Shown piece by piece: positions 1 through 38,169 of a DNA stretch of 38,169 bases. The stretch comes from a virus (lineage: Duplodnaviria; Caudoviricetes), in the IMG/VR virus record IMGVR_UViG_3300046786_000064, positions 1 through 38,169 of that record. The stretch is one strand, 5' to 3'. The position numbers and the translations under genes are program-made. Each line of letters begins with the position of its first letter. Within the stretch, counting starts at the first letter, position 1. The notes below the pieces were generated by a model. It was not told the DNA's origin. It worked only from the letters and a program-made list of their open reading frames with translations, and ran no database searches.

Positions 1-140
1 CATCATCGACACGACCAGTTTTTGCAAGACGCTGTTTTGCGCGAGTACCTTCAGTTGTTGAGGAGACACGACCAGCAGCCGATGGCTTTACTGGACGTGG
101 ACCGTTGTTGACTACGGGTTTGATGTTCTTACGCTTAGAC
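1..140. repeat. Terminal overlap, left copy (matches 38030-38169); circular assembly
   Basis: Identical to 38030-38169 except at positions 127 (t/c) and 137 (a/g). Confidence 0.95.
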
Positions 141-976
141 ATCATCTGGTCATACAACGCTGCTTTACGCAACGTCAAGACAGCCCTGTGGTCAAAAACA
201 TTCTTGAGTTCGTCTTCTGAGTAGCCGACCTTCTGTCCGAACTCGATTAGCAAAGCCTTTTCAGCCTTTGCTTTATTCGCGTCCTTCCATTCAGGAATGG
301 CTTGAATCAATGCTTCACTTTCTTTCGCAAGTGTTGCCTTGAATTCTTCCTCACGTTGTTTCTGTGTCAATTGAGAAAGGCGCTGCTGTTCGGATTGAAT
401 AGCTGCTTGTCTTTCTTGCTTGTCACGGGCCAACTCTCTCTGGCGTACCCATTCAATGGGGTCTTCTGCGTAAAGACGGTCCCAATCAACGGGCTGTTCA
501 CCAGCCGACTCAAGTTGCTGTTGCAACGCTCCTAACAATTGAGCGTACTGTTCACGCTCGGCACGAATAGCAGCAGCTTCAGCCTCAACCGCTTTACGGG
601 TTTCAGCGATCTGTTGCGTCTTTCGTGTGTAGTCTTGTGTCCTGCTGTAACCTTGTTGGAGTTCGTCCAGCGTCACCTCGATTTCCTTACCGTCTACCTT
701 GACGGTGAAAACCTGTGGCTGTTCGTCTTCCTCGGTTTCATCAGAATCTTCCGACTGTTCATCTTTCGTTTCGTCACTAGACTCATCGTCTTGCACGTCA
801 AGTGATTCATCGACAGATGCCGCGCCATCCTCATCGGATGACAACTGCGCCTCAACTTCCTGTTCGGTTTCTCCCTCCTCGGGACCAAACAACTGAGCGA
901 GTGCATTGGACGCTTCGTCCACTGACATTGGACCTGTTGGGATGCTCCCTGTGGGGTTGGCGTTTCCTTCTGACAT
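1..976 (-). CDS. Capsid scaffolding protein (N-terminal part; continues across the junction to the stop at 37998-38000, 335 aa total)
   Basis: Hand translation from ATG 976: MSEGNANPTGS...acidic tract...FTVKVDGKEIEVTLDELQQGYSRTQDYTRKTQ...IPEWKD...; AAGGA SD upstream; lies between portal and capsid on the circle. Missing from the ORF track because it spans the end. Confidence 0.88.
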   Translation of the reverse strand, partial: MSEGNANPTGSIPTGPMSVDEASNALAQLFGPEEGETEQEVEAQLSSDEDGAASVDESLDVQDDESSDETKDEQSEDSDETEEDEQPQVFTVKVDGKEIEVTLDELQQGYSRTQDYTRKTQQIAETRKAVEAEAAAIRAEREQYAQLLGALQQQLESAGEQPVDWDRLYAEDPIEWVRQRELARDKQERQAAIQSEQQRLSQLTQKQREEEFKATLAKESEALIQAIPEWKDANKAKAEKALLIEFGQKVGYSEDELKNVFDHRAVLTLRKAALYDQMMSKRKNIKPVVNNGPRPVKPSAAGRVSSTTEGTRAKQRLAKTGRVDD

Positions 977-987
977 TTCCAATTCCT

Positions 988-1251
988 TTAAACCAGATTT
1001 TTCTGAGCGCGTTCAATCTGACGCTGTGCAATCTTGCCGTTGTCCATGATCTTGTTCATCTGGGTACGGAATTGCTCAATCGCCTGAATCATGTGCCACG
1101 CGCTCTCTCTTTTTACGGTGTCCTCTGACTTCGTACTTTTCCAAAGCCAGACAGCATCGTTCTCCATTTGCAGCAGAGCTGCTGAGAAGGCTTCGTCTTG
1201 AACCAGACTCTCGGCCTTCTTCCCTTTTCTTACGGTTTCTTCGTTGCTCAC
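988..1251 (-). CDS. Conserved small phage protein between portal and scaffold
   Basis: 87 aa ORF abutting the portal stop; typical position. Confidence 0.75.
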   Translation of the reverse strand: MSNEETVRKGKKAESLVQDEAFSAALLQMENDAVWLWKSTKSEDTVKRESAWHMIQAIEQFRTQMNKIMDNGKIAQRQIERAQKNLV

Positions 1252-3525
1252 TTAGACCATTCCTTGTGGGTTGATGGGTTGCATAGGCTGCTGCATTTCG
1301 GGCTGCGCTTGCTCAACTGCTTGCTGAACAATCGCGGCTTGTTGTTTCACAGCCTCGCGGTTTACATTCTGCTCTGCCACGATTTGGGCAGTGCTGATCT
1401 GTGTGTTGTACTTTAACTCAAGTTCGTATTGTTTAAGTAGTCGATCTTGATTCATTTGATCGCGCCTGAAGTCGTCATCCAACATCATTTGTTGACGTTT
1501 CAGTTCTAGTTCTGCCGCCTTTTTCTGGATGTCAGCCTGAATCGACTGAGCCTGAACTTGCGCCAGCACTTCCTCTGGCGTGGCTTTTTGAGGCTTTTGT
1601 GGGGCCTTCCAATCGTCAGGCAAGTCATTGATGAAGGCAGATGCGTCTTTAAATCCAGACAGTTCAACCATCTTGCGCAGGGTACGGACATATTGCTGTG
1701 GCGACACAACAGGGTTATCCAAGCCGTACTGGTTAATGATTGACTCTTGTTTTGCCGCGAATTGAGCCAAAGCAGCCAGCTTCTCGTTGGTGTCACCGTT
1801 GCCCAAGCCGATGTTCACGGTCACGTCCATTGACGTGTCCCAAGAACGTGGGTCGATCTGCACCCATTCGTTGCGCAGACGAATCATTCGGGCCTTGTCC
1901 TGATGAGTCACCGTCAAGAAAAGAATCTTCTTGAACAGTGTCTTCATGCCTTCAGCCAGCAGACGGGAAGTCAGCTCAATGCGGCCTTGGCTGGCTGTGA
2001 TGGTGGCAGCAACAGCAGCCTTGGTGGAAGACTGCAAAGCGTCAGCGTTCAGGCCCATTGCGGCCTTGCTCATGCCAGTACGGTCTTCCTTGATGCTGTC
2101 CACATAGTCCAGCATCGGAAAAGCAGCCTGACCAACAAACGGCTGTGCAAAGGTCTGCACCATGTTTGGCGCGCGCATACGAATCACAGCGCCTGTCTCG
2201 TTGTTCAGCACATCGTCAATGTTGACTTGGCCTTCAACGATGGCAGTGCGTGGGTGAATCGACTGAGCCAGCGAGTCCAGCGTATTACGCAAGATTTCAG
2301 ACTTGATCTCTTGAATGTCGTGCGTGATGTCAAAGATTGAGCCAGCCTCAAGTGGCGATGTGTGTGGCTCTGGGTCGCATGGGAAGGCCACGAATGGGAT
2401 GTAAGCAAAAGGCAAGTTGCGCTTGACTTCGTAGCTTGGACCCATCGTGCAAATCTTGCGCAATTCAGGAATACCGTCACCGTCAAAGTCAACACGGACG
2501 TACACCTCGCAGTACAAGACGCGCTGCTCCATCGGGTTGGCGCTTTGGTCTTGGAATTGCTGGTTGTTCAGTGCGTGACGGGCCAGAGCTTCCTCGTTGT
2601 CAGCCAAGTCAGACGTGCCAACGTACTCCATTACCTCATCTTCATCGTAGCCAATGGCGATCAATTCAGCCACGGTTGCCATCTTGCGCCGACCAATGAT
2701 CGGGGCGTTCTCAAAGTCCAAAGCCTGACGCGAAAGCAGCAACTCCTCTGGAGCCACGCTGTTAATGCGGTTGCGACCAGACTTGACGATGCGCTTGATC
2801 TCGACATCGTGCAGCATCGCGGGTGGCTGCACAACGGGCATACCCGTGGCAGGGTCAACCATCGGCTGCATCTGCATCGCGTCTTCGTCAGGGTAAGACA
2901 CAACAATCTTCATCTCGGCTTCTGGCTCTTGCATCAGCATCTGCAAGGTGGCATCGTCAAGGCCAGAATACTGCTCGATTCGGACTTCCTCTGACTCCTC
3001 CCAAACCGCTTCCATGATGCCGCACTTACGCGCCAAGGCATCCTTGAAGGTGGCGTAGGCTGTCATGAAGCCGTTGTTGTCGGACGAAAACACGAAGTTT
3101 GCGTAGTCGGTGGCTTGCTGCGCGTTCTTTACGTCTTCAGGGCCACGGGGTACAAACTCGACCACGTTCTCGGAACTAAAGAAAACGCGCATCAAGGAAG
3201 GCATCATTGCCGAAATGGTGTCGCGTGTCTCCATCGCAACGACCTGAGAACGGCCTTCTTCCTCGTTACCGAAGGGGTCGCCGCGGTAGTAGCGTGTCGC
3301 CATCGCACGAATAGGCGACAGGTCTGAGTCAATATAAGAAACAGCGTCCGTGATCTCTTGACCGATCATGGCCTCAAGTTCTTCGTCATCCATCTGCTGG
3401 TGTTCGGCTTCTTCCTCTTTGACTTCTTCAGGGTCTTTTGACTCCATCAAGTCCTCAATCTGCTCTTTCGCCTTGTTCAGCAAAGCACTTGTAGTCTCAG
3501 ACTCAAACTCGTATGGAACTTTCAT
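1252..3525 (-). CDS. Portal protein
   Basis: 757 aa; YYRGDPFGNEEEGRSQVV, DFDGDGIPELRK, Q-rich coiled-coil C-terminus; downstream of terL. Confidence 0.9.
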   Translation of the reverse strand: MKVPYEFESETTSALLNKAKEQIEDLMESKDPEEVKEEEAEHQQMDDEELEAMIGQEITDAVSYIDSDLSPIRAMATRYYRGDPFGNEEEGRSQVVAMETRDTISAMMPSLMRVFFSSENVVEFVPRGPEDVKNAQQATDYANFVFSSDNNGFMTAYATFKDALARKCGIMEAVWEESEEVRIEQYSGLDDATLQMLMQEPEAEMKIVVSYPDEDAMQMQPMVDPATGMPVVQPPAMLHDVEIKRIVKSGRNRINSVAPEELLLSRQALDFENAPIIGRRKMATVAELIAIGYDEDEVMEYVGTSDLADNEEALARHALNNQQFQDQSANPMEQRVLYCEVYVRVDFDGDGIPELRKICTMGPSYEVKRNLPFAYIPFVAFPCDPEPHTSPLEAGSIFDITHDIQEIKSEILRNTLDSLAQSIHPRTAIVEGQVNIDDVLNNETGAVIRMRAPNMVQTFAQPFVGQAAFPMLDYVDSIKEDRTGMSKAAMGLNADALQSSTKAAVAATITASQGRIELTSRLLAEGMKTLFKKILFLTVTHQDKARMIRLRNEWVQIDPRSWDTSMDVTVNIGLGNGDTNEKLAALAQFAAKQESIINQYGLDNPVVSPQQYVRTLRKMVELSGFKDASAFINDLPDDWKAPQKPQKATPEEVLAQVQAQSIQADIQKKAAELELKRQQMMLDDDFRRDQMNQDRLLKQYELELKYNTQISTAQIVAEQNVNREAVKQQAAIVQQAVEQAQPEMQQPMQPINPQGMV

Positions 3526-4055
3526 TTCTTGCCCTTTTGCAATATGACGTACATGGAATCCACCGCCCGTGGAGTCCTCAAAATCTCATCTTGTGGCAAT
3601 TTTAGACTTTCCCCGACCTCTGAGAGCGTGAATTCCAGATGCTTGACAAAGAACCGATCTTCCCAACCCAAGTACCAATGCCAATCCGTGTAATACAACC
3701 ACGACTTTTCGTTGAACGCTCGGACGTGCGTTGGGTCTTGCCAAGCACCATAAGACAAGTCGTAAGGAACATGGATGCGCATCTCGCCACCAACCTTCAG
3801 CAACTCCTTGCAGTTGGTCATGGCCTTCACCAAGTCAGGGACGTGTTCAAGGATGTCGTTCGCCAAAATCACGTCAAACATCTCGGCCTTGACACGGAAG
3901 TCGCCAAAGCGCGTCACTAGCAGCGAACCCCAATGCACGTCCTGAATATCTAGACACCAATCGGATTTGATTCGGCGCTGGATGTCTGCGTTGATGCAGT
4001 CCTCACGCCAATCTTTACCCGAACCAAGATTAAGAACCAAAGAACTCTTTGACAT
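3522..4055 (-). CDS. Class I SAM-dependent methyltransferase (Methyltransf_11-like); start uncertain (4040/4055/4076)
   Basis: LNLGSG, INADI, DILEHV, LKVGG, AWQDPTHVRAF motifs. Confidence 0.85.
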   Translation of the reverse strand: MSKSSLVLNLGSGKDWREDCINADIQRRIKSDWCLDIQDVHWGSLLVTRFGDFRVKAEMFDVILANDILEHVPDLVKAMTNCKELLKVGGEMRIHVPYDLSYGAWQDPTHVRAFNEKSWLYYTDWHWYLGWEDRFFVKHLEFTLSEVGESLKLPQDEILRTPRAVDSMYVILQKGKK

Positions 4056-4728
4056 ATTGCGGTCTGTTTTGCTCAATCCACGGACGGGCTTGAAGATTTA
4101 ATTTCTCCACGTCAGTGCCAACTGTCTGGCTTCCAACGTGATGGACATAAGAAGTGGAAACGTAGTGCGTATAGCCCTTGGCTGACATATCTAAGCAGGA
4201 CGCATCGTCTGAGTACCAGTTGATCGGGCCAAACCGTCCGTGATTCCACGCATCACGCGAGACATAAGCAAAGATTGGAGCCACAACGTCAGTCGGGAAG
4301 ATGTAGTCCTCGGACGCAAAACGGTTCATATACAACGGGTCAGACTCTCGGTTGAACCGAATGTTCTGCACAGCACGAACCGAATCGCTACGCGCAGCCA
4401 CCCAACCAACGGACGGTTCAAGAGATCGAATTGTGTCAACGTCATCCAGCAGTTTTGAGTAGCTGGTGGGGGTTAAGACAACATCGTCATTGCAGACGAT
4501 GCAAGCCGTGTGGTACTTCAGCGCATCGTCAATGATCTCGTTGTAATCATCGCCAAAGTTACGCGCCTCGCCAACCATGATGCGAACATTTGCCAAATTT
4601 TCCATCTTGGAGATCACGGACTCAGGGCCGCGAAGATAGACAAACGCCTCTGGCGCGTATTGCTTGATTGACTCAAGCAGTACAGGCAACCCCTTGCCGT
4701 GTACTGTTGCAATGCAGATTGGAATCAC
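4030..4728 (-). CDS. Glycosyltransferase, GT-A fold (family 2-like)
   Basis: ICIATVHG...LLESI, NFGDDYN, CNDDVV (DxD-like), WYSDD, YVHHVGSQT. Confidence 0.8.
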   Translation of the reverse strand: MIPICIATVHGKGLPVLLESIKQYAPEAFVYLRGPESVISKMENLANVRIMVGEARNFGDDYNEIIDDALKYHTACIVCNDDVVLTPTSYSKLLDDVDTIRSLEPSVGWVAARSDSVRAVQNIRFNRESDPLYMNRFASEDYIFPTDVVAPIFAYVSRDAWNHGRFGPINWYSDDASCLDMSAKGYTHYVSTSYVHHVGSQTVGTDVEKLNLQARPWIEQNRPQYVKEFFGS

Positions 4729-4883
4729 TTTTTCGCCTTGGGCTTCTTTGCAGTCTTTGCCGCCAACTTAAAGTCAGCAGCAGAAGGCGCGGCCTTGGAG
4801 CCGACCTTGTTCATCTTTTCGCCAGAGCCAGCAGCGATACGCTTTTGCTTGGCGTTGATATTTGCGTAGAGTCCTTGCTTCAT
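4725..4883 (-). CDS. Small basic phage protein (52 aa)
   Basis: Hand translation MKQGLYANINAKQKRIAAGSGEKMNKVGSKAAPSAADFKLAAKTAKKPKAKK; 4-nt overlaps with both neighbours. Confidence 0.8.
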   Translation of the reverse strand: MKQGLYANINAKQKRIAAGSGEKMNKVGSKAAPSAADFKLAAKTAKKPKAKK

Positions 4884-5065
4884 TTCTTGGCCCTGTTCTT
4901 TGCAGTGCGTTGACCGCGCATAGGCATCTTGGCTTCAGACATTGCGATGGCAATGGCTTGCTTTGGATTCTTTACAACCTTGCCGCCCTTGCCTGAGTGC
5001 AAAGTGCCAGATTTGTATTCGCCCATGACCTTGCCAATCTTCTTGGCTGCTGCGGAAATCTTCAT
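4880..5065 (-). CDS. Small basic protein, DUF6496-like
   Basis: KVMGEYKSGTLHSGKGGKVVKNPKQAIAIAMSEA; SD-like GAAGGGG upstream. Confidence 0.78.
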   Translation of the reverse strand: MKISAAAKKIGKVMGEYKSGTLHSGKGGKVVKNPKQAIAIAMSEAKMPMRGQRTAKNRAKK

Positions 5066-5099
5066 AGCCTACCCCTTCAAAGTTAATGGAATGACGCGA

Positions 5100-6590
5100 T
5101 TATGCAACCCGCGACACGTTTCGGCGCAACGGCTTGGACCACTGCTGCGCGGTGTTCGCACCGAACATCCCGATGGCTGCGTCAGATGCAAACGTCAAGA
5201 CAAAGCTGTCAGCCTTGTCGGGTGACTTCAGGCCGCGCTTACGAATGTCATCCTTACTCTCAATCTGAATCTTGCCGTTGGACGTGAAGAAGTAACGAAC
5301 GGTAGCCAGTTCCGCTACAAGTTCCTCGTCCAATGGGATACGACAGTCTCGCGCCTCAAACCACGCTTTGCACTTGTACCAAAGCTCGGCGCGTAAGTTC
5401 CTGTAGGTCGTACCCATCGCAGGGGACTCGGACACGTTAATGCCGCGAACAGGCAAACCCAACTCGCGCAGTCGGTCAACCACGCCAGCGCCCAAACCGA
5501 TGGAGTCCACCAAAATCTCATGGGGGCGCTGGCTAGAAGGCAACGCCTCCCACTCAGCAACCACTGCACCCGTCAGTTGCATCAAATCCAAGTTCTTCCA
5601 GACCTTGATCGGCTCAATCAGCGCGTTGCCCTGACGCTTGGCAAGGGTCGAGCGATCACCACCAAAACGTGCAACGTCCAAGCCCCAGATCAGTTTGGCG
5701 TGTTGAGAAGTCGCCACATCTCGGTGCTTGGACAGCTCCAGCAGCTCCATCGGGATGATGGTGTCATCGTCCGATCTAGGGAATTCACCTAGTACGCGAA
5801 TTCGGTAGGCGTTGGACTCCTCTCCGTAACGCGCTTTCATCTCCTCAACGTAGGCATCAGATACCCGTGGAGAGTCCACGCAAGACACCTTCATAGTCAC
5901 CCAATCATTCGCCAGACGGTTGTGGGTGTCATAAAAGAATCCAGAGCTTCGGACGGGGTTGCCCAACAACAGAGTCACGGCATTGTGTCCAGACATAGAG
6001 CCAGCCGCAGCCTCGAAAACCTGTTCGGGTATACCCGATGCTTCGTCAGCAATCAGCATCACGTTGTCGCTGTGGACACCCTGTAAGGCTTCGGGCTGTT
6101 CGGCTCGGCTGGTCCTTGCGGACACGAAGGCTTCGGTTGCGGCTTCCTTGACTTCGATGCGGTCTTGCTTCACTTCAAGCATATCCCGCAAGGTTGGGGG
6201 CAGTTCTTTCACCCATCGCTTCAGTTCCGCGAAAAGCGCGTCATATAACTGGCTCGATGTGGGGGCTGTCACCACGACCTTGACGGGGTAACGCAAAAGT
6301 AAATACCAAATGATTGCCCAACTTGCGCCTGTGGACTTGCCTACTCCGTGGCCTGATCGGACAGAGATTCGGCGCTCACCTTTGGCGATGTGGTTCAGCA
6401 TAGTCTCTTGCCACTCATCAGGGACGGTGTTCAAGACTTCCTTGACGAACAGCACAGGGTTGTTTCGGTATCGGGCTGTGAAGGCCACGAAAGGATTGTT
6501 CTTGATCTTCTCGTCTAGCTTCTTGGCAGCGTTGTCCACCAGCTCCTGTGTATCAACGTGCAGTTTCTTGGGGGTTGATTCTGTAGTCAT
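5100..6590 (-). CDS. terL: Terminase large subunit
   Basis: Walker A RSGHGVGKS, Walker B IADEASG, GNP coupling motif, nuclease GLDVARFGGD and SPDKADS. Confidence 0.95.
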   Translation of the reverse strand: MTTESTPKKLHVDTQELVDNAAKKLDEKIKNNPFVAFTARYRNNPVLFVKEVLNTVPDEWQETMLNHIAKGERRISVRSGHGVGKSTGASWAIIWYLLLRYPVKVVVTAPTSSQLYDALFAELKRWVKELPPTLRDMLEVKQDRIEVKEAATEAFVSARTSRAEQPEALQGVHSDNVMLIADEASGIPEQVFEAAAGSMSGHNAVTLLLGNPVRSSGFFYDTHNRLANDWVTMKVSCVDSPRVSDAYVEEMKARYGEESNAYRIRVLGEFPRSDDDTIIPMELLELSKHRDVATSQHAKLIWGLDVARFGGDRSTLAKRQGNALIEPIKVWKNLDLMQLTGAVVAEWEALPSSQRPHEILVDSIGLGAGVVDRLRELGLPVRGINVSESPAMGTTYRNLRAELWYKCKAWFEARDCRIPLDEELVAELATVRYFFTSNGKIQIESKDDIRKRGLKSPDKADSFVLTFASDAAIGMFGANTAQQWSKPLRRNVSRVA

Positions 6591-6614
6591 GTGTGGATTG
6601 TGGCATCAATGAGC

Positions 6615-6795
6615 TGTTGGCGTCAGGTCGTGAACCCTGTATTCTTGATAGGCACAGTCCTACCCATATCCACCGCGAATCCGCAATGTCTCGTCCACCA
6701 ACACGACTGAGGACTGAAGCCAGTTCCCGCTGGAGACTGTCTGCCTAAGCATCATAGAAACAGCCTTTATCCGACAATCCTCATGCGTCTTGATG
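6615..6795 (-). ncRNA. Putative structured non-coding RNA (long stem plus tRNA-like cloverleaf)
   Basis: 6775-6795 pairs with 6696-6716 (18/21 bp with G-U on the minus strand); 6696-6703 can alternatively pair with 6615-6622, closing three hairpins; -10 TACACT just upstream. Confidence 0.6.
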
Positions 6796-6833
6796 TCGTA
6801 GTCAAGTGTAGTCGTTTTCTAGATTTTTTTAAA
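6790..6833 (-). promoter_or_regulatory. Putative promoter of the ncRNA, overlapped by a TTGAT-N6-GTCAA operator-like site
   Basis: -10 TACACT at 6805-6810 (minus), A/T tracts upstream, weak -35; palindrome at 6790-6805. Confidence 0.45.
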
Positions 6834-7005
6834 ATTTTTTTTCGGGATGCGTGTGGAGTTGCGCCTGTACAGCCACCCCGCCGACACGCCACCACGGGGG
6901 GCTTCGGGCGCTGTCGGCTGGCACGATTCCTGCCTAGATCGCATTATGAATACTTTGGCACTCAACGACTTTATACAATGTCCATTATGTAAAGTTATTT
7001 TGTCG

Positions 7006-7103
7006 TTATCCACAGCTCATACATACATTTCGTTGCATCGCTGCAACAAACCATGTGAACTGTGGACAACTTGAACAACTTACGACAGTTTGTCTGTGGG
7101 TAA
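7006..7103. promoter_or_regulatory. DnaA-box cluster
   Basis: TTATCCACA at 7006-7014 (+); one-mismatch boxes on minus at 7061-7069 (TTGTCCACA) and 7095-7103 (TTACCCACA). Confidence 0.55.
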
Positions 7104-7514
7104 CTCGGCCTCGATGTACTCGCCATGTCGCAGCGCATCGAGCCGCAAGTTAGCCAGATTGACCGTAACGCTCGGCATCTTGTTCTGCGCATACGCTGCT
7201 GGATTCCATCGTTCAGCCACCCATTGGCGCGTTTGGACCCTTAAACGAGCCTTATTTACTTCACTTATGTCGGTTTCGTCAGAGATTTCTATTATTTCCG
7301 ACACCAAGTTGTCTGCCGCTTTCGCGCGCACGCGAGAGAGGAAGCCCTCGTTCTCTGGGCGATCAAGCCAAACCGTCAAGGCTTTTCGGCCTATGCCGAG
7401 CTTGTAGCAAATGCGAGTCTCGGACAGTCCAGCCTCGAACAAAGTTTGAATCTGCTCTCTCGGTAGCGTATCGAGCAACGCTAAGTCCTCAACCTTCTTT
7501 TTTTGTCCAGCCAT
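7080..7514 (-). CDS. terS: Terminase small subunit (Sf6 gp1-like)
   Basis: N-terminal HTH, RVRAKAADNLVSEIIEISDE...ARLRVQTRQWVAERWNP; GGAGG SD; upstream of terL. Confidence 0.8.
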   Translation of the reverse strand: MAGQKKKVEDLALLDTLPREQIQTLFEAGLSETRICYKLGIGRKALTVWLDRPENEGFLSRVRAKAADNLVSEIIEISDETDISEVNKARLRVQTRQWVAERWNPAAYAQNKMPSVTVNLANLRLDALRHGEYIEAELPTDKLS

Positions 7515-7582
7515 TTAAACCTCCTACAATCAATTATCAATGCTCATGGCTACCTAGCCATCAACCACCCATTTAAATCGCT

Positions 7583-8263
7583 CTAAAGCGCCTTCTGATG
7601 CGTTTTAGAGCCATATGCAGACGTGTCGAACACCTTATCCACACGTTTACCCTTAAAGATCGCATCATCGTCAGACTTCATGTCTTCCAAGCCTGTCGCT
7701 CCACCTTCAGGAAACTTGTTGGCTGGCTTGTCCAGCCGTACCATCTGCGCCGCTGGATAGCTACGCTTCAAAGCCATTGTCTCCTTGACCACTTCAGCGT
7801 TCATCACCAGTTCAAGCTCCTCCATGCACCAGATGTGTCTGCGACTGTCGTGACCCATGAACTGGTCAAAGTGCAGCGCGTCCTCGTAAGTCTCCACCAC
7901 GACCATGACTGAGCCATCACGCATCTCGTACTGGCAATTCTTAATCTCTGGCACTTGGCTAACGCCAGTTGTAACAGCCCACTGCTCCAACGCTGCATAT
8001 GCCTTCTTCATCCCATCCACTGCTTTGCTGAGTCTAACTTCGTCACGACTCCGTTGAGCAGCGTAGACCCTTTCCGATTGCGTCCAGAACCTGACACGGA
8101 ACTCCTCATCCACCAATCCAATCAACCGACTGACACCCCACTTCTTTTCGTGCGACTGTTGGACGTTAAGAAGTTCAATCAACTTGCTTCGCATGAACAG
8201 CTCAAACGGGTCCGCTGGAATACTCGGCTGCTCAACCTTCTTTTTTATCTGCCTTGTTGCCAT
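7583..8263 (-). CDS. Hypothetical phage protein
   Basis: 226 aa, AAGGTGG SD; follows primase-helicase and the origin-like repeats. Confidence 0.8.
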   Translation of the reverse strand: MATRQIKKKVEQPSIPADPFELFMRSKLIELLNVQQSHEKKWGVSRLIGLVDEEFRVRFWTQSERVYAAQRSRDEVRLSKAVDGMKKAYAALEQWAVTTGVSQVPEIKNCQYEMRDGSVMVVVETYEDALHFDQFMGHDSRRHIWCMEELELVMNAEVVKETMALKRSYPAAQMVRLDKPANKFPEGGATGLEDMKSDDDAIFKGKRVDKVFDTSAYGSKTHQKAL

Positions 8264-8325
8264 AAATCCACCTTTTCTAATCCTTACACTTTTCTTACGA
8301 ATAACCTACATTTCTGTCGCCGTCT

Positions 8326-8432
8326 CGTCGACATATGGGTGTGTCTTATAGACACACACCCCATATGTAGACGCTTAGACGGTCTACACATGGCGTCTAC
8401 ATATGTAGACATATGTAGACCATATGTAGACG
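8326..8432. repeat. Iteron/palindrome cluster (CATATGTAGAC), putative replication origin
   Basis: Direct copies at 8362, 8400, 8410, 8421; inverted copies at 8327, 8382, 8395; perfect palindrome GTCTACATATGTAGAC at 8395-8410. Confidence 0.75.
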
Positions 8433-8433
8433 C

Positions 8434-10473
8434 CTATTTGAATGGAATGACACGTCCAACGACCTCGCCAGAACCGTCATGGTCATCAAACATAGCCCAA
8501 CACCAGTCCCCATGAACAGCAACTTTTTCTGCGTTCAGGAGTTGAGACTTGACCCGCCACCATAATTGACGGAAGTCCTTGGAGTCCAAGTCGTTACCCA
8601 TTGACGCCCTGAACTCGTCCCGCCATTGGTCAACCTTGATGGCCTTGTTGCGCATCCCGTTGATGGTTTCCATCATCCCGAACTTCTTGATGGCTGCATG
8701 GAGTGCGCGTAAGGCGTTGGAATTGTTGGTTCCAAGTCCAGCTCTGCTCGGTGGCGCTGATGGCTCCTTGCGACTGCGGTTGACATCCATGTCAGCGTCA
8801 ACTTCCACGGCTAATGAGCTGACGTTATCAAACCCCAAAAGTGTTGTGGATAACTCCACCGTAATCATCTGGAATCCGTACCTTTGACCGTCCTCACCGT
8901 CCTTCTGCTTGCTGATGTGAAAGATGCCTTTTGGCGCGTCCTCGATACGGATGATCTCCAGCTCGGTGTCCACGGCTCCTAAGAGTGAGCTGTGACCGCG
9001 CAAACCTTTGGTGGCATCCTTACCAGCGTGGTGGACGACTAGCAGTGCGCAGTTGTATCTGCCTTGGATTGCTCCTGCTGCCGTTATGAAGGCTCCCATG
9101 TCCTCACTCGCGTTCTCATTGCCACCGCCAAAGGCTCTGGCTAACGTGTCAATGACCACCAGCTCAAACTGGATGTCGTGCGTGGCTTGGATGTCATCCA
9201 CGGCTTGAATCAGGTCTTGGATGTCCGTGGCACTTGACCGCAAGTTGATCTGTTTGCGTAAAAAGAACACTGGCGCACCTGCTGGTGTTGAGTGATGCTT
9301 CTTCATGGCCTTGATACGCGCCCCGATACCACCGTGACCTTCGCCAGCTATGTACAACACCGCGCCTTGGTGCTTGACTGTCTTGGTGAGGAACTCCCTG
9401 CCCGTTGCAATGCACTCCGCAATGTCCAAGGCCACGAATGACTTGAAGGATGCTGGTGGCGCGTACAAGGCCACAAAAGCCTTCTTCGGGATGACTCCCT
9501 CGATCAACCATTCCACTGGCTCGTCATCAATGTCGTCCAGTTGCTCAATCTTGAAGGGTTGCCTGAGTGTTTGGATGGTTGATGTCTGCTCTGGTGCTTC
9601 TGTTGGTTTTTCGTCTTGCGCCACGAACCTTTCAGGAATCGTTACATCGCTGTCACTTGCTACCTTGATTGCATAGTTCTTGACGTAATCCGTCAGGTGT
9701 TGCTTGTCGTACCCGTACCTGTAGACGTACTCGTAGGCATCTTCTTTGGCTTCCTCCAGTTGCAGGTCCAAGATTCGGATGCTGTTGGCGACCTTGCTGA
9801 TGGCCTTGACTGCTTTCTTGGCGTACTCCCAACCAACCTTGTCGTTGTCTGGCAGGATGACCACGTTGAGTCCCGTGAAGTATTGGATTGCGTCTTCGGG
9901 AAAGCTGCTTGCGCCTTGATGCGTACAGGTTGCGCAGACACCAATGTGCTTCAACGCATCCGCTGCCTTCTCGCCTTCCGTCAGGAATACTGTCCGTCCA
10001 GCTTGCCTTGCCAGCTCCACCTCTGGCAAGTTGTATGGAACAATCTTCGCGCCAGTGATGCTCGAGTGCCTACGGCCTTCATCATCCACACGCAATTGCT
10101 TGTACGTCTTACCCTTGGTGTCGTTGGTCTTGTAACGCTGCTTGATGAACAGCGTCACACCGTCCTCGTCCGTGTAGTGCCACTCGTTCTCCAGAGTTGG
10201 TTGCTCAAACGGTTTGATGCTGGCTAAGAGTTCAGCGCGTGGCTCCAGCTCTGGCAGCAGACCGTAATCCCTGACGGCTGCAAACACATCGTGCTGCTCA
10301 CACCCACCGTGGCACTTGAACAGCGGCTTGCCATCCGCACCGTCAGTGATTGATAGGCTTGGATTCTTGTCCCCGTTTCCTTGCCCATGAGTTGGCAATG
10401 GACAACTCGCCAGCCAACTTCCGTTGACCTTCTTCGCGTTGCCTAGCGCCTTTGCTATTTGTTCGGCTTGCAT
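8434..10473 (-). CDS. Primase-helicase (Zn finger + TOPRIM + RepA/AAA_25 helicase)
   Basis: CPLPTH...DKNPSLSI...KCHGGC; TEGEKAAD and PDND TOPRIM motifs; APPASFKS Walker A, VVIDTLAR, VVHHAGKD, RGHSSL. Confidence 0.92.
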   Translation of the reverse strand: MQAEQIAKALGNAKKVNGSWLASCPLPTHGQGNGDKNPSLSITDGADGKPLFKCHGGCEQHDVFAAVRDYGLLPELEPRAELLASIKPFEQPTLENEWHYTDEDGVTLFIKQRYKTNDTKGKTYKQLRVDDEGRRHSSITGAKIVPYNLPEVELARQAGRTVFLTEGEKAADALKHIGVCATCTHQGASSFPEDAIQYFTGLNVVILPDNDKVGWEYAKKAVKAISKVANSIRILDLQLEEAKEDAYEYVYRYGYDKQHLTDYVKNYAIKVASDSDVTIPERFVAQDEKPTEAPEQTSTIQTLRQPFKIEQLDDIDDEPVEWLIEGVIPKKAFVALYAPPASFKSFVALDIAECIATGREFLTKTVKHQGAVLYIAGEGHGGIGARIKAMKKHHSTPAGAPVFFLRKQINLRSSATDIQDLIQAVDDIQATHDIQFELVVIDTLARAFGGGNENASEDMGAFITAAGAIQGRYNCALLVVHHAGKDATKGLRGHSSLLGAVDTELEIIRIEDAPKGIFHISKQKDGEDGQRYGFQMITVELSTTLLGFDNVSSLAVEVDADMDVNRSRKEPSAPPSRAGLGTNNSNALRALHAAIKKFGMMETINGMRNKAIKVDQWRDEFRASMGNDLDSKDFRQLWWRVKSQLLNAEKVAVHGDWCWAMFDDHDGSGEVVGRVIPFK

Positions 10474-10587
10474 TTATTCGGCATCCAATTCTTCTTCTAT
10501 TGTTTCAATGCGTTGCTCCAATTCATAGACCCTTTGAGCCAATGCAATTACGAGCAACTCCAAAAATTCTTGCGTGAGTATTTTCAT
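10474..10587 (-). CDS. Small hypothetical protein (37 aa)
   Basis: MKILTQEFLELLVIALAQRVYELEQRIETIEEELDAE; stop abuts the primase ATG. Confidence 0.55.
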   Translation of the reverse strand: MKILTQEFLELLVIALAQRVYELEQRIETIEEELDAE

Positions 10588-10593
10588 AGAGAC

Positions 10594-10630
10594 AAAAAAA
10601 CGGGACCACCGTTAGGTAGCCCCGTCTTTT
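10594..10630 (-). terminator. Intrinsic terminator after the SSB-like gene
   Basis: Minus strand ACGGGGCTACC-TAAC-GGTGGTCCCGT followed by a T run. Confidence 0.75.
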
Positions 10631-10638
10631 GCTTGATG

Positions 10639-11220
10639 TTAGAACATCTCGTCTTCTTCAACAGCTTGCGCTGCTGCTGACTTCGGTGCTGCTTGTGCAA
10701 CAGTGCCTGATGGTGTGAACTGCTGTTCGCCATCGTCTTGCGCTGCTGTCGCATCCATGCCAGCAGGACGCTCAATCCAGCTCACAATGTTGAAGGCTGG
10801 TACACGGGTTGTGCCTTTACCAATCTTTTCCAACTTTGCGCCTGTGTACTCAATCACTGGCAGCTTGCCAGCGTTGGCTGCGCGTTGCGCTGACACGGCG
10901 TTGTACAGTGCTTCAAGTCCCATGTTAGGACCGACACCGTTGCTGGACCACTCGACTAAGCCCATCTCCTTGTTGTAGAACTTAACGAGAAAGCCGCGCT
11001 TATGGTCTGGTGAAGGCTGCTTGCCTTTCTGACCTAGAGCTGCATCAGGCAACCATTCGCGTTGACCTGTAACGAGCAACAGCCAACCTGTTTGCACGTT
11101 GTCGCAATCGAACACGACCTTCTTGAGTTGGATTTCGCCTTCGCTGTTTGTCCATGCGTTGGCCTGTGGAGAGAAGCGGATGTAGTTACCACCGCCAGAT
11201 GATGATGAGAGATTAAGCAT
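10639..11220 (-). CDS. Probable single-stranded DNA-binding protein
   Basis: 193 aa, beta-rich, acidic C-terminal tail ending EEDEMF; between nuclease and primase. Confidence 0.6.
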   Translation of the reverse strand: MLNLSSSSGGGNYIRFSPQANAWTNSEGEIQLKKVVFDCDNVQTGWLLLVTGQREWLPDAALGQKGKQPSPDHKRGFLVKFYNKEMGLVEWSSNGVGPNMGLEALYNAVSAQRAANAGKLPVIEYTGAKLEKIGKGTTRVPAFNIVSWIERPAGMDATAAQDDGEQQFTPSGTVAQAAPKSAAAQAVEEDEMF

Positions 11221-11269
11221 TTGCTTTTTGCCTTTCAGGTTTATGTGTCAAACGACACGGGGGTTTGGA

Positions 11270-12334
11270 TTATTGCGCAAGTCCAACAGCTCTTGCAAGC
11301 GTCAGACCAGAAGATTCTTTTTTCGTAATGTCGTCAAGCAATGTCTTGTTGTCTTTGGGCAACAACTTACTCGCTTCTGACGGTGAGATCATTGACTGCA
11401 CATAGATTTGTTTCGTGGTGAGTCCAGCTTGCAGCAGCGCCTCGTAAGCCTTCTCCTCATCAATCCATTTGCGCAACGCACGTTTGGGTTGCATCTGCCA
11501 GCCACGAATGATTGAGCCTGACTCCAGACGCTCTGTCGCGTACTTGCGCAGCGCCTTGATGAAGTCCTCCACCACATCAACCTTTGCAAGCATTGCCGCA
11601 AGTTCATCTTCACTCATGGAGTACATCGCTGGCTGCGCTGCCACTTCATTGAACTGCTCAACGTGCGCAGGGCAAGTTGCTTTGGCTGGACACCACTGAC
11701 ACGCCTTCTCTGATGGCGTTGGTGTTGTGCTGCCTTCAGCGATTGCCACCAATGCTGGTGTGAGATTCTTTGCAGCCCACTCGTTGAGTTCCTTGAAGGT
11801 CATCTTGTGAGTGCGTGGCTCACCGTGATGAGGCTGAATGATTGCCAGCTCAATGTTGCGGAATTCTTCCTTGAGTGAACGCATCGCGCCGATGGCGTAA
11901 ATCTTCATCTGGTCAGAGTCAGCGTCAACGTAACCACGACCTGTCTTCAAGTCTGCAATGACCAGCGTGTCTTTCTCTACGCTGTACGCCATCACGTCAG
12001 CAGTGCCACCAAGATCGAGCTTGCTTGACTCGTATGCGGTGACGTATTGCTCGACCTTTAACGTGCCAAGACGCAGCTCCAAATCCCTGATGTGATTGAC
12101 GTGCTGCTGCGCGAAGTCTGCGTTGTCTGATGTGATTGTGATGCCTTCAACTTCCTTGCCAATGAAGTCGATTGGTGACACGCCCGTCAAGATGCAAGTC
12201 TCAGCAACAGCGTGAATCGCTGTGCCGATCTGCGCGGCTTCTCCTGCTGGTGTGTTTGGTATTCCTTCGCATAATTTGACGGATGCAGGGCAGTTAATCC
12301 AGCGTGATGCTGCTGATGGTCGTAACTTAATCAT
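11270..12334 (-). CDS. PD-(D/E)XK Cas4-like exonuclease (DUF2800-like)
   Basis: LRPSAASRWINCPAS, GTAIH, GGTAD, IADLKTG, QMKIYA, CQWCPAKATC. Confidence 0.88.
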   Translation of the reverse strand: MIKLRPSAASRWINCPASVKLCEGIPNTPAGEAAQIGTAIHAVAETCILTGVSPIDFIGKEVEGITITSDNADFAQQHVNHIRDLELRLGTLKVEQYVTAYESSKLDLGGTADVMAYSVEKDTLVIADLKTGRGYVDADSDQMKIYAIGAMRSLKEEFRNIELAIIQPHHGEPRTHKMTFKELNEWAAKNLTPALVAIAEGSTTPTPSEKACQWCPAKATCPAHVEQFNEVAAQPAMYSMSEDELAAMLAKVDVVEDFIKALRKYATERLESGSIIRGWQMQPKRALRKWIDEEKAYEALLQAGLTTKQIYVQSMISPSEASKLLPKDNKTLLDDITKKESSGLTLARAVGLAQ

Positions 12335-12338
12335 GGTT

Positions 12339-12566
12339 TCACTTTCTGTTGTAGGAATTTATTTCTTGCTCATGCTCATGGCTGAACAGGTTGTATATCT
12401 GCGCCCTGATCTCCTGCGGGACTGTCCAGCCGTACAACTCAGGGTCAAGCAATTGACGCATGATCTCGTTGCGATCTCTGAGCTGGTTCTGCGCCTTCAT
12501 TAGCTCAGAGCCAAGCCAGACAATGTGTTCACGCATCACTTCGGTTTCTGATTTGTTGTCGGTCAT
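12339..12566 (-). CDS. Hypothetical protein
   Basis: 75 aa, ATGA-coupled to the upstream gene; LLDPELYGWTV. Confidence 0.7.
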   Translation of the reverse strand: MTDNKSETEVMREHIVWLGSELMKAQNQLRDRNEIMRQLLDPELYGWTVPQEIRAQIYNLFSHEHEQEINSYNRK

Positions 12567-12874
12567 GCTTCACCTCTTGCTCGGATTGCGTCTTCCGCTT
12601 CTTCAAAACACATTACGGCATTTTCATCGCCAACTACCAATGCTTCATCTGCCAATCTGCCACACACTCTTGCACACGCCTCACGCTCTTGTTCAACAGC
12701 GTATTTGGTGCGTCTTGCAATCCATTCAGCATCAACGCCATCAGGAAATGCTTTAGCTGCTACCAGTTTGGCAAAGGCCACCAATGAATCAATTACTTCG
12801 GATGATTCATCAATCCAAATGCACTGGCATAACTCTGCATCATTTGCCAATGCGATTATTTCTTCTCGTGTCAT
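12563..12874 (-). CDS. Hypothetical phage protein (MTREEII...EREACA...AIRARG family)
   Basis: Start reassigned to ATG 12874, which overlaps the resolvase stop (ATGA). Confidence 0.75.
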   Translation of the reverse strand: MTREEIIALANDAELCQCIWIDESSEVIDSLVAFAKLVAAKAFPDGVDAEWIARRTKYAVEQEREACARVCGRLADEALVVGDENAVMCFEEAEDAIRARGEA

Positions 12875-13341
12875 AACTGTTTCATCCCCCACATTGCAAT
12901 GAGTACGGCTTCAGCACGACCATCGTGCTTGACCAGCTTGAACCACTCTTGTTTTTCTGGGTGCAGCTCCATTGCGCGATGGCGCGATGCGTCCTTGCCG
13001 TAACCTTTGTTCATTGTTCTTGCCCACACCGCTGGTTGGACGTATGAGACAGGTACTTCAAGTGCTGCAAGGACACCTTCAATCACGCCAGCAGAGCGTC
13101 CAAAAGCGAACATGGATGCAACTCCTTGGTTTGGCATTGACGCGACCTTCTCGACTGCTGCATGGGTCGGCTGCATATTCTTAATGATGCCAACCAAAGC
13201 CTGTGCTGATACTTGACGTTTGACGGTCTTACCACGCTGGATTTCAACGATGGGCATATCCTCAACACGCTCAAGGCGACCATCAACAATCAATGCAATT
13301 GCACCGTTGTTGCCAACATCAATCCCGCAACAGCGAATCAT
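12871..13341 (-). CDS. RuvC-like Holliday junction resolvase
   Basis: GIDVGNNGAIA, AVEKV, QGVASMFAFG, DGRAEAVLIA. Confidence 0.88.
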   Translation of the reverse strand: MIRCCGIDVGNNGAIALIVDGRLERVEDMPIVEIQRGKTVKRQVSAQALVGIIKNMQPTHAAVEKVASMPNQGVASMFAFGRSAGVIEGVLAALEVPVSYVQPAVWARTMNKGYGKDASRHRAMELHPEKQEWFKLVKHDGRAEAVLIAMWGMKQL

Positions 13342-13559
13342 GCTGATTCCTTGGTGAGCGTGTCAATGCGCGTTGCAATGAGCCTGTCAAGCGCCTGTTT
13401 GAGCTTGTCCACGGATGACACCAATGGAACTGTCTTGCCTGAAATCCAACGAGAGACTTGGGCTTGATCAAGGCCAGCCTCACGACTGACCTCTGCCATG
13501 TTGAAGCCAGCAGCCGCAGCTCGTTTCTTGATGTCTGTGATGTATGTAGATGTGTTCAT
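13338..13559 (-). CDS. XRE/Cro-like HTH transcriptional regulator
   Basis: MAEVSREAGLDQAQVSRWISGKTVP HTH; first gene of the leftward operon. Confidence 0.88.
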   Translation of the reverse strand: MNTSTYITDIKKRAAAAGFNMAEVSREAGLDQAQVSRWISGKTVPLVSSVDKLKQALDRLIATRIDTLTKESA

Positions 13560-13601
13560 GTGTAGTATGTTAACATGAACTTGACTAGGTGATCACATGA
13601 G

Positions 13602-13634
13602 CAAAAAGATGGGTGACAGCGAACCGCCACCCAT
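13602..13634 (-). terminator. Intrinsic terminator of the putative sRNA
   Basis: ATGGGTGGCGG-TTCG-CTGTCACCCAT-CTTTTT on minus. Confidence 0.75.
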
Positions 13635-13694
13635 TGAAGGCAACTGCGCAGAGGAGAGCCACGCAGCATTGGCTGGAGAAACCTACCAGCCAAG
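13602..13694 (-). ncRNA. Putative small RNA with two anti-SD-loop hairpins and an intrinsic terminator
   Basis: -10 TAAAAT at 13699-13704; hairpins 13669-13693 and 13644-13666; 11-bp UUCG stem 13609-13634 plus U5. Confidence 0.6.
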
Positions 13695-13745
13695 TACGAT
13701 TTTAGGGATTTGTTGCAAAAAAAGCACATTCAATAAAAATAGTTG

Positions 13746-13773
13746 TTGACATGGTAGTCAAGTGTGATATGAT
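13746..13773 (+). promoter_or_regulatory. Sigma70-type early promoter with overlapping palindromic operator
   Basis: TTGACA-16 nt-TATGAT with extended TG, AT-rich upstream; TTGAC-N6-GTCAA at 13746-13761. Confidence 0.8.
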
Positions 13774-13804
13774 TCATTCATCAACAACGCAACTGGAGCA
13801 AAAC

Positions 13805-13972
13805 ATGAATACTTACAAAATTGTCATTGAAGCAAACCTTAACAAAGTTTCATTGAAAGATTATTCAGTCAACTACGTTGATGTTCAGGCAAAAAATGCA
13901 GATTTTGCTGTGTTAAATGCTCAAAAACAATACGGTGAAAATTTTGTAGTTGGACTTGTCAGCGCAATGTAA
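13805..13972 (+). CDS. Small early hypothetical protein (55 aa)
   Basis: GGAG SD before ATG 13805; AT-rich; first gene after the promoter. Confidence 0.7.
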   Translation: MNTYKIVIEANLNKVSLKDYSVNYVDVQAKNADFAVLNAQKQYGENFVVGLVSAM

Positions 13973-14007
13973 TTCAACGGGGCTTCGGCCCCATTAAAGG
14001 AAAAATC

Positions 14008-14208
14008 ATGAAACTAAACGAAACAACCCGCCGCTTTCCCAACACCATGCGTGACGCATTTGGTGAGAACCACTACGACTTGGAGCGCCAGCAGCGTTGG
14101 GAATGGCTTGAAGGCCATCAGTCCAACAGTTCAGTAGAGGCTGAGTTCTGGGTGTACATCACCCTCGCCTTTGCTGCTGGTTTCTTGGTCTGTCATCTGT
14201 TTGCTTAA
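14008..14208 (+). CDS. Hypothetical protein with C-terminal TM helix
   Basis: AAGGA SD; TTRRFPNTMRDAF; FWVYITLAFAAGFLVCHLFA. Confidence 0.75.
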   Translation: MKLNETTRRFPNTMRDAFGENHYDLERQQRWEWLEGHQSNSSVEAEFWVYITLAFAAGFLVCHLFA

Positions 14209-14231
14209 TGCTGTTTGAGGAGGAACAACAT

Positions 14232-14438
14232 ATGTCAGAGAAACTGCAAACAGAGATTGATGAGATTGTGATTGACTTCATCCGCAGAGCTGGTGGCAAG
14301 ACAGGTGTGATTCGTCCTGATGAGCTGGCCTCAATGATTCGTGAAGCAGCCAACCGTGGCGCGATGGCTGGATGGCTCAATGGCGTGAAGCAGGAGCGCC
14401 AGCACTCGCGCAGTAAACAAATGCAGGAGCAGAAATGA
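14232..14438 (+). CDS. Hypothetical protein
   Basis: GAGGAGG SD before ATG 14232. Confidence 0.72.
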   Translation: MSEKLQTEIDEIVIDFIRRAGGKTGVIRPDELASMIREAANRGAMAGWLNGVKQERQHSRSKQMQEQK

Positions 14439-14605
14439 GTGAATTAAATGTCATGGCACTTGCTGTTTTTATGCGTGGTATTTCAGTTTGCTTATGTGTT
14501 GTAGCTGCTGCATATCTTGCGCATGAAGGAAAAGATGGATGGGGATGGATGATATTTTTAGCAATATGTCTTGGTTCTTATTCATACAAATACACAAATG
14601 ATTGA
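14435..14605 (+). CDS. Small two-TM membrane protein (56 aa)
   Basis: MSELNVMALAVFMRGISVCLCVVAAAYLAHEGKDGWGWMIFLAICLGSYSYKYTND; ATGA overlap, GGAG SD, AT-rich. Confidence 0.7.
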   Translation: MSELNVMALAVFMRGISVCLCVVAAAYLAHEGKDGWGWMIFLAICLGSYSYKYTND

Positions 14606-14614
14606 AAGAAACAA

Positions 14615-14884
14615 ATGAAACTCAAATGGAATAAAGCGCCCGTTAAAACACAATGGGGACACGACATGGTTGAAACGTGTGTTGCGCTTGACAAAGACCA
14701 CACGCTTTCGATGTACTGTGAACGCGACCAGACGGACAAGGTGCCCAAGGTACTCAAGCCTAAGTGGAAAAGTCTTACCGAGCGTGAAATCGAAGCGTTG
14801 ATTCTTGAAGGCGACACATACTGGTGGAACGCAGAAGACTACATTCGTAATGTTCAAGAAAAACTCAAGGATAAGAACAAATGA
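14615..14884 (+). CDS. Hypothetical protein with WxxLT...LKxKN C-terminal module
   Basis: 89 aa ORF in a coupled operon. Confidence 0.72.
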   Translation: MKLKWNKAPVKTQWGHDMVETCVALDKDHTLSMYCERDQTDKVPKVLKPKWKSLTEREIEALILEGDTYWWNAEDYIRNVQEKLKDKNK

Positions 14885-15069
14885 GAAACAGAATTGAAGC
14901 CCTAATGATGGCGCGTGAGCTGGAGTCCTACCAAGCAGTTGGCACATCAAAGATTGCAAACCTGATTTGCGGCTTGGTGAAGGACTTGGAGATTGCAGAG
15001 CAGGAAGTTGAGTCGCTTAATGAGCGTGTCAAGCAGCTTGAGATTGAATTGATGGTGCAGGGCCAATGA
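14881..15069 (+). CDS. Hypothetical coiled-coil protein
   Basis: 62 aa, ATGA overlaps on both sides. Confidence 0.7.
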   Translation: MRNRIEALMMARELESYQAVGTSKIANLICGLVKDLEIAEQEVESLNERVKQLEIELMVQGQ

Positions 15070-15542
15070 GTCGCAAGAAATCAAAGTACAAACCTAAAGG
15101 CGTTCGCCTTGACGCTGTTCAATGGGTCATCAATGGCTTCAGGAACATCAGCCAGACGGGTGACGCTGTGCTGCACTTGAAGATTAAGAACCATGAGTCA
15201 TTGGAGTGTCTGCGCAAGGGCGAAGCCACGCGCATGGACATTGACGCAATCATCAGCGCCTTCAACATGGCTGAAGCACTGGCAAGGATGCAGATTGGCG
15301 ATGACTATGCAGCAGAGATCAAGGCAGGGCAGGATGCTTTGCTTGACGCTGCCAAGCGTGGCGTGAACCGTGATGACAGGTTTGTCTTGAAGGCTGCTGA
15401 GTTGTCTGCAATTAACTTGGTGATGGAAATCCATGACGCGCAGCTTGAAATCACCACCATCGGTGAACTTGAAAAGGCAATGGACATCGTGACAAAAGAG
15501 ATCAGGATGCGCAGAGCGCGTCCAGTATTGGAGAAGACATGA
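15066..15542 (+). CDS. Hypothetical phage protein
   Basis: 158 aa, basic N-terminus RKKSKYKPKGV, coupled on both sides. Confidence 0.8.
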   Translation: MSRKKSKYKPKGVRLDAVQWVINGFRNISQTGDAVLHLKIKNHESLECLRKGEATRMDIDAIISAFNMAEALARMQIGDDYAAEIKAGQDALLDAAKRGVNRDDRFVLKAAELSAINLVMEIHDAQLEITTIGELEKAMDIVTKEIRMRRARPVLEKT

Positions 15543-15688
15543 TTGATGATGATGATGACTACGAAGCGTGTAGCTGGTGCGGTGGCTGCGGTGAAGGAAT
15601 GTATGACGGTGCAGCCTGTCGTAAGTGCCACGGAACTGGCGTTGAGCCACCAGAACCAGAAGTAGGGCTGTGCTATGACATCGACTAA
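15539..15688 (+). CDS. Mini protein with DnaJ-type Zn finger (49 aa)
   Basis: MIDDDDDYEACSWCGGCGEGMYDGAACRKCHGTGVEPPEPEVGLCYDID; two CxxCxGxG motifs. Confidence 0.7.
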   Translation: MIDDDDDYEACSWCGGCGEGMYDGAACRKCHGTGVEPPEPEVGLCYDID

Positions 15689-15788
15689 TTGGCCTTTTCC
15701 TCCGTGTCCACCAGTACCGTGGACGAACAAGCAAATCAAAGAACACGCGCAACAGCAACGCGCACAACTGCCAGAGGCTCCGCTATGA
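15675..15788 (+). CDS. Small proline-rich protein (37 aa)
   Basis: MTSTNWPFPPCPPVPWTNKQIKEHAQQQRAQLPEAPL; ATGA overlap with the next gene. Confidence 0.6.
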   Translation: MTSTNWPFPPCPPVPWTNKQIKEHAQQQRAQLPEAPL

Positions 15789-15982
15789 CCCGCAAACCCA
15801 TTGGTGTAACAGTCCCGTACCGCTTGCCTGAAAAGAAAGAAAAACGTAAGTGGGTTGGGCTGACGGAACAAGAGCGCAATGATTGTTTGGTTAGCGCAGA
15901 CCCTTGTGAAGCATTAGCCAAACCAGAAGCACGACAGTTGATGGAAGACGTTGAACAAGCATTAAAAAGAAAGAACACATGA
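15785..15982 (+). CDS. Hypothetical protein with WVGLT...LKRKN module
   Basis: Start at ATG 15785 with GAGG SD. Confidence 0.7.
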   Translation: MTRKPIGVTVPYRLPEKKEKRKWVGLTEQERNDCLVSADPCEALAKPEARQLMEDVEQALKRKNT

Positions 15983-16164
15983 AGTACATCGACCTTATCG
16001 CGTACCCAATCATGCTGGCTGCTGTCTACGTTCTGATCGGCCTTGCCAACTGGAACCGCGACCCAGAGTTCTGGCAGTACGCTGACCGCTGCATCTGGGT
16101 TATCTGGGGCTTGGCATGGGGTTACGCACTCCAGTGCCGCATCAAGCGTGGTGGTGCAGCATGA
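15979..16164 (+). CDS. Small two-TM membrane protein
   Basis: 61 aa, two hydrophobic segments, ATGA-coupled. Confidence 0.7.
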   Translation: MKYIDLIAYPIMLAAVYVLIGLANWNRDPEFWQYADRCIWVIWGLAWGYALQCRIKRGGAA

Positions 16165-16304
16165 CAGACTTTTCAGTTGAAGACATCTCCAACATCGCGC
16201 TGCTGTGCTTTGTTCTTGGTGTTGGCTTTATTACATTCGTGGCAGTATCTATGCTGTACCTTGCATCTCTCTTTTTAATGGAATCAATCAATGACAGAGA
16301 CTAA
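16161..16304 (+). CDS. Small membrane protein
   Basis: MTDFSVEDISNIALLCFVLGVGFITFVAVSMLYLASLFLM...; ATGA overlap at 16161. Confidence 0.6.
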   Translation: MTDFSVEDISNIALLCFVLGVGFITFVAVSMLYLASLFLMESINDRD

Positions 16305-16647
16305 TCAAATTGTTAATGCGTTTCATAAAGATTTTGTGAAAACTCATATGCCTGAGTTCTTGGCGCACGTTAAGCAACAAAACAAGTATGAGCTGGCATC
16401 GCAGAGCATGGCGAACTTGACCATCAAGAAGCGCACCCAAGACAAGACAATTCCGCTTCATGTCATGAGAGCGCCAAAGCGCAAGATTGGCAAGGACATG
16501 ACGATGGCGCAAGTCATGGACGAGCTGGCAGAGATAAAGCAAAAGAAACTCTCAGCCAAGCAGCGCGTTGATCTAGCGCCAAAAGAGTTCAACATTTATA
16601 GTCGTGCTGGTACGGCTAATGTCATTCCGAAGGGAAAGAAAAAATGA
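16291..16647 (+). CDS. Hypothetical basic protein
   Basis: 118 aa ORF in the operon. Confidence 0.72.
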   Translation: MTETNQIVNAFHKDFVKTHMPEFLAHVKQQNKYELASQSMANLTIKKRTQDKTIPLHVMRAPKRKIGKDMTMAQVMDELAEIKQKKLSAKQRVDLAPKEFNIYSRAGTANVIPKGKKK

Positions 16648-17051
16648 GCAAAGGGTCAACACGCCGCCAGCCGCAAATTGACGATCAAACATTAACGTCC
16701 AATTGGGACGCAATCTTCAAGAAGAAAGAGCCAGAACGGTTTAGGCTGTGTCCTGACTGCGGTCAGCCGTTGCATAAGGACTTGATTCACACCTGCTCAC
16801 CGCAAGTGAAGGACAAGACAGAGCAGCCCATTGGATGGATAGCGCAAAACGCTGTCGGTGACTATTACTTCAGGCTGAAAAAACCTGATGATGTCTACAA
16901 GCCTTTTCCTGTATTTAAGCCGAAACAGTGGATTGGCCTGACTGAAGAAGATAAACAAATTGCTTTTGATGACACGCAAGAGGGCGGTTCATTTTGGGAT
17001 TTTGCAGAAGCTATTGAAGCGACTTTAAGGAGAAAAAATGAGTTTAGATAG
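16644..17051 (+). CDS. Hypothetical modular protein (CxxC...HTC Zn knuckle plus WIGLT...LRRKN module)
   Basis: CPDCGQPLHKDLIHTCSPQ; WIGLTEED...FAEAIEATLRRKN. Confidence 0.75.
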   Translation: MSKGSTRRQPQIDDQTLTSNWDAIFKKKEPERFRLCPDCGQPLHKDLIHTCSPQVKDKTEQPIGWIAQNAVGDYYFRLKKPDDVYKPFPVFKPKQWIGLTEEDKQIAFDDTQEGGSFWDFAEAIEATLRRKNEFR

Positions 17052-17331
17052 AGTTATTGCTGAACAGCAAAAAAAGATAGATGACCTGACAGAAGCAAAC
17101 AAGAAGCTGATTGAGCGTGCAGCCAATGTGTTCAAAAAGAATGATGAATTATTCGAGGCCGTTGCCCGTCTGATTGATTTTAGGATGGACTTTGATGAAC
17201 ACAAATGGGAGGACAAAAAGCGGGAAGCCTATTGTTCATTGCGCCATGAGGTGCGTATGCAGATGATAGAGGCAGGTTACTGCGTGACTTGCTACAACTT
17301 CATGACCAATTGTGAGTGTGACTATGAATGA
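17038..17331 (+). CDS. Hypothetical protein (coiled coil plus C-terminal Cys cluster)
   Basis: AAGGAG SD; CVTCYNFMTNCEC. Confidence 0.75.
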   Translation: MSLDRVIAEQQKKIDDLTEANKKLIERAANVFKKNDELFEAVARLIDFRMDFDEHKWEDKKREAYCSLRHEVRMQMIEAGYCVTCYNFMTNCECDYE

Positions 17332-17339
17332 TGTAAACA

Positions 17340-17531
17340 ATGGCCAAAATACACCTTAGCCCACATCAAACCTTCATGCTCAAGCACTTTGCTTTGGGCT
17401 GGAAGTTCAAGCTGGTCAACAAGAAGGCTGGCTCATGGAACACATATTGGTCACTCAGGCGCAGAGGTTTGGTGAACTCGGGCAGCATATTGACTGAAAT
17501 TGGAAAAAAAGCATTAAGAGATAACACATGA
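17340..17531 (+). CDS. Small hypothetical protein, possible winged helix
   Basis: LSPHQ...TYWSLRRRGLV...LTEIGKKAL. Confidence 0.65.
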   Translation: MAKIHLSPHQTFMLKHFALGWKFKLVNKKAGSWNTYWSLRRRGLVNSGSILTEIGKKALRDNT

Positions 17532-17791
17532 CAGACATCAATGAAACATTGGCGCAGCGCCAAGAAACGCATGGAGATTTTCAAGGCCATGCTGACATCT
17601 CGCAAAGATTAAAAGCTATCTTGCGAGTTTACGAAGCAGAGCGTGGCTGTGATTTAGATCAAGATCAACGTGAGGCTTTAGAAATGATTTGCCACAAAAT
17701 TGCTCGCATCTTGAACGGCAATCCTGATCTGCATGATCATTGGCACGACATTGCTGGATATGCAACTTTGGTGGCTAACAGACTCAAATGA
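17528..17791 (+). CDS. DUF6378-like phage protein
   Basis: TLAQRQETHGDF...LEMICHKIARILNGNP...DHWHDIAGYATLV. Confidence 0.8.
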   Translation: MTDINETLAQRQETHGDFQGHADISQRLKAILRVYEAERGCDLDQDQREALEMICHKIARILNGNPDLHDHWHDIAGYATLVANRLK

Positions 17792-18168
17792 AGTCGGTAC
17801 AACGTCCTCGCATCATCCACGCCATCATGGATGAACCATTCACGGCTGTGGAGCTGGCTGGCATCGTCCACTGCCATGTCCGTACATCAAGGATGATTGT
17901 TGCCAAGCTCTACCGCGAAGGCAAAGTATTCATTCAAGAGTGGCGAAGGGTTGAGTACAACTCAATCCCTGCTGCTGCTTACCGTTACGGCATTGGCGTG
18001 GACGCAAAGAAGCCAAGGCCAATGACTCAGGCAGAGCGTGGACGTAAGCTGCGAGAGACAGAGGACGTTGAGCGTAAAGCCTTCAGGCTTGCACGTCAGC
18101 GCCAGCTAAGAAGGAAAGTCAAACGCGACCCGTTGGTGGCTGTGTTTTTTGGGTCAGCGTCCAAGTAA
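17788..18168 (+). CDS. Putative winged-HTH DNA-binding protein
   Basis: FTAVELAGIVHCHVRTSRMIVAKLYREGKVFIQEW; last plus-strand gene, 3' overlap with the convergent gene. Confidence 0.65.
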   Translation: MKSVQRPRIIHAIMDEPFTAVELAGIVHCHVRTSRMIVAKLYREGKVFIQEWRRVEYNSIPAAAYRYGIGVDAKKPRPMTQAERGRKLRETEDVERKAFRLARQRQLRRKVKRDPLVAVFFGSASK

Positions 18169-19851
18169 GCCGTTAAGACCTAACTTGTCTTCTTCTTGGT
18201 CCAACATTCCAGCCCCTAATGGAAGTGCTGGAACAGCAGCAAACATCTCTGGACCAAACTTTTTAAACAGCTCTTTACGTTCTTGCGGTGTTGAGTAGTA
18301 ATAAAGGTCTTGCAAACCTTGGCTTCTCAAATAATCAATTGATTGTTTTGGAGCGTTTGCTGGCAAGATTGCGCCTTTGAATTCACCAACTTGAACAGCA
18401 CGTTGAGGCTTGATCTCAAAGTATTCTGTTGGCATCTCACGCAACTTGTTCATAAACACTTGAACATCAGCTTTCAGTGACTCAGGGACATCCTTGTAAA
18501 TCTTGTCCAGCAAGTTCACGTTCCTTGTTTGACCAATCTCATACAAGGCATCTGGTGCGTCATAAGTATATCCAGACAATCCTTCAAGTTTTCCAAGGCG
18601 TTCTGTCAAATCTCCAAACGCACTGTCAATTTGCTTTTTAATTGGTTCAAATTTCTCAGGCGTAACAATACTTTCACGGGACGCTTTAACTTGATTCAAG
18701 TTTTTGAATTTAGGTGTTGCAACTGCTCTGATATTTCCAACGCCATACATAAAGCCTTCAGAGCCAGCACCACCCTTCATTTCTTTTACAAGATTATCAA
18801 GTGTTGCTGGCGCATAACGTCTGTTGCCAGAATATGTGAAACCTTTAAAGATTCGCTCTTTAATGTCTACACCAGCATCAGGCAATCGCTTATTGAAGTC
18901 GTTAAGCCAATCACCATACTCAGCTTTTAAGTTGTAAACGCCATCACTGAGTGCTTGGTTGTATTTCCAACCATCATCAAAGTCTTTTCTATTTGGCAAT
19001 ACTCCTTTTTCTTTTAGGAACTTTGCCATCATTGGCTTTGAATATTGACGGTCTTCCCAATTCTGGGCAAGTCTTGTCAATTCGTAATCGCCACCAACAT
19101 CATCAGCAACATCTGCAAACATTCCTTGCAGCTTCTTGGCTGACTTTGAATCCATTTGATAATCAATCTTTGGAGCGCGAGCTGTGTAAGCGTCAAATCC
19201 ATAAACAGGATTTTTAGCTGATGGTATAGCCATCTCCTTTGGTCCAATCAAAGAGATGTCGCCAAAATTAAGCATTGGGTTATCCACGTTAGAAACTGCG
19301 ATTGATGGTACTGGCATACCGCCAACTTGTTCAACTCGCGCCAATTTCTGTGGGCTGATATTGTGATGAACAATCATCTCTTGACCAGCAGGAACGCCAG
19401 ATACAAATGATTCACGGCTAGGCGAAAGCAATCCTGTTTCTGGAGCCATGCGGCTCATTGACCCTTGACTCAAATCACTCAACAACTGAGCTGGCAAACC
19501 GCCACGCTCCATCACTTGTGGGACAACACGTTCAGCCAAACGCTCACCAGCACGACCAGCAGATAAAAGACCAGCTTCAGCTCCACGCGCAGCAGGACCA
19601 ACCATTGGCGCAACCGTCATCAAAGCATCAGCAGTTTCAGGCTTGAGCAATGGCACGTTGGCACGACCGATATTGGTTAACGGCTCTCCGTAAGCCATAC
19701 GCTCAATCGTCTGTGGTACGCCAGTAGTTCCAAGCAAACCAGCAAAGCCTTGCATCTGCTGAGTGCGTTGTGGTGACTGCATCCACTTGTATGCGTCACT
19801 CAGTAGGCCGCCAAGATAGTTACGTGGCGTTGCTTGGATGTTGTCTGCCAT
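18154..19851 (-). CDS. Putative ejection/internal virion protein carrying an ART-like polyvalent-protein domain
   Basis: Last late gene; G/A-rich N-terminus, then HHNIS..L....GGMPVPSIAV...FGDISL...DAYT globular domain. Confidence 0.6.
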   Translation of the reverse strand: MADNIQATPRNYLGGLLSDAYKWMQSPQRTQQMQGFAGLLGTTGVPQTIERMAYGEPLTNIGRANVPLLKPETADALMTVAPMVGPAARGAEAGLLSAGRAGERLAERVVPQVMERGGLPAQLLSDLSQGSMSRMAPETGLLSPSRESFVSGVPAGQEMIVHHNISPQKLARVEQVGGMPVPSIAVSNVDNPMLNFGDISLIGPKEMAIPSAKNPVYGFDAYTARAPKIDYQMDSKSAKKLQGMFADVADDVGGDYELTRLAQNWEDRQYSKPMMAKFLKEKGVLPNRKDFDDGWKYNQALSDGVYNLKAEYGDWLNDFNKRLPDAGVDIKERIFKGFTYSGNRRYAPATLDNLVKEMKGGAGSEGFMYGVGNIRAVATPKFKNLNQVKASRESIVTPEKFEPIKKQIDSAFGDLTERLGKLEGLSGYTYDAPDALYEIGQTRNVNLLDKIYKDVPESLKADVQVFMNKLREMPTEYFEIKPQRAVQVGEFKGAILPANAPKQSIDYLRSQGLQDLYYYSTPQERKELFKKFGPEMFAAVPALPLGAGMLDQEEDKLGLNGLLGR

Positions 19852-19854
19852 GAT

Positions 19855-21930
19855 TTATTGTCCGTTTTGTGGAAATGCTAAGTTGCTGCCAATCTGTCCA
19901 CCAGTGTAGCCACCATAACCAGCAGCCGCAGCGCGTGATGCGTTCAGCTTACGCATTGTCTCGTTCAAGTCAAGCAGCTTTTGCTGTTCGCGTGAAAGAA
20001 GGATGCGACCGATTTCATTACGCACTGGCTCTGGTGTCTGCACCTTATTCATCAATGACGAGCCAGCAGACACCATTGCTGGCAAATTACCAGTACCAGC
20101 AGCTTGAACACCTTGCATCAATGGCGCGACATCCAAGTCAGCAGCACCAGCCAAACGTGCAGCAGTCTGAGAGCCACGACCAGCAGACTCCATGCCCTTC
20201 AATCGAGCTTCACGCGCAACATCAGCAGCAAACTTGCGGTAGTCATTGCCAAACACTTCGCGCAAACGGTCTTTCGTTGCGTCCTCTTTCCACATCTTGA
20301 GCAATGATGTTTGACCAGCTTCTGTGCCTGTCTTTTGACGCAAGGCTTGCAAAGCGCCAATGCGATATGCGTCCATCTCTGATGGCGTGAAACCTTTGGT
20401 CAATTGCTTGATGTCCATGATGTCACCCGTCAAAGCCTTGCGACCAGCTTCGGCTGCGTCCATCATCTGAGAAGGACCAGCCCAAGTTTTCATGGCTTGC
20501 GTGTAAGCAGATTGACCACCAACCTTTGGTGACTTTGCTTCAAGCAAACTGACAAGGCTTGTACGCACGTCATCGTATGCGTTGGCTTGCTGACCGCTGC
20601 CAGCGCGTTTCAATGTCTGAGCTGAGTCGTACAAGGATTGCTTCAAGGTGTCCAGCACGTTCATTGGAACTTGCTCACCAACCTTCAGTTTGGACAAGTC
20701 AAGGGTCTGGCCTGTCTTTGTTTCAAACAGCAACTCAGCAGCGCCTTGAGCGCGTTTAGAACGGTTCAGCACGTCCATCAGTTGGTTGTCAACCGTGACA
20801 ACAGCCTTGTCGATCACGTCATAGAAAGGGCGTGATGCTGTTTGACGTTGCAAGTTGAATTGCTCAAGACTTCCAAGAAAGTCTGCGCCTTGTGTTCCGA
20901 GTGCAGTATCAGCAGCGCCCATCAAGCGACCAGCACGACCAGCTTGACGCTCACGGATTGCGCGTTCCAATGCCTGTTTAGTCTCGCCAGAAAGCGTTGC
21001 AACAGTGTCCAACAACTGACGTGTGTTAGCACCACCAACGTCAGCAATACGGGCTTCAGCGCCGAGCTTGCCCATGCGAGCCTGAGAGATACCCAACGCG
21101 CTTGACAGCAATTCTGGTGGCGTATCGCGCAGCAAGGCTTCAGCAACCTTCTGTTCAGCGTAGCGTCCAGCAGCCTTGTCAGAGACACGACCAAGAACTT
21201 GGCGACCACCAGCACCAAGCACAGCCATTACGGGTTGTGTTGCAACTCCAGCGCCCAATCCAACAGCGCCTGACTTCAATACGTCTTTCGTGATGTCGCC
21301 AACGGATTCAGCCTCGGTTGAACCGAGTCCACCAATAAGGCCATAGCCAAGACCTGATGTTCCAGCCTGTGCAATGCGCTGACCCATACCCATAACCTGA
21401 CCAGCCGCAGGAGTACCAGCCAAATACTGACCAGCCTTGGCGATCATTGGCGCAACGTAAGGAGCTGCCGCAGTGCCAGCAGCCTGAACACCTCGGCTAA
21501 CGCCCTGTGTTGCCATCATTGGCAAAGAGGCTGCGGCTTGTAGGCCAGCAGAAGTCCAAGGGCTTTCCTTGCCATAAGACTCAGCAGCACCACGGGCAAC
21601 ATCACGATACTTTGCGTATTGTTCTGCCAGTGGTTTGCCTGTTCTCATTGCGCCAATTGGTGCAAGTACAGCGCCAGCCAGCTCATCCATGAAGCCGAAT
21701 GTTGGACCTTGCATTGCGCTGACCAACGCACGTTGTGACTCAGGCAGCGCAGCTCCTGCACGATATGCAGGGTTTAAGAAGTTCAGGATTTCTTTTGGCT
21801 TGTATTGAGCCGCCAATGCTTCATTTATTTGCGGACCAACGTCAGGCATCTGAGATAAAAACTGGACGATCTTATCGTCATCGTATCCAGCTTTGCGAGC
21901 CTCAGAGATTTTGCTTTGTAGACCGTCCAT
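19855..21930 (-). CDS. Putative DNA ejection (internal virion) protein
   Basis: 691 aa, Ala/Gly-rich helical, QGPTFGFMDELAG motif; podovirus ejectosome position. Confidence 0.7.
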   Translation of the reverse strand: MDGLQSKISEARKAGYDDDKIVQFLSQMPDVGPQINEALAAQYKPKEILNFLNPAYRAGAALPESQRALVSAMQGPTFGFMDELAGAVLAPIGAMRTGKPLAEQYAKYRDVARGAAESYGKESPWTSAGLQAAASLPMMATQGVSRGVQAAGTAAAPYVAPMIAKAGQYLAGTPAAGQVMGMGQRIAQAGTSGLGYGLIGGLGSTEAESVGDITKDVLKSGAVGLGAGVATQPVMAVLGAGGRQVLGRVSDKAAGRYAEQKVAEALLRDTPPELLSSALGISQARMGKLGAEARIADVGGANTRQLLDTVATLSGETKQALERAIRERQAGRAGRLMGAADTALGTQGADFLGSLEQFNLQRQTASRPFYDVIDKAVVTVDNQLMDVLNRSKRAQGAAELLFETKTGQTLDLSKLKVGEQVPMNVLDTLKQSLYDSAQTLKRAGSGQQANAYDDVRTSLVSLLEAKSPKVGGQSAYTQAMKTWAGPSQMMDAAEAGRKALTGDIMDIKQLTKGFTPSEMDAYRIGALQALRQKTGTEAGQTSLLKMWKEDATKDRLREVFGNDYRKFAADVAREARLKGMESAGRGSQTAARLAGAADLDVAPLMQGVQAAGTGNLPAMVSAGSSLMNKVQTPEPVRNEIGRILLSREQQKLLDLNETMRKLNASRAAAAGYGGYTGGQIGSNLAFPQNGQ

Positions 21931-21940
21931 GATCTAGTCC

Positions 21941-23293
21941 TTATTGTTGTGGTGGTGTACCGAAGATTGCGTCTAGTGACTTGCGTTGTTGACCGCCTCC
22001 ACCAGCTCCAGCACCAGCTCCACCGCCACCAAGTGAACCTGAGTTTTTCATTATTGATGGGATAGTCGCTGGAGCGCCAAGAGCTTTGTTTGCATCAAGG
22101 TTGTACTTTGCGCCAAACTCAGCAATCTCATTGCGCTTCGCGTTGTAAGCCTGACCAGCAGCAGAGTACAACTCTGTCGCAAGGTTCTGGAAATCTTGAC
22201 GTTGTGTTGGAGTTAGCTTTTTACCGTCAGCCCAATTTTTCACATAGTATTGCAAACGGTCCATCTTTCCAGATGCAGCCATTGCAATGCCAAGTTCAGA
22301 TTCACGCACCACCGAGCCAGGGTCCAGCAACTTCATAATCTTTGTGGCTGCTGCTGTATCTCCAATTGGAGTCTCTTGTTTCAATGATGACACGACTTGG
22401 CTGTATGCCGTTTTCATGTCGTTAAAGTCTTTGTAAATTGGTTCAGCAGAGAACGTCTTTTTCAGACTCATCTCATTTTCAAAACCCTTTTGACCATTAC
22501 CCATGTCAATATTGATAGCACCAGACCTACGAATTGCCATGATGTTTTCAAAAGTAATTGGTCTACCAGCAGCCTTCAACAAACGCACTTCAGTTGGAGT
22601 TGCTTCAGCAGAAACAACAGAAGTCACTTGACCAGTACGAGCGTTCTGCTGATAAGTTGCATCTGTTGGAAGACCCATTGCAGCGGCTTGATCAGGAGTC
22701 AAGATGTTGAAACTTTCACGCTTGAGTTCTTCTTCAAGAATCTTAGGCAGCGCAGTCTTTGGAGACATTGCAGCAATTGCTCTCATTTGTGGTGACAAGT
22801 TTTGCAACACTCCACCGCCAACCGTAGGTTGAGAAACAGGCATAGGCATTGGTGCAGGAGCCGTGTAAGTTCCACCGCCAAGCATTGTGTTTGGTGCAGC
22901 ACCACGACCACCAAGATCAGTGCCACTGACAGGCTCAGTTGGCATTTCTGGCATTGGCGCTGCTGCTGGTGCAACTTGTCCACCGCCAAGAATATATTGC
23001 TGCAACATTCTTTCGCGTTGAATCTCATCCAGCTTTTGTTTTGCCATCAAATTCTGCACAGCACCTTGCTGCGCTTGCGCATAGCCCTGCTGTCCTGCTT
23101 GCAAAGCGCCGCCAAGCGCCTGACCAAGCGAAGTTGGACGTGCGCTAGGTCCACCAGCTTGCAGCAAGGCAGCGGCTGCTTGAAGCATACCCTGCTGCTG
23201 GATTGCTTGTGTCTGTGCTGGCGTTAGATATTCCTCAAGGCCAGTACCGCCTTGACCAAAGAGTAAACCACCAAAATCTTGCATTGCCATCAT
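21941..23293 (-). CDS. Putative DNA ejection (internal virion) protein
   Basis: 450 aa, Q/A/G-rich, MKLLDPGSVVRESE motif. Confidence 0.7.
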   Translation of the reverse strand: MMAMQDFGGLLFGQGGTGLEEYLTPAQTQAIQQQGMLQAAAALLQAGGPSARPTSLGQALGGALQAGQQGYAQAQQGAVQNLMAKQKLDEIQRERMLQQYILGGGQVAPAAAPMPEMPTEPVSGTDLGGRGAAPNTMLGGGTYTAPAPMPMPVSQPTVGGGVLQNLSPQMRAIAAMSPKTALPKILEEELKRESFNILTPDQAAAMGLPTDATYQQNARTGQVTSVVSAEATPTEVRLLKAAGRPITFENIMAIRRSGAINIDMGNGQKGFENEMSLKKTFSAEPIYKDFNDMKTAYSQVVSSLKQETPIGDTAAATKIMKLLDPGSVVRESELGIAMAASGKMDRLQYYVKNWADGKKLTPTQRQDFQNLATELYSAAGQAYNAKRNEIAEFGAKYNLDANKALGAPATIPSIMKNSGSLGGGGAGAGAGGGGQQRKSLDAIFGTPPQQ

Positions 23294-23300
23294 TTACCCC

Positions 23301-24284
23301 TTACAGGAAGCCCAATAAACCACCAGCCAAAGCACCATAACCAGCGTACTCAGGACTAATCATCTTGCCCAATGTAGCGCCACCCAATGCACCGCCAAGT
23401 GCAGTTGCACCAGCATTGCGATAAATTGGTGTTGTCTGTGTGCCGCCAAGGTTTGCTGGCTGCAAGCTCAAAGCGCCTTGAGCAATGTTCAAACGCTCCA
23501 AGCCAAGGTTGCGTGTAGCATCAAGACGTTGTTGCTCGTATTGACGGCGAGCTTCTTCTTGAGCCAATGCAACAGCTTGAGCGTTGCCAAAGCCTTGGCT
23601 GCGCAAGTTCGCCAATGTGCTTGCTTGTGTGCGGTCATAGGCTTCATTGGTCAATGCTTGTGCAACACCTTGACGCGAACCGCCAAAGGCTTTTGCGCGT
23701 GTTGCAGTATTCAGGTCAGCCATTTGTTGCATCTGACGTTGACGGTTCAAATCAGCCATAGAAGCATCAATCACTTCTTGCTGATATGGATTCATGTACT
23801 TCTGAACCATGTTCGTGCTGTACTCAGGGAAGGCAGCAAACTGTCGTGGCCCAAGGCCAGCAGCAGTTTGACGCGCTTCCTCAAGGTTGCGCAGATAGGC
23901 TTCCTTCATCTGCGGGTCAATTGACGTGCTTGATGTGGATGATGTTGGCTGATTGCCGCCAAGGACTTTGCTTGCCAAAGCGCCAGCGCCAAGAGCTGTA
24001 CCCCAACCAAGATTTCCAAGTACGCTGCTTCCAGCCGCAGCAGGGCTTGATGCCCACGCGCCGCTGGCTTCGCCAAGGAGTTCAGGAGCGCCAGAGCCAA
24101 ACAAACTACCAAGTCCACCGCCAGCAGCAGCTTCACCAGCTAGATATGGATAAGCCATATAAGCACCACCAGCCAACAATGCGGCTTTGCCTAGATCAGA
24201 ACCAGCAACATCTTTGACAGTATCAACTGCACCGCCAACGAGATCGCCAACACCACCAACAACATCACCTACAACGCCACCCAT
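23301..24284 (-). CDS. Putative DNA ejection/pilot protein
   Basis: Start reassigned to ATG 24284 (AAGGGG SD); YMNPYQQEVID, AFGGSRQGV, glycine-zipper termini. Confidence 0.72.
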   Translation of the reverse strand: MGGVVGDVVGGVGDLVGGAVDTVKDVAGSDLGKAALLAGGAYMAYPYLAGEAAAGGGLGSLFGSGAPELLGEASGAWASSPAAAGSSVLGNLGWGTALGAGALASKVLGGNQPTSSTSSTSIDPQMKEAYLRNLEEARQTAAGLGPRQFAAFPEYSTNMVQKYMNPYQQEVIDASMADLNRQRQMQQMADLNTATRAKAFGGSRQGVAQALTNEAYDRTQASTLANLRSQGFGNAQAVALAQEEARRQYEQQRLDATRNLGLERLNIAQGALSLQPANLGGTQTTPIYRNAGATALGGALGGATLGKMISPEYAGYGALAGGLLGFL

Positions 24285-24297
24285 ATCATTCCCCTTT

Positions 24298-24603
24298 TCA
24301 CGCCCTTGAAGCGTAGATGTAGGCCATAGAGCCATCAACCAAATTAGTTTGACATTTCTCTGTCCAGCCAAATGATTCAGCGAACTTCTTGAGCTTGATG
24401 TCATCTTCACGGACAAGAGCCAAAACCGTCAAATTGACCAATCTCAGCAAATCATCCACGTCTTGCGAATACCGTCTTTTGACCTCTCCTGTCCACCTAA
24501 AGATGTCAGTGTGAAACCAAACATTTCCGTTGAAGTATTCAAAATACATGATGTATTCAGGACGAACACAAACAGGTACTTTTCCCGCCTTCAACTCTTG
24601 CAT
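24298..24603 (-). CDS. Hypothetical protein, possible degenerate GNAT fold
   Basis: KLKKFAESFGW resembles GNAT motif B; position between tail tube and ejection genes. Confidence 0.55.
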   Translation of the reverse strand: MQELKAGKVPVCVRPEYIMYFEYFNGNVWFHTDIFRWTGEVKRRYSQDVDDLLRLVNLTVLALVREDDIKLKKFAESFGWTEKCQTNLVDGSMAYIYASRA

Positions 24604-24635
24604 GAATTTTAGTCTCTTGGCGACTCAATAGCGCA

Positions 24636-26117
24636 TCACCGTTGTCCAGCAGCAATTGCATCAACACGGGTTACGCCAATGCGCCAATCATCTAAAACAT
24701 TTCCTGTGTAGCGAATCTTGGCCTGACGTGCTGAGAATCGCACATCGGTTGGCTGAGATGCTGAATATGGGCCGTGAGTCGTTTCTTCTGAAGTTGGGTA
24801 CATCCGAGTCTTAAACGACACAACGACCTCACCAAGCGTTTGCTCGTCAGGGATAACTCTACGCACAGACATGATGTTGTCGCCGTTGCCAATTTCGTAA
24901 GGTCCAGACTCAGCGTAAGGCGTACCGCCTTCGTAGTCAAAACCGACTTCGTGTTCGTAGACGTAGCCATCAGTAGAAACCATCAATGGGTTTGAGAACA
25001 CGCCTCGATCAGTTCCAGCAGTGCGAGCCATCAAGCCAATTGACCAATGGCCTTCACGGTAGTTATAAGTCACATACGAGTCGTTCTCGTTTGATTGACT
25101 TGAAGGATAGAACCAAGTGATTTCACCGTACTTGCTGTTGTGAACAGCGTAAATCTTGCTGGCCTGTGTGTAGTTGATATTCTGGAAAATGTAGTCGCCA
25201 ACGTCTGATTGCAAAGGCTTGACGTAACCGTCATAAATCCAGAAGCCTGAACGAGACATCCAGATTGCTGCCGTATCAATGGCAGCAACAGATTGGGATG
25301 AAATCACACCACAGCCTGAACCGACCTTTTCAAACGAATAGACGTATGTCCCGCCAATCCAAGTACCAGCATGAACGTCAACGTCAGTGAACAGCAAGTT
25401 GACTCCACGAACTCGCTTACCGCACTTTAGTGAACCAACAGTTGCCAATTCAAAGTCGCCAGCCTGATTTGTTGTCGAAGGAGTCCAGTCTGTGTTGTCT
25501 TCTTGATCACACCAAGCAACTTTGCGTGGGTTGCCTGACGCGCCGAGCGCAAAGACAAAGCGTTCAGCAGTCACCATCACAGCAGCGCATGATGTTGGAG
25601 CGCCAGACACGGCAACAGCCTTTGTTGGCGTACCGAAGTCCAACTGCCACTCAAGGATTTGACCGTCAGAAGATGAACAAGCCAACAGATACTCGCCCCA
25701 TGCGTCCATTGTCCAAGTTGTTGCAGGAACGTAAGAGCCTAAATCTGGACGCGCAACACCGTAAGCATACGAGCCGTAAGTGCTGTAACCATAGCCAAGT
25801 TTGACAACAGCGTCAGCAGCGCCTGTTGTGAATGTGGTTGGCGTGATGTCCTTCAGAGTACCAGCCTCATTCATGGCATACAGCTTGGTGTTTGTACCAG
25901 CAGCAATCCAACGGTCATTGGAGTTGTCACGCCAAGTGAGCAACCCACGGCATTTGCCTGTCATCTGAGAAGATGAACGCTTGCGCCATCCACCCAAAGG
26001 ACGCAAAGTGCCTTCAAACCAACGAACTAGGTTTGAGTCATACCAACGTCCAGATGATTGATATTCAGTGCCGTTACGGTAGACACCAGCAGGGATTTTG
26101 AGTGGTACGAGTGCCAT
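24636..26117 (-). CDS. Tail tubular/nozzle protein (packaged DNA stabilisation, P22 gp10-like role)
   Basis: 493 aa, beta-propeller-like; VAWCDQED, GCGVIS, EITWFYPS; synteny. Confidence 0.72.
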   Translation of the reverse strand: MALVPLKIPAGVYRNGTEYQSSGRWYDSNLVRWFEGTLRPLGGWRKRSSSQMTGKCRGLLTWRDNSNDRWIAAGTNTKLYAMNEAGTLKDITPTTFTTGAADAVVKLGYGYSTYGSYAYGVARPDLGSYVPATTWTMDAWGEYLLACSSSDGQILEWQLDFGTPTKAVAVSGAPTSCAAVMVTAERFVFALGASGNPRKVAWCDQEDNTDWTPSTTNQAGDFELATVGSLKCGKRVRGVNLLFTDVDVHAGTWIGGTYVYSFEKVGSGCGVISSQSVAAIDTAAIWMSRSGFWIYDGYVKPLQSDVGDYIFQNINYTQASKIYAVHNSKYGEITWFYPSSQSNENDSYVTYNYREGHWSIGLMARTAGTDRGVFSNPLMVSTDGYVYEHEVGFDYEGGTPYAESGPYEIGNGDNIMSVRRVIPDEQTLGEVVVSFKTRMYPTSEETTHGPYSASQPTDVRFSARQAKIRYTGNVLDDWRIGVTRVDAIAAGQR

Positions 26118-26124
26118 AGTTCAA

Positions 26125-26796
26125 TTATGAAGTAAGGTTAGACACGAAGGTCAATGTGGCAATTACAGATGCTGTTGTTGGCCTTGTTGGTGATGTGCCA
26201 GCAGGGTAGGCTTGAATTGTTACAGCAGTGTTTGGCGTTGACCACCAAATCTCAACAAAGTCATTTGCATTGAGTGTGACAAAGTAGTTCCAGCCAGCAA
26301 TGATGTGACCATCTATTCCACCGTGTTTACTTGGAATTCCAATAAATCCTGTTGAACCATCAACATCTACGCCAGCACCAGATGAATCTTTACGCAGCCA
26401 AATACTTGCATCATGCTCTTGAGTGTCAGAGTTTTGAAATTGCGCACTGAATTGAAGGTTATAGATGCCAGCCTGTTCAACCGTTAGCCTTGACGCTTTT
26501 CCACCACTTGTTACAACAGACACGCCATTGGAAAAGTCTGTTGTGTTGAATGTCATCACAGTGGCAGTGTTGGCTGTGGCTGTCTGGTCTGTGGTGTCCT
26601 GAAATGCGCCGTAAGGCATATTTAGGAACTTACCACCGCGAGTGCCAAACAAGGTTGTCAAGGCAGATGACAGCCTCAAGAAGAAGGTGCGAAGCAGTCC
26701 GTTGGTCTGCGCAACAGTTAGACGGTCATACCTGTCTTGCGGGTTAGGCAAGTCAGGCAGGGCTGGTGTGTCTAGCTTTTGTGTTCCGTTTGACAT
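26125..26796 (-). CDS. Probable tail structural protein (C1q/TNF-like beta sandwich)
   Basis: PYGAFQDTTDQ, AGIYNLQFSAQ, LNANDFVEIWW. Confidence 0.6.
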   Translation of the reverse strand: MSNGTQKLDTPALPDLPNPQDRYDRLTVAQTNGLLRTFFLRLSSALTTLFGTRGGKFLNMPYGAFQDTTDQTATANTATVMTFNTTDFSNGVSVVTSGGKASRLTVEQAGIYNLQFSAQFQNSDTQEHDASIWLRKDSSGAGVDVDGSTGFIGIPSKHGGIDGHIIAGWNYFVTLNANDFVEIWWSTPNTAVTIQAYPAGTSPTRPTTASVIATLTFVSNLTS

Positions 26797-26816
26797 AGCC
26801 CATATTTTCGCCCAAA

Positions 26817-27416
26817 TTAGCCTTGCAAAACCGCCAGTGCTTCATTGGTGTGTTTGATTCGGTCATCTAGACCAATCGTTCCACCATTGATTTTCTTGGT
26901 CAAGGCAATCCAATCTGCGGCTTCAGCCAAGACATTGCAGTTGTGGGTTGACCAAAACCAGCCAGCAGTTAGGGCTGCATACTTTGGCGTTGCCACCAAG
27001 TCAGGCTGCATCACAAAGTCAACGCCCAAGGCTTTGCCAGCGTGAAAGTAGTTTGTATGTCCAGTTAATTGGATGCAACCTCTGCCAATAAAACGAGCAG
27101 CATCGCCTGACGCTTCGTTCCTGTTTCCCATACGGTCACAGTAAACCTTGTTGGCAATCTTGCTCGGCTGACCAGCGTACTGGTTTGCCACCTCCAATGT
27201 AGGAAAACGCTTGGGCCACAGCTTCATCAAGGTGGCTGCTTTGTAGTTCAAGTTTTCCTTCAAGACCTTGAAGTTGCCGCACTCATGTCCACACTGCCCA
27301 ATGAAAGCAGCCTGTTGGCGCGGCGTATTGATTCCAAAACGCTCAAATGTCTCATTGAGCGCATCAACCCATTCTGCGCCAATGTGCAGTTTTGCTAGTT
27401 GCTCACTTGTTACCAT
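26817..27416 (-). CDS. Endolysin, glycoside hydrolase family 19
   Basis: AAFIGQCGHECG, ENLNY, GRGCIQLTGHTNY, AGWFW, TKKINGGTIGLDDR. Confidence 0.92.
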   Translation of the reverse strand: MVTSEQLAKLHIGAEWVDALNETFERFGINTPRQQAAFIGQCGHECGNFKVLKENLNYKAATLMKLWPKRFPTLEVANQYAGQPSKIANKVYCDRMGNRNEASGDAARFIGRGCIQLTGHTNYFHAGKALGVDFVMQPDLVATPKYAALTAGWFWSTHNCNVLAEAADWIALTKKINGGTIGLDDRIKHTNEALAVLQG

Positions 27417-27861
27417 TGATCGTGTCCCTTACTTGGTTGTAGGCTGCGATACAGGCGTTGAGTCTGTTGATGGCTTGATCTCCTTCTGCTGCGAGTTGAG
27501 CAATAAGGAGGAGAGTCTGTCTGTCAGATTCGCTTGCATCGGTTTGATTTCCGCTGGCAGCGGTGGTATTTGTGGCGGTTTGTACGCAACTTGAGGAGCC
27601 GAAGCGCACCCTGCCAGAACGAATGGCAGCATCAAGATCAGTTTGTTTTTTGGTGACAACATCGTTTGCCTCTTTCAGTTGTGAAGATGTTTGGTTCAAG
27701 TCTTCAGAGAGCTTTTGCTCCTTGGCGCGAGACTCCTCGTTAAGCCTTGCAATCTCAACTTGCATCTCTGCATCGCGCTCCTTGTAGCCTTCATGCGTCC
27801 CGTACTTGTACGTTCCAAGCACCACAAAGATAACGCCAATAATCATCCAAGGGTTTACCAT
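27403..27861 (-). CDS. i-spanin (Rz-like)
   Basis: N-terminal TM, coiled coil, AAEGDQAINRLNAC; next to the endolysin. Confidence 0.82.
   Translation of the reverse strand: MVNPWMIIGVIFVVLGTYKYGTHEGYKERDAEMQVEIARLNEESRAKEQKLSEDLNQTSSQLKEANDVVTKKQTDLDAAIRSGRVRFGSSSCVQTATNTTAASGNQTDASESDRQTLLLIAQLAAEGDQAINRLNACIAAYNQVRDTINGNK
27429..27662 (-). CDS. o-spanin (Rz1-like lipoprotein) embedded in the i-spanin
   Basis: Lipobox LAGC, Pro-rich mature region, alternative frame inside the Rz-like gene. Confidence 0.75.
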   Translation of the reverse strand: MLSPKNKLILMLPFVLAGCASAPQVAYKPPQIPPLPAEIKPMQANLTDRLSSLLLNSQQKEIKPSTDSTPVSQPTTK

Positions 27862-28331
27862 CAGACTTCCCCTTTAGCCGCTGCACGTTCATGTGCAATT
27901 TCTTCTGCTGACGGGTCAATGAAATCTGGCGATGTAGCTGGTGGTGGAGGAGGAACCCAAGACTCGTCCAATGCAGGATTGACCCATACAGGCAACGCGC
28001 CTGATGGGTCAACTGGCTTTGGGGGCTGTGTGTCTCCCTTTGGTGGCTCTGACTTAGGCGCAGCCACTTGAGCCGCAGCCTGAATCCCTTTGCGGCTCAT
28101 TACACCGCCGATACCACCAACCACCAAAAGAACAATGTCGTTCAACATCTTGGTGTATGCCATATCAATTGGAGCCATTGACTTGATGGGCTGGACCACG
28201 AAGGTCACAGAGTACAACAAGGCAATCACAATGAAGGCAAGGATTAGGGTTACTACCCCCACAACAAAACCCCATACTAGGGTTTCAATTTCTTCAACGC
28301 TCCGATGACGCTGCTGGTTGGCTTGGTTCAA
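27861..28331 (-). CDS. Two-TM membrane protein, candidate holin
   Basis: Two TM helices, Pro-rich tail; probable TTG start at 28331 with GGAG SD. Confidence 0.6.
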   Translation of the reverse strand: MNQANQQRHRSVEEIETLVWGFVVGVVTLILAFIVIALLYSVTFVVQPIKSMAPIDMAYTKMLNDIVLLVVGGIGGVMSRKGIQAAAQVAAPKSEPPKGDTQPPKPVDPSGALPVWVNPALDESWVPPPPPATSPDFIDPSAEEIAHERAAAKGEV

Positions 28332-28509
28332 TTTTCTTCTCCAATACTGGTGCAACTAGATACTCAGGACAAGTCTGCGTGAACAGACAACGGGGCTTCT
28401 GACATTCCGCTGACGCAAATTTGTCAGGATTCTGGCAAGCGTAGCGGTATCGGTCTTCACATCCAGCAATGCTAATCAGCATCAGCAGGGTCAGTACGAT
28501 TCTTTTCAT
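28294..28509 (-). CDS. Small Cys-rich lipoprotein
   Basis: MKRIVLTLLMLISIAG-CEDRYRYACQNP...C...C...C; lipobox IAGC. Confidence 0.75.
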   Translation of the reverse strand: MKRIVLTLLMLISIAGCEDRYRYACQNPDKFASAECQKPRCLFTQTCPEYLVAPVLEKKIEPSQPAASSER

Positions 28510-28657
28510 TTCGTTTCTTTTCCTTTTCTTCAAGCCTGATGACAAGCGCGTTGACCTTCTTGAGCTGCTTGTCCGTGTGCAGCACCACAAATGACAACAT
28601 CATGATGCAGAAGATGAGCAGTGTGACGATTGCAACCCAAAACCAAAATTCCTTCAT
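28472..28657 (-). CDS. Small single-TM protein
   Basis: MKEFWFWVAIVTLLIFCIMMLSFVVL..., ATG overlapping the upstream stop. Confidence 0.62.
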   Translation of the reverse strand: MKEFWFWVAIVTLLIFCIMMLSFVVLHTDKQLKKVNALVIRLEEKEKKRNEKNRTDPADAD

Positions 28658-29391
28658 AGAGTGAAATACATTCCAATCAGTTGCAGAAAGCCCATCGCCA
28701 CTGCTATTGCGTAGGTCACTTTGGCGATCAGAATTTCTTTGCGGTGTTCTAGTCGCCATCGGTTGTCCCGTTCTCTCTTTGCCTTTAGCTCACGCGCAAC
28801 CTCTTGTTCCTCTAAGATTTCATCGTACTTAGCCAAGAACTCCTTGTACATCGACCCAAGACCAAGCGACTCTGGTGTCCCGTAAATCATTGCTTGTTTC
28901 AACTGAGCTGACAACTGATTCATCTGCCACTGAATCTCAATCCTATCAATCGCACTATCGGCAACCTTGTCGGTGGTCAATGCCAGCTCGTCTAGTTCTC
29001 GGCAGTGCGCTTTCAGATGCCTCATGGCCTCAAAGTAAATCTTCAAGTTCTCGCAGATTTCGTGGACTGCTCTGGCTTGGAACTCCTCAAAACTTAACTC
29101 GACTTCTGGTTCTCGTTTGGATTTTTTCGCGGATGGTTTGGTTGGCTCGGAGGCAACGGCTTGCTTGGCGATAACGCTTCCAGCAGATTGCTTAGACGCT
29201 CCCAATAAACCTTTGAGCCATCCCCAGATTCCAGTGACTTCTTTGTAGATTGCTTTAGCGTCAGCCACGCCGCCTTCCACTGTCTTTTTAAGCTTTGACA
29301 GCTCCTGACGACCATCTGACAACATTTGACAGCCAGCGCGGATTGCGCCGACTGCACTCTGCGCCATAAGGAGGAGAGAGATTGGGTCCAC
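28654..29391 (-). CDS. Coiled-coil protein with C-terminal TM (lysis region)
   Basis: 245 aa starting MDPISLL; hydrophobic C-terminus. Confidence 0.75.
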   Translation of the reverse strand: MDPISLLLMAQSAVGAIRAGCQMLSDGRQELSKLKKTVEGGVADAKAIYKEVTGIWGWLKGLLGASKQSAGSVIAKQAVASEPTKPSAKKSKREPEVELSFEEFQARAVHEICENLKIYFEAMRHLKAHCRELDELALTTDKVADSAIDRIEIQWQMNQLSAQLKQAMIYGTPESLGLGSMYKEFLAKYDEILEEQEVARELKAKRERDNRWRLEHRKEILIAKVTYAIAVAMGFLQLIGMYFTL

Positions 29392-29392
29392 A

Positions 29393-29572
29393 TCACTTGA
29401 TGTGCGTAATAGTTGACCAGATCACGCCAGCCATGCTGATAGTCAGAACTCCAAAAGCCTTGATGATGATTCCTTCAAGGCGTTTGAGTCTGGCGTTGAT
29501 CTGCTCGTAGCGCATCGCACAAACTTCTTCGTGCGTTGAAAGACGAGCGTCAGTTGCGTCAATGGTTGCCAT
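29393..29572 (-). CDS. Small coiled-coil plus TM protein (59 aa; hemolysin XhlA/holin-like architecture)
   Basis: MATIDATDARLSTHEEVCAMRYEQINARLKRLEGIIIKAFGVLTISMAGVIWSTITHIK. Confidence 0.75.
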   Translation of the reverse strand: MATIDATDARLSTHEEVCAMRYEQINARLKRLEGIIIKAFGVLTISMAGVIWSTITHIK

Positions 29573-30111
29573 CAGTCAGCCTTGGGCCAGTTCTGAGCGC
29601 CAACAACAGCAGCCAATGCGTCAACGTCAGCAGCGCCAGCAATAGCAGCCAACAGACGGTCACATTCAACTAGCACAGCAGCGCGGTAGGCTACGGTGGC
29701 AGCAGGGATTGCAACGTCACGTTCAGCCTTACGGATGACCATCCAATCGGTTGCAGCCAAGAGCTTGTTGGTGGTGTCCTTGATCTGTGCAGACCAAGTT
29801 GACTTCAAGCCTTTGGCAACCAAACGCTCAGAAGTATCAACCATTGCTGGCTCACCATTGACTTCACCCAAGACCTTGACGTACAAGGGATTGCCCTGCT
29901 CATCAGATTCCTCACGGTCATTGAGGAGTTTTGGATTGCCTACACCCCAGTAAAAGCGATCATCGTAGCTTTCAGGGTCAGCCACTTCAGTGATACCGAT
30001 GGCAGCACGTTCTTCGGCAGAAGCCAAGCGCAACCAGTTGGCAGGGTAAGAGATTTCGTTGTGAACAAATGGCATATCCAACGCCAATGGTTTGTTGTCT
30101 AGTTGAAACAT
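29572..30111 (-). CDS. Tail fibre assembly/chaperone-like protein
   Basis: YPANWLRL, YDDRFYW, LLAATDWMVIRKAE...YRAAV; follows the tail fibre. Confidence 0.7.
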   Translation of the reverse strand: MFQLDNKPLALDMPFVHNEISYPANWLRLASAEERAAIGITEVADPESYDDRFYWGVGNPKLLNDREESDEQGNPLYVKVLGEVNGEPAMVDTSERLVAKGLKSTWSAQIKDTTNKLLAATDWMVIRKAERDVAIPAATVAYRAAVLVECDRLLAAIAGAADVDALAAVVGAQNWPKAD

Positions 30112-30120
30112 TGTCTTTCC

Positions 30121-32442
30121 TTATCGTGCAAGTGAGTTCTTGAATGGGTTTTCAGCGAAGGCTGCGTAGATGAATGTGTCGCCGCTGCCATTCAATGCAT
30201 TTCCGTTTGATCTAATTTTGAATCCGTTAGATACAAAATCAATATCGTAACCAGATGTTGTGTATTCAGCATCAGACACGTTTGCATACAATTCTTTTAT
30301 TGAAGCGTTGTATGTGTCGCGGGAAGAATCTTTAATCATCCACCAATAGCTGCCGTTTGATGTCACCTTCAACATGACGTAGCGGGGACGGAATCCTAAG
30401 TACACAAACGGGCCATTAGCGACCCCGTTACCTGTGTAGCTGCCGAACTTGGAGTAGCCTGCGACTTCTGCGAACAGGTAGGCGACATAGGTTGCTGCTG
30501 ACAAGTTCACGTCATCGTAGCCTGACGATGGAGAACCGCCGACAGTAAAGACCGAAGATGTTGGCGCGGTGTTGTTCCAGAAGCCAGCAACGGTTGACGC
30601 TGCACCAGTTAAGTTTAGTTGGATGCCCTGTGTGGCTCCAAGGCTTGTGTGATAAACAATCCAGTTGCGTCCAGCAGAACTGCGAGACTTAACAATCATC
30701 ATCTTAGGCGCAACACCAAGGCTGTGAGCAATAGTTGTTGCAGAGCCAGTACCCGTATAGGTCACAATGTCAAAGCCAGCAGAGACGCTTTCTTTCCATT
30801 GCCAAGCGACATAGCTATTTGAAGATTGGTTGTAGTTGTCTCTGTTCGTACCGCCAAGAACCCTGAACCCGTCTGAGTTAAACGCAGCCACACCATCACT
30901 TGCCGATGTGCCATCGTACTCAGCGTTTGTAAGGTTTGAATTGATAACCTTGTAAGCACCGCGAACAGCGTCTGTCAGGTAATGAGCAAACGCTGCACCT
31001 CTGTTTTTAATCCAAACCAAGTCAGGCTGCATCGCGCCAGAGTTGACAATGTTGTTGGTGCTCGCATTACCTGTATAGGTAGTCGCATCAAAGTAAGCAT
31101 TGCCCTTCTTGATAGTCGCATCAGGCAAGTTCTGCGTGTTCAGCGCCTTGAAGCCTGTGGGTGGGGTGTAGGTGAAGGGCTGTTGTCCAAAATTCACTTG
31201 GAATGTTGTAGCCGCAGAGGATGAGCCATCCGCAAAATATGGGAAGAACGTATCTGCCGTTACAGAGTATGTAATTGCGCCTTGACTTGTATTATTTTTG
31301 TAGAACGTAACAGTTCCAGCGCCAACGTCAACAGCAACGCCAATCACATCATTTGTTGTGTATGTAGCCCCATAAGAAGAAGAAGCGCCGTTCACCCACT
31401 TAATTCCTGTCGAACCGTAGTACGCAAGAATTAAAGAAGTGCTAGAAGTCATAACACCACAAAAGGCTTCGTTGCCATTTGATGTCCCAATATATTCCCA
31501 ATACCATTTGCCGCTGGTTGGTATTCCAACTGTGCCTAACGCATACGAAGTTCCAGAAACGGCTGTTGCAACGGTTAAGTTTGCGTTTGATGGCGTGACA
31601 CCTACAGAAGCCAATGGGTTGATGGTGCAGTAATTCCCCCGCCCATTCCCGCCATCAGCCCACATCGTAGGCACATCAAGCATTGAGTCGTATGTAGCGC
31701 CGCTGGTCACAGAGATGTTGTTCGGTGTCCAGTTGTTGCCGTTGCCAGAGCTGTCCTTGCCAATGGTGGCTGCGGTGTTGTTGCTGTTGTCTGAGAAGTT
31801 CAGATAAAAGCCGTTCGTGCCGTATGTGCCAGCGTACTTCTTAGCTTTCCACACGCCAGTAATGCTGTCTGTTTCACCAAAGCTCGATGGTGTTAGGGCT
31901 TGACCGTCAATGAAGTTGACTTCGGTTAGGTAGCCGTCCACATACTCAACGCCACTTGGGAATCTTCCAAGATTATGGACATTCGCGCTGTTGATGTAGT
32001 CGCCAAAGTTTAGGGTTGGATATGATGCAGTACCAAACGCAGTAACTTGCTGACCGTTCACATACAGCTTTAATCTGTTACTTGATGTGGCTTGAGTGTC
32101 GTCATAAACAAAGACAATGTGATACCAAGCTGATGGGTCACGATAAACTGCTGTTGTAGTTAAACTTGCGCCACTGTTTGTAGACGCATAGCGAATTTGA
32201 TCGGATGAAGTAAACCCGATATACGCATAAACACTTGATGATGGATAACCAGCAAAGATTGTTTGAGCAGACCCCAACGCACCGCGCTTAACCCATGCGC
32301 TCCATGTCCAAGTGTTTCTGTTTCCTGCACTTGCAGGTGTCCGATTGAAATAAGCAGTCGCACTTGAGCGCAGACGCACAGAACGGCTGATGTCGTAGCC
32401 TTCGCCACCAAGCAGCATTGGGATTGCGTTAATTACGCTCAT
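30121..32442 (-). CDS. Tail fibre/receptor-binding protein with ConA-like (LamG) and SPRY domains
   Basis: [65 protein letters not shown]. Confidence 0.82.
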
Positions 32443-32987
32443 TTGCGATCACCAATCAGACGGGCTGTGATGTTGGTTGTGCTGTCAACGTAATAGGCCA
32501 AGATGTCAACAGCAGCAGCGGTTGTTGTCAGCGTTGGAGCAACACCAGCAGCAAAGTCCCAATAAGAGCCAAACGCCAATGTGCGTGAGCCTGTTGCGTC
32601 TTGAGTAATCTTGATGATTCCAGACTGACCAGCCACCAAGTTGGTAGGGTTAGCCAATGTGCGGTTGCCACCTAAAGTGACGCTGAAGTTGTTTGCAGCA
32701 GCAAAGTCAGGTGTGATCGTTGCACCGTCTGTCAGGGCTGTCACAGCGCCACGCTGCGCAACCGTAAATGAGTTCACATCGGTAAGACCAGCAGCGCCTA
32801 GAGCTGTACGGGCAGCAGATGCAGTTGCTCCACCAGTACCGCCTTTAGTGATCTTGAGGATTGGACCAGCGTCAAACAACGCATCAATGGTGTCCAAGTC
32901 GTTGTTGATCTTGGTTCCCCATGTATCGGTTGATGCCCCGACTTCTGGTTTGGTCAGCGATAGGTTCGTTGTGGTGGTATCAGCCAT
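32439..32987 (-). CDS. Tail fibre proximal/adaptor protein
   Basis: [40 protein letters not shown]. Confidence 0.72.
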
Positions 32988-32999
32988 TTTCAGTCCTCT

Positions 33000-34667
33000 T
33001 TAGGCATCTTGCCATGTTTCACTATTGTCAGGGATTTTCTCCCAACTTTCCGATGTATCTTCAATTGGTGTCCACGACCCGCCATTTGCGGATATTGGTG
33101 TCCAACTCTCATCCGTGTCTGGTATGCCCTGCCAATCCTCTGGCGTATCGTCAATGTCACGCCAATAGAAGATTCCAAAACTACCAACTGCACCCTGTAC
33201 GATTTCCCCAATTATCTCAAGAGTTCGGGCTAATTGCGCGTCACCTTGGTCAACTGATGAAGAAACTCCTGACAGAGCAATTTCAGTGGCAGATGATGCA
33301 ACCACATCGCCAACAGCGCAAGTGGCAGAAACGCTGGAAATGGCAACCGTGACAGCATTTGTGACAGAGCCAACAGAGCCAGTTGCAGCGTTTCCAGCAA
33401 TGCTTAATCGTCCAGTAAGCGTCCCAACAGAGCCAGTTGCAGATGTTCCTGTGATGGCAACTGAGGCAGAGCCAGTGACAGAACCGACATTACCAGTACC
33501 AACAACGCCATCCTCTTGCTCAGACACGATTGTCGTGACCGTTCCAGCACTCAGGGTTGACGATGCACCCGTCAAGGCAAATGACGTTGCGCCACGGGAA
33601 ACTGTGCCAACAGAGCCAGTTGACGAAACACCCGTGATGCTGGTCGGGATAGCGTAAGAAACGCTACCAACAGACAATGTTGAGGCGTTGCCAGTTATTG
33701 CATGGCTTCTTGTCTCAGCAACACTTCCAACAGACAGCGTTGAAGCATTGCCAGACAAAGCAATTGATGTCGCACCACGGCTAACTGAGCCAACCGAACC
33801 AGTTGCAGAGTTGCCGTTCTCGGCAATAGAAGCCAATGGTGTAACGCTGCCAACAGACAATGTGGAAGCATTGCCAGACAGGGCAAATGATGTTGCGCCA
33901 CGCGCCACGGAACCGACAGCAGTGGTTGAGGCGTTGCCAGTTACAGCTTTAGAGACTGAAATACCAACAGAGCCAACACTGCCAGTTGCAGACGTTCCGT
34001 CTTCCTGTTTGGATATGACTTCTGCAACGCTGCCAACGGCTGCTGTTGAGGCGTTTCCAGATACTGCAACTGCATTTGTTTCAGCAACAGAGCCAACAGA
34101 TGCTGTTGATGCGTTTCCAGTTATGGCTTTAGAGACTGAAACTCCAACAGTTCCAACGCTACCAGTTGCAACCGTTCCGTCCTCTTGAGTCGAAATGACC
34201 TCTGTGACGCTTCCAACAGACAAGGTTGAAGCATTACCAGACAGAGCAATTGATGTTGCACCGCGAGATACTGTTCCAACAGCCGTTGTTGATGCGTTGC
34301 CAGTTAAAGCCTGTGAATGAGTTAAGCCAACCGAGCCAACCTGACCAGTTGCTGATGTACCGTCTTCCTGCTTGGAGATGACTTCTGTGACGCTACCAAC
34401 CGCAGTGGTTGACGCATTGCCAAATGTGGCAACTGCCAACGAATCATTGACGGAACCAACTGAGCTTGTGATGGCATTGCCAGAGATGGCAACGCTTATG
34501 ACAGGAGTGAAAGTCCCTGTCTGACCTGTGGCTGCGACAGTTGAAAGGTAAATCGGGCCAATGCCGTACCTTCCAACGCCGTAGTTGGCTGCGCCATACT
34601 GTCCGTATTGATAGATGGTCGTGCTGTATGTACCACGTCCATAAGCACCACCACCATAAGCAGCCAT
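33000..34667 (-). CDS. Ser/Thr/Gly-rich repetitive virion protein (fibre-like)
   Basis: About 20 tandem ~21-aa repeats GN/T-A/S-S/A-TxxVGSV; YG-rich N-terminus; W-repeat acidic C-terminus. Confidence 0.75.
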   Translation of the reverse strand: MAAYGGGAYGRGTYSTTIYQYGQYGAANYGVGRYGIGPIYLSTVAATGQTGTFTPVISVAISGNAITSSVGSVNDSLAVATFGNASTTAVGSVTEVISKQEDGTSATGQVGSVGLTHSQALTGNASTTAVGTVSRGATSIALSGNASTLSVGSVTEVISTQEDGTVATGSVGTVGVSVSKAITGNASTASVGSVAETNAVAVSGNASTAAVGSVAEVISKQEDGTSATGSVGSVGISVSKAVTGNASTTAVGSVARGATSFALSGNASTLSVGSVTPLASIAENGNSATGSVGSVSRGATSIALSGNASTLSVGSVAETRSHAITGNASTLSVGSVSYAIPTSITGVSSTGSVGTVSRGATSFALTGASSTLSAGTVTTIVSEQEDGVVGTGNVGSVTGSASVAITGTSATGSVGTLTGRLSIAGNAATGSVGSVTNAVTVAISSVSATCAVGDVVASSATEIALSGVSSSVDQGDAQLARTLEIIGEIVQGAVGSFGIFYWRDIDDTPEDWQGIPDTDESWTPISANGGSWTPIEDTSESWEKIPDNSETWQDA

Positions 34668-34698
34668 TTATTAAATGTAGCTGTTGCCAGCTACATCC

Positions 34699-35154
34699 TT
34701 ACGCTAAACGAATCAAGCCAGTGCTTGCATCGTTGGTTGGCATTGTCAATGTGAAAGTGCCAGCCGTAACTGTCTGCGAACCAAATGTATGAACGCTCAC
34801 AGCCTTGTTGCTTTGAGTTGAGTTGTAAACCAACACAGCGTCAAATGCAGTTGAGAGTGTCACGTTAGTGAACGTGATGCTGGCAGAAGGAGTCCAGTAG
34901 GCAGTTGTACCGCTAGTTGCAGGAGCAGTGCCGTTAGTCACAGCAACACCACCAGCAGTGTAGTTTGTACCTGTCACTTCGCCAGTAGAGCTGTACGCAG
35001 TTGTTGATGCGTTCACTGTGGCAGAAGCCAAGTACAAGGCTGCTTTGAACGAGTCAGCAGTAGTTGCACCGCGAACAACGCCAGTACCAAAGTTGTGATG
35101 ACCGACCAGTAATTCGCCCTTGAACGAAGTACACATCGCTTGAGTGTTTGCCAT
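34699..35154 (-). CDS. Virion structural protein
   Basis: MCTSFKGELL, FKAALY, EVTGTNYTAGG, TAGTFTLTMP; AAGGA SD. Confidence 0.7.
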   Translation of the reverse strand: MANTQAMCTSFKGELLVGHHNFGTGVVRGATTADSFKAALYLASATVNASTTAYSSTGEVTGTNYTAGGVAVTNGTAPATSGTTAYWTPSASITFTNVTLSTAFDAVLVYNSTQSNKAVSVHTFGSQTVTAGTFTLTMPTNDASTGLIRLA

Positions 35155-35164
35155 GATGGATTCC

Positions 35165-35359
35165 TTATCCTAAAGAAGCTGCCACTGGTTCGCCTGTTAC
35201 GGAGAAACGCTTTAAAACCATATCGACAGATCGGTGAACTAACTCACCTTCGTGCCAATATTCAACCCAACGAGTTGTCTCGTTATCGTTGTCAATTATC
35301 CCCTCTTTTTTCTCAAGTAGCGCATCATCCATGTCGCCCTTAGTCGTAAAAATCATCAT
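35165..35359 (-). CDS. Small hypothetical protein
   Basis: AGGAG SD; TTKGDMD...WVEYWHEGELVHRS. Confidence 0.72.
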   Translation of the reverse strand: MMIFTTKGDMDDALLEKKEGIIDNDNETTRWVEYWHEGELVHRSVDMVLKRFSVTGEPVAASLG

Positions 35360-35371
35360 TTCAATTTCTCC

Positions 35372-35992
35372 TTATCCAAATGTTCTTGCTCTTGCGATCA
35401 AAGCGCCACCCGAAGAAGCGCCACGATCATCTGATACTTGCAAGTCTTCCAACGCACTGATGTACATAGAAGACCAGACAGCAATGCGAGCATCGTCCTT
35501 CAAGTAGGGCGCTGCTTGCATCAATGTGCCGTACAAATACGCATCACTCGCGGCTGTCAACAACCAGTTTGTGGTGTTGGTGCTTGATAGCTTTGACAGT
35601 TTTGCGTAGTAAGTCAATTCTGCCGTGTAGGAATCATCAGCAACTGGCACTGTGCGCATCTGATTTCCAACGATAGAAAAGAATCGCGGCTTGCTAGAAG
35701 ACGGGTATTGCTGCTGCAAGTTATCCAACGAATCAATCGTTTCAAACTGCAATGGAGTCACAGGGTTTGTCTGCAACTTCAATGATTTGACTTCAAGGAA
35801 ATCATCTGGCAATGCGCTGTATTCAGTGCTGATTGTGGCGCTGGCGCGTGAAATCATCTGACGTGTACGCAGCTTGCGCTCCATCTGAGCTTCTGCCAAA
35901 GAGATGAAGTCAGGGATTGCAGTAGTCAGGTCAGATCGGTTCAACCAATCTGCAACGGATGACTTTAGTTCTGCGTAGGTCGAGAGTGCCAT
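35372..35992 (-). CDS. Head-tail adaptor / tail tubular protein A-like
   Basis: TYAELKSSVADWLNRSDL..IPDFISLAEA, LPDDFLE, TNWLL...YLYGTL..AAPYLKDD. Confidence 0.75.
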   Translation of the reverse strand: MALSTYAELKSSVADWLNRSDLTTAIPDFISLAEAQMERKLRTRQMISRASATISTEYSALPDDFLEVKSLKLQTNPVTPLQFETIDSLDNLQQQYPSSSKPRFFSIVGNQMRTVPVADDSYTAELTYYAKLSKLSSTNTTNWLLTAASDAYLYGTLMQAAPYLKDDARIAVWSSMYISALEDLQVSDDRGASSGGALIARARTFG

Positions 35993-36663
35993 TAGGTTGC
36001 CTTTTGTGCTTTCTCCAAGTCACGCATCACCCATGTGTGGTCGTGCCTGAACTCAAATGTCCCAATGTGTCCGATTTCCTTCGACACATCGTGGTCTATG
36101 TAGATTTTAAAACCAGATGCCTGTGCTTTGCGACAGAAGAAAATATCTTCTCCGATATAGCCACGCTTGTCCTTGCGCCAAGGCGTTTCAAACCAAGGCT
36201 CTGACAAAGATTCAAAGACCTTGCGCTTAATCAGCATGACACCCATGCCAATTGACTCGACTTCTTCCAAGCCTGTTGACTCTGGCATTGTGTAGATTAA
36301 CTCGCGTGAGCCATCAGGCAAAGTCTTTTGCGCTGTCGGTCCCGTAGGCATCCTGCGCCTTGCGCAATTGGTAGCCACGATGTCCTTATCGTGCGCCAGC
36401 AAGCGTCCAACCATGTCCTGCGGGAAGGTCATGTCAGAATCAATAAACAGCACATGAGTGCAGTCTTCTCTCATGGCCTCAAGGCATAGATCAGCACGTT
36501 GATTCTGAATCAGTGTGCCTTGGTTGATCTTTAGACAGATCGCATCAGGCGTGTTGAGTGTGTGGTACGCCACCATATTGACCAAGCAGAACGTGAAGTT
36601 CGCATGGACCATATCTCTCGCGGGTGTGCATACTGCAATGTATTTAACGGTTTCTTGTGTCAT
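35992..36663 (-). CDS. Glycosyltransferase, GT-A fold (family 2-like)
   Basis: VCTPARD, THVLFIDSDMTFP, GMGVMLI, GEDIFFC, IGHIG. Confidence 0.85.
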   Translation of the reverse strand: MTQETVKYIAVCTPARDMVHANFTFCLVNMVAYHTLNTPDAICLKINQGTLIQNQRADLCLEAMREDCTHVLFIDSDMTFPQDMVGRLLAHDKDIVATNCARRRMPTGPTAQKTLPDGSRELIYTMPESTGLEEVESIGMGVMLIKRKVFESLSEPWFETPWRKDKRGYIGEDIFFCRKAQASGFKIYIDHDVSKEIGHIGTFEFRHDHTWVMRDLEKAQKAT

Positions 36664-36667
36664 TTTT

Positions 36668-36982
36668 TTATACTTGTCCTTCTTTCACGCGAAAGAATCT
36701 GTTGTCAGGGTCGTTGAGCCAACGCTTCATGTAAGCGTCATCGTCTAGCTTGCCTTGAGCTTTCAGCTCGTAGTAAATAGACAATGGGATACGAGCAACA
36801 TGATGGAACTCACCTTTCCAGCCAGTGTTGTCGGACTGAGTTAAATCAGTCTTGTTCATCTCAATGATTGGTGCTACGTCTTGCAGCGTTTCAATCGTTG
36901 CTTCGTCTTTATCAGCATCGTAATGCCATACTTTTTTGATGCCAGTAGCATCATCGTAGTCAAAGAGTCGTGATTCATTCAT
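36668..36982 (-). CDS. Conserved hypothetical protein downstream of the capsid gene
   Basis: QDVAPIIEMNK, HVARIP, WLNDPDNRFFR. Confidence 0.75.
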   Translation of the reverse strand: MNESRLFDYDDATGIKKVWHYDADKDEATIETLQDVAPIIEMNKTDLTQSDNTGWKGEFHHVARIPLSIYYELKAQGKLDDDAYMKRWLNDPDNRFFRVKEGQV

Positions 36983-36984
36983 AT

Positions 36985-37013
36985 AAAAAAAGGGGCAGGT
37001 TTCCCCGCCCCTT
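36985..37013 (-). terminator. Intrinsic terminator after the major capsid gene
   Basis: AAGGGGCGGG-GAAA-CCTGCCCCTT plus T run on minus. Confidence 0.85.
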
Positions 37014-37025
37014 CCGTTACTTCGA

Positions 37026-37988
37026 TTAAGAAGTTACCAAGTCAGCAGCCAAGCCCATGCCGTTCTCAGCCATCACTTTGTGACCCCACTCAACGATCAG
37101 CATACGCTTCTCAGCGTCACCTGTCTTGGCGAGTTCAACTTGTTGGTAAGGACGCAGAGTGGTCATCTTAGCCATGTCAGGGTCGATCACCCATGCGTCA
37201 CGCTCACGCTGGAAGCGGTTTGCGATCACTTGGATGTTGCCGAAGTCAGACACATAGATGTCAACAGCGCCAACCAAAGTTGCTGGCTTTGCGCCACCAT
37301 CAATGTTGAAACGGCTTGATGCGATACCAGAGAAGCCAGACACGCGCTGCTTGTTCACTGGACCTGTCATCAACATCTTTGGTGTACCACCAGCAGTCCA
37401 CACTTGTTGAATCACGTTCTTCAAGATGGTTTCGGTGAATGTACGGACGTTGCCATCAGTGCGCGCGCTGTTAGGCAAAGTGGTGTACGAAGGGTTTGCA
37501 CCGTTCGTTTGCATATCCACGTTTGTCTTCACGAAAGCGCCCAAAGAGGCAGTGCCACGGGCAGTTGTAGTGTTACCAGCAGCAGCCACAGCGCCGTTCA
37601 GCATTGTGAATTCTTGGTCACGCTTCAACTCAGCGCCGCGCTTGGCGATTTGGTAAGCCAATTCAGACTTACGACCAGCCTTGTTGACGGTTTCTTCAGT
37701 GGCAGACAACACGATTGTCTTGCGGCTGATCTGAGCGTAGTTTTGCAAACGCACAGTTGCGACAACAGCGTCAAACGAAGTTACATCGTCACCTTCCAAC
37801 TGCTTGTTAGCAGCGGCAGATGCCAATGTGTCTGTTTGCCACTCGTACAACGAGTTGCTGACAGACTCACGACCAATGTTGCTCATGTAAGGAGTTTCTT
37901 CAGGAGCAATGTTGGTGATGACGTTTGACAGGTCTTCACGGATGCCTTTGGCATCAAAGGTGGTAAAGGTGTTAGTTACGATAGCCAT
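37026..37988 (-). CDS. Major capsid protein (DUF5309/SU10-like)
   Basis: REDLSNVITNIAPEETP, EWQTDTL, NYAQI, ELKRDQE, YVSDFG, LAKTGDAEK; after scaffold, before terminator. Confidence 0.9.
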   Translation of the reverse strand: MAIVTNTFTTFDAKGIREDLSNVITNIAPEETPYMSNIGRESVSNSLYEWQTDTLASAAANKQLEGDDVTSFDAVVATVRLQNYAQISRKTIVLSATEETVNKAGRKSELAYQIAKRGAELKRDQEFTMLNGAVAAAGNTTTARGTASLGAFVKTNVDMQTNGANPSYTTLPNSARTDGNVRTFTETILKNVIQQVWTAGGTPKMLMTGPVNKQRVSGFSGIASSRFNIDGGAKPATLVGAVDIYVSDFGNIQVIANRFQRERDAWVIDPDMAKMTTLRPYQQVELAKTGDAEKRMLIVEWGHKVMAENGMGLAADLVTS

Positions 37989-37997
37989 TTAAGTGCC

Positions 37998-38169
37998 TCA
38001 TTTCAAAAGAAGTTCAATTGCTCTAGCCGCATCATCGACACGACCAGTTTTTGCAAGACGCTGTTTTGCGCGAGTACCTTCAGTTGTTGAGGAGACACGA
38101 CCAGCAGCCGATGGCTTTACTGGACGTGGACCGTTGTTGACTACGGGTTTGATGTCCTTACGCTTGGAC
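37998..38169 (-). CDS. C-terminal end of the scaffolding protein (continuation of 1-976)
   Basis: ...KQRLAKTGRVDDAARAIELLLK* in frame with ATG 976. Confidence 0.8.
   Translation of the reverse strand, partial: SKRKDIKPVVNNGPRPVKPSAAGRVSSTTEGTRAKQRLAKTGRVDDAARAIELLLK
38030..38169. repeat. Terminal overlap, right copy
   Basis: Matches 1-140 with two mismatches. Confidence 0.95.

What the first reader, a model, noticed from the sequence alone, without database searches (positions are those of the whole stretch)
6615..6795. Structured ncRNA upstream of terL: long stem plus tRNA-like cloverleaf sharing a switch strand
Seen on the minus strand: CAUCAAGACGCAUGAGGAUUG (6795-6775) pairs with CAGUCCUCAGUCGUGUUGGUG (6716-6696) at 18 of 21 positions. 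This stem encloses a 9-bp hairpin AGGCUGUUU/AGACAGUCU and a CCAG/CUGG hairpin. The 3' end of that arm, UGUUGGUG, can instead pair 8/8 with CGCCAACA (6622-6615). That closes an 89-nt cloverleaf: CAUUGCG-GAUU-CGCGGUG, GGUAGG-ACUGUG-CCUAUC (GUG in the loop, like a His anticodon) and CAGG-GUUCACGA-CCUG (T-loop-like GUUC). The many G-U pairs fix the strand and argue for RNA-level structure, and a -10 (TACACT) sits just upstream. Inference: an unannotated phage RNA system of alternating inverted-repeat scaffolds carrying structured cargo domains, possibly released by RNase III or RNase P. It could be a tRNA mimic or decoy against anticodon nucleases, a c4-like regulator, a packaging RNA, or a switch controlling terL.
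Basis: partly seen in the sequence, partly recalled or inferred. Interest (0 to 1): 0.85.

Follow-up and report, generated by a model that had tools for sequence, protein, structure and literature searches.

The report
Phage plug-in cassette for small RNAs
This 220-base optional insert is one unit of a widespread phage cassette, also present in phage lambda, in which two paired repeats hold swappable folded RNAs from hundreds of families that the host enzyme RNase III likely cuts free, pointing to a large overlooked toolkit of phage small RNAs.

Summary
Observation confirmed. The stem and the 8-bp "switch" are the two slots of a modular phage RNA cassette: repeat A pairs with repeat B around cargo 1, and B's 3' end pairs with a downstream strand around cargo 2. 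About 830 IMG/VR stretches carry B. In 286 units the arms covary (G-C 189, A-U 74, G-U 23, A-C 0), and cargos form 143 and 90 families, reshuffled between phages. A likely homologous scaffold sits in enterobacterial phages, lambda included. E. coli RNase III rules place the cut at the first base of slot 2 in 276 of 282 units; in the Qin prophage analogue a published in vivo cut lies exactly there. It is not a terL switch (15 of 69 close relatives have it; terL looks leaderless) and not a true tRNA-His. Transcription of this family is unshown and cargo function is inferred (decoys or mimics). No description found in 10 literature searches. The scan noted what looks like the same stalk on other DNA (e1-7959924).

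The parts
6605..6825 (-). whole optional insert between the A/T tract and the terL start region
   Evidence: absent as a 221-nt block in a contig of run X14 and in L004 and L010
6805..6810 (-). -10-like hexamer TACACT; start of transcription inferred near 6797, at the foot of the stalk
   Evidence: same spacing in 23 of 125 first units vs 0.9 expected
6775..6795 (-). repeat A, 5' arm of the stalk; predicted RNase III cut 1 between 6786 and 6785
6717..6774 (-). cargo 1: two hairpins (6766-6734 and 6733-6720) on a three-way junction; family of 8 loci in several gene contexts
   Evidence: 5 of 31 pairs changed on both sides
6696..6716 (-). repeat B, 3' arm of the stalk; predicted RNase III cut 2 between 6704 and 6703; 6703-6696 is the shared strand
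6623..6695 (-). cargo 2: three hairpins giving a non-canonical cloverleaf; recurs behind several different cargo-1 modules
   Evidence: 150 of 150 cells paired; 2 of 25 pairs changed on both sides
6615..6622 (-). closing strand C; makes the 8-bp acceptor-like helix with 6703-6696
   Evidence: 179 of 269 units vs 20 shuffled
6597..6602 (-). CACAAT six bases before the terL ATG: inferred own promoter of a leaderless terL mRNA; context, not part of the cassette
   Evidence: CACAAT or AACAAT in 77 of 78 relatives; Shine-Dalgarno-like motif in 0 of 78
5100..6590 (-). terL (context)
   Evidence: PHROG phrog_2, E 1e-43
7080..7514 (-). terS (context)
   Evidence: PHROG phrog_1482, E 1e-12

Best explanation
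The insert is one unit of a modular phage cassette whose paired repeats hold swappable folded RNAs; it is likely transcribed from its own promoter, likely cut twice by host RNase III to free both RNAs, which would then act in trans as mimics or decoys of host RNAs. Steps: (1) inferred: transcription starts at the foot of the stalk. (2) shown by covariation: A pairs with B over about 20 positions around cargo 1. (3) predicted here, measured only in the E. coli analogue: RNase III cuts at 6786/6785 and 6704/6703, giving an 82-nt RNA closed by a 9-bp stem. (4) pairing shown, order of events inferred: cut 2 exposes the first base of the shared strand, and strand C displaces the leftover A fragment, closing cargo 2 in an 8-bp tRNA-acceptor-like helix that would resist exonucleases. 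(5) shown: cargos are gained, lost and reordered between phages; recombination at the repeats is the inferred route. (6) inferred, weakest step (about 0.4): the freed RNAs are shape mimics or decoys for host RNA-binding or defence proteins.
For: Covariation at a position left free: G-C 189, A-U 74, G-U 23, A-C 0 of 286 units; one unit per cargo family 91/39/9/0 of 139, and 21 of 60 multi-member families hold both A-U and G-C versions. Shell helix in 179 of 269 vs 20 shuffled. Cargo families: 143 in slot 1, 90 in slot 2, 5 found in both slots. The window's two cargos occur in reverse order in L005 and with other partners in L009, L013, L214, L371, L239, L241. The in vivo E. coli RNase III pair table (PMC6212723 Table S4) picks one register in 276 of 282 units and the equivalent register in 86 of 101 enterobacterial units; in both, cut 2 falls on the first base of the shell. 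In the K-12 Qin prophage the measured double cut 1641215/1641171 falls in the same architecture, and cut 2 frees the first base of a perfect 9-bp shell. On lambda's late leader the table picks +209 from pR'; this agrees with the site I recall from Daniels 1988 (title seen, positions from memory). Five of 177 shells start in exact tRNA register, T-loop motifs occur in 14 of 177 vs 2.2 expected, and one enterobacterial shell is a true tRNA-Arg. One cargo is shared with tRNA clusters of T4-like and Pseudomonas phages under other closing stems.
Against: No transcript or cut has been shown for the freshwater family. The RNase III score alone is weak: 2482 of 10000 permutations of the window's own pairs score as well, and only 103 of 282 units beat 90% of their permutations. 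The table is from E. coli, the likely host is a betaproteobacterium, and the Qin site is among the table's 85 training sites. Cargos stripped of their closing stems fold barely better than shuffles (median z -0.67 and -0.20; reverse complements -0.51 and -0.42). Units were picked by patterns for A and B, so invariant arm columns are partly built in. Homology of the freshwater and enterobacterial arms rests on short similarity, one compensatory swap and one shared cargo family. Two other K-12 prophage cuts I inspected (essD and nohD leaders) are not in this scaffold. No target of any cargo is known.
Confidence: 0.72

Rival explanations
1. Same cassette and release, but the cargos are base-pairing regulators (sRNAs) of host or phage mRNAs rather than shape mimics.
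For: Cargo 1 keeps a single-stranded junction stretch nearly invariant across 8 loci. DicF, a prophage sRNA, borders an RNase III stem.
Against: No complementary stretch beyond chance in the phage's own genome. Many cargos keep T-loops or loop-loop pairings, which fits tertiary shape better. Host targets were not searched.
Confidence: 0.2
2. The cloverleaf is a tRNA-His mimic that decoys anticodon nucleases.
For: Cloverleaf fold with an acceptor-like helix; GUG invariant in 6 of 6 copies; slot 2 holds tRNA-like bodies elsewhere; the extra 5' paired base resembles the -1 base of tRNA-His (recalled).
Against: Loop of 6 nt on a 6-bp stem, 4-nt D-like loop, no A58, no encoded CCA (sequence); no ARAGORN or Rfam tRNA call.
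Confidence: 0.1
3. The shared strand is a riboswitch-like switch that controls terL.
For: Sits 25 nt before the terL ATG; two near-equal conformers; terminase genes are the commonest neighbours.
Against: Only 15 of 69 close terL relatives carry it; terL has a -10-like hexamer 6 nt before ATG in 77 of 78 and no Shine-Dalgarno motif; no terminator here; the same cargos occur before other genes.
Confidence: 0.05
4. The modules are selfish or neutral DNA that spreads by recombination; the stems only spare the downstream mRNA.
For: Patchy presence; no fixed partner gene; weak folding of bare cargos.
Against: Compensatory changes inside both window cargos; cargos conserved across phages of different host classes; no transposase or reverse transcriptase travels with it.
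Confidence: 0.08
5. It is a packaging RNA (pRNA-like) or a c4-like antisense immunity RNA.
For: Location beside terminase genes; c4 RNAs are phage cloverleaf RNAs (recalled; listed in PMC2864571).
Against: Dispensable in most relatives and variable in sequence; no Rfam c4 match at E up to 10; no cis target.
Confidence: 0.05

Closest known systems
RNase III processing stalks of polycistronic RNAs (rRNA operons, T7 early RNA: recalled; rules in PMC6212723 and PMC1540722)
   Same: About two helical turns, G-C pairs between the cuts, A-U at the D/D' positions, product closed by a stem.
   Different: Here the stalk is a mobile repeat with interchangeable non-coding cargo, and its 3' arm doubles as the 5' strand of a second, acceptor-like helix.
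Lambda late-leader RNase III sites (Daniels et al. 1988; title only seen, in the reference list of PMC7547250) and the Qin cspB-essQ double cut (PMC6212723 Table S3)
   Same: Same two-slot architecture and cut register.
   Different: In what I could read these are recorded as cleavage sites only, not as a cassette family with exchangeable RNAs. Arm letters differ from the freshwater form.
Phage tRNA operons with extra stable RNAs (T4 RNA C and D, unknown function per PMC9697503); Rfam STnc100
   Same: Non-coding RNAs co-transcribed and processed; one cargo shared with T4-like tRNA clusters; slot 2 in tRNA register; STnc100 near an enterobacterial array.
   Different: Only 13 of 122 freshwater loci have a tRNA within 700 nt; the repeats make a standard socket; hundreds of cargo families.
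UG27 reverse transcriptase ncRNA arrays (bioRxiv 10.64898/2026.09.22.753630)
   Same: Variable arrays of ncRNA units in prophages, with gain and loss of units.
   Different: UG27 units share one fold and need a linked RT and two proteins; here no protein is linked, the scaffold is constant and the cargo folds differ.
CRISPR, TIGR and type III toxin-antitoxin repeat arrays; integron cassettes (recalled)
   Same: Repeats bound exchangeable units that are processed apart.
   Different: No Cas, Tas, toxin or integrase gene; units are 25-130-nt folded RNAs that recur as families, not guides or identical repeats.

Membership tests
RNase III double-cleavage substrate | helix of about two turns around the cut | tested here: met
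   18 of 21 positions paired; family-wide pairing
RNase III double-cleavage substrate | pair preferences (G-C/C-G between cuts, A-U at D/D') | tested here: inconclusive
   score -28.2 vs -27.1 +/- 3.2 for table-sampled substrates, one clear register, but 25% of permutations score as well
RNase III double-cleavage substrate | rnc-dependent 5' ends with a 2-nt stagger | not testable with these tools
   measured only for the Qin analogue
tRNA (His) | acceptor stem of 7-8 bp | tested here: met
   8/8 pairs
tRNA (His) | 5-bp stem with 7-nt anticodon loop; D-loop GG; T-loop with A58 | tested here: not met
   6 bp with 6-nt loop, 4-nt D-like loop, C at 58; no ARAGORN or Rfam call
c4 antisense RNA (RF01695) | match to the covariance model | tested here: not met
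   also none in 20+20+8 array loci
c4 antisense RNA (RF01695) | complementary targets in the same phage | tested here: not met
   longest matches 9-11 nt, equalled by 41-98 of 100 shuffles
UG27 or retron ncRNA array | linked reverse transcriptase | tested here: not met
   none among 44 window proteins scanned (44 of 226 ORFs); no family in more than 17 of 112 loci within about 1.5 kb
CRISPR/TIGR/type III TA array | linked effector gene and unique or identical short units | tested here: not met
cis-acting leader or riboswitch of terL | conserved presence in the terL 5' UTR | tested here: not met
   15 of 69
RNase P substrate | cleavage 5' of an acceptor-like helix with a 3' NCCA tail | tested here: inconclusive
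   helix present; tail is mostly ACY rather than CCA, GCUC in the window; cleavage not testable

The most novel reading that the evidence does not exclude
Phages of Proteobacteria, lambda included, share a protein-free 'RNA integron': a standard RNase III socket through which they trade a library of hundreds of small folded RNAs, each a decoy or mimic that disarms a host defence or translation factor, the RNA counterpart of anti-defence protein islands. It would also explain lambda's late-leader cuts and the unassigned stable RNAs of phage tRNA clusters.
Probability: 0.35. Interest if true: 0.95.

Novelty: categorically new. Interest (0 to 1): 0.8.

Why it matters
It turns scattered unannotated phage gaps into one system with defined ends, so each cargo can be cloned as a discrete RNA and screened. 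Lambda and the K-12 Qin prophage carry the analogue, so the model can be tested at once in laboratory E. coli. It makes an old question testable: what the non-tRNA stable RNAs of phages, and the processed lambda late leader, are for. The processing chemistry is known; the exchangeable two-slot organisation is what I could not find described. The interlocked stalk and shell is also a natural design for making stable small RNAs in vivo.

Tried and rejected
Rfam on the window (gathering, and E up to 10 on 6550-7100) and ARAGORN: nothing relevant. Rfam on 48 array loci: neighbouring tRNAs, STnc100, weak permuted-tmRNA and IsrJ scores, and sub-threshold Betaproteobacteria toxic-sRNA scores on the opposite strand outside the arrays. 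BLAST of the element against cultured phages and plasmids: no meaningful match. Expression: 8 runs laid, all contigs; they hold relatives with other cargos or the empty site and cannot show transcription. The scan with the T-like hairpin alone gave mostly coding chance matches (6 of 28 were the element). The metagenome scan gave 2 true copies of 28, one new. Of 6 genome hits, the Acidobacteriota one is chance and the Flavobacterium one is a 2.3-kb MAG scrap. Hammerhead core: 0 of 442 freshwater cargos. K-12 essD and nohD RNase III sites are not in the scaffold. Term-seq (PMC7815308 supplements) shows only a plus-strand 3' end at 1641060, which says nothing on the Qin shell RNA. The lead that stalks start at a tRNA's CCA held for 1 of 122 long loci; usually the upstream RNA is a shell. 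Daniels 1988 could not be read.

Full report
Setting. The window is a complete 38-kb virus record. PHROG calls on 44 of 226 ORFs give terS at 7080-7514 and terL at 5100-6590, both on the minus strand. The finding lies in the gap between them.

Observation. The arms pair 18 of 21; the cloverleaf is the MFE fold; the whole region is only mildly stable (z -1.70), the stalk and shell more so (z -3.11; z -2.47). No Rfam or ARAGORN hit.

It is an optional insert. Of 80 terL relatives (85-99% identity), 69 have enough upstream DNA and 15 of these carry both repeats within 400 nt (14 of 58 distinct). The empty site lacks 6605-6825 exactly (L004). terL has CACAAT or AACAAT 6 nt before its ATG in 77 of 78 relatives and no Shine-Dalgarno motif, which I read as a leaderless mRNA with its own promoter. 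A terL switch is therefore unlikely.

It is a family of arrays. Repeat B matches an estimated 830 IMG/VR stretches (119 fetched); the shell-to-stalk junction about 130 (120 fetched). Loci hold 1, 2 or 3 units (166, 67, 9; the second scan selects for arrays). In 286 distinct units the free position of the stem covaries without an A-C case, also with one unit per cargo family. G-U is allowed and A-C is not, which fixes the strand and argues for RNA. The 2x2 loop is conserved as unpaired (9 and 0 of 286 paired). B's last eight bases pair with a downstream strand in 179 of 269 units against 20 shuffled while also pairing with A's 5' part, so the 'switch' is a family trait. Cargos fall into 143 and 90 BLAST families, over half seen once, and 5 families occur in both slots. 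The window's cloverleaf occurs in 8 distinct contexts with 6 distinct sequences, all pairs kept and 2 pairs changed on both sides (few sequences, 56 of 500 shuffles reach that count). Cargo 1 occurs in 8 loci with 5 of 31 pairs changed on both sides. L005 has both in reverse order. No protein family accompanies more than 17 of 112 loci; terminase genes of several families are the commonest neighbours. Four of six genome hits are Burkholderiales, one an isolate of Polynucleobacter, so the host group is likely Burkholderiales.

A sister scaffold in cultured phages. Cargo searches led to HK633, phiEt88, a P1-like phage, STGO-35-1 and K751. These have the same two-slot layout with other arm letters, differing among other things by a compensatory G-C to C-G swap, and share one cargo family. 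The sister repeat matches an estimated 730 IMG/VR stretches; 101 units were parsed from 126 loci, with a shell in 39 of 88 against 7 shuffled. Lambda carries one unit between pR' and S. Homology of the two forms is inferred.

Mechanism. The in vivo RNase III pair table (PMC6212723) favours one register in 276 of 282 freshwater units and 86 of 101 enterobacterial units. In the window that is 6786/6785 and 6704/6703. The score by itself is not selective (25% of permutations do as well). What carries weight is that cut 2 lands on the first base of the shell helix in both forms, and that in Qin a measured double cut does exactly this. For lambda the table gives +209, matching my recollection of Daniels 1988, which I could not read. 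So the shared strand is best read as a hand-over: it first completes the RNase III stalk and then closes the second RNA. Slot 2 is in tRNA acceptor register, which suggests descent from phage tRNA operons, but the window's cargo is not a tRNA. What the cargos do is inferred. Their diversity, patchy spread, sharing across host classes and tRNA-like parts fit an arms-race role as mimics or decoys (about 0.4); base-pairing regulation is the main rival.

Results against. No expression evidence for this family; weak folding of bare cargos; pattern-based selection of units; two other prophage cuts not in the scaffold.

Literature. Ten full-text searches found no description of this cassette; the library lacks most subscription papers. 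Seen: PMC6212723 (passages, supplement part 1 and searched rows); PMC1540722, PMC9697503, PMC7547250, PMC4131195, PMC7067206, PMC2864571, PMC5737381 (passages; the last one's supplement unreadable); PMC10690425 (passages, 7 supplementary files searched without a hit, files 1 and 2 unreadable; it reports 14 anonymous candidates upstream of a large terminase, so single modules may be among them); the Minerva preprint (abstract and passages; supplements closed); PMC7815308 (supplement search). Daniels 1988: title only. T7, rRNA stalks, c4, pRNA, TIGR and integron features are recalled. An earlier scan note (e1-7959924) describes what looks like the same stalk in a lake phage's tRNA operon; it is an unchecked AI note and not counted as support.

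Verdict. Real, conserved, modular and apparently undescribed as a system. It works like an RNase III-processed operon but fails membership of tRNA, c4, UG27 and CRISPR-type arrays. Confidence 0.72 in the cassette-and-release model, about 0.4 in the decoy role. Interest 0.8.

Noticed in passing
window 6597-6602 and terL relatives L001-L080: CACAAT or AACAAT ends 6 nt before the terL ATG in 77 of 78 relatives with no Shine-Dalgarno motif: likely a leaderless terL mRNA.
   Followed up: partly
window 7006-7103: Three DnaA-box-like 9-mers (motif recalled) cluster at the end of terS, 3 of 10 in the genome; similar boxes recur in relatives. Possible origin or packaging region.
   Followed up: partly
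L005, L108, L363-L367 and others: The commonest slot-2 family is itself a socket: two hairpins whose loops are complementary (G-C 30, G-U 7, A-U 4, A-C 0 of 41 copies) flank a variable 32-102-nt insert of 36 families; found in both host groups.
   Followed up: partly
L363:2200-2400, L364:1660-1850, L365:1696-1894: A permuted-tmRNA-like RNA with a short tag-like reading frame precedes the enterobacterial cassette (weak Rfam scores).
   Followed up: no
L521:254-383 (K-12 dicF-dicB gap): A measured RNase III double cut brackets an STnc100-like shell RNA, here inside the stem (by eye).
   Followed up: partly
L299:1068-1180, L123, L109, L157, L162: tRNA-like RNAs with intact D and T arms but an expanded anticodon region.
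   Followed up: partly
L204 (Polynucleobacter prophage): About 1 kb of non-coding modules between a repressor-like gene and early genes, with a tRNA-Gly; several modules are shared with cultured phages.
   Followed up: partly
L371: Same cloverleaf and downstream flank as the window but another cargo 1 whose arms carry several compensatory changes.
   Followed up: yes
L405: A true tRNA-Arg (TCT) occupies slot 2 of the enterobacterial cassette.
   Followed up: yes
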